Shown: piece by piece, positions 1-64,000 of the stretch
How the letters are laid out: every line of letters starts with the position of its first letter
Numbering within the stretch: position 1 is the first letter of the stretch
Assembly (NCBI GenBank): GCA_025558095.1
Contig: JAIVFI010000035.1
Coordinates: forward strand, 248,001 to 312,000
Direction of reading: 5' to 3'
DNA from: Hyaloraphidium curvatum SAG 235-1
Taxonomy: Eukaryota > Fungi > Monoblepharomycota
Length of the DNA stretch: 64,000 nucleotides
The notes under the pieces: model-generated
Told to the model about the DNA's origin: nothing
The model's input: the letters and a program-made list of their open reading frames with translations, nothing else
Databases searched by the model: none
Program-made: the position numbers and the translations under genes

Positions 1-1457
1 AACGCGAACACATCGGATTTCACAGTGGTGCGTCCATTTCCTGACCGTGCCAGCTCCGGAGCAAGATGAGAGACTGTGCCTCCACGGAACCGGGCACCGG
101 ATGTTCGCAAGGAAATGTTGTCCGTTACACGGGCCATGCCGAAATCAATGAGCATTGCTCGGTCTCCAGAGACGAGGCAGTTTCCAGCTTTGATGTCACC
201 ATGGATTATTCCCCTGCGATGTAGGAAGGACACGGCCAGGGCAAAGCCATGAAGAAGCCGGAGAGCATCCGTCAGATACGTGCCAGATTTTCGACTAAAC
301 CACAGCCAGGAATGGAGATCGGGTGAGCAGCCCTTGATCTTTGGCACCATCGGGGACACGACAAGCCACTCCGAGTCAAGTGGGACGTACCCAATCAGGG
401 GGAAAAGGTTCGCGTAGCCCGGCTCGTTCACGTTGTCTCTTTGAAGAAGGCTGGCCAGAATGTTCACCTCTTTCTCAATCAAATTTCGATGGTGCCGCTC
501 GATATCCGGCCCGTTCCTTTTGTTTATCGGGATCACTTTGACCGCGACAGATTCCCCACGGTACGTTCCCTTGTAGACTTTGGAATGACCACCGCCGCCA
601 AGCTGATTGCTGGCTGTGGCAACGTACACAACGTCCTTGAGAGCAATCCTGTAGTGCTCAGCACCGATTCCAAAGTACGTTCGATATTTTGCAATGATGG
701 CGGATCCAGTGGGGGAACACAGAACATAGGGCACAATGCCGCTGGAGTCCGGTCGATAAGGATCAGTCCGTTCGTGGATTCGCAGGAACTGGTGGATGAG
801 AATCCGGAATCGCTGTGCATCTCGCTCCGGAAGCGATCCTTCGCGCTGACATAGATAAAAGAACGGCGTCCGACCATCGTTGTCAGTGAGGTTCAGCCTA
901 GGCGCATTTTCCGCTGACATTTCCGGGTGGTTGACAATTGAATCAATCACGTCGGAGTGTCCGAAGCAGCACGCCAAAGACAGACCACTCTTCCCAGACC
1001 TCTCCTCGACGGCGTTGAAGTCGATGTATCCCTCATATCTGCAGAGCAATTTATCGACGAGCTCCACAGCCCCATCGCGACATGCCAGCAGCCACATTGT
1101 CATTCCGTCAATATCCGCCCGGTTCAGGCCCAAACTCTCCTGAGTGGCATCGAGCATTCCCACTAGAGCTTCAATGTAGCCGTGCTTGTACGCTAGAAGA
1201 ATTGCCGTGTCTCCGGTCGGTGTGGTTGCACCGAGGATCCGTTCCGCATTTTGGCGCGAAGCGAGGCGATCCACGAGCTCACGCGAGAACTGGGCATCGT
1301 CCGCTTCGCAGCTCAAATGAAGTCCGGTAAGACCAGATGCCTGCTCGCGAACATTGGCGTCGAAGGTGGGTTGGCGCAGAAAGTCGTTGACCGTGGCTCG
1401 GTTCCCAGTCCGGCACGCAGTGAACCACGCTCCAAGCAGAGCCGAATAAGCAGCCAT
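1..1457 (-). CDS. Ankyrin-repeat plus TKL-like protein kinase, 3'-partial (runs off the left end)
   Basis: Hand translation from ATG 1457 is open to base 1, so it is absent from the ORF track. Ankyrin-like units GLTGLHLSCE, GDTAILLAYKHG, GMTMWLLACRDG, GKSGLSLACCFGH, GRTPFFYLC are followed by QLGGGGHSKVYKG, VAVK, HGDIKAGN, DFG, APE and KSDVFAF. Confidence 0.92.
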   Translation of the reverse strand, partial: MAAYSALLGAWFTACRTGNRATVNDFLRQPTFDANVREQASGLTGLHLSCEADDAQFSRELVDRLASRQNAERILGATTPTGDTAILLAYKHGYIEALVGMLDATQESLGLNRADIDGMTMWLLACRDGAVELVDKLLCRYEGYIDFNAVEERSGKSGLSLACCFGHSDVIDSIVNHPEMSAENAPRLNLTDNDGRTPFFYLCQREGSLPERDAQRFRILIHQFLRIHERTDPYRPDSSGIVPYVLCSPTGSAIIAKYRTYFGIGAEHYRIALKDVVYVATASNQLGGGGHSKVYKGTYRGESVAVKVIPINKRNGPDIERHHRNLIEKEVNILASLLQRDNVNEPGYANLFPLIGYVPLDSEWLVVSPMVPKIKGCSPDLHSWLWFSRKSGTYLTDALRLLHGFALAVSFLHRRGIIHGDIKAGNCLVSGDRAMLIDFGMARVTDNISLRTSGARFRGGTVSHLAPELARSGNGRTTVKSDVFA

Positions 1458-1825
1458 CGTGCACGATTAGGCTAAACGGAAGCCGGCGGCGCAGCAATGC
1501 GCTCTCATGCAATGCTGGTTCTTCAGGCGTGGGGGGGCACCGGAGTCGTCGACGCGGCGTGGCGCCGTCTCGACAAGAGATCGTTGATCAGTTCACATCA
1601 TGCACCATCAACCATGTTCGTTGTGGCAGCTGGCTTTTCCATGCGGGACATTTGCAGCTATCCAATACACGGAAGAATAGTGGTGGATGCAGGGGCCCGA
1701 CTTGAGTGCGTTCTGGCTTATTGAGTCGCAGTGCAAGTGGCATTCTTGAGGAAAGACCCGTAGCTATAGCAGACGTAGACTCGCATACGATCGGGCTGGA
1801 CAGTCATCTCCTCCTGAAGTGCACC

Positions 1826-4234
1826 TTACACATTCCGCTCGATCCAGCTCTGGATCAGCCCTTCGGGCGTCTCCGGGTAGTCCCGCCACTCCACGGTCCC
1901 ATCCGGCTTCAGGAACGAGTTGCCCTGCACGAACTGCTTCCGCGGCTGCTTGCGCGAGAGGACAATGTCCCGCCACGCGAGCATGCTGTCAGGCACGGCG
2001 GTGTGGTCGCGGTAGAACGCCGAGCCGTTCTCGAAGTCGGCCGTCATCTTGTAGATGTGCAGCTTCTGCAGAAAGGCGCCGATGGCCGCCTTGCCGACCG
2101 TGAGGATCTTGCTCCGGTCCAGGTGTACGACCAGGTTGGGGCCGTCCTCGTCTGAAGTCTCCTCGATCGTGACGAACCCGTCGCCGGCGCGCATGAAGCA
2201 CTGGAGGATCGCGTAACGAGCTTGCATGTGCGCTTGCCTGGATAAAACAATCAATCAGTGTCTTTGACGAGTGCAACAACCGTCGAAGTCCTTACCCATG
2301 CTTCTTCGCCTTCGGCTCGTAGAATTCGAGCGCGAGCAGCCCTGCCCGCGCCATCTGCAGCCAGGCCACGTAGCGCACGTCGTCGATCTCGGCCGGATCC
2401 GTGTGCCCGAAGAGCGAAACAACGTCGTCGAAGCAGCTGGGGTGCGCATGATGTTGTGAGATAAGACTCCAGGGGGATCGGCGCTGGAAACCCACCAAAG
2501 GAACATAGCCACGGCTTCGGCACGGCACTCTTCGTAAGTCGAGCTGATCGAAGTGAAAACAGAGTTCCAAGTCTGCCCCAGGGTGTACCAGGATGCGATC
2601 GGTTTGCCGGTCACGGGCGAGATCGGCAGGTGATCCTTGTTGAAGTTGTATACCCCGGCTGCCGTTTCCATCTGGACGCGGCCGCTTCCATGACCTGCGG
2701 AAGATCAACATCAATTGAAATCGGGACGCTACTACTGCGGCGCTGCAGTCCATACCGATGAGCTCGTGGCAAGCGACTTGGACTTCGAAAGCGGGTCCCC
2801 TGTACTTCTGGAACAACGCGAGGTCTTCCGGAGTAAGAAAAGTGACCTGCAACACTTTTGTTGAGTAGAGACTAGGAGTTTGTTCAGGTCGACCGCACCT
2901 TTTCGTTCGGGGACTTGGCACTCAGGACGTTCGAGAGCGACACGTTCTTGAACCCGAGCTCCTGGCGGATGTGGTCTTGGTTGGGGATGTTTATGCCGGC
3001 CGGCACGCCTCCGGTAGCGAAGGAGATAACCTCGAGAGCAGTGAAGTCTGCGTGCGGGAGGGGAGGGAGGCGGGGCCGATGGGGGGTCGGGGTTGGTTGG
3101 TCGGGGCAATCTTAGTCCCGTCAGCCAAGCGAATCGATACCACACACCTGGAGGGTTGAATTTCTCCTTCTCGAACTCAGGGCCCCAGGGAAGGAGTGAC
3201 AGGAAGTGCGGAGCTCGCTTGACCATCTCGGCGAATACCCTGCTCCGCTCCTTATTGACGACGGCAACGAAACCCTCCCATTCGGCACGAATTCCGGCAG
3301 GATCCCTGTACGTTTCTATGAAGGAAGCGTTTGACTCGACCGTAGGGCCCTGGTCCTTGACCCAGGACTTCTGCGATTCGTCGAAGAGCTTCACATCGCC
3401 CGTCTTGAAGTATTCCACGTACTGCCGCAACATCGTTGCCTGCGTTTCGTTGGCAGCATAGGCAACGGCTTCCGCGAGATGCTTCATGGACGCCTCCAGC
3501 TCCCGCTGGTGGTCTCCGTAAACCAGCTTGATCGTACGGCCGCCTGCCGTCTTAATCTCGCGCGACGGCTGCACCTCGGCGGAAGCGATCCTCAATTGGT
3601 AGTTGCCAGCTTCGTCCAGGAAGAGCCTCGTGTTCAGGGCAGATATGTCGTTGGCCTCGAGCGCCTTTTGGACGGCCTCGATGTCCTCCTTCGTGATCCG
3701 CGGGTCGTAGAAGTTGGAAACATGACCTTCGTCTGGAAATCCGAGATGCAGCTGGGTTTCCTTGGCTCCGACAGCGTAAATCGCGTCCTTCAGCTTCGCA
3801 AAGAGCTCATTTGCCGCATCCGACTTGCTCGCCGCCACGATTGCCCCAAAGTCGTCGACAGAGAGGCGCGGCACAAACTTCGTGTCGCCGAAAGACTTGT
3901 AGTCCCCCAGATTGGCCAGGAAGAGCGCGACGTAATCCAGAAACTGCTTCCAAGCAACGTCGGTGACGCCACTGGCATTTCGCAGTCCTTCAAAGTCCGG
4001 TTGGGGCCCGAAGATGCCGAGCACGAGGTCATAGATTCCTTCCGCTTCCGACGAGACCTGACGGAGGCAGATCCGCGACCCTGCGAAGCTGGCTCGCGAG
4101 ATGTGATGCGCGTACAGCTGTTCTTTCGGCGAGAGCGAGCGGAAGTGCTCCGCACATTCGAGGCGGCATATCGGGATGTTCTCGTCCGCGAGGTAGAGCG
4201 CCGAGATTGACGACGCGTCCGTCACGTTCCGCAT
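1826..4234 (-). CDS. DPP3: Dipeptidyl peptidase III (peptidase M49), multi-exon
   Basis: Splicing gives [16 protein letters not shown] (HExxGH). Also [36 protein letters not shown] and C-terminal GLIQSWIER. Confidence 0.96.
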
Positions 4235-4335
4235 CGCGAAAGCTTTGGTGGAAGACGTGCCCTCGCCCTGCTATTAGCTTCCGTGATCGCGGTGCAGATC
4301 GCGGTGCCACTGCTTGTTGAAGTGGTCAACACACC

Positions 4336-5218
4336 ATGGCGGACCCGGACGTGGACTGGGAGGGCGACCTGTCAGAAGGCGAGGAGGAAGAATTGGATGA
4401 CGACGAATGGGAGGAGGAGGTGGGACGCGTCGCGACGCGTCCGCATCGCGTCTCACCAGGCGGAACCGCGGTCCCGCCCGGCTCCTCCGCAGACCACCTA
4501 CGTCGTCCTGGACCTAGGCCCGAACTTCGCGGAAGGAAACCTTCTCGAGGAAGCCATTGCGCGCAACGGCACATACCAGCTCGTGGGCCTCGACAGGGCG
4601 AACCCGTTCCTGCGCATCGGCACCGCCTACTTCAAGGGCGAACGCGTGGAGACTATCGGCACGGACCTTGTTTTCGCGGCAGAGAATCATCCGGGGCCTG
4701 CATCGGCACCCGCGGCAGGTGCTCAGAGGCAGAGCCAGGGCTGGAGAAGGATCACCTCTCGGCCTCCCGTGCCACCACCGGGTTCCTTCCAGCCTCCGCC
4801 CCCGCAGCAAAGAAAGGAGCCGACGCTGGTGTGCAAAACGACGAAGCGAATCATGTTTCAGCAGGTGAAGCTGAGTCTGAAGGGGGAGGAGGCCGGGGAA
4901 GCTGCGGCTTCCGGCGAGGCGCCTCAGGCCAACGGGCCGGAGGTCGAACCGGTGGCATCCGCGCCGAACCCATCGGAGCCCGGCATTCCTGCCGAGAATG
5001 ACGAGGCTGCTGGATCCGCTCCTGAAGAGCGTCTCGGCGAGGAGGACGTGGTCATGGCGGATGCGGCAGATGCCGATCGCCCGCCGCCAGCGGCGCCGGC
5101 TTCTGACCACGCCGCGATGGACGAGGATCTCGCCGAAGGAACCGCTTCCGCCGCGGATACGCCGACGGCGTCATCCAAAGGGACCCCTGCAACCAAAAGA
5201 GGTCGGAGGCGCAAATAG
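4336..5218 (+). CDS. TFIIIC subunit 6 (GTF3C6/Sfc7/Tfc7 N-terminal triple-barrel) family protein
   Basis: Acidic exon (DDDEWEEE), an intron, then TTYVVLDL...YQLVGLDRANPFLRIGTAYFKGERVETIGTDLVF. Basic C-terminus KRGRRRK. Confidence 0.8.
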
Positions 5219-5221
5219 AGT

Positions 5222-8173
5222 CTATTGCGGTTCCTGCCATACCTCGCAGACCTTCGAGAACGGTTTCCGCGCGGCCATCTCGTCCGCAGCCCTGCGGAAC
5301 TCCGCCATCAGCGTGATGCACGACATGTCGTTGACGTTCCGAGTAGTGTTGTGCTCAATGAAAGGGTCCTCCGTGACCCACGCGTCACCGCGAAACCGGT
5401 CCCTCGATCGCTCAATGAAGGCCCCGTCACGCAGGGATACGGCAAGTTTGCGCCGGTTGAAGCGGGAATAGGTGTCAAAGAAGCCGTGGAGCAGCGCGGT
5501 CAGGGTCTCCTCGTTTTCGGACTTGTAGGCCACCATGCTGAGCTCCGCCTCGAGCGGAACGAGCTGCTGCGTCATGGCGGGCGGCGCGTACGTCGGGCCC
5601 TTGCCCGCCGGTAGCACCACGGGGGTCGGGGAAAACTCGAGCAGGTCGCGGAACGTGACGTCGACTGTCGTGGCTTCCGGCCTTGGTTGCGGCATCGGCT
5701 TCGATCCGGGGCGCTTCGTCCTCGGCGTTTTGGTGCTGCCGGGCAGCACCGTTGTGCAAAACTGGCGCGGCCGGTCCGTAACCTGTTGCAGGCAGGGCAC
5801 CACTCCCCGCATGACGAGGAACGTGAGCCCCATAAGCACGAACGAATAGGAAGACAGCCAGCCGCCGGAAGGGTTGTTGACCCTGCGGCACTTGCTCCAC
5901 TTCTTGATCGCCATGAGGAACGGGCGCACCCGGGGGTCGAGGAGGCAGTACGTCCGCAGGAGCCGCGTGTTGTACAGGGCGATGGAGTTGTTGACGTTGA
6001 TGTCCGCAGCGACCTCGATGCCATCGTAGGAAACGAATTTGATCTTGACGATGGGGATCCTCGCGTGCGCAATTGGGAGCACCTCGGCAAAACCACACCG
6101 CCGGAGGATATTGGCGAGCGCGTACATGCTCAGCCAGGGCCCTTGGGAGTCCACGCCGTGCTTTTCCGTGACGATGCAGAGGTCCAGGTCGTCGTCGCGC
6201 GTCCCGAGGCCGTTCGAAGTCGATCTGGCAGCACAGAATCAGCACAGGCAAACGTGGAAAGGTCGGTCAACGAACCCAAAGGCAAACACGCGGATTCCAT
6301 CTCCCCAATGCAGGTTGATCTGCTTCTGAATTTTGTCGATGACGACTTGCCTGACCCTCAGATCCGCGTAGCCCGGCAGCTTCTTGCTGACCTCCCAATA
6401 TATCTCCCTCGAACACTCCAAAAGATACTCGTACGGCAAGGGCAAGCTCGCAGGTGCGGCAGCCGCGACGGGGGATTCTGCCTCCCCGTTGGGCAGCGAG
6501 ATGACGGAGCGAACGTTCCCATCTGCGGCTTGCGTGTACGACAGCGAAACGAGTCCTGCTTCGTCCAGGATGCGACAGAGCTGTTCCCACCCGCCGACTA
6601 GCTGCAGCAGTCCGTCGACAAAGGGGCCCGAAACAGAACTGCCACGCTTCTTGCTCGCTGCGATGGCATCTGCGACGGCGATTGAACCGCCCGACTCGTT
6701 CAGCAGGTTCATCAGGAACTTGAAGACCCTCGCAAACGCGGGGATGGTCCCCAGCGGGTGTCCCAGAATGTCCCCATCGTCCATACCGGAACCTTCATCG
6801 AACGATGCCAGCCTCGCCACAACGAACTGCGGAACGTCGATGCCGTGCACCCGGTCGCAGATTAGGAAGTCCGGTTGCTCCAGCAGAAAGTTCAACAGAC
6901 CATGCCGGGGGAAAGGCACATCGCCAGAGGCAGGAAAGGGCGGGAGCACCAGCACGGCGAGCTCTTCCAACCCAAGCACCAGGCGCCCATTGTCCAGGAA
7001 CGCTGCATTTATCTTCGCCATCAACGTCTTTCCGTCCTGTTCATCCCCGGCATCCCCGCTGTTGCTTTCGCCCCCAAGCGTGACGTACTTTGGCCGACCC
7101 TGCCTCGGGTTCCACGACCTCCTCGTCGCCTCGTCGACCACGAACACGTCCTTCCAGATGCCGCACGCGGTGGTGGCCGTGACTCCGGCGTCCAAGTTCT
7201 GCTTCCAAAACCCAAACAGACCCGGGAATCCGTGCTGCAGCTCCGTGTCCAGCCGCGACGAGCCCAGGCAGCCACCGGCCTCCCAAACGGTCCTGAAGGC
7301 GGCGGATGCCAGCGAATTGCCCGCCTTGCCGCGCCGATTGGCGTCACCAACACTGCTGAGCGACGCAATGGGCGGGAGCGAGTCTGGCCCGTACGAGGAG
7401 CCCTGAGGGTCCTCCAACGGCGCCATGCCGACCCGAAAGAGCGCGAGGTCGAGCTCCGTCGCCAGCTCCTGCGAAGCCGGAACGGGGCCCTCCCCCATCT
7501 GCTTCACATTAAAGATGCCTTTGGCCTCCTGCAGCAACGCCAAAAGTTTCTTTCGGTCGCCGCTGTAGTCGACCGTCCACAGCAGCTTTACGAGGTGGCC
7601 CCTGCCGCCCGTCCGAATCAGGTGCAAGAGGCAGGCAAACAGGTGCCAGATCTCCACCGGCGCGTTGGCGACCGACTTGGAGCACTTGCCCCGCACCGCC
7701 GGCTTCCGGATGGCGCGGAACCAGAGCTCCACCGCGCCGCGATCCCGGTCGGGGTAGGAAAAGGTGGTCGGCGAGGGCAACGGCTCCAACGAGTCGTCCG
7801 TGAGCGTCGGCGACGGCAGCGCGACGGCGCTGGGCTTCGCCGGGCGATCCTTTGACGCCCCGGAGCGGGATGCGGGCTTGGCCGCCGGGGGTGCCTTAGC
7901 CTCGCGGCGCGGGGCCTGGCCAGGGGACATCGGGCTGGGCAGCACGCCCGCTCCATCCCCCTGCCGCTGTCCGCCATCCGCAATGCCGAGCGCCGACAGC
8001 TGCTGCACCGGCGGATCCGCGGCGTCGTCCTCGATTTGCCTCTTTACCACCACGACGATGCCCGGCGCCACAACCCGCTCCTTGACAATCACCCGCGAGG
8101 GACGAGCCGCAGGGCGCGCAGCGTCGCCGTTTTGCTTCGGCACGGATGCCGATGAATTTGCTGCCGGCTCCAT
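5222..8173 (-). CDS. Cid1/TUTase-type non-canonical poly(A)/(U) polymerase with long N-terminal extension
   Basis: Splicing restores FGSTSNGLGTRDDDLDLC. Also ARIPIVK, DINVNN, NTRLLRTY, IKKWSK, LSSYSFVLM and EDPFIEHN. Start at MEPAANS (8173) is inferred. Confidence 0.9.
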
Positions 8174-8408
8174 CCTGGGCGACCCTGGCCGTGACGCGTC
8201 GCCAATGATGTTTTGATTGACTCTCAGTCGCAGCAACTCGAGTAGGCCGCCGGCACGCGGCGCATTTCGTCGGGCCGCTGCTTTACAACTTATTCCGAGA
8301 TTCAGAGCCATAAAGACGAGCGAGGAGGCACATCCGAACACGTGCGCCAGCCTGTTCCGAGGTTGTGGACCGTCCCTCTCCCCAAGTCTCCCGTCTCCCA
8401 GAGCGGCG

Positions 8409-9561
8409 ATGGAGGCTTGGTTCTCCAGCGCTATTTCTCTCCCTTCGTCATCCATCATCTTCGACACGGACAGTCCCGGCTCCCATTCGGACCCCTTCCT
8501 CCTCTCGTCGTGCTCAGGCCCAGACCGCCTCACGAGGCTCGTCGTCGCCCGCTCCCCCGACGGCGTGCACGCGTTCGCCGCCTTCCACACCGGCAGGCTG
8601 ATGACCGGCCCCGCCGGCACGCTGCAGGGCGGGATGCAGGAGTGCCTCCTGGCGACGGCGATGGCGTTCGCGGCGCGCGAGAGGGGCACGGGCGGGTTCG
8701 GGAAGCTCGAAAGGAGCGAGGTGGGGTACAAGGCCAGGGTGGCCGTGCCCGGGTACTACCGGATCTCGGGGCGGCTGAAGCAGGCGAGGAAGGAGGGGCG
8801 GGGGTTGGTGCTGGAGCTCGAGGGGGCGATCGAGGAACCGAAGGGGGACGGATGGGCGGTTCTCGCCACAGGGAAGGCGACGAGAGTATTTGCTGATGGC
8901 GTATCGGTCTCAAGTAATCCATCGAGGGAGCGAGCCGCGATCGGGCCAAGCAGGATATCTAGGCCAATGTGGGCGGAGGTGGAGGCGCTGCTGGCGGGCC
9001 GCGAGGAGCGATCCCTGGTTGCGGAAGGAGATGCCGAACTCGGCAGGTTTCCGAGCTGGGTCGGAAGCGAGGTGAGCACTTTACATGTCCCCGGTCTGTT
9101 TGCATCTGCTGAGGATGGATTCGCAGACAAGCGGATTCCCCTGGCGGACGTGCTTCGGCCCCGGGCGCATATCCCGTATCGCTGCCGTCCTCGACAAGGC
9201 GGAGCAGGCACTGTCTGGCGCCCTGTTTTTCGACCGGGGCACCGAGGGCGCCGAAGCCGGAGGCGGCCTGGTCTCGGCCTCTGCTCTATTTGCGATTCTG
9301 GATTATCTGGCCGTGGAAACGAGCATTCGAGTGCTCAGAGCTTCTGGAAGGACCGGGACTGCGGTGACGGCGAACATGGCACTTGGGTACTTGGAGCTGC
9401 CGCGGGTTCCGGGATTGGTGCACTTCAGGAACCGCGTCGACCGCGTCGAGGGTCGCAAGATCTTCCTTGCGATCGAGGCGCGGGACTCGCCGGGGGGGAA
9501 GCCCTACGCCAGGGGGACAGCGCTGTTTGTATCGGTCCCTGGAGGACCCCCTAAGCTATAG
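8409..9561 (+). CDS. Tandem hotdog-fold thioesterase (PaaI/THEM4-like), C-terminal PKL
   Basis: Domain 1 has TGPAGTLQGG. An intron near 9072-9126 joins domain 2 (ALFAILD...AVTANMALGY...VEGRKIF...ARGTALFV). Ends GGPPKL-stop. Confidence 0.8.
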
Positions 9562-9917
9562 ATCTCTGCGGTTTGACCCCGGATGTGGATTCTTCGATAG
9601 CTAGCGGGATGCTCGGCACAGTTTTGGAGACGGTGCAGTGGGAGCTGGGGGTTGTGGGGCTCGTCGTTCTCGAAGGTACCGGAAGCTTCAAGTGGCGTCA
9701 AGCGGCACGTGAATGAGGTCACGCGCAACCCCCGGATCCCCGGACACCCCATCGCCAGCCGCCGCCAGGCCGTGCCGCCCGGGCTTTCCGCTTGCAAAGA
9801 AGCGCATTAACGCGCCGAGTGCCGGGCGCGCCTGCATTCGTGCTCCTTCGAGCCCCGGACCAGGGGGAGATAGCGGACCCTGACGCGGTCACCCTCGGCC
9901 CCCCGCCTCTCCCCGCC

Positions 9918-11273
9918 ATGGCCTGCGCTCCGCCGCGCAGCCGCTTTGGCGGCAACTCGCTGCTCGCCGCCGCGCTCGACAACCCGCTGCTGCTCTTCTC
10001 GCTGCGGCGGCGCGTCACCGACGCGGGGTTCTCTCACCTGTTGGCAATCCTCGCGGCCGCAAAGAGCGCCGTCGCAGCGCGCGACGCCGGCCTGCGCGTC
10101 GTGCAGTTCGGCGCCACGACACCCGACGGCCGCCGCGTGACCCGGCTCTACGTGCAGCTGCCCGCCCACGCAAAGGGCGCGCCGCGCCTGATCCCGATCG
10201 CCGGCGCGCCGCTGAAGGACGTCGCAAAGGCAGCGGCGGCTGCCCCCGCGCAGCATGCCGCGGCCGTCGTCACAAAGACGCTGGGCGAGCCCAGCATGCC
10301 GGCCACCGTGGCCAAGGCCGCCGCCGAAACCGCACAGATCCTCAAGGACCCGCTCGGCCAGGTGGTCAAGGAGGTCAAGGAGAACCTGCCGACGGTCGAG
10401 GCCGTTGCAAAGGCCGAGGATCTGGGCGTCAAGGCCGCAAAGAACCTCGTGGAACGGGCAAAGGTGCGTCGCGCTGCTGTGCTGCCCTCCGAGGGGCTTC
10501 TCACCGGAACCTCTCCGCAGATCGGAGTCGATCTGATCCAGAATGCCGCCGCCGCGACCCCGGACCTAGCCGTCCCCGCCGCATCGACCGCTCCGTTCGC
10601 CGACGCCTTTGCCGACCTTGCGATCCAGCACGCCCTGGCTGTCGACGCCGCCCGCGCCAAGCAGCGCCGCGCCGCCGTGTGGAAAACCACCGGCGCCGTG
10701 CTCGCCGCCGTCTCGCTTGCCGCCGCTGCGGCTGGCGCCGCCTATCTCTACCGCCAGGGCCGGCTCGACCGCGACTCGCTCGCCGAGCTCCTCCGCGCGC
10801 ACCTCCCCGAGCGCCTCAACCCGGACTCTCTCGCCGCCGTCTGGCGCACCTACTTCCCCGGCTCGCAGCCCGCGGCCCCGCCCTCCGACGCCGCACCTTC
10901 CGACGCCCACGCCGAGGACCTCTTCCCGGACGACCCCTGGGTCTCTGGGGAGGAGCCCTCCATGTCCCTCCTCGACTCGGTCAGCGAGGACGACGTCGAC
11001 ACGTGCGACGCCGGCGTCAAGAAGCTCATGCTCCGCGACGACGAGGCGTCGGTCGCCGCCAGCCCCGCGTCCGCGAGCCCGGCGTTCGGCGCCGCGCACG
11101 CGGACCTGAGCATGTCGGCCATCTCGGAGAGCTCGGCCGAGGGGGGGAGGAGCGCGGACGAGTGGGTGGTGGTGCAGCAGGGCGAGGAGGCGCAGGAGCA
11201 TGGGTTGCCTGTCCCGGCCGTTGGGGAGGGTCACCTGGAGATGGCCGAGGTGGCTACGGATGCCCGTCTCTGA
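9918..11273 (+). CDS. Hypothetical single-pass membrane protein with acidic tail
   Basis: Long ORF with coding-like GC3 bias. Hydrophobic segment GAVLAAVSLAAAAAGAAYLY, acidic tail containing DEWVVV, ends ARL. A probable in-frame intron lies near 10464-10520. Confidence 0.65.
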   Translation: MACAPPRSRFGGNSLLAAALDNPLLLFSLRRRVTDAGFSHLLAILAAAKSAVAARDAGLRVVQFGATTPDGRRVTRLYVQLPAHAKGAPRLIPIAGAPLKDVAKAAAAAPAQHAAAVVTKTLGEPSMPATVAKAAAETAQILKDPLGQVVKEVKENLPTVEAVAKAEDLGVKAAKNLVERAKVRRAAVLPSEGLLTGTSPQIGVDLIQNAAAATPDLAVPAASTAPFADAFADLAIQHALAVDAARAKQRRAAVWKTTGAVLAAVSLAAAAAGAAYLYRQGRLDRDSLAELLRAHLPERLNPDSLAAVWRTYFPGSQPAAPPSDAAPSDAHAEDLFPDDPWVSGEEPSMSLLDSVSEDDVDTCDAGVKKLMLRDDEASVAASPASASPAFGAAHADLSMSAISESSAEGGRSADEWVVVQQGEEAQEHGLPVPAVGEGHLEMAEVATDARL

Positions 11274-11437
11274 AACGACAAGAATCTGAAATCTGAAGCA
11301 AGAACAACAAGCGGAACAACGGGGGTGGAATGGTATCTTGACTCTTTCACAATCTGAAGTCTGGTACAGCAATAAAAGTGTGTAGACAGAACTGGTATTC
11401 TGCGTTTGCATTCCTTTTCGCCCATCTTCCTTCCGCA

Positions 11438-12289
11438 TCATTCCTTCCCGAAGATCAGCTCCTTCGCCACGGGATCGCCCTTTGCGCGGATCTCGGCCGC
11501 GTTCGTGATCTCGAACGTGAACCGCATCGGCCTCGCATCAATGTCCTCGCCCTCCATCTCCAGCCGCCCCATGAAGTAGTACGACCCCGGCGTCTGCCCC
11601 GCCTCGACCGGCCTCATGAACAGCACGACCTGGTCCGCGCGCTGCCGCAGCCGCGCGATGACGGGCGTGTCCTCGTCCATCCGGTCCGAGGCAAAGTAGT
11701 CGATCAGCACCCGGCCGCCGTCCCGCTGGAACTTGTTCTCGAAGGCGCCCTTGGATCCGTCCACGGGCACGTTGACGAAGAGCACGATCGCGTTGGTGAA
11801 CTCGGCAATCCCGGAGTATTTGTTGAACTTAATCGCAGGCCTCGAGGGACAAAGCGCACGGAAGCACGACTCTTTGTACGCCCCACGGCGAGGGACCTCG
11901 GCCCCAAGGCACGACAGGACGAGCGCATCGACGTCCGCGGGCAAGCTCTTCGACGAGAGCGGGTCCGGAGCCGCGGGCTCCTTGGCCGGCGCGGCCTTCT
12001 TCTTCCTCGCGGGTTCCCGCGGTTCCCTCGGCTCCGGCGGGTCCGAGTACGCGAGGATCGGGTCGTCCGAATCGTCCAGGCTCTTCTTGACGAGCCTAGT
12101 GCTCCAGCGCCGCGTGGGCTCGTTTTCCTCCTCGCTCGCCTGCTCGCGCCGGCGTTTCTTGGGCGCGGGGGAGGGGGCGGGGGACGGGGGTTCCGCCACG
12201 AGGGCGAGGCCGGCGTCGGCCAGGCCGAGGGTGCGGAGGACCTCCTGGTTCCGCCGGACGCGTGCGGCGCGCTGCTCTTCGTAGGACAT
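11438..12289 (-). CDS. Nuclear protein with N-terminal YEEQRAARVRRNQEVLRTLGL helix and C-terminal DUF3427/PUA-like domain
   Basis: NLS-like PKKRRRE. The C-terminal pattern IVLFVNV..FENKF..IDYFAS..VVLFMR..YYFMGRL..PMRFTFEI resembles DUF3427. Confidence 0.6.
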   Translation of the reverse strand: MSYEEQRAARVRRNQEVLRTLGLADAGLALVAEPPSPAPSPAPKKRRREQASEEENEPTRRWSTRLVKKSLDDSDDPILAYSDPPEPREPREPARKKKAAPAKEPAAPDPLSSKSLPADVDALVLSCLGAEVPRRGAYKESCFRALCPSRPAIKFNKYSGIAEFTNAIVLFVNVPVDGSKGAFENKFQRDGGRVLIDYFASDRMDEDTPVIARLRQRADQVVLFMRPVEAGQTPGSYYFMGRLEMEGEDIDARPMRFTFEITNAAEIRAKGDPVAKELIFGKE

Positions 12290-12407
12290 CGCGCCGCTGT
12301 CGAGGATCGGAAAAGGGGACGCGGGTTTCGACGATTGACGATCGTGAACACGACCATCTGCTGGTGCACTGCTTCCAAGTAGCACTAGCTGATGAGGCGG
12401 ATCGGTC

Positions 12408-12544
12408 TCAAATCCTGAGCGCTAGTGTATCCGATGCCACAACGGGCCTCAGCTTCCGGGCTCCTTGGGCTGTGGTGCCGATCCGCCTCGGTCTTCACAT
12501 CCTGAGCGCTACTGCATCGGATGCCGCCTCAGGCCTCAGCTTCC
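12408..12544. repeat. Imperfect 50-bp direct repeat, 87 bp period (12408-12457 and 12495-12544)
   Basis: On the minus strand the copies read KLRPEAASDAVALRM* and KLRPVVASDTLALRI*. Confidence 0.8.
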
Positions 12545-13361
12545 CGAAGCGAGCAAACCATCGCCAATCCAGCTTTCTTAGCGCCGCCTCGATGCTCCAC
12601 AGAACAAGTAGGTTGTTGTTGGGCTGTCGGAACATGCCCGCCGGCGGTTCCACGAATCCCAGCGACTTGTACAGGTTCGTGGCCTCGATGTTTGCGGCGC
12701 CCCCGGCGACATGAAGCACGACGTGCCGTTTGCCATCCCGCAAGTATGAGATAAGCAGGACCGCAACAAATAGGATGCGCGCGTAGCCCTTCCGATAGTG
12801 CGCCGGATGCGTCCCAATAAGTTCAACTTTAATCCACCCCTCATACGGGCTGGCTGAAACGGGTGCCGAGTTCCAGTCGAACGAATGCTCGAAAGTCACG
12901 CCCTGCTTGGACCGCACAACGAGCTCGAGCTGGCTTCCGTTCGGATCGGCCGGCATCTCCGATTCATGTTCAACGTCAGGTTCTCCGTCCAACGAGGAAT
13001 CTTCGATCATCCGTGGGCAATCGGCCACGGAACGGACCCATGACTCCAACTCCCCCCTGTCCAGATCGCGCCAGAAGACCAGCGCCACGATCGGGTGGCC
13101 GATTCGGGGCAGTGTCCGCGTCCGATCCCTCAGAGTCAGGAGGTGGAGCGAACCATCGTACGCGTCTTCTATGAAAGCGTCCCGAACCGCGTCCTCCAGA
13201 GACGGCAGGGGCAAGACCACATGGCCGGAACGGAACGCTATCCGTGCCGATTCGGGCGATTCAAGGCATAGCTCCAAGTCCTTGCCGACAGCGAATGCGG
13301 CTATCGCATTCGTCCATCGCCGAGCAATGGCTAGCCGTTCGTCGTTCTCGGAAGGTCCCAT
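12495..13361 (-). CDS. GNAT-family N-acetyltransferase
   Basis: Motif A IGTHPAHYRKGYARIL and motif B LHV...NIEATNLYKSLGF. Start at MGPSEND is inferred. Confidence 0.85.
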   Translation of the reverse strand: MGPSENDERLAIARRWTNAIAAFAVGKDLELCLESPESARIAFRSGHVVLPLPSLEDAVRDAFIEDAYDGSLHLLTLRDRTRTLPRIGHPIVALVFWRDLDRGELESWVRSVADCPRMIEDSSLDGEPDVEHESEMPADPNGSQLELVVRSKQGVTFEHSFDWNSAPVSASPYEGWIKVELIGTHPAHYRKGYARILFVAVLLISYLRDGKRHVVLHVAGGAANIEATNLYKSLGFVEPPAGMFRQPNNNLLVLWSIEAALRKLDWRWFARFGKLRPEAASDAVALRM

Positions 13362-13465
13362 CTCATCTGTCCGCGGGCCTGTTGCTGGCCCGTTGTTGTC
13401 CTTTGTTGACGACTCAGACGTAACTCCGCGCTTCCCCACTCACCCTACTTCCTCCTCGTCTCGAA

Positions 13466-16400
13466 ATGAAGCAGCGGCTCACGTCACTCGATGTCGCTGC
13501 TATCGTGCAGTCGCTTCGCCCGGTGCTCATCGGCTCGCGCTTGGTCAATGTCTACGACGGGCCGACGGCGAAAGTCTTCCTGCTGAAGTTCGGAAAGAGC
13601 GGCAAATCTGCGGAACAGGGACAGCGAAAGGCGGGCTCGGACGACGATGCAGACAGCGAGGACGAAGGGACCGGGTCGGAAGCGTCGAAGAGGTTCATCC
13701 TCGTCGAATCCGGGACGCGACTGCACACCGTCAGCGGGCGGACGCCCGCGGCACCGTCGCAACAGCCATCGGGTTTCGCCATGAAACTGAGGAAGCATCT
13801 TCGGAAGCGGCGCGTGACGGACATTTTCGTCCGGGGTTTCGACAGGACTGTTCAAATCCAATTCGGAGACGGGGCTGGCATCTGTAGGTCGAAACACTTG
13901 CCAAGGGAGGTCCAGAGCTGATACCGGATCCTCAAGGCCATCTCATCATTGAGCTCTATGCCGGTGGTAACATCATTCTTACCGAGTCCCCCGAACGGCG
14001 CATGCTGGCTTTGCTCAGGAGGGTCGATGTCGAATCCGAAGGCGGCGCCCGATACGCGGTCGGCGAACCTTACCCGGAGCATCTGGCACGGCAATTCAAC
14101 CCGGCAACTAAGGAATCTATTCTTGCTGCTCTTCGCGAGGGCCCCGTAGGCAAAGCCCAACGGAAGAAGAAGGACAGCAACGGCCTCAGAAGTGCCCTCC
14201 AAGCTGCATTTGCCGCAGAGTACACGCCTGCTTTGGTCGATCACGCGATCGTTCTTTCTGGTATCTCCGGCCAGCTCCCGTTGCCCCTGAACGACCCAAC
14301 GGCGATCGTCGGTCCCCTGTTGGAGGGCTTCGCAGAGGCCGCCAAGATCGTTGATGTGTGCCGCTCGGAGCCGAGCAAAGGATATGTCATTCTCCAGGAC
14401 ATTGGCGGCTTTGGCGACGCCGCCAACGCTACCTCGTCGGCAGCACAGGGAGACGGGAAGATGCTGGACTTCCACCCAGTCCGTCTCGCACAGCACATGC
14501 CTCCGTTCCTGCCCGAAGCATGTGTCGTGGAACATCCCACTTTCGACGCAGGTACTGAACATAGCAGTCATCGATTCTGTATTGGCACTGACCTCTCGTC
14601 CAACAAGCGCTCGAGGCCTACTTTTCGAAGGCGGACGTTCAAAAGGAAGAGGCACGCATTCGTCAGGCCGAGGTCGCGGCGATGCGGAAGCTGGATGGCT
14701 TGAGGTCCACCCATTCTTCGCAGTTGTCGGCGTTGGAACAGCAGCGGGAGACCAATTTCGCCATCGGATCCGCGATACTTGAGAATGCTGCGATCCTGGA
14801 TTCCCTTCTGGACTCTGTGAATCGATTGCTGGCCCAGGGCATGGACTGGAAGGATCTTGAGCGCACGGTCGAGGCCGAGAAGAGCCGCGGCAACCCCGTG
14901 GCGCTGCTCGTTCGGAAGTGGGCACTCGAGCGGGGCGAGATTACCGTTGGCCTTCCGGGCTCGGGTGCGGACCTTCCCTCAGAGAGCAGCGAGGACTCGC
15001 AATCTTCGGACACGGAGAGCGACGATGATGGTGCAATGGAAGGCAGCACTGCTGCATCGAAGCGGGGAAAGCCTGCGCGCGCTCCCCCGGCTGAGCTGGT
15101 GTTTGCGCTCTCATTGCATCTCACCGCGCACGCCAATGCCACGTCGTTCTTCTCGAGCGCACGGAACGCCACGGCCAAGCACTCGCGCGCCCTGGATTCT
15201 TCCACCGCTGCCCTCAAGAAAGCCGAAAAGCGCGTGGAAGAGGACCTTCAAACGGCGAAGAAGAAGGCCGTTGCCGCCATGGCCGCGGCCGTGCATCCGA
15301 AGCGCCCCGCCTTGTTCTTTGAAAAGTTCCACTGGTTCGTTTCCAGCGAGGACTACATCGTTCTGAGCGGCAAGGACGCCGCCCAGAATGAACTACTCCT
15401 CACCAAGCACCTGAAAACGGGCGACATGCTGGTGCATGCAGACGTACCTGGTGCCCCCATCACGGTGGTGAAGAACACGCGTGTTCCCGGGCCAGGCGAC
15501 GCAGAACCTGGCAGAATCCCTTTGCAGACGCTGCACGAGGCCGGCATCGCTTGTCTCATGCGGACTCCATCGGCTTGGACTTCAAAGCTGGTCGTGTCGG
15601 CCTTTGCTCTGGCGCCCAGCCAAGTGACCAAATCCGCAGTCGACGGAACCATCTTGCCAAACGGAGAGTACCGTGTCATCAAAGGGGGAAAGGAGTGGCT
15701 CCCTCCCTCGCAGGTTGCATTCGGTTTCGGCATTCTTTGGATGGTCGACGGAGATTCACACACGGGAGAGCGGCGGCCAGAACTCAAGGCCGCGGATGCC
15801 GTACCTCATTCGCCGCCTGGTCGTGACGTTGAGCCGGCTTCTCCCGGCGAGGAGGATTACGGTGGAGCTCCTCCTGAAAACAGTATCCGGACATCGGAAG
15901 CCGGAGCGGAGAGTGCCGAACCGGAAGCGTCCTCGGACTCGGCGTCGTCGGATTCTGAGTCGGATTTCGAGTTCCCCGACACGCACCTCGTTATTCCATC
16001 GGTGCCCCCTCCTGCGCCTCCGGAAAGCGGACGCAATGCAGACAGATACAACCTTTCTATGGTCGCGTCAAGCTCCGAACAGTCTGCGGTGCTGCAGTCC
16101 CTCCTGGCAGACGGAGAGCCCTCGAAAGGGAAGAAGCGGCTGTCGGCGAAAGAGCGCCGAGAGCTCAAGAAAGGCCCTTCGGCACCGACTTCTGATGGTG
16201 CCGAACCGGAACGCGATGACGGCAGTCCGACCATGGCGCAAAGCGGTGAGGGCCCCACCACCGCACCGCCGTCGAGATCGAGGAAGTCGAAGAAGCAGCT
16301 GCTAAAGGAATGGGAGGAGGAAGAACGAAGTGCGGCACGCAGCAAAGCGAGTCGCGGCTCGGTCAGCAAGGCTGCCGAAAGCGCATCTCAAGCAAAGGGC

Positions 16401-17147
16401 AAGGGTTCCAAAGGAAAGCAGGAGGAGAAGTTGGGAACCCGCCAGGCACCGCAGAAAGATCAGCTCGGCAAGAACAAAGCACGAACGGCGCCATTGGGTG
16501 GCACGCGCCTTGAACGGGTGCAGCGGGGCGAAAACGATGGACCAGGGCCGCAAGCTAGAGCAGATTCGCAAGAAGCGAAGGATGCGAACGGTGTCGAACG
16601 CAGCCTAGAGCGAGGCCACGACGAGCTTGTCGGAAGCCTCGGCACGGATGCAACGACCAGCGAGTCGCCGCAGCCTCCGGCGAAAGATGCGCGACCAGAG
16701 ACCGTGCCTGCAGCGGATGAACCGACGGTCGTGAAGGAGCACGGCAATCCAGACCGCGAGAGCGTGCCGGTTAGGGAGGCCGACTCGCGGGATGCAGCGC
16801 CGAGAACTTCGAGCAAAGCTCAGAGGAACGCGTACGAGTTCCTTGACCGCCTCACAGCCAACCCTTTGCCGGACGACGTCATCCTGCATGCGATCCCTGT
16901 GTGCGCTCCGTGGCCAGTAGTCCGCAATTGGACCTACCGCACGAAGCTCTTGCCCGGGCCGCTGAAGCGGGGCAAGGCGTTTGCGGCGGCAATCAAGATC
17001 ATGACGGCCATCGCGACGCGCCAGGAGGAACGTGAGGCACTCGATCGCATCGGCGAGGACGAGGGCGTAGCAGGCATGATGGCGTCGGTGAAGATCGTGG
17101 CTCCTGAGGGCGTTGCACGAAGCAAAGGGTCGAGCTCGAAACGTTGA
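13466..17147 (+). CDS. RQC2: Ribosome quality control subunit Rqc2/NEMF
   Basis: MKQRLTSLDV, PSGFAMKLRKHLR, FDRTVQIQFG, ELYAGGNII, FEKFHWFVSSEDY..GKDAAQNE and C-terminal AIPVCAPW...KLLPGPLKRGKA. At least 2 introns. Confidence 0.95.
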
Positions 17148-17242
17148 TCTGATGGTACCACAAATCGGACAATGAACTCTGATCAACAAAGCCGCCAGTA
17201 CATCACAAACTCGGTCCGCATCATACCACAGCCGCTTTGACT

Positions 17243-18475
17243 TCAAAGGGCCAGCACAAACTCCGTCCTTCCCACGTCCCGCTGCCCCGCCCAATCCAGA
17301 TCCCATCCGACGCCGAAGCGCTCGCCAAAGGGCAGGAAGAGAGGAATGGAGGAGGGGGTCGTGTAGATCGGTGCCAGGTCGACCATAAACTCGATCTCCT
17401 GGTCCCATGCTTCACGGGCCGGAGGAGAGAAAGGCAGCCCTTCGTCGGACCCCTGGCTTGCCCCGTCCGCGCCGCCTCCGACGTGCGTGGCCACGTTCAA
17501 ACCGGTCGCAGGAGCAGAGGGTCCCAAAGCAGATCTCGGATGGCTGTCATAGTAGACGAATCCGTTGTTGGGGATCACTATCGTCGACGGGCCCACATTG
17601 CGCACGACCTCGATCTCCCGGATTCGAACACGGCCTCGGGGACCAAAAGGCGCGGATGCGTCCAATCCCGGCGTGCCTGAAAAGATCTCGCCATCAATAC
17701 GCGTGATCGAAGGCGGCACGTCGCGGCGGTTCCCGGCAGGATAGATGATGAAGCCCTCGAAGGACCTCCCATCTTCGCGAAAGCGAGTGATAAGGAGGTC
17801 GCCCCGGTAGAAGCTGACTTCCGGAGCCGTGGCGCCAGGTAGCGGCTGATTCAGTGCCGCAGTGCCTGTCAGGCTCTGTGCGACAGCAGCCGAAGTGTCA
17901 AAGTCCGCCTCGACTAGCACGCCGACCTCCCATTGCTCAAAACACCCAGAGAACAGGAGCCTTCCGGGGAAAAGAGACCACAGCAGCGGGTCACGCTGGC
18001 GCGTGAGGCGAGGGAAGCTGTGCGCCGGCGTCTGCGCGGAGCGGCAGTCCGACAGCCCGAGAAGGACCCTCGCAAGCCTGTTCTCGAGCGCGAATCGGTA
18101 CCAAGAGATTGAACCCGCACGCTCACGGTCCTGTCTGTTGTTCGACGACAGAGAAAGGCGCTCGACTCCGTCCGCAGCACCAGCCGACGCGGGCACCCGT
18201 CGCGAGGACGCGACCGCGGAACGCCTGGGCGGCAGGACGACCGGTTCGGCGCCTTCGGGCAGACCAGTCGCTCGGGCCAACAGTCCTTTCCACAGAGAGT
18301 CCAATCTGGAGGCCCGGCACCAGTTCCTGCAGACAAGAGCCGCGACCGATAGGATCTGTTCTGGGGGAAGCTCCAGGAAGACGAGAGGCAAGATGTCCGA
18401 GCTGCTGAGCGGGTGGAGCTCTCTCTCCATGCTTCCTCGAGCCGCAAAGCCGCTCGGAACAATTTGGGCCGCCAT
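17243..18475 (-). CDS. F-box protein with unrecognised C-terminal region
   Basis: DILPLVFLELPPEQILSVAALVCRNWCRASRLDSLW. Start is 18475 or 18430. Confidence 0.8.
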   Translation of the reverse strand: MAAQIVPSGFAARGSMERELHPLSSSDILPLVFLELPPEQILSVAALVCRNWCRASRLDSLWKGLLARATGLPEGAEPVVLPPRRSAVASSRRVPASAGAADGVERLSLSSNNRQDRERAGSISWYRFALENRLARVLLGLSDCRSAQTPAHSFPRLTRQRDPLLWSLFPGRLLFSGCFEQWEVGVLVEADFDTSAAVAQSLTGTAALNQPLPGATAPEVSFYRGDLLITRFREDGRSFEGFIIYPAGNRRDVPPSITRIDGEIFSGTPGLDASAPFGPRGRVRIREIEVVRNVGPSTIVIPNNGFVYYDSHPRSALGPSAPATGLNVATHVGGGADGASQGSDEGLPFSPPAREAWDQEIEFMVDLAPIYTTPSSIPLFLPFGERFGVGWDLDWAGQRDVGRTEFVLAL

Positions 18476-18762
18476 GCGGCTTGAGCAAGCGCCGAACTGC
18501 TCAGCAGGGCGGGAGACGTTGCGTGGTGTTGCCTCAAACGGGTGTCCGTTCAAGTGAGCCGAAGATCGAACCGTCATTTCAATCGCAGTGAATTCACAAG
18601 GCTCGTATACGAGTTAGGTGGGACCGGGCACCTTCTCTGCCTTCGCAGCGCGTTCATTATTGACGAAATTGCCTCGCCCGGGCAGCATCGCAAGCGGCAA
18701 CCGGCCTTCTCGGGTGGATCTCCTTTTCTCTGCCCCACTACGAACCCGTCGACCCGCACACC

Positions 18763-19605
18763 ATGCCGGCCCAACGCGACTCCAATCTCCTTCTCCGCAA
18801 TGCCATGCTCGTTCTCCTTCTCCTCGCGCCCGTTGCGGTGTCCGCTGCGTCGTGTTCGTGGAGCGTGGACGCGCCGGCTGCAGTCGTCGGGGCCGGGAAA
18901 TGGACCAGCATCGCCTGGAACGTCAAAATCGGTAGTGGCGACCTCACAAAGCCGTGTCCTGAAACAATGACGATTCGCTTGATGGTCGGTCATGCTTCTG
19001 CCAAAGCCCCGCGTCGGGATCTTGCAGTCACCAGAACTGACCACCCGATCGCTTCCCGTTTCATCCAGGACGCGACGAAATCCATGTGGGTGCTGCTCTG
19101 CTCTCTACAGTCGATAGCGGTGATTGACGACCAGACTTTTCAGCATTGTCCCCGTGCTCGTAACCGAGCTTGCGACCGTCGACCTGCACTACCCCGGCTC
19201 GTCCGTCAGCGTTTGGATCCCCGACGGCATCGCCAGCTCGCACATGTACATCATCCAAATGGGCGATGATGTCTCGCGCACCTTCCGGTTCGTTTGACAG
19301 GCGATCGGAAGGAAACCATCTGATTTCAACGCAGGTACTCTTCTCCGTTCGCGATCGTCGCGCCGACCAAGACCACGAGCTCCGAAACGCAAGACGCATC
19401 ATTCATTAGCACGACGAGCAGCGCAATTGTGCAGAGGGTCTCAACCCCGGCGATCTCCGGCACCCTCGCCATGGCTCCGGCCATGTCGTCCACCCCCGGC
19501 GCTGACGCGCGGCTCGCCGCATCTGCTTCGGAAGCCGGGAAGAGCGCATGGACCAAGCAAGTCGCCATGCTCCTCGCGGCAGCGATACTCGCGGCGGTCT
19601 TCTGA
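18763..19605 (+). CDS. Secreted Ser/Thr-rich, probably GPI-anchored protein (Kre9/Knh1 N-terminal-like)
   Basis: Signal peptide MLVLLLLAPVAVSA, then SIAW...TIRLM, VWIPDG...YIIQM, YSSPFAI, an S/T stalk and hydrophobic end AMLLAAAILAAVF*. 3 introns inferred. Confidence 0.7.
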
Positions 19606-19957
19606 AGTAAGATCTGCGCCACCCGACGAGCTGTCAATTGACATGCCGCAGAGAACCCCCGCAGAGTCTCACGTAGAATGATATCGACACGAGACAATAG
19701 ACACGGACAGAGCGAAGAGTAATTCGCAGCTTCTGGACATGGACAGAGAGAACTCGCAGCGCGGAATCGGACGTTTAGATGTAGCTGATGAAGTATGATT
19801 GAATGCCCCCGGTTACATCATGAAATCCTCCCTTTGTCATGTCAGCTCGCCGCCATCTTCCTCCCATTCCCCATGTCAAGCTCGCCGCCATCCTCCACCC
19901 TTTGCACTAGATCGCTGATCGTCCGCGGAGTCCATCGCGGGCGATCATGAAAACCGC

Positions 19958-21082
19958 TCAGCAGCATCCACCCCTGGGCCCGCAAGCGCCACGGGGCCCG
20001 CAAGGCCCGCGAGCACCGCGAGGGCCGTATCCGCGGAACTGCGGGGGCGGGCCGAAGAGCATGTCGGCGAAGCCGAACGCAGGCGCGGGGCCGAAAAAGG
20101 CCGGCGGCGGGGGCGGAGCCGCGAAGAAGGGTCCGAAGGGGGCGAAGAAGGGCGGGGGGCCATGGCGGAAGCGCCTCTGACCGTGGTGGTGGTGAGGGCC
20201 GCGGCGGGGTGCCTCGCCGAGATCGTTGAACTCGTGGGCGGCGGCGGTCTTGTCGTCGCCGGCGGTCTTGTGGATCTCCTCGCGCTTGGGGAAGCAGGCC
20301 GAGCAGAGATCGTAGTCGGGGCATGTGGCGCACTTGTAGCGGTTGCCGGTGATCGGGGTGGTGTTGCAGCCGTCGCAGACGACCCCGAACCAAGGGCGAG
20401 CGCGGTGCTGGTGCTGGTGCTCGTGCTGCGGCGCCTCGGTGGCGGCCTCCACGGCCTTCTGCACTTCGGCAGCAACGGTGGTCGCGAGGTTGACGAAGGC
20501 GTTCACGATGTTGCCGAGCGGATCTTCGTCCTCGGAAGTCTGCTCGGCCGGCTGCTCCGTCTGCTGCTCGGCGGGCTGGTCCTCCGCGGTGTAGGCGGGC
20601 AGCACCTCGGGCTCATCAGTGTCCTTGACCTCGTGGGCCTCCTGCTCCTTGGTGGTCTCCGGGGCCGGCGCGGGCTCGGCGGGGGCCGCGGCCTCGCTGG
20701 CGGGCACGTCCACGGCGTCAACCTTGGCGGGCTCCTCGGGCGCGGGCTCCTCGGCAGCCGGGGGGGCCTCGGGCTCGGCGGCGGCCGGCACCTCGGGGTA
20801 GATCTTGGACCAGGCCGAGTCGGCGGCCTCCCCGACGACGATGTCGAAACGCAGCGTCTTGGGCGCCGCGGTGGCTAAGTCGCGCAGCTCCTCAGTCGAG
20901 GAAATGGAAATGTCGTCTCCGTCGTCGTCAGTGTAGCGCACCGTGAGACGCTGATCGTCCGGAACTCCGTAAAGAACGCGGAGGCGGGCCTCGACGCTTT
21001 CCCAGGTCGCCGCGGCCGTATCGACCGAGACGCGGCGAAGAACGCCGTTGAGCGAGGTCTTGATGGTGATGACGTTGGCCAT
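19958..21082 (-). CDS. PB1 plus ZZ zinc-finger protein (p62/NBR1-like adaptor)
   Basis: PB1: IKTSLNGVLRRV...YTDDDGDDISISSTEEL. ZZ: CDGC...GNRYKCATCPDYDLCSAC. Ends GGCC. Confidence 0.9.
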   Translation of the reverse strand: MANVITIKTSLNGVLRRVSVDTAAATWESVEARLRVLYGVPDDQRLTVRYTDDDGDDISISSTEELRDLATAAPKTLRFDIVVGEAADSAWSKIYPEVPAAAEPEAPPAAEEPAPEEPAKVDAVDVPASEAAAPAEPAPAPETTKEQEAHEVKDTDEPEVLPAYTAEDQPAEQQTEQPAEQTSEDEDPLGNIVNAFVNLATTVAAEVQKAVEAATEAPQHEHQHQHRARPWFGVVCDGCNTTPITGNRYKCATCPDYDLCSACFPKREEIHKTAGDDKTAAAHEFNDLGEAPRRGPHHHHGQRRFRHGPPPFFAPFGPFFAAPPPPPAFFGPAPAFGFADMLFGPPPQFRGYGPRGARGPCGPRGACGPRGGCC

Positions 21083-21545
21083 TGGCAGAGTTTCGGTGAT
21101 GAGAAGCAGGTGCGGGGAGGCAGATTCGGAGGCCCTTTTGTACCCCGCCCGCCGGAGACGTAAGCGCGCTTGCGTGTCCCAATCAGCGCTCACCAAACAG
21201 TCGACTGCGTTCGAAACGAATCCGCCAGCTTCGAAAAGATTCCACGGCGTGATGGCGGGCTGGCACGCCGCAGTTGCCTGCTGCTTGAATCCCGCGTTCA
21301 TGCAGCGTTGGGCCGAGAATGCCAGCCGGAGTGCTGCGGTTGGGACCGCGGGTGCGGTTGCATCGTTCCCATGGCGACCCCTGGAACCTCGCCGGCGCCG
21401 CAGAGAGCCTTCAGAATAGTCTATGTTCACTTCGGAAGAGATCCTAATCGGTTTGGACGCGCAAATGCTCGGCGGTCCCACTCCGTCCCCGAATCGGTAG
21501 CGGAACACCGCTGGGTGCATCGTCTCCGTCCCAAGTTTCCACCTT

Positions 21546-22977
21546 TCACAGCTTCGCCTTATAGCCAAATTCCTTTGCCACGGCGTCCATGCCCGCGGCC
21601 GAAGCTTGCAGTGCCCGGTCGATGTCCTGGACAAGTTCCTGGTCAGATCTGGCCAACGACCTGTATGAAGCACCTCACCTGCTCGGTGTGGTGAACCGAG
21701 ACAAACATCGTGTGCGTCGGGTGGAAGTAGGCCCCGTTCTTCATCGCCACGCGGCTCCAGAGCATGCCGCGCTTCCATTCGCCGAACTTGTCGTCTTTGA
21801 ACAGCACCAGCGGCATCTGCGGCGGTCCGCTCTGGGAGATCGGGATGCCGCGCTCGTCCGCCTGCTTCTGGATCCCGTCCCGCAGCCGTTGGCCCATGCG
21901 CCGCATGTACTCGGGGCCGTCCAGCGCCTTGAGCTTGCGGAGGGTGGCAAGACATGCTGCAATGCCGATCGACTCGCACCAGAAGCTCCCCGTCACTGGT
22001 AACAAGCACCAAGCCTTAGCTGAAGTCGAAACGGACAGCAAAGGCGGAAATGCCCACCGTAGACGCTGGCGGCACCCTGCCTGAACTTGTCGTTGCCGGT
22101 CACGAACCCCATGGGGTACCCGTTGGCCACAGCCTTGCTCCACGCCGACAGATCCGGCCGGACGCCGACGAGCTCCCAGGAGCCCCCGAGGTGGAGCCGC
22201 ATCCCGGCGCGAACATCGTCGACAATGAGGGCAGCGCCGGCTTCGTCGCAAAGGGCGCGGCAGCGCTTTGCAAACTCGGGCGTCGGCATCGTGTGATCTT
22301 TCCCGAGGTCGTGCTGGAACGCGCTGACGAGGATGCCGGCCAGATCGCCCTTGGCCTTTGCGGCAGCTTCCTCGAGGGAGGCGATGTTGTTCCACTCAAA
22401 GGTTATGATGTGGGCGCGGTCCTCGGCCGTGACTCCAACCAACGACGGGCTGACCCATGGCACGGCCCCGTGATATGCACCCTTGGCAACCAGAACCTTC
22501 CGCTTCTTTGTCTGCGCTCGCGCGATCGTAACGCAGGTCGTCGTCGCGTCCGTTCCGTTCTTGAGGAAAATGCACCAGTCCGCGTGAGGCACGAGGTCGA
22601 CAATGTACTCGGACAGCTCGACCAGCAGTGGTGACGGTCCGGTCATGACCGGCCCCAGGGTACGAGCCTCGTCCACCGCCTTCTCCACGTCCGGGTCGTT
22701 GGGTCCGAGCACAACCGGACCGTACGCACACTGTAGTATTCGACGGGATTAGCTTGCTTGATCCCTCGGGAGACACCGGACCGACCATCAGATCGATGTA
22801 TTCCTTGCCGTCCACGTCGTAGAGTTTCGCGCCCTCGGCACGGGTGAACCACTGCGGGAATCCCCCCATTCCTCCTCCGTAGCGGGTGACATTCAGGTGG
22901 CCCCAGAGCATGCCAGGAACGACCTTGGCCGCCCGCTCCCGCAGCGCGGCATCCTTGGCGCCGATATCAAGCGACAT
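21546..22977 (-). CDS. Class III PLP aminotransferase, FumI (aminopentol aminotransferase)-like, with PTS1 AKL
   Basis: Four exons: YIDLM/CAYGP, KNGTDATT, KGAYHGA, IVDDVRAG, DLSAWSKAVANGYP, VTGSFW, YFHPTHTMF. The last exon reads DIDRALQASAAGMDAVAKEFGYKAKL*. Confidence 0.9.
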
Positions 22978-23112
22978 TCCGTTCAGTCCTGCTGACGAAG
23001 AAGCGAATGTCCCCCGAATCCAAATTGGTCTGGGAAGTTGGCGTCGATCGCTTGAGATCGATTGATCCGCGACGGCGCGGCGCCGACCGAAGACTCACTC
23101 GCTCCGCGTCGA

Positions 23113-24258
23113 ATGAGGCGTCGGAGTGCAGTTAAATGGATCGCAGTTTTTGCTCTCTTGGTCTTGACGCGGACAGGTCTTGGCGGGAATGACGTGCCGG
23201 GAGCCCGGGAACCGCGAGCACTTCGCCCCGCTCTGCAGCTCAGCAACTACACGTGGGCAAGCATCTCGCAGCTGCATTCGGGAGGAGTTTGGCCGCCCGA
23301 GCTGGATTGGCTGCGGAGTTTTGCAGAGGAAAAGCAGCTGGCGCTTGCTGTTGCCATTCTTCTCCTTGCGGACAAGGACTACCATACTGGAGGGGCGGGG
23401 TACGTCGATGCCGTCCGACTGCTCATCGAAAAGCTCGCGGACGACGACGTGACCGGCGTGCGGACACCGAATGTGGACGTGGTCGTTCTGTGCTCCCAGA
23501 ACGTGTCGGAAGTTTCTAAGCAGAGTTTAGCGGCATCGTTTCGGCGACACAGCGGGTTCCCCCGTGTTTCCTTCCGAGAACTTCCTGCATTCGATCTCGG
23601 TATCTCGCCGGATGGTTCGAGTTCTTGGAAGCAACGCTGGAATCTGGCATTTAGCAAACTCCTGGCCTTCTCCCCTGCAACCTTCGACAAACCCTACCAT
23701 TTCGTGTTTGCCCTGGATGCCGACGTGCTGCTTGTGAATCGGCCCTTGGATTCTGTGTTTGATGCAGCAGTGAACGCGCTCGACCGACGCTTAGCAAGCT
23801 GCTTCTCCAGATCCCAAAGCAATCTGACGGAGTGTCTCGCGCGCACGTACCCGTTCGCATCGCAGCGGCATAGCCCATGGGAACGAACATGGAAAGACGG
23901 ACGGCCTCGGCTACGCCCGATCTTTAAAGCCTCGGCTTTCATGATCTCGCCATCCGCTTTCCATTTCGATGGACTGAAGGCAACTGCACACAGAGACTGG
24001 AAGAGTTGGAAAGCTTCTCGGCAGGAGCATGGTTTGCTAAACCACTATTTTCAAAGCTTTGGCGACGCTGATGGTGCGTCTTTGTCGTGGTCTCCCCTCC
24101 ACGACGACCCTTGTTTCTTCCTGAACGTCGGACCGCGAAGCGCAGCCCTTCGAGAATCTTGCCCCTCCCCAACTCTCCTGCATGGCCATCTCTGGGAACA
24201 AACTCATCCATGGCACGATATCTGGCGGCAAACCAATAACAATGATAGAATCCAGTAG
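23113..24258 (+). CDS. Type II membrane glycosyltransferase, GT8 (Gnt1/glycogenin-like)
   Basis: N-terminal signal-anchor, WNLAFSKL, DxD in ALDADVLL, MISPS and GLLNHYF. Confidence 0.75.
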   Translation: MRRRSAVKWIAVFALLVLTRTGLGGNDVPGAREPRALRPALQLSNYTWASISQLHSGGVWPPELDWLRSFAEEKQLALAVAILLLADKDYHTGGAGYVDAVRLLIEKLADDDVTGVRTPNVDVVVLCSQNVSEVSKQSLAASFRRHSGFPRVSFRELPAFDLGISPDGSSSWKQRWNLAFSKLLAFSPATFDKPYHFVFALDADVLLVNRPLDSVFDAAVNALDRRLASCFSRSQSNLTECLARTYPFASQRHSPWERTWKDGRPRLRPIFKASAFMISPSAFHFDGLKATAHRDWKSWKASRQEHGLLNHYFQSFGDADGASLSWSPLHDDPCFFLNVGPRSAALRESCPSPTLLHGHLWEQTHPWHDIWRQTNNNDRIQ

Positions 24259-24265
24259 TAACTAG

Positions 24266-25894
24266 TTATGCATCGTCAGAGCCAGTTTCGTCCGCAGTCT
24301 CCTCCTTTTCGTCCGATGCTTTCTCCCCAGTCTCTCCGGCATCTTCGACTTCTGCTTCGGACGTAGCAGCCAAGGGCTTCGCGTCTGATTCCCTGTCCGT
24401 CGTGGTTTCGGTCGCTGCTTCCCCGGTTGCAGAGGGAGTTCCGTCCCCGTCGGAGTCCTTCTTGGAGGGAGCAGAGCCTTTCGCCGACGTGCTGCCTGCA
24501 TCCTCATCGGCTTCGTCGGTAGACTCGGGCCTGTCTGCCGCAGCCGCTTTGTCGGCCTCCGCCGCCGACACCTTTGCCGCCGCCTTGGCTGACTGCATTT
24601 CCCTTTCGTCCTTTTCCTCGTCAGAACCCCCCTCCTTAAAATCGGCAGTGGCAGGCTTTAGAACCGTAGCCGTTGCCGATGCCTCGGCCTTGCCAAGCGA
24701 GGAGGAAGCCTTCTGCGACAAGTCCTCGGTGGCAGTGGCAAACACCGTTTTGGCCAAGGAAAGAGCCGTCTTTGTCGGGGCGAGCAAATCCGAGCTCTTC
24801 TCTGCCGATTTGTCGCCCTGCTCCGTGCGCGCATCCTCCGCGGCGTCATCAGTGGCGGCAGACGGCTTCTTGATTTCCTTGATCGCGCCCTCGGCTGCTT
24901 CCACCTCGGTCTCCGACGTGCCAGTCTCCTTCATTTCGTCGCTCGCGTTGTCAAGAGACTTGGCACCGTCCGTAAGCGACGCTTTCTTGCTGTCGTTCCG
25001 TGCAGTGCCTTCTGCTTCCTCCTTGTCGGTCTCCGGCTTGCCGACCTCCTTCTTTTCATCGCTCTCACTGTCGATAGACTCTGTGGCACCCGTGGGCAAC
25101 ACCTTCTTGCCTTCCTTCGGAGCAGTGACGTCGGTTTCCGGTTTATGATCTTCTTCGCCGGCAGCGGGCTTTGCCGTCTTTTCCGCCTTGTCCTTTGCCG
25201 CCTCCGTAACAACATCTCCATCCTCAGTCGAGGTAGTACTCGCAACAGCGGTCTGCAGGGCCTTTGTGGTTGCCGTAGTGCTCGGCGAGGTGTCCTCGAC
25301 GGTATCGGTTGCGGCGGGCTTCTGCTCGGTAGCAGCAGCTTCCTCCTCGAGCTCGGCCTCCTGTTTCGGTTTCTTCAAATCCTGCGTGGCAGTGCCGCTG
25401 CTTTCGACGCTGAGCTCCGAGTCCTCCTGCTTCGATGTGGTCGCGGCCGGCGGGGTGTCTTCGTCCTCCTCGTCCGGCTTCTCGAGAACGTCCTGCTTCG
25501 CCGAACCCTCATCACTATTGTTATCCTCGTCGTCGTCGGGATCGTCGCCGTCGTCCTTTGGCCGTTCCCGGTCGCTGGCCACGGCCCCCGTCGCCTCCTT
25601 CAGCTCGTCCGAGTCCGCGCCGGCGAGGTTGGCCCTATCCGCCCCCGAATCCGGGCGCTCGTTGTCATCATCCTCGTCATCTTCGGCGTCGTCGTCCTCC
25701 ACCAGGGGTTGCTGAGCGGCGCCCTTCAGGCCCTCAAAGTCTGAGCGTTCGTCCGAGTACCCTCCGAGGCTGAAGGCCGACAGAGCCTTCTCGGAGATGC
25801 TCCCGGGGCCGGGAATGCGATAGACAGAGAAGCTGAGCGCCACAAGGAGCAGCGCTAGCGGGATAAGGAAGGGCAAGCGACAGCAGAAGAGCAT
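24266..25894 (-). CDS. Secreted or signal-anchored acidic low-complexity protein
   Basis: MLFCCRLPFLIPLALLLVALSFSVY followed by about 500 aa rich in D/E/K/A/T with no recognisable domain. Confidence 0.7.
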   Translation of the reverse strand: MLFCCRLPFLIPLALLLVALSFSVYRIPGPGSISEKALSAFSLGGYSDERSDFEGLKGAAQQPLVEDDDAEDDEDDDNERPDSGADRANLAGADSDELKEATGAVASDRERPKDDGDDPDDDEDNNSDEGSAKQDVLEKPDEEDEDTPPAATTSKQEDSELSVESSGTATQDLKKPKQEAELEEEAAATEQKPAATDTVEDTSPSTTATTKALQTAVASTTSTEDGDVVTEAAKDKAEKTAKPAAGEEDHKPETDVTAPKEGKKVLPTGATESIDSESDEKKEVGKPETDKEEAEGTARNDSKKASLTDGAKSLDNASDEMKETGTSETEVEAAEGAIKEIKKPSAATDDAAEDARTEQGDKSAEKSSDLLAPTKTALSLAKTVFATATEDLSQKASSSLGKAEASATATVLKPATADFKEGGSDEEKDEREMQSAKAAAKVSAAEADKAAAADRPESTDEADEDAGSTSAKGSAPSKKDSDGDGTPSATGEAATETTTDRESDAKPLAATSEAEVEDAGETGEKASDEKEETADETGSDDA

Positions 25895-26133
25895 CTTGCT
25901 GTCCGTTGTTTTTGGGACGACCCCTGCGACCGCCGCCCGATCACCGCGGATCGACTTCACCCGCCCTCGTGCCAGTCCGACCGGACAGGCACCAAAGGGA
26001 GCGCGCACGCAACGGAGAGCAACGGAGAAAGCACTTCCCATATTACATGGACAGAAATCTACCTGCAACGGGCAACGAAACCTCCTGATCTCTCCGCCCC
26101 ATTCTTGAGCCCAATCCCCAGGTGTTGCCGAAC

Positions 26134-27834
26134 TCAAGTATGGCCAAACTCCTTCAGGCGGAACTCGATGGCGCAATGCACTTTGCCCTCGGTCCAGTTC
26201 ACTGCACCCGTGTCGGGGTCCTTATGTGCCGAGCACATGATCAGGCGCATGTCCTGCCCTTCGCAGTAGCGCTTCATGTTGAGCGTGATCCCGAGTGACA
26301 GATCGTAAGTGTTCAGGTCAATGAAGGGCGCAAAGATCTCGAAGCAGTAGACTTGGTCCTTGAGGAAAACGACGTCCGGGTTCTGGAGGTTCCTCGGCGT
26401 CCTGAAGTATCGTCGGCGCTCGCCGCCGCTCGTGGTGCTGACCGGGGCGCCATCTGTAATGCAATTGGTTAGTAAACGGGGGCCGAGCGCGCCTGGCAGT
26501 GTTTCAGACCTTCGAACCCGCAGTCCTCCCACCAAACCTCCGTATCCTCCGCCAGTTCGTCGTCGGGGTGCGGAGGCGTCAGCGGCCAAGGTCCAAGGAC
26601 GTCCGAATTCAAGTCACGGCACGGACGGGCCACGAGGCCGTCCTCGTTCAGCTCCTTCTTGGCATCGGCGGCAGATATTTTGGAGCCCCGCCGAGACCTC
26701 TTGTCGCCGTCGCTGCTGCCCACACTGCTCTTTCGGCGGTGCTTTGGGGCCTGCTTCGACTGCTGTGGAACAGAGTGGAGGGTGCCGACGGTCCCCGTGG
26801 AAGCATGGGAGTTTCGGTTCACGACGGTGTGCTCCGACTCGACGCTTTTCCGATCCGTGTGCTTATCCGATTCGGCCGCCTTCCGCGCCGGCCAGGGGTG
26901 CTGTGCCCGCTCCGCGCGAATGACGTTCATCGCAGAGGCAACAGGGCTGAAGAAATAAGGCTTGTCCGACCAGGCGTAAACGAGGGAGGGATCAATCAGA
27001 GTTGCGACCCTGCCGGAGGCACACGATTAGCTGGGGTGCCGAACGCGGGGCATCATGAAGACACATACTTCCAGATGAGCCAGAAACCGCTTGGCTGGAG
27101 GACGAAAACAATGTCCATCAGTCTACGGTGAGGAGAAGCATGGGCCCCCCAACCAACCTGGACAGCCTTGCTATCGAAAGCTCCGCCAAAGTACAAGTCC
27201 GCCGCCGGCGTGTCCTCCTTGAACCTCCCCTGGATCAGCAAGGCAAAACGCCGTCGGCGATTTGGCTTTAGGAAGTACTGGAGGCCGAGAAGAGATAGGA
27301 GCCCGAGCGGAGGCACGAGGAGGAAAGGGAGCCGCGTGAGCCAAGAAAACACCCCACGGCAACCGCAGCAGGTCCGCGCAAACGCTACGCATCCGAATCG
27401 GTACACGGATCGGCCGGCACCACCGACGGCCACCGCAATCAAAGAAAATCACCTCCGGCGTCCTGGCGTTCTTCGGCCCGTAGTCCTTTATCCGCACGAG
27501 CACCCTGCCAACAAAGTGGTCGTTCTCAATCTCCATCGGTTGTGCGGGATCGTTGACGGTCGCTGGGACGAAGTGGTTGTGGTCCGTGTCCGGGGCGATC
27601 CAGACGTGCATGGCTGCAGAACACGGCGTCAGGCGCCGGTCCTCCCCGATGGTCCGCCAAGGCAAACTCACGCTGCGACGTCGGATGTCCCGGGCGGGAG
27701 GCTGCCGAGCGCAAGGTGTTCAGGAAATCGGAAGCGAAGTGCCGACAACCGGGGGACGCACCAGACGCTGCCTCCGCATCGTTCCCCGACGACAAACCTA
27801 GCGACTTGAAAGCGGAACTAAGATAGGATGACAT
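26134..27834 (-). CDS. DUF1769 family protein, multi-exon
   Basis: VNDPAQPMEIENDHFVGRVLVRI, IQGRFK..DLYFG, DKPYFFSP and RRRYF..VYCFEIFAPFIDLNTYDL. Confidence 0.85.
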
Positions 27835-28041
27835 CGTTGGCGCCGTTCGCGCCCGGACGCGTCAAATCGGCGGGGTTTCTGCGACCTTCGGCTCGTCTCC
27901 CGCCGGCCCAACTGCCAACTGCGGCTCACGAGCCCCGACCGATCAGGTGATCGCACATGCTTCGTGCCGTCCCGCAACTGGTCCAAATAAACCGATGCTT
28001 CGATTTATTCATCCAAGGCGACGTCCCGATGACACAGTAGC

Positions 28042-29563
28042 CTACAGCTTGGTCGCCCGGAGCTCCCCGAAGCGCGCGATCAGGTCCAGCGTAGCCTGGT
28101 TGGACAGGTGCCACGTTTCGGCCACCTCCTTGGCCCGGGGCGAAGCATTCTGTTTCTGGAAATAACGCGCGGCTATAGAAACGTCAGGATGGAGTCTGGC
28201 AAGGCCGGAAAGTGCGCGAGCCCACCGATGCCCTGGGCAATGATCGCCGACCGGAAGTTGGAGAAGGCGATGCAGAACTCGAAGCCGGGGATAGGCCAGG
28301 GGCGGCCGACGGCCTCGCAGTAGATCTTTTGCGACTCCTCCAGAGTGGGGATGCCCGGGGCGGCCTTGAATCCGGGCCGGTAGTAGGGGATGAGCAGGTA
28401 GGCGAGGTCGCTGAGCGGGTGGCCGATCGTCGCGAGCTCCCTGTGAAGCAAGACAAAGTCAGCGATATACCGACGCCATAGCGCCATAGCGCAAGGCGAC
28501 ATACCAGTCCAAGACGGCGATGATCTTGGGCTCGTTGGGGTCAAACATGATGTCTAAAGCGGCGATCAGAGAGGGTCTGGCAAGCGATGCCAAGCGCAAC
28601 ACCGACTGTGGGGGAAAAAGTCGCCGTGGAAGATCGTGGCCTCGTCCGTGACCATGTTGCGCTCGAACCACGCAACCTGCTCGTCCAGACCCACAGCGTC
28701 GCCGACCTCGCGGCCGTCGTCGAGGTTCTTGACGCGGGCCTGCTGCCGGCTCAGGCGGGCCCAGTTCTGGATGTTGCGCTGGTAGTAGCCTGGCCACAGG
28801 CACGTCAGCACGTTTGGCGGGACCACGGCCCGCGCCGCAATCACCAGAGTCCTTGCCGAAGCCCTGAAGGCCGATCTTCTTGTAATCGACCTTGTGGAGC
28901 TTCGCCAGCGTCTGGAGCATCTCGACCCACATGGCGCGCCGCTCCGCGGCGTCCTTTGCCGCCGGCAGGGCGGCCGAGGCGTCGTTGATCCGCCCGGGGC
29001 CGCGGAACTCCATCTTTGCGGGAACTGCTCAGCATCACCGTCGATGACAAGGCCGAGCGGGAACACCCACGACGTAAAAGTCGGTGCCGACGATGGCGGG
29101 GTCCTGGCAGAGCACGTAAGGCTTGGGGGACGGGAAGTCGATCCCGCTGTTGGCCAGAGCGTTCAGGATGCGGTACTCGCGATCGACCTGGAAAACAAGC
29201 GACCGTTAATCACCGCCATTGCCATCGTTCCGGAGGTACTCACCTGGTGGGCGGTGGGAGAGACAATCTTCCCCGGCGGCTTCTTCCTCATCACGTAGCG
29301 TTTGCCGTTGCCGTCGACCATGACGTAGGTGGGGTTCGACTGGCCCAGACCGAACTGCCCGAGGCTTCACGCCGCGGTAACGGGAGAGGAAAGGGTAACG
29401 TGAGCCCGTGACGTGCCGGCCCCCGCGGTGCGGCCCACATCATGGGACCCTTGAAGCCGGGGATGTTCTGGAGGCAGTAGGCCTCGAGCTTGGCCTCGTC
29501 CAGCTTCATGACCACCGGCCCGGCCCCGGGGGTGGCCTTCATGACTTCGGCTGGCGACGGCAT
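28042..29563 (-). CDS. APH-family phosphotransferase (ACAD10/ACAD11/LvaA kinase-like), ends TKL
   Basis: QFGLGQSNPTY, YVMRKKPPG, AHQ/VDREYRIL and spliced HGDFFPHNIMFDPNEPKIIAVLDW/ELATIGHPLSDLAY. The last exon ends GELRATKL*. Confidence 0.92.
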
Positions 29564-29924
29564 GTTGCCTCCGGATTCTCCACTGGATTCCCGTCCGAGG
29601 CGCGACGAAGGCGAAGCTTCCGTCAAATTTCTTTCTTCGAAGTTTTGAGCCCGCGATTAGGCCTCCCAGGAGGTGCCGAAGAGGGGGAAGATGCGATGGT
29701 CGGGTGTTTTGCGGAGCCGAAGTCCGGCCGCACAGACGCCCCTCGCCACCCGCTCAGCTGATTTAACGGGAAGGATTCTGGAGCTCAGACAGACGGAGGA
29801 AGCGCATCGGAGCTAGTTCTCTGCCCTCGTTTCTCCCGCGGACTCGGGAGCTCTCCGCCGTCGACCTTCTCCCACCCTCCCCAATCTCCCGCGGCGGACC
29901 CTCTCCCACCCTTTCCCGCCCGCA

Positions 29925-30913
29925 ATGTCCCCCCATCCCAAGTACAAAGCGGTCCTCTTTGACCTCGGCGGCGTGGTTCTCGGTTCCCCCGTCGGCGGCA
30001 TCTATGTGGGCCCCTCTGCCTCCCTCCCTTTCCCTGCTGGCCTCACCGCGCCCCCGGGAACCAGGAATACGAGCGCAAAGTCGGCCTCCCCGCCGTCATC
30101 AACTTCTGCATCTTCTCCAAGGGCAAGGACGGCGCGTTCCAGAAGCTGGAGCGCGGGGAGCTCAAGGTCGGCGCCAAGTTCTACAAGCTGTTCGAGGAGG
30201 ACATCGCGGACCCGGAGAACGTGGTCAAGTTCAAGGAGTACTTGAAGGCGCGGGGTAGGCCGATCCCGGCCAATCTGCCGGACAGGATCGTGATCAACGG
30301 CGAGGGTGGGTCGCTGTCCGCCGTCCCGCGCGAGACGGGCTGACGTCCGGGCCAGAGATGTGGAAGACGATGATGGGCAACTCGGCCACGGCCAACGAGG
30401 ACATGATCAAGTGCATCCACCGCCTCCGCGCCGCGGGCTTCCGCGTCGGCGCGCTGACCAACAACTTCAAGGACGAGCCCGAGGCCGCCAAGTCGGACCC
30501 GTCGCTGCTCACCCACCGCGAAAAGGCGGAGCCGCGGCACAAGATGTCGGACGGCCTGGCGTTCGACCTGCCGTCGATCTTCGACAAGTTCGTCGAGAGC
30601 AGCGTGATCGGGCACCGCAAGCCGGAGCCCAAGGCGTTCGCCATCGCCTGCGACGAACTGGGCGTGCGGCCCGAGGAGGTGGTGTTTTTGGACGACATCG
30701 GGACCAACTTGAAGGGGGCCAAGCAGGTCGGCATGACCACCATTTGTGGGTCCTTGGAATGCTACCTTTCCCTTTCCTTGCCGGTGACGCTGACGGCCGC
30801 CGCCCCCAGTGGTTGGCCTGAACCAGCAGCGCCAGGCGATCCAGGAGCTCGAGGGCATCCTCGGCGTCCCGCTGCTGGACGACAGCGTGGCCAAGGCCGG
30901 CGGCAAGCTCTAG
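29925..30913 (+). CDS. HAD-like hydrolase (ACAD10 / soluble epoxide hydrolase N-terminal type), ends GKL
   Basis: KAVLFDLGGV, LTNN, ESSVIGHRKPEP and VFLDDIGTNLKGA. 3 introns. The last exon reads WVGLNQQRQAIQELEGILGVPLLDDSVAKAGGKL*. Confidence 0.92.
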
Positions 30914-31032
30914 ACGGGTATCTCTGTAGACCTCCCTCCACTACACCGCGCCCCAGCTCTCTCGCTAAAAGAACGAAACTGCTACTTCCTTTCCTTTTCC
31001 GCCCTCGAAAACCCGCTCCCGTGAACGAGCTC

Positions 31033-33225
31033 TCACAACCCGAGGTCCACGCCCACGACTGGCACCTCCCCCCCGCCCTCGGGGCTCCCCGCCTCCTCCG
31101 TCCCGAGGTAAACCATCTCCCCCCCGTACTCCCTCGCAATGCAGTCGTACTCCACCGTCGGGTCCTCGAGCAGCCACAGGCACCTCCCCACGTCCCCCTG
31201 CCCGATCGCCCACGCCGTCGGGCCCCCGCCCGACCCCACGCTCGCGCCCCGCGCCAGGGCGCGGGCGTTTGCCCGCGGTCCGAAATCCAGCCTCCCCGAG
31301 GCGAACGCCCGCCCGCGCCCGCCGAGCCCGCTCCGCCCGTGGGGGAACCGGTCGGCGTCGGCGTGCAGCGTGCCGGACCACTGCGCGCGCGCGGCGTCGG
31401 GGAGGGAGCGCGTGCTGGCGTCAAAGTCGTCGCCCGCGGCAAAGTTCGGGGGGGAGGCGGCGAGAGCCCAGGCGTCGAACTGGCCCTCCAGGCTGGCCAG
31501 CGACGAGGCCGAGGCGTCGGCGCCCGAGATGTCCCACGGGGCTTGGTCGCCCCGCGCCTGCGCCGCGAGCAGCGCCAGCAGCCCGTCCGCGGGGGCGTTC
31601 CCGCGATCGCGCCGCTTCTTCCTCGCCTTGTCCGACTTTTTCCGCGCGGGGATCTTGAGCGAGCGCGACGACAGCGTCCACTGAGCGTCCTCGTCGCTGC
31701 TCCCGCCCGACCTCCGAGGGCCCTGCCGCGACGCCCCCGCGATGGAAGGGAGCGCGAGGTTGACCACCTCGTCCTCGCTGGCCTCGCGGTAGTACCTGCA
31801 CGGCCTTTCCCCGGCGTACGGGGGCCCGATGATGTCCAGCACGAGGACGCCGTCCGAGACGGCGCGGAAAGAGTGCAGCGTGGCCGAGTGGGGGGACGAC
31901 GAGTCGATCTCCTGGAGCGAGGCGGGGTGGGTGTGGGGGATGTCGGCGTCCAGGGTGATCTGCGCGGGCTGCGCGAAGGTGCTGGCGGTGAGGGGCTGCG
32001 GCGGCGGGTGCGAGAGGAGGCGGTACGAGGTGACGTGGAGCGTGCCGTACACCACTTTGCTGGAGGCCGGGGGGGTATCTCGATCAGCGGGGAGCAGAAT
32101 CGCCACCGGTGAGGAGACCCACCTAAAGACGTTCATCTCCGGGTGGTCGTGTATCGGCATGCTGGCGCCGGCGCGGAGGGCAAACACGCAGATGGTGAAG
32201 AGGTCGCTCTCGAACACGCCGTAGTACTCGACGTTTGCGACCATCTCCAGCGGGCGCAGGTGGCGCGGCTCGACGCGGTGGATCAGGTGTGCCAGCCTGC
32301 GCGACAGGTCTGCGCGCTGCGGCGCCTCGCGGGGCGTGGTGAAGAGGGCGTGTGCGTGCAGCGCGATGTCGTGGACCAGCGACGGCCGCAGCGGGCGGTC
32401 GACGTGGAGCGGGGCCGGCGAGCCGTGCGGCGGCGACGATGTGTCGGGAGGGGGCGAGGGCGGAGCGGGGGGTGGCGGAATCCAAAGTGGTACCGGGAGG
32501 GAGTGCGCCGGGGCCGGCGGGTCCCATTCGGCATGGGGCGGAGAAGGATCGAATGCGCCTCTCGCGGCGTCGAGCGACAGCGCGGCGGCGGCGGGCGGCG
32601 GGGGGCCGGGCGGGCTTCCTGCGGCCACCGCCGATCCCGCCCAGGGGGCCTCGCTGGGGGGCCCGCCGAGCGCCGCGGGGAGGGCGCCGGCGGGCAGCGG
32701 CGAGACGAGCATGGCTGCGGCGGCGGGCGGCGGGCCCCGGAAGGGCGCCGCGGCCGGCGGAGGGGGCCCGAGCAGGCCGCCCAGAGGGGTCGGCGGCGTC
32801 GCGGCCGGTGGCGGCACGGCCTCCCCAAAGTGCCCGCCCCACGTCCGCGCCCCGCTCGCCGCCGCCGGCCGCTGCCACGTGGACCCCGCTGGTGGCGCCA
32901 GCGTGGCAGGCTGAGAACGGCACAGGTTTGGAGTCGCGCGGGGCACGTTGACGCAACGAAAGGCTGTGCGATGAGCAATCGTCCTTGTCCCTGTTGACGG
33001 ATGGGGTGCGAGAAGCCTCGGATGGGACCACGGCAACTTGCTAGAACACGTCAGGGATGCGACGCGCACACTTTCGGGCGGAGTTCCGGTTGGAGCCGGT
33101 GGATGCTGAGGGACCCGAGAGGCGGTCCAGATGCGGGCGGCGGTCGGAGTGGCGGCAACCCCCTTTGTGAGCAGAATAGGCGCTCGGGAGGCCGGTTCGA
33201 CCCGGATGGAGTTCGGTACGGCCAT
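31033..33225 (-). CDS. ADO: PCO/ADO-family thiol dioxygenase (N-terminal cysteine oxidase / cysteamine dioxygenase)
   Basis: Cupin motifs FTICVFAL..MPIHDHPEMNVFSKVVYG (after removing the 63-bp intron 32060-32122), LHSF, LDIIGPPY..RPCRYY and C-terminal LWLLE...YGG. The start is uncertain (32712 or 33225). Confidence 0.92.
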   Translation of the reverse strand: MAVPNSIRVEPASRAPILLTKGVAATPTAARIWTASRVPQHPPAPTGTPPESVRVASLTCSSKLPWSHPRLLAPHPSTGTRTIAHRTAFRCVNVPRATPNLCRSQPATLAPPAGSTWQRPAAASGARTWGGHFGEAVPPPAATPPTPLGGLLGPPPPAAAPFRGPPPAAAAMLVSPLPAGALPAALGGPPSEAPWAGSAVAAGSPPGPPPPAAAALSLDAARGAFDPSPPHAEWDPPAPAHSLPVPLWIPPPPAPPSPPPDTSSPPHGSPAPLHVDRPLRPSLVHDIALHAHALFTTPREAPQRADLSRRLAHLIHRVEPRHLRPLEMVANVEYYGVFESDLFTICVFALRAGASMPIHDHPEMNVFRWVSSPVAILLPADRDTPPASSKVVYGTLHVTSYRLLSHPPPQPLTASTFAQPAQITLDADIPHTHPASLQEIDSSSPHSATLHSFRAVSDGVLVLDIIGPPYAGERPCRYYREASEDEVVNLALPSIAGASRQGPRRSGGSSDEDAQWTLSSRSLKIPARKKSDKARKKRRDRGNAPADGLLALLAAQARGDQAPWDISGADASASSLASLEGQFDAWALAASPPNFAAGDDFDASTRSLPDAARAQWSGTLHADADRFPHGRSGLGGRGRAFASGRLDFGPRANARALARGASVGSGGGPTAWAIGQGDVGRCLWLLEDPTVEYDCIAREYGGEMVYLGTEEAGSPEGGGEVPVVGVDLGL

Positions 33226-33359
33226 GATGGAGGTCGGCCGGGTCCCGAATCCTCGTTGCGGAGCAATCGACAGGTGGTGTTGCGTCGGATCCAGTTTCGG
33301 GTGTTGGGAGGGGCTGGTGGATATTTTGAGTTTCCCTCGGCCACGCTCCAACTTCCGAG

Positions 33360-33366
33360 TGACTAA
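33360..33366. promoter_or_regulatory. TGACTAA, AP-1/Gcn4/Yap-like site between ADO and bZIP starts
   Basis: One mismatch to TGACTCA, in the short divergent intergenic region. A single 7-mer, so it could be chance. Confidence 0.3.
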
Positions 33367-33502
33367 CCGGACGAAGGGTCTCGAACTCCGCCTCCTCCTC
33401 GCCCGAAAAGACACCGCCGGCGCGAGCGTCGGTCGCTCGCGGTCTCGCCCGCGCCCGGACACCGCCGGGGCACCCCCCGTTGGGGCGCAAACCCGTCCCG
33501 AA

Positions 33503-34844
33503 ATGTGCTACCCCCCGAAGAGCGCCGCCGGCGCCGCCGTGCGCCCCGCGCCCGGCCCGCACCGCCCGGCCTCGCTGTTCACCACAAAGGCCGCCATCTC
33601 CGCCGCGCTGGAGAGCAGGGAGGCCGCGCGCCACGCCGCGCCCTACGCCGCCTATGCCGCCGCCCCCCTGCCGGTCTCGCCGCAGAACTCGGTCGAGACC
33701 GACTGGTCGAGCCCCACGCTGAACGACTCGTTCGACATGCCCGCCGCGCTGGACACCGCCGCTCAGGTGGGCACCCCGGGGGGCCCGCCCTCCCAACCCC
33801 CTAACCCCGCCACCGCCACCAGCCCCTGCCGCACGAGTTCCTCGCCGCCTTCCACTCCAGCTTCCCCGGCTTCTACGACGAGAAGAACGTCGCCGCCATC
33901 AACCACGCCCTGTTCGAGAACGTCGGCCTCTTCTCCCCCGAGCTGCTCGACGCCGCCTCGCCCTTCCTGCACCCCCCGGCCTACCCGCCCCTCGTCGACG
34001 CCGAGCCCGCGCAGCCCCCCGCCGCCCCCTTCTTCCCCGCCATCCCCGCCTACCCCGCCGCATCCGCCAAGTACGAGCCCGCGGTCAAGTACGAGTTCGA
34101 CTACCCCGCCACTGCCCCCCCCGCATCCGCCGACCCCGCCACCCTCCCCGCCTACCCCACCCTGACCCTCAAGCGCTCCGCGGACCTCACCTCGGCCGAC
34201 GGCGCCTCGACCCTCTCGGACTCGGAGGAGGCCGACGCCAGCGACGAGGACTACCGCCCCCGCGCGAAAAAGGCGCGGTCCGACGGCGCCTCGGCAAGCG
34301 GAAAGAAGCAGCGCGCGAGGCCGGCGCAGGCCGACGACATCCTGCTCAAGACGGACCCGGAGACGCTGAGCAGGCTGCTGGTGCCGGTGCGCAAGAGGAG
34401 GCAGCCCAAGCCGCTGGACCCCAACCTGCCCATCGAGGTGAGCGTCGGTCGACGGTCGTGCATGGGGGTGCGCGCGGGTGCATCGCCGTGCAGAGCAAAT
34501 GCACCTGCGACATTGCGGATGCGCGGGGGATGCGACCGGGACGCCGGAGATGCGCTGGAGTGCGGTTCGGGCCCGCTGTGCACGGTTATGCGCCACTCCG
34601 CACACCACCCCAAAGTCAGACGCTGACCACCCCCTCGCCACCACAGGTCGTTGAGAAGCGCATCAAAAACACCGAGGCCGCGCGCCGCTCGCGCCTCCGC
34701 AAGACGCTCAAGATGGACCAGCTCGAGCAGCGCGTCACGGAGCTCGAGGCCGAGCGCGGCGAGCTCGTGCGGCGCCTCGAGGAGGCCGAGAGGGAGCGGG
34801 ACGAGTGGAGGCAGCGGTGCGCGCAGGTCGCGTGGAAGCGGTGA
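33503..34844 (+). CDS. GCN4/CpcA-type bZIP transcription factor, probable N-terminus Met-Cys
   Basis: Exons 33503-33766, 33823-34437 and 34647-34844 give 358 aa. Basic region KRIKNTEAARRSRLRK and zipper MDQLEQRVTELEAERGEL. Starts MCYPPKS. Confidence 0.9.
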
Positions 34845-35006
34845 GGGCCCGCCCCCCGGGCCGGGGGATAGACGTAGAACATGTATGCGGGGCCGCAATA
34901 GGCCCGCGCGTGGTCGCTTCTTTGCCCTGTGCGGCGTGTTGGAGAACACGATTCTTCGGTATGCACCCGCCCGCTCTACTACAATCCGGACCCGCGGCGT
35001 CAAAAG

Positions 35007-35491
35007 TCACTGAATGATGCGCTCGGAAGTCAGCCCATCCGCCGAGCACGTCCCGCCGACGATGTTGACGCAATCCGTGGGATCGCACAGGCACTGCCCG
35101 TCCAGCGGGGCAAACGTGCCGCCCCGGCACGCCATCCCCCTCCCCGTGCACGTGTTCCTGCACGCGTCCGCCGGGTAGTCCGCGCAGTCCCCCGCGATGC
35201 ATACCCGCCCGGGCCCCGAGCGGGCCCCGAGCACATGTCCTGCCGGCACATGCACGCGGCGCCGTCGGCCGAGCACGCGCCGCCCTTGATGATGACGCAC
35301 GCCGAGTCGTCGCACGTGCAGGTGCCGTCGAGCGCGGGCAAGGAGCCGCCCTTGCAGGCGAAACCGGGGGCGGTGCAGGTGTTGCTGCATGCGTCCGCGG
35401 GGTAGGTGGTCGCGGCCGCAGCTCATGCCGTGGGCGTCGTGCTCGCCCGGAGCGTCCGCGAGGTGCTGCAGGAGGTCGTCGCGGACGACGA
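35007..35491 (-). pseudogene. Degenerate C-terminal extension (Ser/Thr linker plus two Cys-rich repeats) of the GloVer-repeat gene
   Basis: In frame past TAG 35492-35494. A second stop TGA lies at 35423-35425 and an 11-bp duplication (35210-35231) shifts the frame. Two YPADACxNTCT..C.CD..C..GG.CSADG units. Confidence 0.75.
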
Positions 35492-38327
35492 CTAGGCTCC
35501 CGTACCACCAAAGCTCAGGGCAAACACCGTCCCGCTCCAGCCGTCCGGCCCTCCCGAAGTCAGACCGTACACCTTGCCGTCGGCGGCCAGCACCAGATCG
35601 CCCTCGGGAGCACCGCCCGGCAGGACGGCGCCCCCGGATGCGGGCACCGATCCGTCGGCCGAAAACGTGACGACGGTCTCGAAGCCCGATCCGTCCGGCC
35701 GCAGGCGGAAGACACGGCCCGGGAGCGAGGCGGTGCCCGGATCGGGGGCACCGCCGTACAACCATCCGCCGACCAGGAGGAGCGAGGTCGGGGATGCGTC
35801 GCCACCGGCCCCTCGGAGATCCGCCAGAACGCTGAGTGCGCCGTCCGTGCCCAGCTTCCAGACCGTCCCGCCGCCGAACCGCCCGCCGCCCGAGGTCGTC
35901 CCGACCAGCGAGCCGTCATCGAGCCGCAGCGGGCGCGCATAGGGCCACTGTCCAGTGGTCGAGCTGAAGTGGGCGAGGGTGGATAGGAGGCCGGCCGGGG
36001 TAATGCGGAAGACGGTGCCCCCGTCGTGCTGGCCGCCCGCGTGCGTGGTGCCGTAGAAAAAGCCGTCCGAGCCGAGCGTGAGCCCGGCAAAGGGGTTCCC
36101 GCCCTTGGTCGACGACGTGGAGCTCTCAAAGACCGTCAGCACGGTGATGTTGCCGGCCTTGGTTGCCCGGAAGACCGTGCCGAGGTTGTCGGCCGAGTTT
36201 ACCCCGTACATCAGGGTGGTGCCGTAGAAGTGCCCGTCTGAGCCGCGCACCAGCTGGCCCTGCGGGCGGATGCCGGTGGCTGCGTCGAACGACGCCAGCA
36301 GTGTCGCGGCACCCGCCGAGGAGATGCGTACAAAAGCGCCAAAGTCCGACCTGCCGCCGCTCGAGGCCGCCAGGTAGAGGAAACCGTCGGGATCAAACAC
36401 GGGCGCCGCGCGGGGCACCGATCCGTTTGCGGCGCCCGTCAGCGAGGCGAGCAGCGTCGGCTGCCCGTCCCTCAGCGCCCAAAGTGCGCCGAGGTTCGAT
36501 GCCCCCCCTAAAAGCGAGGCGCCGTGGATGACGCCCGAAGCGCCCTCGACGAGGCCCTGCGGCTGCACGAACGCGGCACTCAATCGCGCGACAAGCGTCG
36601 GTGAAGGCGGGCTGGACGTTCCCGACGCCGTGCTGAAAGTGCGCGTGAGGCTGGAGCTCGTCCAGCTTCGGCTGCTTGTCCGCGGAGGGCTCGAGCTCGT
36701 CCGGCTTGTGGAGCTTGTTCGCGTTGCGGTGGAGCTGGTGTAGGACGTGCTGCTGGTGCGGATGCGGCTGGATGTCGTGACGCTCGTGCTGCTCGTGGTG
36801 GTCCTGCTCGAACTAGTCCTGCTCGTGCTGCTCGTCGCCGTCCGACTGGAGCTGGTGCGGCTCGAGGTGCTCGACGGCGTCCGCGACGTCGTGGTCTTCG
36901 TGCTCGTGAGGAGGGTCCGCGAGGTGCTGCTGGAGCTGGGCGCCGACGACGACGGTTGGCCGGCGCCGGCACCGGCAAAGCTCAAGGCAAACACCGTCCC
37001 GTTCCAACCGTCTGGCCCTCCCGAAGTCAGACCGTACACCTTGCCGTCGGCGGCCAGCACCAGATCGCCCTCGGGAGCACCGCCCGGCAGGACGGCGCCC
37101 CCGGATGCGGGCACCGATCCGTCGGCCGAAAACGTGACGACGGTCTCGAAGCCCGATCCGTCCGGCCGCAGGCGGAAGACGCGGCCCGGAAGCGAGGCGG
37201 TGCCCGGATCGGGGGCACCGCCGTACAACCACCCGTCGACCAGGAGGAGCGAGGTCGGGGATGCGTCGCCACCGCCCCCGCGGAGATCCGCCAGGACGCG
37301 GAGTGCACCGTCCGTGCCCAGCTTCCACACGGACCCGCCGCCGAAGCGCCCGCCTCCCGACGTGGTTCCGACCAGCGAGCCGTCATCGAGCCGCAGCGGG
37401 CGCGCATAGGGCCATTGTCCCGTTGACGAGTTGAAGTGGGCCAGAGTCGAGAGAAGGCCGGCCGGGGTGATGCGAAAAACAGTGCCGCCATCGTGCTGGC
37501 CGCCCGCGTAGGTGGTCCCGTAGAAGAAGCCGTCGGAAGCGAGCGTGAGCCCGGCGTAGAGATTGCCGCCCTTGGTCGACGACGTGGAGCTCTCAAAGAC
37601 CGTCAGCACGGTGATGTTGCCGGCCTTGGTTGCCCGGAAGACCGTGCCGAGGTTGTCGGCCGAGTTTACCCCGTACATCAGGGTGGTGCCGTAGAAGTGC
37701 CCGTCTGAGCCGCGCACCAGCTGGCCCTGCGGGCGGATGCCGGTGGCTGCGTCGAACGACGCCAGCAGTGTCGCGGCACCCGCCGAGGAGACGCGGACGA
37801 GGGCGCCATAGTCCGATCTGCCGCCGCTCGATGCCGCGAGGTAGAAGAAGCCGTCGGGATCGAGCACGGGGGCGGCGCGGGGCATCGACCCGTTTGCGGC
37901 GCCCGCCAGCGAGGCCAGCAGCGCCGGCACCCCGTCCTTCAGCGACCACAGCGCGCCGAGGTTCGACGCGCCGCCGTACAGCGAGGCGCCGTGGATGACG
38001 CCGGCTGGACCCTCGACGATGCCGTGCGGCTGCGCGAAGGCGGCGCCCAATTGCGCGACGAGCGTCGGCGACGGCGCGCGTGCCGTTGTGGACGCCGTGC
38101 TGCTGCTCGTGGTGCAGGCGCCCCACACCGTCACCGTGCGAGTCGGCGAGACGGTGACCGTCGCCGTGATCGTCGACGTGAACGACGCGCTGCACGTCGA
38201 CTGCGGGGGGCGATTCGGCGATCGGTGAGAGCTGAAGGGCGCGCGCGGACGGCACACCCACCGCGGGCTGCGCGGCCGCCAAGGCCGGCAGGAGCGCCGC
38301 CGCCGCGCCGATCAGCGCCAGTCGCAT
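35492..38327 (-). CDS. Secreted protein with two blocks of GloVer (TIGR03803-like) beta-propeller repeats and Ser/Thr linkers
   Basis: Signal peptide MRLALIGAAAALLPALAAA and one intron. Repeats of type LxxxSDGxFYGTTxxGG...GTVFRI. Confidence 0.88.
35510..38073. repeat. Intragenic direct duplication of about 1.1 kb, period 1467 bp (~35510-36606 and ~36977-38073)
   Basis: Near-identical DNA. Shadow ORFs recur at offset 1467 (36163/37630, 35560/37027). Confidence 0.95.
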
Positions 38328-38950
38328 GGTGTCTGTGTGCTGGCCGGCCCGGATGGCCCGTCCGCGGCCCGCAAGTGCGTCCTTCGGCGGGAGAGCGGCA
38401 TCAAGCGGCGGCTGGAGAAAAGCTGACGCCGCCTGAATGGGCGGATCGGCTGCCTGGACACATCCCATCCCGCCGCGCTCAATATTGGCTCGGCATTGAT
38501 TCGGAAAAGATTCCATCAACGAGGAAATGTTAGATGCGAGGCGCGCACCGAGCCGCGCGGAGGATTGGCACAGTGGCCACCCACCGAACCGACTTCGCCC
38601 CGTCGAGGCTACGTCTGGCATCTGCTTCATCACTTGCACAAGGAGATTCGAAGTCCGGCGTTTGGCGCCCAGAGCTGGAGGAAGGCGGAGCGATTATCTC
38701 TGGAAACAACATGGAGAGCACCGCCTCAAAAGAAGTCCCAAGTCCGTGTGGAGCATAGTCTCTTCTTCGGAGCACGTATCTAACTTTCCATTTTTCGCAC
38801 ACCTTCTGCTGATTGGTGTCGCATGGGATTTTGGGACCCATCCAGCCCCTAAACCCGGCCCCAACCCGCCTCCGCCACAGTCGGAGTCATTCCAGCATTC
38901 ATTCACGAATCTCTATGGACAAACGAACAGTATGCCTACGAACATTTCCG

Positions 38951-41374
38951 ATGCGCTCGGCCCGCGGGACCCGCACGGCCGTCGGCCTCTTTCTCGCCCT
39001 CGGGCTCCTCGCCTCGTTCCCGCGGCCCGCGCGGCCGAGTTCCTACTCCGGACCCCCCTCATGGTCATATAACAACCTTACGGACCTCGCAACGGGACGC
39101 CTCGGTTGCGCCAAGAAGCCGACTACTCATTGCTGCTGCGGCACGCCCTGCGGCTCGTCGTACTCCGTCTGCCCCGAGCCGTGTGGCTCGGCAGGATCTT
39201 CCGTCGGCTTCCCTTACGCCTGCGGAGTCGCGGACAACGGGCTGCCAGCCTCCCAGTCGCGGTACTACGTCAATCTGGTGCTTGAGGGCGTGCCGGGCCG
39301 GTGCACCCTGCGGCAGCAGGAGTGGCTCGCCGTCGAGTCGCCGATGGTCCGCGGCGGCACATGGGGTAACACCCAGTGCGAGGTGAAAGCCGACTGCCCG
39401 TGGGCGGAGCTCGGCACCGCGTACGGTGATGCCCTGAACCTGACGAAGGAGGAGGTGTGGGCTGGCAGCGGGCAAGACAACGCCACTGTGGGCAGGATAG
39501 CCCTCCGTCCGACGACCGGGGCGGGCATCGACTCGATCTCGCTCTGGTGCCCCGTGGCGATGGGCTGCCCAGGCTTCCTCTTTGGTCTGGCCACAGAGGG
39601 GGTCGCAGCTCCCTCCCGCGTTCCCGACCCCTCCGGGACCGAGTACGCATTCCTGCCCAGTGCAAACGTGCTTGTCAAGGTGGACAGCAAGGGGGACGTG
39701 GGCTGCCTTGCAAGCTCGTGGGGCGACCGCTCCTGCTTACAGCTTACCACGGCCTGCTACATGTTCCTCAACAAAACCCGCATCGGCGGCCGCGGACTGC
39801 CCTACCTGTCCTGCGCCGACATTCCTGCGGCCGACCGCACGGCTCCCGATCACTTCTGCACGCGCGGCCGCGAGCTCCTCGATCGGCTCAAGCCCCCTCA
39901 AGTCGGCCCCGGAGCGCGGCTCCTGGGCTTGAACTGCACTTACGCAGGTGCCCCCGATCCTTCCGTCGACCCCACCGGCGCCGGACCCTGGACCGTCGCC
40001 AGCGTCGCCGTTGCGCGCCGCCACGACGACGGCTCTGTCTCGGTCTTGACTGGGCCCGAGGGAATGATGCAATTCGGCCTGGAACCGCCATGGTGCGCAG
40101 CCAACGCCGCAGCGACCGCACCCTCTCGGGCGGCCTCGGCAAAGATAGGTTTCGGCTCCCACATGAGCAACTTCGGGTACATCCTCGCGGCGCTGGCAGA
40201 GGAGCGGGACAAGGGCGAGTGGATGTGCATCGAGGGCTGCCCCGGCTCGGGCGAGTACTTCCGCGGGCGGCGCTTTTTCAACTATGCCGCCATCGAGCAG
40301 CTCCCGGGCGGCGGCATCTACGGTGTGCCCTATCCGTACGGATCCCCGCGCATTTACTCGGACTCGGCGTGCAGCGCAGCCAATCAATCGTCGGACATGT
40401 CAAAGGACCTGTACATGTGCCGGCCCGGGGCGAGCACTACGGTTGTCCAAGACCAGGACCGCAGGAACCCTTGGGATCCCTGGTGTGTGCGGATGCTCGG
40501 CGCCGTATTCGACCCGCACGCTGAGGGCTGCGCGACGACCGCCGGCCCGAACGCCCCGAAGGAGGCGTGCGTGGCGAGCCCGGCCGACAAGGGAAACCGA
40601 GTGCGGGTGCAGCCAGTGAACGTCACGCTGCAGGACGGGACGACGGTGGCGGTGCCCAGGTGCCAGGGGCCTGACGGGACGAGGTGCACCTGGTTCGCGG
40701 ACAAGGACTGCACGTTCCTTGCAAAGGACGAGCCGAGTCCTGAGTATTTGACGACGGGATACGTCTGCGGGCGGGACGAAGGGGGTTGGTGCAGGCTGGC
40801 AGCGGAGGCACTCAGGCTCGTTCCCAGCTCAACGACCACCGTACCACCTGAGGCGACCACGGCACTACCTGCGACGACAATGGTGCCACCTGCGACCTCC
40901 TCGAGCACCCTTACGCCCGCCGCGCCCACCTCGACAACCACGGTCCCGCCTGCGACCCCTTCAGGCACCTCTGTCGCGACCTACACCCCCCGCCCGTGGA
41001 TCTGCGTGAGGAGCTGCGCCGATCGAGGGAATGCGGTCCTCGTCCGCATCTCCGCGGACGGTGGGCACGCGCAGTGCAAGGGGCCCGACGGCCTGCGTTG
41101 CTCCTGGTTCCTCGGTTCATCGAGCTGCGGGGTGCTTGCGCCGGGGGAGCCCTCGCCGGACCCGTCGGGGGAAACGGGCAAGACTTGCACGGCCGAGGAG
41201 GAGGGCGCGGCGGGGAGCTGGTGCAACGCGGCGAGGGCGGCGCTCAGCGGGGGTGCGGTGCGGGCGCAGTGCTCAACGGGGACAATTCTTGCTTCGGGGG
41301 TTGCGTCGGGGCGCAGGGCAGCGCGATGGGGCGTCAACGCCGCAGCCTTCGCTGTTCGCTTCCTGCTCGTGTGA
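38951..41374 (+). CDS. Secreted Cys-rich repeat protein, probably GPI-anchored
   Basis: Signal peptide, repeated CxGPDGxRCxWF...EPSP...WC modules, Thr/Pro stalk and hydrophobic C-terminus. Confidence 0.8.
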   Translation: MRSARGTRTAVGLFLALGLLASFPRPARPSSYSGPPSWSYNNLTDLATGRLGCAKKPTTHCCCGTPCGSSYSVCPEPCGSAGSSVGFPYACGVADNGLPASQSRYYVNLVLEGVPGRCTLRQQEWLAVESPMVRGGTWGNTQCEVKADCPWAELGTAYGDALNLTKEEVWAGSGQDNATVGRIALRPTTGAGIDSISLWCPVAMGCPGFLFGLATEGVAAPSRVPDPSGTEYAFLPSANVLVKVDSKGDVGCLASSWGDRSCLQLTTACYMFLNKTRIGGRGLPYLSCADIPAADRTAPDHFCTRGRELLDRLKPPQVGPGARLLGLNCTYAGAPDPSVDPTGAGPWTVASVAVARRHDDGSVSVLTGPEGMMQFGLEPPWCAANAAATAPSRAASAKIGFGSHMSNFGYILAALAEERDKGEWMCIEGCPGSGEYFRGRRFFNYAAIEQLPGGGIYGVPYPYGSPRIYSDSACSAANQSSDMSKDLYMCRPGASTTVVQDQDRRNPWDPWCVRMLGAVFDPHAEGCATTAGPNAPKEACVASPADKGNRVRVQPVNVTLQDGTTVAVPRCQGPDGTRCTWFADKDCTFLAKDEPSPEYLTTGYVCGRDEGGWCRLAAEALRLVPSSTTTVPPEATTALPATTMVPPATSSSTLTPAAPTSTTTVPPATPSGTSVATYTPRPWICVRSCADRGNAVLVRISADGGHAQCKGPDGLRCSWFLGSSSCGVLAPGEPSPDPSGETGKTCTAEEEGAAGSWCNAARAALSGGAVRAQCSTGTILASGVASGRRAARWGVNAAAFAVRFLLV

Positions 41375-41909
41375 TCGGCCTGTCAATATGCAAGAACCGC
41401 ATCTCCGCGGAACCAAAGTGAATTATGTCGCAATCAGGGAGATCGGCAGGGTGGCCCGATGCGAAATCGATACCTTCGCGCCGAGTTGCGTCATTGACGA
41501 CCCCCTGGCTGCCGCGCCTCCGATTGCACGATGTTTTGTACCCTGTGCATCGCTTCGGACAACAAATACACCGCGGAGAAGGACGAGTTGGAAGCCTTTC
41601 GGTGACATCGAGGTTTTATTGGGTTGCGGCGGGCGCTAACTCGCCTGCGGGAGAAATTTCGAGGGCACGCTCTGGTTGCAAGTGGAGGCCCGGACTTGCC
41701 CGAGAGAAAATCGTGGCGGGGCCCAGCGGTCCAGTCTCTTCTCCGCCCCATTCTGTGCAGGCTTGGCACCCGCGGTGTTTGTGCTCCCGCGGGAGAACCT
41801 TGAGGGCCCGGCAGAAATCCAAGGATGCTGTGATGGAAGCGAGTCCAGGCCACTCCGCCACAAGGAGTCAGCCCAAAAGGAGAACCCGCCCGCGGCGAGG
41901 CGCGCAGCA

Positions 41910-44900
41910 ATGCGAACGATGAAGCTCCCCACCCTGCTCCTCCTCGCGCTGGCGGTGGCGCTCTGCGTGCTCGCGCCGGGCGGCGCCGCGGCCCGCGCGC
42001 CCCCGCAGCCGGTCGCCGTCGCGAACCTCTCCGCCACGGGCTGCCCGCCCTCGCAGCCGGCCCAGCTGCTGTGCGGGCCCGGCTCGGCCGTGCAGATCGC
42101 GTCGGTCTCGTACGGCCGCACGATCGCCGCCATGCCCGGCCTCGCGGTGTCTTGCCCCGCCGGCGTCACCAACAACGTCACCGGCTGCGTCCTGGCCCCA
42201 GCGGACCAGGCCGCCGCCACGCTGCTCGCGGCGCAGAGCTGCGACGGCAAGCAGTCGTGCTCCCTCGACGGTGCGGACATTGCGAGGCTGTTCGCCGACC
42301 CGTGCCCCGGCATCTCCAAAATCCTCTTCGCCGAATACGCCTGCCTGGTCGCCGCCGTGCAGCCGGTCAAGACGCCCACCGCACCGCCCGCAGGTGACCT
42401 GTATGCACGCTACCCGGCCGCCTCGGCCGCCCCCAGGTGCCCCAGCTTCGCCGCCGCCGTGTCGGACGCCTCTGCGGACGCCGTGCAGTGGCAGGTGCTC
42501 GCCCAGGGCCAGCAGCCCGGGCTCGCCGTCTCGGTCACGCTGGTCGATTCCGACCTGTCCAAGCTTGATGGCATCCTGAAGACCGCCACGGGCGGCGCCG
42601 TCGGCCTCGACAACGTCGCATTCCTGAACCTGACCGCGGTCAACGTGCTCGTGCCCCCCGACACCACCATCGTCATTGGCAAGAGCAACCCGGGCTTCAC
42701 CACCGTCTCCATCCGCGCCCTCAACATCATCGGTAGCCCGTCGTCCACCATCGACGTGCACTCCGCGGGGCCGGACGCCTCGGGCCGCTTCGGCCCGGAC
42801 GTCTCCATCTCGGCGAGCAACATCTTCGGGGCCCTGCAGGTCCGCCAAAACGGACTCACGGCACTCCACCCCAAGGTGGCGACGGCAAGTATGGGCGGCG
42901 TCACTTGTGGGTGCATGAAGCACCGCAGATCCTAAGCATGAACTGACCTGGTGCACGCATTCCCAGTTACTCTCTTCGACTCGACGGACAGGGCCGAGTA
43001 CCTGACCGCGTGCGGCCAAGCCGCGGCACCGAACAACGGCAATCCTCTCATTACCCCACCCCCGTGCTCGACGGCCGGCGGGCCTACCGACACCGAGTTT
43101 GCGCCGCTGTGCGTCACGGCGAACCCCGAATGCACAGCCTACATCTATGGGCACAACTCGCAGAACGTGCTGGTCAAGGAGGCCTGCCTCTCTTGGAAAG
43201 CGACCGTCCAGGTGTCGAGCTACTACGGTGCCGCGCTCCTCGGCGGCTCGCAGAAGGACGGCAACCCGCTCAACCTACAAGACGACCGCATCGTCTACCC
43301 GGGCTACGCACCTCCATCCAACACGGTCAACGCGCCTACGTTCCCGGCCAAGGGCGGTGTCTACGGCACGAGCATCACCTCGGCCGGCCGTTTCCTCGCC
43401 GCCGACGGCGCTCCGGGCTCGGCGGCGGCGCAGGCCACGTGGAACTCGGGCAGCAACCCGCAAGGCGTCTTTTCGACCGCCGACTACACCATCTCGCTCG
43501 ATGCGCACCCCGCGAGCAACTACGAATCCGCCCAGGTGGCGGCCCAGCAGACCGTGCCGGCGGACTACTCGGGCTTGCTCGGGCTCCAGGGTGGCTGGGC
43601 GCAGTCGCCGCCGGCGCCGTGGGTGACGGACCAGTGGACGGCGGCGATCAAGTCCGCCTGCCCGGCGCAGAACATCTTTGGGATCACGGTGAACCTCCCC
43701 GCCTACCTGAACGGCACCGTCACACGCGTTCCCGCGGCCGCCTCGGGCTCTTCCTACTCCGGCCCGGACCCCCTGGTCCTCCGCCTGGCCGGCGACTGCC
43801 TCGACGAGATCGCCATGGATCGGCGCTTTGCCGAGGCCAAGGCCTTTGCCGCCGACGTCGTGCGCAGCCTGCCTGCGCAGGGGGCGCAGGCCAAGGGCCC
43901 CGCGGCCTACGCCTCCCGCATTCTCGGCACCCTGCGTTCGCTCCGCAACGACGCCTCCTCCCCGCTGACCCGCGACGTGCCCTTCCTCTCCGCGGGCCTG
44001 CTGTCGGCCTACGAGGCTGACGGCCTGCGCGAGCTCGTGGCGGCGGAGCAGAACCTGGACAAATGGGTGGCGCAGAAGGGCAGCCTGGCCGAGGCGGCCA
44101 ACGGGCTGCAGGCCGGCGCGGACCAGATCGCCTACGCGGTTACGGTGGCGTCGGGCGTGCTCGAGGCCGACAAGGCCAACCTGGAGGATGCGATGAAGCT
44201 CGCGGACCGGTACAACGAGAGCTTCAACGAGGCGATCGAGTTCATGACGGAGGCCAAGGAGGCATTCGACGAGGGACTCCAGGCGTGGAAGCGGGAGGAG
44301 ATCGCGTTCTCGATCATCGAGATAATCGGAGCTCTGGTCACGGCGGTCGTTACCGACGGTATCGGTGGTGTCGCCCTCTTTGCGGAGCTCAAGGAAATGG
44401 GCAACACCGTCAGCGAAGTCGGGTCGCTCGTTAAGACCATCGAGATCATTTCCCGGGTGATCGAGCTCGTAAAGACCATTGTGGAGGTGAGCGTCGGCGT
44501 CAGCTTCTTCAGTGCCGACTCCTGACCTGGCACGCCCCGACGTTTCCCCCACGGACATCTCACAGATGATCAAAAACGAAGAGTTTGACAACACCCGCCT
44601 CGTCCAGGTCACCACGCAGAGCGCCTTCTCCGTCTCGACCGAGGCAGTGGAACAGGCGAGGAACAACAGCGATTCGGTTGTGTCGCTCTCCGTGGGCGCC
44701 CTCGCCTTCCAGAACCTGCACGACCAGGCCACGACCTTCATCCAGCCGGCCATCAACGCCAACGTGGAAGGGGCGACCAACTACTCCTACTCGCTCCAGA
44801 AGCTCGCCAATACCGGGATCGCCCACTTGAACGCGCAGATCCAGCTCATCAACGCGCAGGGCCAGGTCATCACGGACGTGGTGAACCTCCAGGCGGCGGC

Positions 44901-45783
44901 GGCCAGCGCCGCCAACATCGACACCCTCCTTTCCCGCACCCAGGGCGCCGAATCTGGCTTCCCGCAGGCCTACTTCGACGCCCGCATGTCGCTCATCGAG
45001 GGCAAGCTTCGCGCCCTGGAAGCCTTCCACAAGATAATGCACGCATACTCGTTCGCGTACACGGGAGACCACCTGATGGAGAAACTCGGGCTTCTGCCCA
45101 GCCTGTCGGACTCGGCCGACACGCTCAATGCCGCCCTGCTCGGCGCCCTCACTCACATCGGGACCATCTTTGACGAGTCGTCGTGCTTCTGCAACGCCTC
45201 GTGGATCATCCCTGACACGCAGTTTGCCGGCAACCTGTCGTCGTCGAACGGCACAGCCTGGATGGACCTCACCGACGTGCTCAACCCGAACATGTACAAC
45301 TTCTTCGGCGGCTTCGACAACGTACATATCTACCAGCTCAACCTGAAGCCGTATGGGATCCGCCTCGCGAACGCCAACGGGGTTCAGAACCCTACGCTGC
45401 ACCTCGAGATCATCCCCGTGGGCAGCTTTGTCAACACCTTCTCGCACAGCGGCGTGTGGTACCAGCGCGAGTACAACGCCAAGCCGCTGGCCTTCAACCC
45501 CGTGATCGAGCCGCTGAACGACTGGAGCGTCATCACGCCGGGCTCCCTCGCGGGCTACTCGCAGGCCCTGGTGTACATGCCCACGCCCTACACGCGTTTC
45601 CTCGTGCGTCCACGGACCGACGCCATGGTTGCAGAATGGGACTGGAGCGGCGTGTGGGGCGCGCAGATCGAGATGTGGGGGAGCTTCAGGCCGACCAGCT
45701 CGCTGAGCGCGGGCGTGGCGGCAGGGAAGATGGGATCGTGCACCTGCCCCTCGCCGTCGTCGTTCAAGGGGACCGGGTCGTGA
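41910..45783 (+). CDS. Large secreted protein: SUEL/rhamnose-binding lectin domain plus helical toxin-like region
   Basis: Signal peptide and SUEL motifs SVSYGR, CDGKQSC, FADPCPGISKIL..YAC. Introns 42889-42966 and 44487-44565 are phase-compatible. A coiled-coil leads into the hydrophobic segment IAFSIIEIIGALVTAVVTDGIGGVALF. Confidence 0.82.
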
Positions 45784-46030
45784 TCGCACAGTAGGATGTG
45801 GGATGTATTCACTTGGACATGTGAGTCTCTATGTCTATTTGTTCCCCATCCGTTCCGCGGATGCGCGACCTGGAGACTTCCATTGGGCCGGACTCCGTCC
45901 CTCAAAGAGACACTTGATTCTGTCTGTTTTCTGGGCACTTGAAGTGCGGGGCATCTCCCGGGAGCCCGGTGCTAAGCCACGCGGCGCTGCTGACGGGGAT
46001 CGAACGAGAAACTCGCGACTGACGGGCGCG

Positions 46031-47511
46031 ATGGGTGCGGCGCTCCGGCTCTCCATCGTGGTGCTCCTGGCGGCCGTCTGCATCGCGATGAGGGGCGCGG
46101 CGGCCGCGCCGAGCCCGTCGCCGGACTGCGCGTGGGTCGAGGCCCTTTTGCGGGCCAGCGGGACCGTCGTGCCGTGGACCACGGGCGTCTGCTGCGACTG
46201 GGGCAACGCCGGCCGTATCTCGTGCAACTCGAACGGCAGGATCACGTGGCTCGCGCCGCCGCCGCTGGAGAGGCCGACGGCGTTCCCGGCCATCTCGTCG
46301 CTCACCGACGTCGAGGTCATCTGGCTTGAGGGCCAACAGCTCACGTGGGTGCCGCGCTCCGCCCCAAACATCGATGGCAATTGACGCAAATGACCTTGGT
46401 ACCGCGCAGCGGCCCGATCCCGGACCTCTCGGCGCTAGTGGCGCTCAAGGAGCTGCACCTCGCGCGCAACGACCTCAGCGGCGGGTTCCCGGACCTTTCG
46501 AAGAACACTTACCTCCAAATTGTGGAGCTTCGGCTCAATCCCAGGCTAGGGGGCCCACTCCCGGCCTCGCTGACCGGCCTGACCTCGCTGGGCGCGATTG
46601 ACATCTCCAACTGCTCTTTCACCGGACCCCTCCCGGCCTTTGCGCGCTCCATGCAGGGCATCTTTGTCGACGGCAACCGGATCACGGGCTCCATCCCGGA
46701 CTTTAGGGTCAGCTACCCCAACATAGTCAGTTTTATGGCGGTGGATAACTTGATGACGGGCACCATCCCGTACCTGTCGGGCCTGAGGAACCTCAAATGG
46801 TTCATGATCTCGGGCAACCCCGTTGAGGGAGCTATTCCGGACCTGTCGGATCTGCCGGCACTATGGTACTTTCATTCTGCGCGGACTAGCCTGTCGGGGC
46901 CCATCCCCACCCTGCCGAGGGTCGGGGGTCTTTGGATCCTTCAGCTGAACGGCAACCCGGGGATCACCGGCGGCCTGGAGCCGCTAGCGACGCAGCGTGC
47001 TCTGTTTGACGTGAACCTGGCGGGAACGTCTGTCGCGGGCCGGCTCGACGGGGTGCTGAACCTGGGCAAGATTTTTACGTGCGAGATGCCGGCAACGGTC
47101 ACCTACTGCAACGCATCCGCGGTGCCGCCGGCCTGTAGGGAGCACGGGGCCGTGCTCGAGCCGGGATGCGGGACGACTTCGACCGGCCGTCCGACGACGA
47201 GGGCAGGGGTGCCGACGACTGCGGTGGGAGGCCTGATAACGACCCGCGCTGTGGTTCCTGAAACGACCCGTGCGCTTGTTCCTACAACCCATGCTGCGGT
47301 GCCCACAACCCACGCGGCGGTTCCAACAACCCGTGCGGCGCTTCCTACGACGGCCGTTGCACTGCAGAAAACGACGGCGCCGGCGAGGCGGCCCACGACC
47401 TCCAAGAGGAGAGCGACGTCGGCAAAGAGGCGGACGACATCCAGGAAGCGCTCTTCCACCCGGAAACGGACAACCTCGCGGAAGCGGACGACGACGAAGC
47501 GAAGAACGTGA
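46031..47511 (+). CDS. Secreted plant-type LRR protein with Thr-rich repeats and basic tail
   Basis: Signal peptide, CCDW...CNSNGRI cap, LxxLxLxxNxLSGxIP repeats, PTTxAxV heptads and a K/R/T tail. 1 intron. Confidence 0.88.
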
Positions 47512-48058
47512 AGCGCCGCTGTTGGGCTTGGAGGATCTTGCCCGCATCGCACTGTTGTGGCCAAATGTTACATGAGCAGCTCGATGTGGAGAAGATCGAT
47601 TAGAGATGGTCGCAATTCTTGCTTTTGCCCTCCCAGTTCCCCACGGATTCAGAACTAGGAAGCGCGTCCTTATCCCGTGCCCAGGGCAGAACAATCCTGC
47701 GCTAGGGTCATGACGGCCGAGTCTTTGTTCTCCTTCTCTCCGCTAGCATCGCCTACCAGCCCGTTCATCCTTTTCTCGTTGTTATCGCCCAAGTGAGTCC
47801 TCTGCCATTTTGTAGAGTGTAAGTCGGGCAGACTCGGAACGTGATGTGACGGAACCTCACCGAACCTCATCCAGCCACTGAGATTTCCGGGCCAAGAGGC
47901 GGCGGAAATTCGGAGCCAACTTTCGTGACGTTGTCGCTCGGAGAGGGAACTGCACCCGCTCGCGGCTCCAAAAGAGCTGAGGCCTGTGCCGTCAAGCTCC
48001 ACGACTGTGACTCCTCGGCCGGTTCAAGGCCGCTTGCCCGCATCCAATCCCGACCTGC

Positions 48059-48454
48059 ATGACTTTCTGCATTCAATGTGGCCACCAACATGTGGCCGGA
48101 GCCAGATTCTGCGCCCAGTGTGGCACGGCGGCTCCGGTCACTGAGCTGCAAGCCTATCCGGCAGTGGCTCCGCCACAGCCTTCCGCGGCCCAGCATCCTC
48201 CCGGCCACCCTGCTCATACGGCGGCCCAAACTCCTCAGACGGGGATCCAAAAGCAATGCCCACGCTGTCAGGGGGCCGGACTGGTGCCAGCAGATTACAA
48301 CTCAACGCTCAAGTATGACCCCGCAACGGGCCAGGATAGGCCTGTAGAATGCGGCTGCTGCATATCCGCTTGCATGCCGTGCTACATGTTTTGCATAAAG
48401 GAGCAGTGCCAAGTTTGCCGCGGCAGCGGTTTCGTCACCGTTCAAGGGGCCTGA
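48059..48454 (+). CDS. Small Cys-rich protein: zinc ribbon plus split CxxCxGxG finger
   Basis: FCIQCG..ARFCAQCG, then CPRCQGAG...CQVCRGSG flanking CGCCISACMPCYMFC. Confidence 0.75.
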   Translation: MTFCIQCGHQHVAGARFCAQCGTAAPVTELQAYPAVAPPQPSAAQHPPGHPAHTAAQTPQTGIQKQCPRCQGAGLVPADYNSTLKYDPATGQDRPVECGCCISACMPCYMFCIKEQCQVCRGSGFVTVQGA

Positions 48455-48649
48455 CCGGCCATCCTCTGCTGGACGATGGCCTTAAATATCTATATTGAAT
48501 ACGAATGCTATGTGCGCACACATAGTGGGGAAGTAGACGATGTAAACGGCAAGAAGCAAGAAGGCGTGGAAAGGTTTCGGGCGGAGTCCGTCGAGTCCGC
48601 GAGCGCCTCTTGGCGTCACGCAAACGTCCCCCAGCTCTCCATCCCTCAA

Positions 48650-49317
48650 ATGGCCGACAGCGTCCCCTCCCTCGACGCTCCAGCGGGCGAGGCAGCAAAA
48701 GAGCTCCCTCCGCTGCCGCCGACTCCGGACCTGCCGTCGCCCGACGTGGAAACGCTCGCCCAATGGTCGGCCGAAACGGAATCCGCGCTCATAGCGCTTT
48801 ACGGCCCTCCCGACCCCCCGGAGGCCGAGGACGTCTGCCAGCTGCGTGCCGAGATCGTGCTTCTGCAGGAGGAAAACAGGGCGCTCCGCGGTAGGCCGTC
48901 CGCAACGGGCCCGACATCGGTGACTCAAACTCCGACCTCCCGCCAAGCCGCGCTCCGCACGTCCAGGGAGGCCTTCGAGATGGAGCGCCAGGAGCTCATA
49001 GTGGGTCTTTCTATGCCGCCTTGCGTACTGCGGCTGATTCGTAGCAGTCCGAGATCGCGGAGTTGAAAGCCCGCTTGGAAGCGGCACGGCCCTCACCCGC
49101 CCGATCGGAGAGCCCCAGGGAGACGCTCAGGACCCTCGAGGGGATCTTTGGGCACTATCCGCCTCTCCAGCACGCCAATGATCTCGTCAGCCCGGCATCG
49201 GCGGTCACGGTGGTCGAGGAATGGTGGAACCCGAACCCTGGCTTGGCGCAGGAGGACGACGGGGCCGAATGGGAGGTGGTGCTCAGCTCGTCGATGGAGG
49301 CAGCGGCCAGGGAGTGA
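48650..49317 (+). CDS. Hypothetical coiled-coil protein
   Basis: LRAEIVLLQEENRALR. An intron joins ERQELI to SEIAELKARLEAA. Confidence 0.5.
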
Positions 49318-49434
49318 AACGGATGAGCTTAGTTTTTGTTTGAATTGAGGGTCGCTCTGCGGCCATCGCTGGTATTCGCACTCAAAGGACAAATGTCCAC
49401 TAGCTCAAGAAGAAGAAGATCCTTGCTGTCCCCG

Positions 49435-50326
49435 CTACTTGCCCTCCTCAGCGACCGGCGGCTTCCAATCCGGCGGCGTCTTGACGATCTGCTCAACGTC
49501 GTAAGAAACCGCGTGGCAAAGCGCGCTGCGGTACCCACGATCGTCGGGCAGGGCACGTGGTGGATGACGTGGTCCGACACGCTGCCGAGGAGCGTGCGAC
49601 GGACCGCGCCCATCCCGCGGGATCCCATGATCAACGCGTCGGCGGAGAGCTCGGCGCACTTGCGCGTGATCTCGTCGCGAGGGTCGCCTGTCGTGAAAAT
49701 GTGAGCATGACCGGTTTGCCGCCCTTTGACGGACCCACCCCTCATGGCAATCGCCTTGCACGAGATCTGCGGCAGGTTCGTGGTGAGATTGGGACGCTTC
49801 GGCCGGTTTCGAGGTGGCCCACTTTCCGCTTCTTGATCTGCCCGGCGTAGGACTGGAGTAGCTGGTGCGAAACCGCGCGGTGCTGCTCCTCGACCTGGCT
49901 GAGGTAGTCGGTAAAGTCCATGTCTTGTCGATGGAACGAAAAACGAGTCGAATGTTGGGGCAAAGGCGTGGAAGGAGGGACGCGTCAATTTGACGCCCCA
50001 GACAGATGCCCGGAAACACACACAGGAAGCTCCGTACGGGCCGGGAAGACTCGGCGTCGGTCGGACGTTGATGAGCACGACGAGGTCGCTCTCGGGCCTG
50101 TCCAAAGGCGGTTGAAGGGGGTCGAGGAAGAGTCGCCAGAACAACCCTACCGGATGAAGTTGTCGAGAGCCCAGGTGAAGGCATATTGCGAATGAGCCGA
50201 CGCGTCGACAGAAACGACGACCACGCGGGTAATGCTGCCCCCGCCGGTCGCGTGGTCGTCGGTGTGGATGACGCTCTCCTGCGGCGCCGGCTCCGCGGGA
50301 GGGGCCAAAGTCTGCGCTCCGCTCAT
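49435..50326 (-). CDS. Universal stress protein (USP family)
   Basis: VVVSVDASAHSQYAFTWA, GDPRDEI and IMGSRGMGAVRRTLLGSVSDHVIHHVPCPTIV. Multi-exon. Confidence 0.93.
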
Positions 50327-51347
50327 TTCGACCGGAAAGTCCGCCGACTGGTGGGTGTTGGAAAGTATCGGGAAAGGCCGGCTGACTGGCAGGGCACTGA
50401 GTTGCTCGGAGATGTGGGAGCGGGATTGCAAGAATCCGGAGTTGGAGATGTGGCGGCAGGCCGAGTGACTCGACAACGACGAAGGAGCGAGGGATCCAAC
50501 TCCCTTCGAACCAGGATCGCAGGATGGCCGAGAGAGCGCTCTTCTTTCAGAGTAGTCGTGCTAAAGCTTGCATCCGTCGTCTGGAAAGTTGAGTTGGAAT
50601 GGCCGTTGCAATGTCAGCAACACTCTCGCAGCTCCAATGCAATAATCAAAAAAGGGTTCTTCGAGGAGATTCTGCCAGAGCGCAAAGCAAGAAATCATAT
50701 ATGACGTCCCGAGGCGCCGGTTGATGGGCTGTCGGGACTGGCCGGAGATTGTGGGCCAGCGACGGACAGCACTTCAGTCGGGGTCTTGCGACCCGAGCGA
50801 CGGCGCAATTTCCATCTTGGGCGATTCATTGGCACGATTTCGGAGGCACTTGGAGGTGATGGTGCCTGGGGGCGGCCAGATCGCGTTTTCTTCAAGGAGG
50901 GATCAAGCGGACCAGAGAGGGCGTGGGGCCGCGGGGCCAAAGAGGGCGCGATCGGTCTAATGGAACCAGATAGAGGTCATCTGCGCCGTCGGATGGCCAC
51001 GATCGAGGTCATTTGGGAGTGACCTCGCGAGGGGGATGTGGGTCCTTCCCTGAGCGCGACGCGGCTCAGGGACCGAAGACCACCGCGCCGGCCTCCCCAT
51101 CCCGCGGCCACCACCGGTCCGCCCCGTCCCGCCGCGGCCTTTGCGGCGAACGAGGTGCGGCGCGCCCTTCTGCAGCGGCGGCGCGGCGCGCGCGGCCCCT
51201 CTGCGGCCAGTGCTCACGCGATCCCCCCGCAGCGGCCCCGCTCCCCCGCGAATCACGGGCGCCGCCCCCTGAGAGGTGCGCGGCGGCGTGCGGCGGACCG
51301 GCTGAGCAGCGCGCTGACGGCGCGCCCCGCAGGCCCCCGGATCCACG

Positions 51348-54300
51348 ATGAGCGCGGGCACCAACACGACGTGCAGCTGCCACTGCGACGGCTGCAACGT
51401 CGTCGGCTGCTACAAGGACTACATCGCGGGCTACTTCGTCATCACGTGGGCCGTTCGCACCCCCGGCACGCCATCCGCTGACCCCGTCCGCAGCAACAAC
51501 CGCACCTGCGTGCCGCAGACATGCATCAACATCTTCCCCAACCTGTGCTCGTCGGCCTTCCCGGTGCAGGCCATCGTCGAGGGCACGCAGACCCAGCCCA
51601 ACTCGGCGGCAATCGCCGGCGGCGTCATCGGCGGCCTGTTTGCGGCGCTGCTGCTGGGCCTGCTGCTCTACTGGTGCTTCCGCAAGAAGGTCAAGCAGAA
51701 GACCGCCATCGTCGAGATGGCCAAGGCGCCGACCATTGAGGGCGTACGTTCCTGCAGTGTGTGCCGCGCGGATTCGCCTGACCCGTCACTGCAGGCCGTC
51801 GTCGAGGCCAAGAACGTCCCCGCCGGCGCCGCCGTCGTGCCCGTGGCCTCCAACAAGAGCGGCAGCGCCGTCGTCGCCGTGCCCTCTGGCAAGTCGGTCA
51901 CGGCCACTGCGTCGAACAAGAGCAACACTGTCAAGTGGCCCGCGACGACTGTGGGAGTGCCGGTTTGTGTTGTTGGTGTGGTTGGCCCCCTCCCCCTTCT
52001 CATGCACCCCAACCCCCCCAGGACGTCGAACTCAAGGCTCCGCAGATCGAGATGCCGGAACTGCCGAAAATCGACATGCCCACAGTGGAGGTGCCTCAAG
52101 TCGAGCCGGTTCGCGTGGCGCTGCCCGCTGTAGCCGCTGGAGCCGCCGTCGGCGCCGCCGCGGTCAAGGTTTCGGCGCCCAAGGCCGAGACCGTCGCCAT
52201 GCCGACTGTGGAAATTCCCGACATGCCCAAGGTCGAGCTTCCGGGCATGACCTCCGCCACCATCGCCCCGCCGACCGTCCAGGCACCGGTCGTGACTCAG
52301 CCGACCGTTAGTGCACCCACCGTGGCCGCCGCGACCATGGCGACCGTTGCGATGCCGACTGTTGTGCTGCCGACTGTCGAAAAGGCCAGGCTGGCGAGCG
52401 CCGAGGCCCCCAAGGTCGAAGCTGCGGCCATCGCCGCCCCGAAGGTTGGACGCTCGGCCGCCGCACCCCGTGCCCTACTCATCCAGCGTCTCTCTTTCTC
52501 GTCCAGGTCGAGCTCCCGGTCGTCGAGGTCCCGACCATCGCCAAGGTGGACGCGTCCGTTTCGGCGCCCAAGGTGGGCCGATTTTTGCCCGCCCCGTGGC
52601 CCGATCTAACTTTATCTTCCCCCACTTCTTTGCAAGGTGGATCTCCCGACCGTCGCTGCACCTCAAATCGAAGTTCCTACGATCTCTGCGCCGAAGGTGG
52701 GCCGTTTGGTTGGCTGCTGCCTTGCCCGACCTGACGACAGCCTTTCCCACTGTTTTCAGGTCGATCTCCCGACGGTTACCGCACCGAAAATTGACGTTCC
52801 GGTTGTGTCTGCTCCTACGGTGCGTCGGTCCGGTTGGATTGTTGCCGGGCACCACCTGACCGCCCCCCTGCCAGGTTGCCCTCCCTACTGTCGCCGCCGC
52901 TGCCGCCATCAGCCAACCCCAGGTGGATCTTCCCTCAGTGGAACTCCCGAAGGTGTCTGCGCCCACTCTGGAGGCGCCGACGATCGCCATGCCGGAAATC
53001 AGCGTCCCGAAGGTGGGGTGGGGGCAAGGGACCGCCTGGAGACGACTCTAACGCCGCCAAAACAGGTCGACGTGCCCTCCGTGAGCGCTCCCGACGTCAG
53101 CCTGCCCTCTGTCACTGCACCCAAGGTTTCTGCGCCCGCCGTTTCGGCTCCGGTTGTCGAGCTCCCGAAGGTATGTTGGAGGCGTCCGGGGGGCACTTGG
53201 AATCCGGCTCATTTCCGGGCTTGCAGGTCGAACTTCCCAGCGTGGAAGCTCCCAAGATTGCCGCCGCCACCATTGCGGCACCCACGGTGCGTTTGCGTGC
53301 CTGCGCGGGGTGTTTGCCCGCGGCTCACTCGGACACCCGACTTCAGGTCGCGGTCCCCAAGGTCGACGCGCCGTCGATCCAAGCTCCCTCTGTGGAATTG
53401 CCGGAGATGCCCAAGGTCGAGCTCCCGAGCGTATCAGCTGCCGCCTCGGTGCCCAAGGTCGAGGCGTCCATCTCGGCGCCCAAGGTCGACGTGGAGGTTC
53501 CCAAAGTCAGCGTCGCCGCCCCCAAGATCGAGGCTCCAGTCGTGGACCTACCTGACGTCGGAGCCACCGTCGCGATGCCCACCGTGGCCATGCCAACCGT
53601 CAGCGCACCGACGATGTCTCAGGCGACGATCTCTGCCCCCAGCGTGTCGGCCTCGGCCGCCGGAGCCACCGTGGGTGCCTCGCAACCGCCTTCCCGGGCC
53701 AGGAACTGACCATCTTTCTTCAAAATCAGGTCGCAATGCCGACCGTGGAGCTTCCGCGTGTCGAATTGCCGTCGGTTTCGTCGGCCTCGGTCAGCGCCCC
53801 GTCGGTGACCGTTCCCGCCGTCACGGCACCGTCTGTCAGCGTCAGCAGCAGCGCGAGCGGCATTTCCGCACCCGTCGTCGAGCTCCCCGTTGTGGAAACC
53901 CCGGCCGTCACGGCTCCGGCGGTCACGGTCAAGACGTCGAAGCTGCCGACGGTGAACGAGAGGCCTTCCGGTTAGTATCGACATAGAGCTTTGTCGGGCG
54001 GGCGGGCCTATGTATGCCTTGGGTTTTTAATCGTAATCTCTTGCCGAACGCCTCACAGGCGCGAGGGTCGCAGCCGGGGCCGCAGGGGCGGTGAGTGCGC
54101 CGCCGCCTCGCACCGTCTGTCCGGCTCTGATGTGTCCGCCCCAGTCCGCCGTCAGGAACGCGGCCGCGCAGATCGACTCGTCGGGCAGCAACCAGCCGCT
54201 GGTGCCCAAGGCGAACGAAAAGACGACCGTCGTGCCCAAGGAGACCAAGTTTGCGCGCGAGCGGCTGTTTGCGGCGCCGGCCGACGTGGCCGCCGCGCAG

Positions 54301-54840
54301 GCCAAGGCCAAGGCGGCGCTCGGGCCGGGCACGGCGATCGACGAGGCGCTCGCGATCGTGCAGGCGGCTGCGCTCAAGCCGACGGACCTCGCCGGGTCGG
54401 TGCGCGACGAGCCGACCGCCTTTGGAAGCAAGACGGCGCCCGGACCCGGCACGGGGGGAGGAGGCGCCGCCGCCGACGGCAGCTACCTCCTGCACGTCTG
54501 CCTGCCGCCCGTCGCCGGCGTCTCGGACACGGAGAACGTCGTCATGGTCGGCGGCGCGCCCGAGCTCGGCGCGTGGGACGTGGCCGACGGCGTGCAGCTG
54601 GCCAAGCGGCCCGACGGGACCTGGCAGGCGATCGTCGAGGTCGGGGATGCCAAGGGGGCCGCCGAGTACAAGTACGCGATCCTGGACGACAAGGACGGGA
54701 TGGTCAGGTGGGAGGAGGGGCCGAACAGGAAGGTCGAGTGGTGCGTTGGCTTGGGTAGGGGGCGAGATTTCGGCGCTGATTTGGGTGGCAGGGACCACGC
54801 CGAGTTCCAGAAGAACATTGCGCCGTTGATCAAGAAGTGA
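51348..54840 (+). CDS. Single-pass membrane protein with Pro/Val-rich AHNAK/periaxin-like repeats and C-terminal CBM20
   Basis: Cys-rich N-terminus and TM AIAGGVIGGLFAALLLGLLLYWCF-RKK. Many small exons encode PKV(E/D)LPxVxA units. CBM20 reads VVMVGGAPELGAWD..GTW..EYKY..RWEEGPNR. Splice phases link the repeat exons to the CBM20 exon. Confidence 0.8.
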
Positions 54841-55044
54841 TTTTTCGGCGAAAGAGAGAAGGAGAGGGATGGGCATTGGGAGACTAGAGAATGGAGCGTG
54901 TTTGATTCGAAGGGCGCAACAGAGGTTTTGGCGCGTGACGTGCTAAACGGGGTTTTTGCAAGTCGGAGATCCGGATTTTCGTAGCACCGCGACCCGCAGG
55001 GGGCGCACGATTCGGCCGAAACCGCGTCCGCTCGCTCCGCCGCG

Positions 55045-55990
55045 ATGCAGGCGTGCTCGGGAGGATGCCATCACGGACATCCGCCGGGCGGCACGGGGCA
55101 CGGGAGCGCGGGGGCGTCGCCTCGGGCCGGAAGTGACCCGAACCGGGCGGGGAGCGGAACGCCGACACCGGGACAGGAAGGGAGCCAGAATCAGGGCGTC
55201 ATCGACAGTGCGTTGAACGGGACGTCGTGAAGAGCAAGCTGACGTCATTTCCGGCAGTTCCCAGCGATTCGGATCATGAGCTGTCGATGCAGGGCGTCGA
55301 GTTCTCGGGCCCCGGGCGCAGGATCTCTGCCGGAAAGGGAGTCAAAAGCTTCTGGAAAGACCCACCTTTCAATGAGGATTCGGACGAGGAGATGGCCGAC
55401 GGGGACGGGCTTCCGAAGGGCGGGAGGAACAGATCGCCGTCGCCGGACCTCTCGCTCAAGCGCCGCAAGCCGGGCCCGGTCGGAACGCCTTTGCTACCGA
55501 CGCCGATGACGAACCTCACCAACTGGAAGCCGTCGCCGGGATCGCCGACGCCGGGCGCTTCGACCCTGCTGAACCCGTTCGACGGCGAGCTGGGCGACCT
55601 CGACTCGGACGAAGAGGGCGACGTGCAGCAAGGAAAAGGTGAGGAAAATGTCGCTGGAGACTGCCACGACTTTTGCCGAAAAGCGCCGAATCAGGTTTTG
55701 CGGACGGACTCGCTTCGGGATCGGGATCTGCGCAGGGCGCCACGGACCTCGGATCGGGATCTGCGCCGGTCGAGCAGGTCAAGAAGAAGCGCAGTAAGTT
55801 CCTTTGGGTTCATTTCCGCATCAAGCTGCTCATTTGGCTGCAACAGGCCCGACCTTTTGGCTTTCCTCTGCATCGCAGGGGCCGCGAATTGGCCCGCACG
55901 CCGCCGTCTCTTTCCCACTTTGGCTCAATCTGGCTCGGACGGCGTCCGCACATTTGCACACTATCGGGGCGTCGCCATTTCCCGATTTGA
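55045..55990 (+). CDS. Hypothetical low-complexity, possibly nuclear protein
   Basis: Phase-compatible GT-AG introns, S/P-rich, with LKRRK and KKKR. No domain recognised and the ends are uncertain. Confidence 0.35.
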
Positions 55991-56410
55991 ATCATCGACG
56001 CGATCGTAGAAATCTTTCGAGTCGAGAATGTGGGCTTCATTTGACGAAAACTGTGCCATTTTGTCGCTGGCCCCCAGGGAGACTTTTGCAGCAGATTTCG
56101 GACGACCTTTTCCGCGGAACTGGCGATCCTGCTCGTTGCGCCTCGGAAAAATCAAGGAAATAGGGCAAGGCAACGAATCCGTTGCCTCGAAGGCACTTTG
56201 GCAGACTCTATACAGACCCCTCTCGCGCCGCGTCCCGGCCACGCCCAACGAGTCGGGACAATCAAGTTCCAACACTCGATTCGGAGCTCCGAGGCAATCG
56301 CCGTTCATTTCCTTCCAATTCCCGCACAGCACAACGGGCATTCAATTCAATGCCAATAGACGAATCAATCCGCACCGCCCAGCCAACACAGCACCCCCTC
56401 CCGACGGACG

Positions 56411-57948
56411 TCAAATCCTCTCCAACCACATCTTCATGTGCTCGTCCATCTTGAGCTCCTCGATCCCCTTCCTCCGCTCCCTCTCCTCCGCCGTCTCCCT
56501 CCCCCGCTTCAGCTCCGCCTCGGCGACCAGGGGCACCTTGCGCGCGATCCCTTTCGGGATGGTCAGGTTGTACGTCCGGATGCGGGCGTTGATCTCGGCC
56601 ACGCGCCGGGAGATGTGCGCGGGGGCGACGGCGTCGTACGAGGAGGATTTGGTGTGCGAGGAGAGGGAGGAGCGGTAGATGGATTTCAGGTCGCGGCGGA
56701 GGGCCGAGATCTCGGCGTCGATCTCGAGGGAGGTCTCGATGAAGGGCGGCTTGAGGCCCTGCGCCTTGACGGCTTTCTGCAAGCGGGGCGCCAAAGTCAG
56801 CCCCGGATCGCACGGCGCGCCTTGTGCGGCAACCCACGTTCAAATGGTACTCGACGTTGTCCAGGAACGGGTTGCGCGCCGCCGGGTCGTTGTCCAGATA
56901 GTGCAGCCTCTCGCCCTTCCCCTGCAGGTCGTCGAACTGCCCCTCCCTCCTCGCCTGCTCGATCCTCTCCTCCACGATCGACTGCCACCCGAACGATCCC
57001 GCCGGCCTGACGGTCCAGTAGTCCTGCCACAGCACCTCGGTCGGCTGCTTGTACCGCTCCGCGTCCTGCAGCGCGTGGGAGAGGCGCACGCGCGAGGCGG
57101 CCCTGTCGCGGGAGGCGGGCGAGCGCGCACCGGGGAGGGCGGGGGAGGAGAGGAACTTGCGCGAGGCGACGGGGGTGCGGGCGAGCTGGGTGGGGTTGAG
57201 CTTGGCGTCGGGGCGTCTGCACCACCGGAGGTAGTAAGCCACAGAGAAGGACCTCGGATCGGAGCCCGGGAACGCACTCTGCCTGCGCCTCCTTGATCAG
57301 GAACGTCCGCAGCTTGGCCTCGGAGATGGGCGGGAGCGCCTCGTCCGGCCGCACCTGCCCCTCCCCTGCCTGGGAACCCGGAACAGCCAACGCCGCCCCC
57401 GCGCCCTTGTTCGGCGCCAGCCCGAAGCTCTCGGGAAACTCCCTGACCAGCTTCTCGATCTTGCTCGCCGTCGCGTAGGCTTTCATCGCCGCCGCGGCCG
57501 GCGACACGAACGGCCTCTCCGCGCGCCTCCTCGTCCCTCCTTCCCCCTCCGACGCGCCGTCGGCCGCGATGGGCTGCTCCGGAGCGCACACGATCCGCGG
57601 CGGGGGCGGCGCCGGCTCGCCGTCCGGGTACAGGAGGGCCTTGAGGGAGGCACGGAACTTTGCGACAAAGGTCGCGTCGTCGGCGGCCTTTCCGGGCGCG
57701 CCGACGTCGGCAAAGTCCGCCTCGTCCTCGGGCCGCGCGTCGGCGGGAGTTCGGCGCGGGGCCGAGTCCGACAGCACGACCTGCGGGCGCGGCGCGGCGT
57801 GCCTCGGGCCGTCCTTTGGTTCCTTGGCCGGGAACAATAGCCCGCCGACGAACGCGCGGCGCAGGAACGGCGCGGGCGGCGGGCGCAGGCAGCGGCGCGG
57901 GCGCGCGGCCCTCGCTCCGGCCGCGCCCGCCGCTCCCGGGGGCAGCAT
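56411..57948 (-). CDS. DUF1992 / DNAJC28 conserved-domain protein, probable mitochondrial presequence
   Basis: IVEERIEQARREGQFDDLQGKG, NPFLD..EYHLN, GLKPPFIE and INARIRTYNL. Arg-rich N-terminus. Confidence 0.85.
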
Positions 57949-58099
57949 CGCGGCGAGTGGGGGACGGAGATCTGGCTGCCTTTGATGGGGCCGCCGATTT
58001 CAAGCAGTCCTCTGATACTATTTCCGAATTTCTGATGCGTCGACGGCTGCCTGCCTAACTCTCCAACAGCGGACCACCCAACACAGTTCCCGAATTACG

Positions 58100-61084
58100 A
58101 TGCCCGCGGTGTACGGCAAGAAGAAGGGCGGCGCGCGGGCGGCGCAGCAGGCGGCGTGGCGCGACGTGTCGCTCGAGGAGGACGGCGGGGGCGGGCCGGC
58201 CAAGGAGAACGCGGGCGGCGCGAATGCGGGGCGGGAGGCGCCCGCGGGCAGAGGGCGCGCGGGCAGCTCTGCTCGGAGGGAGCGGTCGCCGGACGCCGCG
58301 GACCCGCCGGACAGCGCGGACTCGCCGGGATCCGCGGCGTCGCCGGAGGGGTCGCCGGAGGGGTCGCCCGCGCTGCCCGCGCCGCCCCGCCCCGCGCCCC
58401 GCCCCGCGCCCGCCCGCCGCGGCAAGCGCAACATGCCGTACCGCTCGGCGCGCGCAGTCGGGGCCGCCGCGGACACCAGCGCGTCCACCGACGGCGCGCT
58501 GCACGACAGCTCGTTCGAGCTCTCGGCGCCAGACGCCTCGGACGACTCGTTCCACGGGGCCGCCGCCGAGCCCGCCGGCCGCAGGAGGGCGCCGCCGGAG
58601 CAGAGCAGGCTGAGAGAGCAGGGGCGCCCCAGGCAGGGCACCGCGGACTCCAAACCGAGGGGCGGCGCCGCCAAGCGGGGCAGGGGCGCGCAGAAGGGCA
58701 ACCCCGCCCCGTCGCGAGGGCCAATCGGCACGGGGAGGCCCAACCCGGCTGCCCGCCTGCGCCGCGCACCGGCCTCGGACAGCGACCAGGAGGACCTGAT
58801 CGCGGGCATCGCCAGCGCGAGGCCGCCCGCCTCGCTGCGCACCTCCCCGATCCTGAAGGCGCGGCACGCGCTGGAGCCGGATCAGGACTCGGAACCGCAA
58901 CCCGAACCGAGTGCGGCTGCCGACGTCCCCGACATGCCCGACGACCCGTCGGAAGCGGACGCCTCCCTCCCCGCGCCGCAGAACCGGCATGCCATGATCA
59001 CCTCCACCCCGGCCGTCGGCCTGGTCGGCGACCGCCGCCTCGGCATCGCCGCGCCCTTCCCCAACCTGTCGCCCATTGCGCCGCTCTCGCCGATGGGCGG
59101 CGCCGCCGACGGCGACCTCCTGAGGTCGCTCGCGTCCTTTTCGCTCGACGGCGCCTCGGGCTCGGCCGGCGAGTCGGTGTCGGGCGCATTCGTGCGCACT
59201 CTGGCCGAGTCCTGCGCATCGGAGCGTCCGAAACATGCGTCCGGCGGTCGAACGAGGGAGTCGATCGCCACCGTCTCCTCGGACCCGCCCGCCGACGGCC
59301 CGTTCGGCGTCGCCGAGGTCGTCCCCGCCCCCCCGGACTCCGACTCCCCCCCTCCGCAGGTCCGCGGCCGCCGCCGCCCCTTGCCCGCCCCCCGCCCCGC
59401 CTCGCCCGCCGATACCACCGCCAGCCTCCCCCCCGCCGCACCCCGCCCCGATCCGCCGACGGTGTACAAGACCACCCTCGCGCGCCGCTTCGAGAACAAG
59501 CTGGCCACCACCGCCCGCCGCCGGCGCAGCTCCGTCGCGAGCAGCGCCGCCCTGGGCCGGTCCACCCGCAGGGTGGTCCCGCTGTCCGCTGGGGACGCGA
59601 GCGTGGAGGAGAGCTTCGCGACGTTCCTAACCGCCACGGAGGACGAGGAGGACGAGGAGGAGAGGGCGCTCAGGGCCGTCGGGCTGCAGCAGCTGCTCGA
59701 GGCGTGCGGGCAGGAGGAAGTGCTGTCGTTCGAGGAGGGGTTGGTTTGGGAGGATGCTGATGGGCAGGAGTGGGTCGACTGCGCGATCGGGAAACTGCAC
59801 GCAGCTGACGCTGTCCACCGCACGTCCAGGCACGACCTCAGACACTCGCTGGCCAAGATTGCCGAGGCCACCTACTCCGAGGTCTTTTCCTGCCCCCTCC
59901 CCGGCGCCGGCGGCCGGCGGCGCGGGGCGGCCCCCGATCGGGAACGCCTGGTGGTCAAGATCCTCCCCTTCTGCGCCTTCGAGGGCGCCGACGTCGACCC
60001 CGATACGGGCGAGCGCGTGCTCGTGAACGGATGCGGGCAGCTCGAGCCGTCAGCGGTGTGGACCGAGATCGCGTGCACCTCGCGGCTGGCTTCCGTGGGG
60101 TCGGGGCTCTTCGGCGGGTTCCACCGCGCGAGGGTGGTCAGAGGGTGCTACCCGATGGAGCTCGTCCGCGAGTGGAACCGCTGGGACTCTGCGCGCGCGC
60201 GCGAAGGGCTGCCCGGGTCGGACAACTGGGAGCCGGACTACTTCCCAGACGGGCAGCACTACCTCCTCCTCTTCCTGCCCTACGGCGGGCTGGACCTCGA
60301 GGCGTTCCCCGTGCCGTCGTGGCGCGCGGCGCATTCGGCCTTCTGGCAGGTGTGCCTCGCGCTGGCGGCCGCGGAGAAGGAGGCGCGGTTCGAGCACCGC
60401 GATCTGCACGTGGGCAACGTGCTCGTGCTCGAGGACGGAGAAGTGAAGGCGGGGACGGGCACGGCGCCCGAGGTGTTTTGGCGGGACGACGCCGCGGGGC
60501 GGACGTGGCGCCTCCGGCACCACGCCGTGCGCGCGGTGGTGATCGACTACACCCTGGCGCGGTTCGAGGGCGGCGGCAGGCTGTTCTACAACCCGCTCGA
60601 CGACGAGGAGCTCTTCCGCGGGCAGGGGGACAGGCAGTACGACGTCTACAGGGCGATGCGGGAGGCGACGGGGGGGGAGTGGAGGCTTTTCTGGCCGAGG
60701 ACGAACGTGCTGGTGGGTTCATCGGCAGCCTAACCGCCGAATGTGCGGCTGACGCCGACCTGTGCGTGCGGGCAGTGGCTCGAGTACATCCTGCACAAGC
60801 TCGTGCACGGAAAGACGGTGCCGCGGCGCGAGGCCGCCCCGGCGGAGCAGGCGCAGGCAAAGGGGTCCAAGGGCCGGGGCAAGGCGGCCCGCGGGAAGAA
60901 GCCGGCGCCCGCGGAAGATGCGGACGAGCCCGCGGATGCGGGGTTCAGGGAGCGGCTGGTTTCCCTGCTCGGGGAGGGCGCCGGGCCGGGGGTGCTCTCG
61001 TGCGCGAGCGCATCGGAGGTGCTCTCCCGGTTCGGCACGGCCTGGGAGGCCGCGGACGTGCTCGAGTTGGAACAGGATCCTTGA
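58100..61084 (+). CDS. HASPIN: Haspin-family kinase
   Basis: [44 protein letters not shown] and PRTNVL/WLEYI. Long disordered N-terminus. Confidence 0.95.
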
Positions 61085-61136
61085 GGCGATGGAATGCGGG
61101 TGGTATAGAGTCGGGTCATTTACACGCCGGGGCCGG

Positions 61137-62151
61137 CTACGGTGCCTCCTGCTGCTGCACCTCGACCTTTTCGTCCTTGAGCAGCTGGTCGATCTCCTCG
61201 GGGGTGAAGTTGTGGAAATGCGGCTTCTTGGTGGCGGGGTTGAGGGACAGTGTTGCGAATTCCACTGTGTGTCGGGGGGCGGGTCAGCGGTCCACCACGA
61301 GAAGGCAGATCTGGCAAAGAGCAGCCCACGTTTGTCGCTGGAAATGGTCGTCGAGTCCATGGTCTTTGCCAGGACCTTGACCGCCAGGCTCATTGCCTCC
61401 TTCAGCGTGAGCTCGTCCTTGTAGTCCTGCTTCAGGATGCTCTGCGCGTTGGCCGAGTTGGCGCCGATGCAGTTGGCCTTCCACCCGGCGTAGTTGCCCG
61501 ACGGATCCGAGATGTACAGCTGGAAGCCAAAGTGGTTGTCGTAGCCCCCGTAGATGAAGGACACGCCGTACGGCCGCAGACCTGGGCGTTCCGGCGCGTC
61601 GGCGGCAAGTCCACCGGCAGCGGGTTGGGGAGCCCACCTCCGAACTGCGTGTACCCCTGCTTCTGGTCACATAACCGCTGCACCAGCTGCTCCGCCGGGA
61701 TGTCCTCCTGGTACGTGAACAGATACCGCTGGGCCGCGACGCGCGCCGACTGGACCAGCGTGTTGGCGTCGGCGGTGATGCCGGCGACGGCGCACGCCAT
61801 GTTGCTGGAAACGCGTCCCAGAAACAGGCAGGAACAGACAGGCACGAGGAGGCGTTAGAGGGACAGGGAGGCGCGAAGGGGTGCGACGCGCCCCACTTGT
61901 TCAGCACGTAGATCTTCTCGGCGCCGATGTTCTGCTCCAGCAGCTTGCTCGTGACCTTCTTCTCCGCGGCGAGCACGACGCCGTCGGCGGCCAGGATGCC
62001 GAGCGCCGTGCCGGCGTGCGAGATCGCCTCCATCGCGTACTCGACCTGGTACAGCCGGCCTGCGCGCGCGTGAGCCGCGTCGGCCGCGGGCTGCGCGGCA
62101 CCCACCTTCCGGCGAGAAGATCGTCGTCCGCGAGTCGTACCGACGCGCCAT
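61137..62151 (-). CDS. PRE9: 20S proteasome subunit alpha-3 (PSMA4/Pre9)
   Basis: [41 protein letters not shown] and [12 protein letters not shown]. 4 introns. Confidence 0.97.
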
Positions 62152-62278
62152 GGCTGCGGCGGGACGCGGGACGGGAGGTCTCGAAGGGTGACCGCGTCTC
62201 GCAAGCGGATGATGGGGCGGAGCCGTCGCGGACAAAACACCGTTCCCCGAGTTCGCGAGCAGGTCGTTTTGGGCCACG

Positions 62279-63731
62279 ATGCGTATCGAAACCGAAGTAA
62301 AGGTGAGAACGAACTCGTCCGACCCCGCCCCGACGGCGCCGGGCGGCCGGGGAGGCTCCGCGGTGACTCCGTTGTCCCGGGTCTCTAATGTCCCCACTTC
62401 GCCTTCGGCCAGCTCGACTTCAAGGATGTACTCATCCGGCCGAAGCGCTCGACATTAAAGAGCCGGGCAGAGGTGTCGCTGCAGCGGGAGTACCGTTTCA
62501 GGAACTCGGGGCTCAACTGGGAAGGCGTGGGTGGCATCCCCCCGGCCGCTCTCGGTCCCGCTGACGGGGCCGACGCCGCAGATCCCGGTCATTGCCGCCA
62601 ACATGGACACCACCGGCACGCTGGCGATGGCCGAGGTCCTGGCCCAGCACGACCTCCTGACCGCCATCGCCAAGCAGTACGAGGAGGACGACTTTGCCAA
62701 GCTCAAGCCCGAGGTCGCCAAGCACGTGGCTATCAGCTCCGGGACCAGCGACTACGACTTTGAGCGCATGTCGCGCTGCGTCAGGGCCAACCCCGACGTG
62801 CCCTTCCTGTGCCTGGACGTCGCCAACGGCTACTCGGAGCACTTTGTCGACTACGTCCGCAAGGTCAGGGAGACCTTCGAGGACAAGACCATCATCGCGG
62901 GCAACGTCGTGACGGGCGAGATGTGCGAGGAGCTGCTGCTCAGCGGCGCGGACATTGTGAAGGTCGGGATCGGGCCGGGATCGGTTTGCACGACCAGGAT
63001 GAAGACCGGTGTCGGTTACCCGCAATTGTCCGCTGTCATCGAGTGCGCCGATGCCGCGCACGGGCTCAAGGGCCACATCATCTCGGACGGCGGCTGCACC
63101 GTTCCCGTGAGCTCAAATCCTCGGCAGGTAGCTTCGCCGGCCTCACACCTCACACCTTCCAGGGCGACGTCGCCAAGGCCTTTGGCGCCGGCGCGGACTT
63201 TGTCATGCTGGGCGGCATGCTGGCCGGCCACGACGAGAGCGGCGGCGAGCTCGTGGAAAAGGACGGCAAGCAGTACAAGCTCTTTTACGGGATGTCGAGC
63301 GAGACCGCCATGAACAAGTACGCGGGCGGCGTCGCTCAGTACCGCGCGGCCGAGGGTAAGACAGTCACGGTACCGTACCGCGGGCCCGTCGAGCGGACGG
63401 TGCAGGACATCTTGGGCGGCGTGAGGTCGGCGTGCACGTACGTCGGCGCGGCCAGCCTGAAGGAGCTCAGCAAGCGGACGACCTTCATCCGGGTCTCGCA
63501 GCAGGTTTGTCGCATCTTCCCATTGCTTGGACCTGTAGCTCACCTTGCCCCGTTCAGCTCAACCAGGTGTTCAGCGGCAGCGAGATCGCCCCCCCCGCCG
63601 CCCCGGACCGGCGGCCTTCGCAGATCAACGGCACCTCGCCCGGCCGCGATGCCAACCTGACGCACGACGACTCCTTGGGCCCGCCGCGGCACCAGAACGC
63701 CAACGGAAGGGCGAGCCCCCACCTGCCGTGA
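62279..63731 (+). CDS. GMPR: GMP reductase (GuaC type 1 / GMPR)
   Basis: [62 protein letters not shown] and YRAAEGK. Confidence 0.96.
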
Positions 63732-63871
63732 TCGAAAAAGAACCGTGTCGCTGGCGACCTGTATCATAGACAAACGAAAAAGGACGCGTGCAGTGTGTAT
63801 TCTCTGCTTTCTGCAAATGCCATCGGATTTCATCCAGCAACTGCCACATCAACCCTCTACTTCAAATGCAT

Positions 63872-64000
63872 TCAGCCAAACAGCTTGAAAGCAGGGTCGG
63901 CGGGCACAGCGGCCTTTGGCGCGACCGCCACCGTGGCCTGCTGGTGCTTGGCCAGACCCCCGAAGAGGTTGGCAAACAGCTCGTTCTTGAGCCCGTCCTC
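63872..64000 (-). CDS. C-terminal fragment of an unidentified gene continuing beyond the window
   Basis: Open frame EDGLKNELFANLFGGLAKHQQ...PAFKLFG* with coding-like codon use. Confidence 0.5.
   Translation of the reverse strand, partial: EDGLKNELFANLFGGLAKHQQATVAVAPKAAVPADPAFKLFG

What the first reader, a model, noticed from the sequence alone, without database searches (positions are those of the whole stretch)
31033..34844. Candidate linked oxygen-sensing module: ADO/PCO dioxygenase head-to-head with a Met-Cys-initiating GCN4-type bZIP
Seen: an intact PCO/ADO enzyme (HDH plus third His, PPY, CRYY) is transcribed divergently from a bZIP factor. The only plus-strand ATG in the ~275 nt before the bZIP coding region is 33503 (G at -3), giving MCYPPKS. 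Established: PCO/ADO oxidise N-terminal Cys after Met removal and trigger O2-dependent Arg/N-degron degradation. Known substrates are plant ERF-VII (MCGG), ZPR2 and VRN2, and animal RGS4/5 and IL-32 (MCFPK, close to MCYPPK). Budding yeast lacks the enzyme. Inference: sensor and hypoxia-stabilised transcription factor sit side by side, a fungal-lineage analogue of PCO/ERF-VII that I do not know to be described. Caveats: in-frame upstream ATGs exist at 33131-33227, although they would overlap ADO if it starts at 33225, and head-to-head pairs are common in this window.
Basis: partly seen in the sequence, partly recalled or inferred. Interest (0 to 1): 0.92.

Follow-up and report, generated by a model that had tools for sequence, protein, structure and literature searches.

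The report
Candidate oxygen-sensing switch in chytrid fungi
Water-dwelling chytrid fungi are the only fungi reported to keep the oxygen-sensing enzyme of plants and animals, and they share a gene-switch protein whose first residues look like that enzyme's destruction tag; it is a candidate for the enzyme's unknown fungal target, but it has not been tested at the bench.

Summary
The window is Hyaloraphidium curvatum (Monoblepharidomycota). Both genes are real and spliced. RNA contigs begin at 33363 (bZIP) and 32813 (ADO), so the bZIP starts Met-Cys-Tyr at 33503, and ADO most likely starts at 32712, not 33225. The ADO keeps all catalytic residues. Main result: Met-Cys-(Tyr/Phe) opens this GCN4-type bZIP in 22 sequences from 13 named chytrid and monoblepharid genera, while the rest of the N-terminal half is barely alignable; 0 of 51 control bZIPs, whose named members are non-chytrid, have it. 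Among fungi, this enzyme family is reported only in chytrids, with no substrate described in the papers found. The motif fits human ADO's sequence preference. The head-to-head layout is not conserved: it is a local inversion. ADO lies within about 9 kb in three other monoblepharid loci and not within 10 kb in four Chytridiomycota genomes. UBR1 is present. ATE1 was not found; an L/F-transferase-family gene might replace it. Spizellomyces ADO is inactive on a plant peptide. Verdict: strong, untested candidate for a fungal Cys/N-degron oxygen-regulated transcription factor (about 0.6). The scan's earlier notes did not report this on other DNA.

The parts
32123..32712 (-). ADO/PCO exon 1, from the probable start ATG 32712; Pro/Ala-rich N-terminus, then the first half of the cupin with H188-D-H190 (32151-32143)
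   Evidence: RNA contig starts 32813, first ATG below it is 32712; Pfam PCO_ADO 42.9 bits; PDB alignment
32060..32122 (-). ADO intron, 63 nt, GT..AG, in frame
   Evidence: joint in RNA contig; same position in L004, L005, L140
31033..32059 (-). ADO/PCO exon 2: H259, D272, PPY (Y278), CRYY (C284/Y286), about 200-aa low-complexity insertion, C-terminal WLLEDP segment, stop
   Evidence: Pfam 48.8 bits
31603..31644 (-). Lys/Arg-rich stretch in the ADO insertion, NLS-like (inferred)
   Evidence: sequence; a similar basic stretch is in the L004 orthologue
32814..33362 (.). gap between the two RNA contigs: probable divergent promoter region; holds the unused ATGs 33131-33227 (+) and 33225 (-)
   Evidence: depth 0 in bins 32984-33331; a hole in contigs is not proof
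33360..33366 (+). TGACTAA, AP-1/Yap-type site; the only copy in the 64-kb window; the same 10-mer lies upstream of the L004 orthologue
33503..33526 (+). Met-Cys-Tyr N-terminus (MCYPPKSA): candidate Cys2 N-degron
   Evidence: conservation
33503..33766 (+). bZIP gene exon 1 (88 codons)
33823..34437 (+). bZIP gene exon 2 (205 codons), acidic/Pro-rich region and pre-basic motif
34647..34844 (+). bZIP gene exon 3: GCN4-type basic region and leucine zipper, stop
   Evidence: Pfam bZIP_1 38.1 and bZIP_2 37.6 bits; PDB hits all Gcn4
28069..30913 (.). neighbouring APH-like (-) and HAD (+) genes that form, with ADO, the three-gene block inverted relative to L004 and L005
   Evidence: tblastn map; Pfam labels of the orthologues

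Best explanation
The bZIP belongs to a chytrid-wide group of GCN4-type factors whose Cys2 is an oxygen-dependent N-degron read by the chytrid PCO/ADO. Steps: (1) translation starts at Met-Cys-Tyr (supported by RNA contigs and orthologues); (2) Met aminopeptidase removes Met, exposing Cys (established rule, not tested here); (3) the Fe-dependent ADO oxidises Cys to the sulfinic acid when O2 is present (enzyme residues shown, reaction on this peptide inferred); (4) the oxidised end is aminoacylated, by ATE1 where present and in H. curvatum perhaps by the L/F-transferase-family protein (inferred, weakest step); (5) UBR1 ubiquitylates it (gene shown, action inferred); (6) in hypoxia the factor accumulates and binds AP-1-type sites, possibly including its own promoter (inferred). 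The present head-to-head arrangement comes from a local inversion and is not needed for the mechanism.
For: Met-Cys-(Tyr/Phe) in 22 sequences from 13 named genera in two phyla. 12 were found by matches downstream of the N-terminus, plus 2 cluster members; 7 came from a profile that contained the motif and are biased. In alignment A1, Met1 and Cys2 are invariant and only one other column outside the bZIP is. Four of five gene models checked in DNA or in the protein that lacked MC as annotated had a Met-Cys-aromatic start (hidden exons at L010:2053, L140:9496, L143:1151; a fused model, P0110 residue 307). 0 of 51 Met-starting control bZIPs start MC; named controls are Mortierella, Linnemannia, Radiomyces, Calcarisporiella, Smittium, Dispira. 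In fungi the enzyme is reported only in chytrids (PMC10092093). Residues 3-8 of 17 protein N-termini hold 0 acidic and 24 basic residues of 102; human ADO prefers aromatic or basic residue 3, best with basic residue 5, and NatA avoids these (PMC11199558; PMC12377780). Synonymous codon changes at residues 3-5 point to a protein-level constraint. UBR box plus PRT6_C on one strand of contig C3. No uORF in the 140-nt leader, unlike GCN4/cpc-1 (comparison from own knowledge).
Against: No biochemical or expression data. Spizellomyces punctatus ADO showed no turnover of the RAP2.12 peptide and did not complement the Arabidopsis 4pco mutant; the authors note that some of these enzymes may act on small thiols (bioRxiv 2025.07.24.665511). 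ATE1 was not found by six searches, nor was NTAQ1; the search had no positive control for intron-split genes. The enzyme was shown to co-occur with the MC-bZIP directly in only four genomes (window, L004, L005, L140). The bZIP tree does not resolve whether the monoblepharid and chytridiomycete genes form one clade. G. prolifera P0004 lacks MC. Controls were not checked for hidden exons. Several Met-Cys plant proteins are not regulated by this pathway (PMC13720641).
Confidence: 0.6

Rival explanations
1. Cys2 is conserved for a function that does not need the ADO: non-enzymatic oxidation by NO or peroxide, S-acylation for membrane tethering, or metal binding.
For: It explains the conservation equally well. 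SpADO is inactive on a plant peptide. ATE1 was not found. RGS4 Cys2 is also a palmitoylation site (own knowledge).
Against: It does not by itself explain why the motif is confined to the one fungal group reported to have the enzyme, or why residues 3-8 match ADO's preference. No second conserved Cys or His ligand is seen in A1.
Confidence: 0.2
2. The ADO oxidises Cys2, but the result is not degradation through Arg/UBR1, at least in Hyaloraphidium: oxidation changes activity or location, or the pathway is decaying after loss of ATE1.
For: ATE1 and NTAQ1 not found. The Hyaloraphidium clade has lost the Lys5 kept in most Chytridiomycota (MCYPPK, MCFGP versus MCYVK).
Against: UBR1 with UBR box and PRT6_C is present. 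An intact L/F-transferase-family gene exists. Cys2 and the ADO catalytic residues are still conserved in all four monoblepharid loci.
Confidence: 0.12
3. The chytrid ADO is a metabolic small-thiol (cysteamine) dioxygenase, and the MC-bZIP shares its distribution only through common ancestry.
For: SpADO has a small pocket, an extra loop and no activity on RAP2.12. The contrast is essentially one clade against its outgroups, so it is a single phylogenetic event.
Against: It leaves invariant Met-Cys-aromatic in an otherwise free N-terminus unexplained. D272 and Y278, the equivalents of the residues proposed to bind the peptide N-terminus, are kept. The enzyme carries an NLS-like stretch.
Confidence: 0.08
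4. On the linkage only, independent of the above: the ADO-bZIP neighbourhood is kept by selection as a sensor-target cluster, rather than being residual microsynteny.
For: In Gonapodya sp. JEL0774 the bZIP and ADO are 9 kb apart with different genes between them; ADO is the only gene in that 21-kb locus with a strong match in the 64-kb window.
Against: Orientation and spacing differ in every lineage. In L004 and L005 the whole block is syntenic. No ADO within 10 kb in Polychytrium, Gaertneriomyces, Spizellomyces, Rhizoclosmatium or at G. prolifera P0004. One informative case, with no genome-wide background.
Confidence: 0.25

Closest known systems
Plant PCO / ERF-VII oxygen sensing (Cys-Arg/N-degron; PCO, ATE1/2, PRT6)
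   Same: Same enzyme family with the same catalytic residues; a transcription factor with an invariant Met-Cys start on a variable N-terminus; UBR1/PRT6 ligase present.
   Different: The factor is a GCN4-type bZIP, not an AP2/ERF; the motif is MC[YF], mostly MCYVK, not MCGGAI; ATE1 was not found in this genome; nothing is shown experimentally.
Animal ADO with RGS4/5/16 and IL-32
   Same: Aromatic residue 3, and in Chytridiomycota basic residue 5, match the best ADO substrates (PMC11199558).
   Different: The established mammalian Met-Cys substrates are not nuclear (PMC13720641); animals use PHD/HIF for transcriptional hypoxia control (own knowledge).
Chytrid NCOs, e.g. Spizellomyces punctatus SpADO (PMC10092093; bioRxiv 2025.07.24.665511)
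   Same: The window's enzyme is a member of this reported group; the papers already suggest a role in oxygen sensing.
   Different: The papers found name no native substrate. The Hyaloraphidium enzyme has a roughly 200-aa insertion before its last segment.
Gcn4 / Cpc-1 bZIP factors
   Same: Basic region and zipper hit only Gcn4 in the PDB; AP-1-type sites lie upstream of most orthologues.
   Different: No uORF in the observed leader; Met-Cys start; Gcn4-like hits from non-chytrid fungi lack it.
ATEL1 of Plasmodium (L/F-transferase sequence with Arg-transferase activity; own knowledge, Graciet et al. 2006, paper not held)
   Same: G000:C2 carries an intact single-exon PF03588 gene (38.5 bits) whose nearest Atlas clusters include a mostly apicomplexan one.
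   Different: Equally near clusters are bacterial; its amino-acid specificity is untested; the fold prediction failed (pLDDT 38.6).

Membership tests
PCO/ADO N-terminal cysteine oxidases (PF07847) | Pfam PCO_ADO over the curated cut-off | tested here: met
   42.9 and 48.8 bits per exon, cut-off 27; Atlas top hits PF07847
PCO/ADO N-terminal cysteine oxidases (PF07847) | 3-His iron site (AtPCO4 H98/H100/H164) | tested here: met
   H188, H190, H259 align; kept in L004, L005, L140
PCO/ADO N-terminal cysteine oxidases (PF07847) | substrate-binding Asp and Tyr (AtPCO4 D176/Y182) and the following C-x-Y | tested here: met
   D272, Y278, C284, Y286
PCO/ADO N-terminal cysteine oxidases (PF07847) | O2-dependent dioxygenation of a peptide N-terminal Cys | not testable with these tools
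   the one chytrid enzyme tested was inactive on a plant peptide
GCN4-type bZIP | basic region N-x-x-AA-x-x-SR followed by a leucine zipper | tested here: met
   Pfam bZIP_1/bZIP_2; PDB hits all Gcn4
GCN4-type bZIP | uORF translational control as in GCN4/cpc-1 | tested here: not met
   no ATG between the RNA contig start 33363 and 33503; the true 5' end is not mapped
Cys/Arg N-degron substrate | translation starts Met-Cys | tested here: met
   and orthologues; no ribosome profiling
Cys/Arg N-degron substrate | Cys2 conserved across orthologues | tested here: met
   22 sequences, 13 named genera; exception G. prolifera P0004
Cys/Arg N-degron substrate | residues after Cys aromatic/basic, not acidic (human ADO rule) | tested here: met
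   residue 3 always Tyr or Phe; 0 acidic, 24 basic of 102 positions; rule from PMC11199558, measured on the human enzyme
Cys/Arg N-degron substrate | O2- and Cys2-dependent turnover in cells | not testable with these tools
   needs a reporter assay
Cys/Arg N-degron pathway (canonical) | UBR1/PRT6 N-recognin in the genome | tested here: met
   UBR box G000:C3:493406 and PRT6_C C3:498702-500012, E 5e-92
Cys/Arg N-degron pathway (canonical) | ATE1 arginyl-transferase in the genome | tested here: inconclusive
   six searches blank; no positive control for an intron-split gene; PF03588 gene present instead
conserved head-to-head gene pair | same divergent arrangement in relatives | tested here: not met
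   same strand with two genes between in L004 and L005; ADO 9 kb downstream in L140; not within 10 kb in L006, L007, L009, L141, L142

The most novel reading that the evidence does not exclude
Chytrid fungi recruited a GCN4-type bZIP as their hypoxia regulator under PCO/ADO control, a third-kingdom parallel to plant ERF-VII. In Hyaloraphidium the oxidised Cys is tagged not by ATE1 but by a bacterial-type L/F-transferase-family enzyme, which would be a Cys N-degron oxygen sensor without ATE1.
Probability: 0.15. Interest if true: 0.95.

Novelty: new variant of a known kind. Interest (0 to 1): 0.82.

Why it matters
Chytrids were reported as the only fungi with PCO/ADO, and the authors called for the substrates to be found (PMC10092093). 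The one chytrid enzyme tested did nothing on a plant peptide. This finding supplies a specific, phylum-wide candidate with a short motif that a peptide assay or an existing yeast reporter can test. If true, oxygen control of a transcription factor through an N-terminal Cys would extend to a third kingdom and a third protein class. It would bear on whether the enzyme is ancestral or was acquired from plants, and it would give an entry point into hypoxia signalling in aquatic fungi. The missing ATE1 in Hyaloraphidium raises a second testable question about how the oxidised Cys is read.

Tried and rejected
Upstream in-frame starts (33131-33227) and the ADO start at 33225: rejected as unlikely because they lie outside both RNA contigs and orthologues start at the Met-Cys. 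Head-to-head layout as a conserved module: rejected. A nucleotide-level (start-context) reason for the motif: unlikely, because codons for residues 3-5 vary synonymously; the Cys codon is TGC in most and TGT in Spizellomyces. ATE1 hunts by Pfam ATE_N and ATE_C, two motif patterns, an 18-sequence eukaryotic profile and one protein: all blank; NTAQ1 blank. Tree of bZIP domains: quick method only, 89 columns, base unresolved, so no single origin is claimed. The Fisher test used hand-entered counts on related sequences and is disregarded. The single-sequence fold of the L/F-transferase-like protein failed, so no fold search was run. The supplement listing chytrid NCOs and the ATEL1 paper are not held. 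Ten other GCN4-like bZIPs of this genome show no MC[YF] within 1.5 kb upstream of the domain. DNA for the P0002 and P0007 contigs was unavailable. As the operators asked, spliced models were searched exon by exon by reference and the joined step was left out; the full-length bZIP used was the tool-returned P0001.
Full report
Source and gene structures. The window is from Hyaloraphidium curvatum: exon 2 of the bZIP matches NCBI model DFJ74DRAFT_690724 (P0001, 358 aa) at 100%. RNA contigs of run X1 skip 33767-33822 and 34438-34646 on the plus strand and 32122-32060 on the minus strand; an independent freshwater poly(A) run shows the first joint too. X1 may be the source organism's own transcriptome. 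All introns are GT..AG, and the exon lengths keep the frame. The bZIP contig begins at 33363 and the ADO contig at 32813, with nothing laid at 32984-33331. The first ATG inside the bZIP contig is 33503 (MCYPPKS). The first inside the ADO contig is 32712, giving 538 aa. Contigs cannot fix a 5' end, so this is support only. Spliced models were searched exon by exon by reference; the joined step was left out.

The enzyme. Both ADO exons pass the Pfam PCO_ADO cut-off, and the PDB hits are AtPCO2/4/5 and mammalian ADO. The iron ligands H188, H190 and H259, the proposed substrate-binding D272 and Y278, and the C284-x-Y286 motif are present, also in three relatives. It is the only such locus found in the genome. 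A low-complexity insertion of about 200 aa with a Lys/Arg-rich stretch separates CRYY from the last conserved segment. Fungal members of this family are reported only from chytrids, with substrates left for future work (PMC10092093). Spizellomyces punctatus ADO gave no turnover of the plant RAP2.12 peptide and did not complement the Arabidopsis 4pco mutant (bioRxiv 2025.07.24.665511). That result can mean a different peptide substrate or a small-thiol role.

Cys2 is conserved across chytrids. Two unnamed close relatives found through exon 2 start MCFGPSN (L004:7480) and MCFGPAN (L005:8692). A phmmer search with P0001 gave 102 hits. Seven distant hits, matched only in the bZIP, start MC[YF]: Polychytrium, Spizellomyces sp. 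'palustris', Synchytrium, two Nowakowskiella, Rhizoclosmatium and one unnamed. A profile of these added Cladochytrium, Dinochytrium, Chytridium, Obelidium, Gaertneriomyces and two Phlyctochytrium genes. This second set is biased, because the profile held the motif; one of them (P0110) is a fused model with the motif at residue 307. I then checked the DNA of four named models annotated with other starts. Cladochytrium P0021 has MCYVKST at L010:2053, Gonapodya sp. JEL0774 P0009 has MCYIGGK at L140:9496, in frame through a 79-nt GC-AG intron, and Nowakowskiella P0044 has MCFAKPN at L143:1151. These three exons are inferred from DNA, without RNA. Gonapodya prolifera P0004 has none; its neighbours differ from P0009's, so it may be a paralogue. 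The total is 22 sequences in 13 named genera. In alignment A1, Met1 and Cys2 are invariant while the 200-300 residues before the bZIP hold one other invariant column.

Controls and fit to the enzyme's preference. Of 51 Met-starting rows in the large sister group of the tree, none starts MC. Its named members are Mucoromycota and Zoopagomycota genera (phylum assignment from own knowledge); most rows are unnamed, and they were not checked for hidden exons. Other chytrid GCN4-like paralogues (P0011, P0023, P0028, P0086) and ten other bZIPs of this genome show no MC, so the motif marks one group. Met-Cys starts are rare, about 200 in Arabidopsis (PMC13720641). Residue 3 is always Tyr or Phe, and residues 3-8 of 17 proteins hold 0 acidic and 24 basic residues. 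Human ADO prefers aromatic or basic residue 3, best with basic residue 5, while NatA prefers acidic or polar ones (PMC11199558; PMC12377780). The common chytrid MCYVK fits this; Hyaloraphidium's MCYPPK fits at residue 3 only. The contrast is one clade against outgroups, so it is a single phylogenetic event and I give no p-value. The tree does not resolve whether the monoblepharid and chytridiomycete genes are one clade.

Linkage. In L004 and L005 the order is ADO+ HAD- APH+ bZIP+; in the window it is APH- HAD+ ADO- bZIP+. The tblastn map shows an inversion of the three-gene block, and a third contig also has APH before the bZIP. The head-to-head state is therefore probably derived in H. curvatum. 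L005 shares several more genes with the window, so proximity there is ordinary synteny. Gonapodya sp. JEL0774 is the informative case: ADO starts 9 kb after the bZIP, on the same strand, with unrelated genes between, and no other gene of that locus matches the window. No ADO lies within 10 kb in Polychytrium, Gaertneriomyces, Spizellomyces or Rhizoclosmatium. I put selection on the linkage at about 0.25.

Downstream pathway. UBR1 is present: a UBR box and a PRT6_C domain lie 5 kb apart on one strand of contig C3. ATE1 was not found with Pfam ATE_N or ATE_C, two motif patterns, an 18-sequence eukaryotic profile or a single protein, and NTAQ1 was not found. The tool warns that a blank does not show absence, and I had no intron-rich positive control. 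An intact single-exon L/F-transferase-family gene lies at G000:C2 (L138:1306-2430, minus strand; PF03588 38.5 bits). Its nearest Atlas clusters are two mainly bacterial ones and one mainly apicomplexan. From my own knowledge, the Plasmodium member ATEL1 transfers Arg; I could not retrieve that paper. This gene is a possible stand-in, untested.

Mechanism and verdict. Most likely (0.6) the exposed Cys2 is oxidised by the ADO in air, tagged and degraded through UBR1, so the factor accumulates in low oxygen. Shown: gene structures, catalytic residues, conservation of the N-terminus, UBR1. Inferred: Met removal, oxidation, tagging, degradation and any hypoxia role. Rivals are an enzyme-independent Cys2 function (0.2), oxidation without canonical degradation (0.12) and a purely metabolic enzyme (0.08). 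It works like PCO/ERF-VII by anatomy. The enzyme is a PCO/ADO family member by sequence tests; the bZIP cannot yet be filed as an N-degron substrate. The paper searches on this point found no description of a chytrid Met-Cys bZIP or of a fungal substrate; the library lacks most subscription journals. Rated a new variant of a known kind, interest 0.82, because it makes a stated open question directly testable.

Noticed in passing
window 33360-33366; L004:7222 and about 6918; L005 about 8460; L007, L010, L141, L142, L143 upstream regions: An AP-1/Yap-type site (TGA[CG]TCA or TGACTAA) lies within 700 nt upstream of the MC-bZIP start in 8 of 10 loci (absent in L009 and L140), against a locus background of about 0.03-0.35 per 700 nt. 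Possible autoregulation; post hoc. L004 also has one upstream of ADO.
   Followed up: partly
L138:1306-2430 (-) = G000:C2 near 1063556: Intact single-exon Leu/Phe-transferase-family gene in a genome where ATE1 was not found; candidate ATEL1-type transferase.
   Followed up: partly
window about 31240-31780 (-): About 200-aa low-complexity insertion with a Lys/Arg-rich stretch inside the ADO, between CRYY and the last conserved segment; also in L004 and L005.
   Followed up: partly
L010:2053, L140:9496, L143:1151, P0110 residue 307: Public chytrid gene models often miss the first Met-Cys exon of this bZIP or fuse it to an upstream gene, so proteome-based surveys of Met-Cys proteins will undercount it.
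   Followed up: yes
window 30200-32813: One RNA contig spans the HAD gene (+) and the ADO gene (-), suggesting overlapping 3' ends of the convergent pair; a contig across two genes does not show one transcript.
   Followed up: no
   Followed up: partly
G000:C17:28636-33989 and C21:231343-238931: Small clusters of lineage-specific GCN4-like bZIP paralogues (three on C17, two on C21); none shows an MC start.
   Followed up: partly
L007:4708-8150: Polychytrium aggregatum has a gene with eukaryotic SelB/eEFSec domains next to the bZIP, which hints at selenocysteine machinery in a chytrid; the locus appears twice in that assembly.
   Followed up: no
L010 and L142 leaders: Cladochytrium P0021 and Rhizoclosmatium P0104 have ATGs within 70 nt upstream of the Met-Cys start, unlike the monoblepharid loci; possible uORFs.
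   Followed up: no
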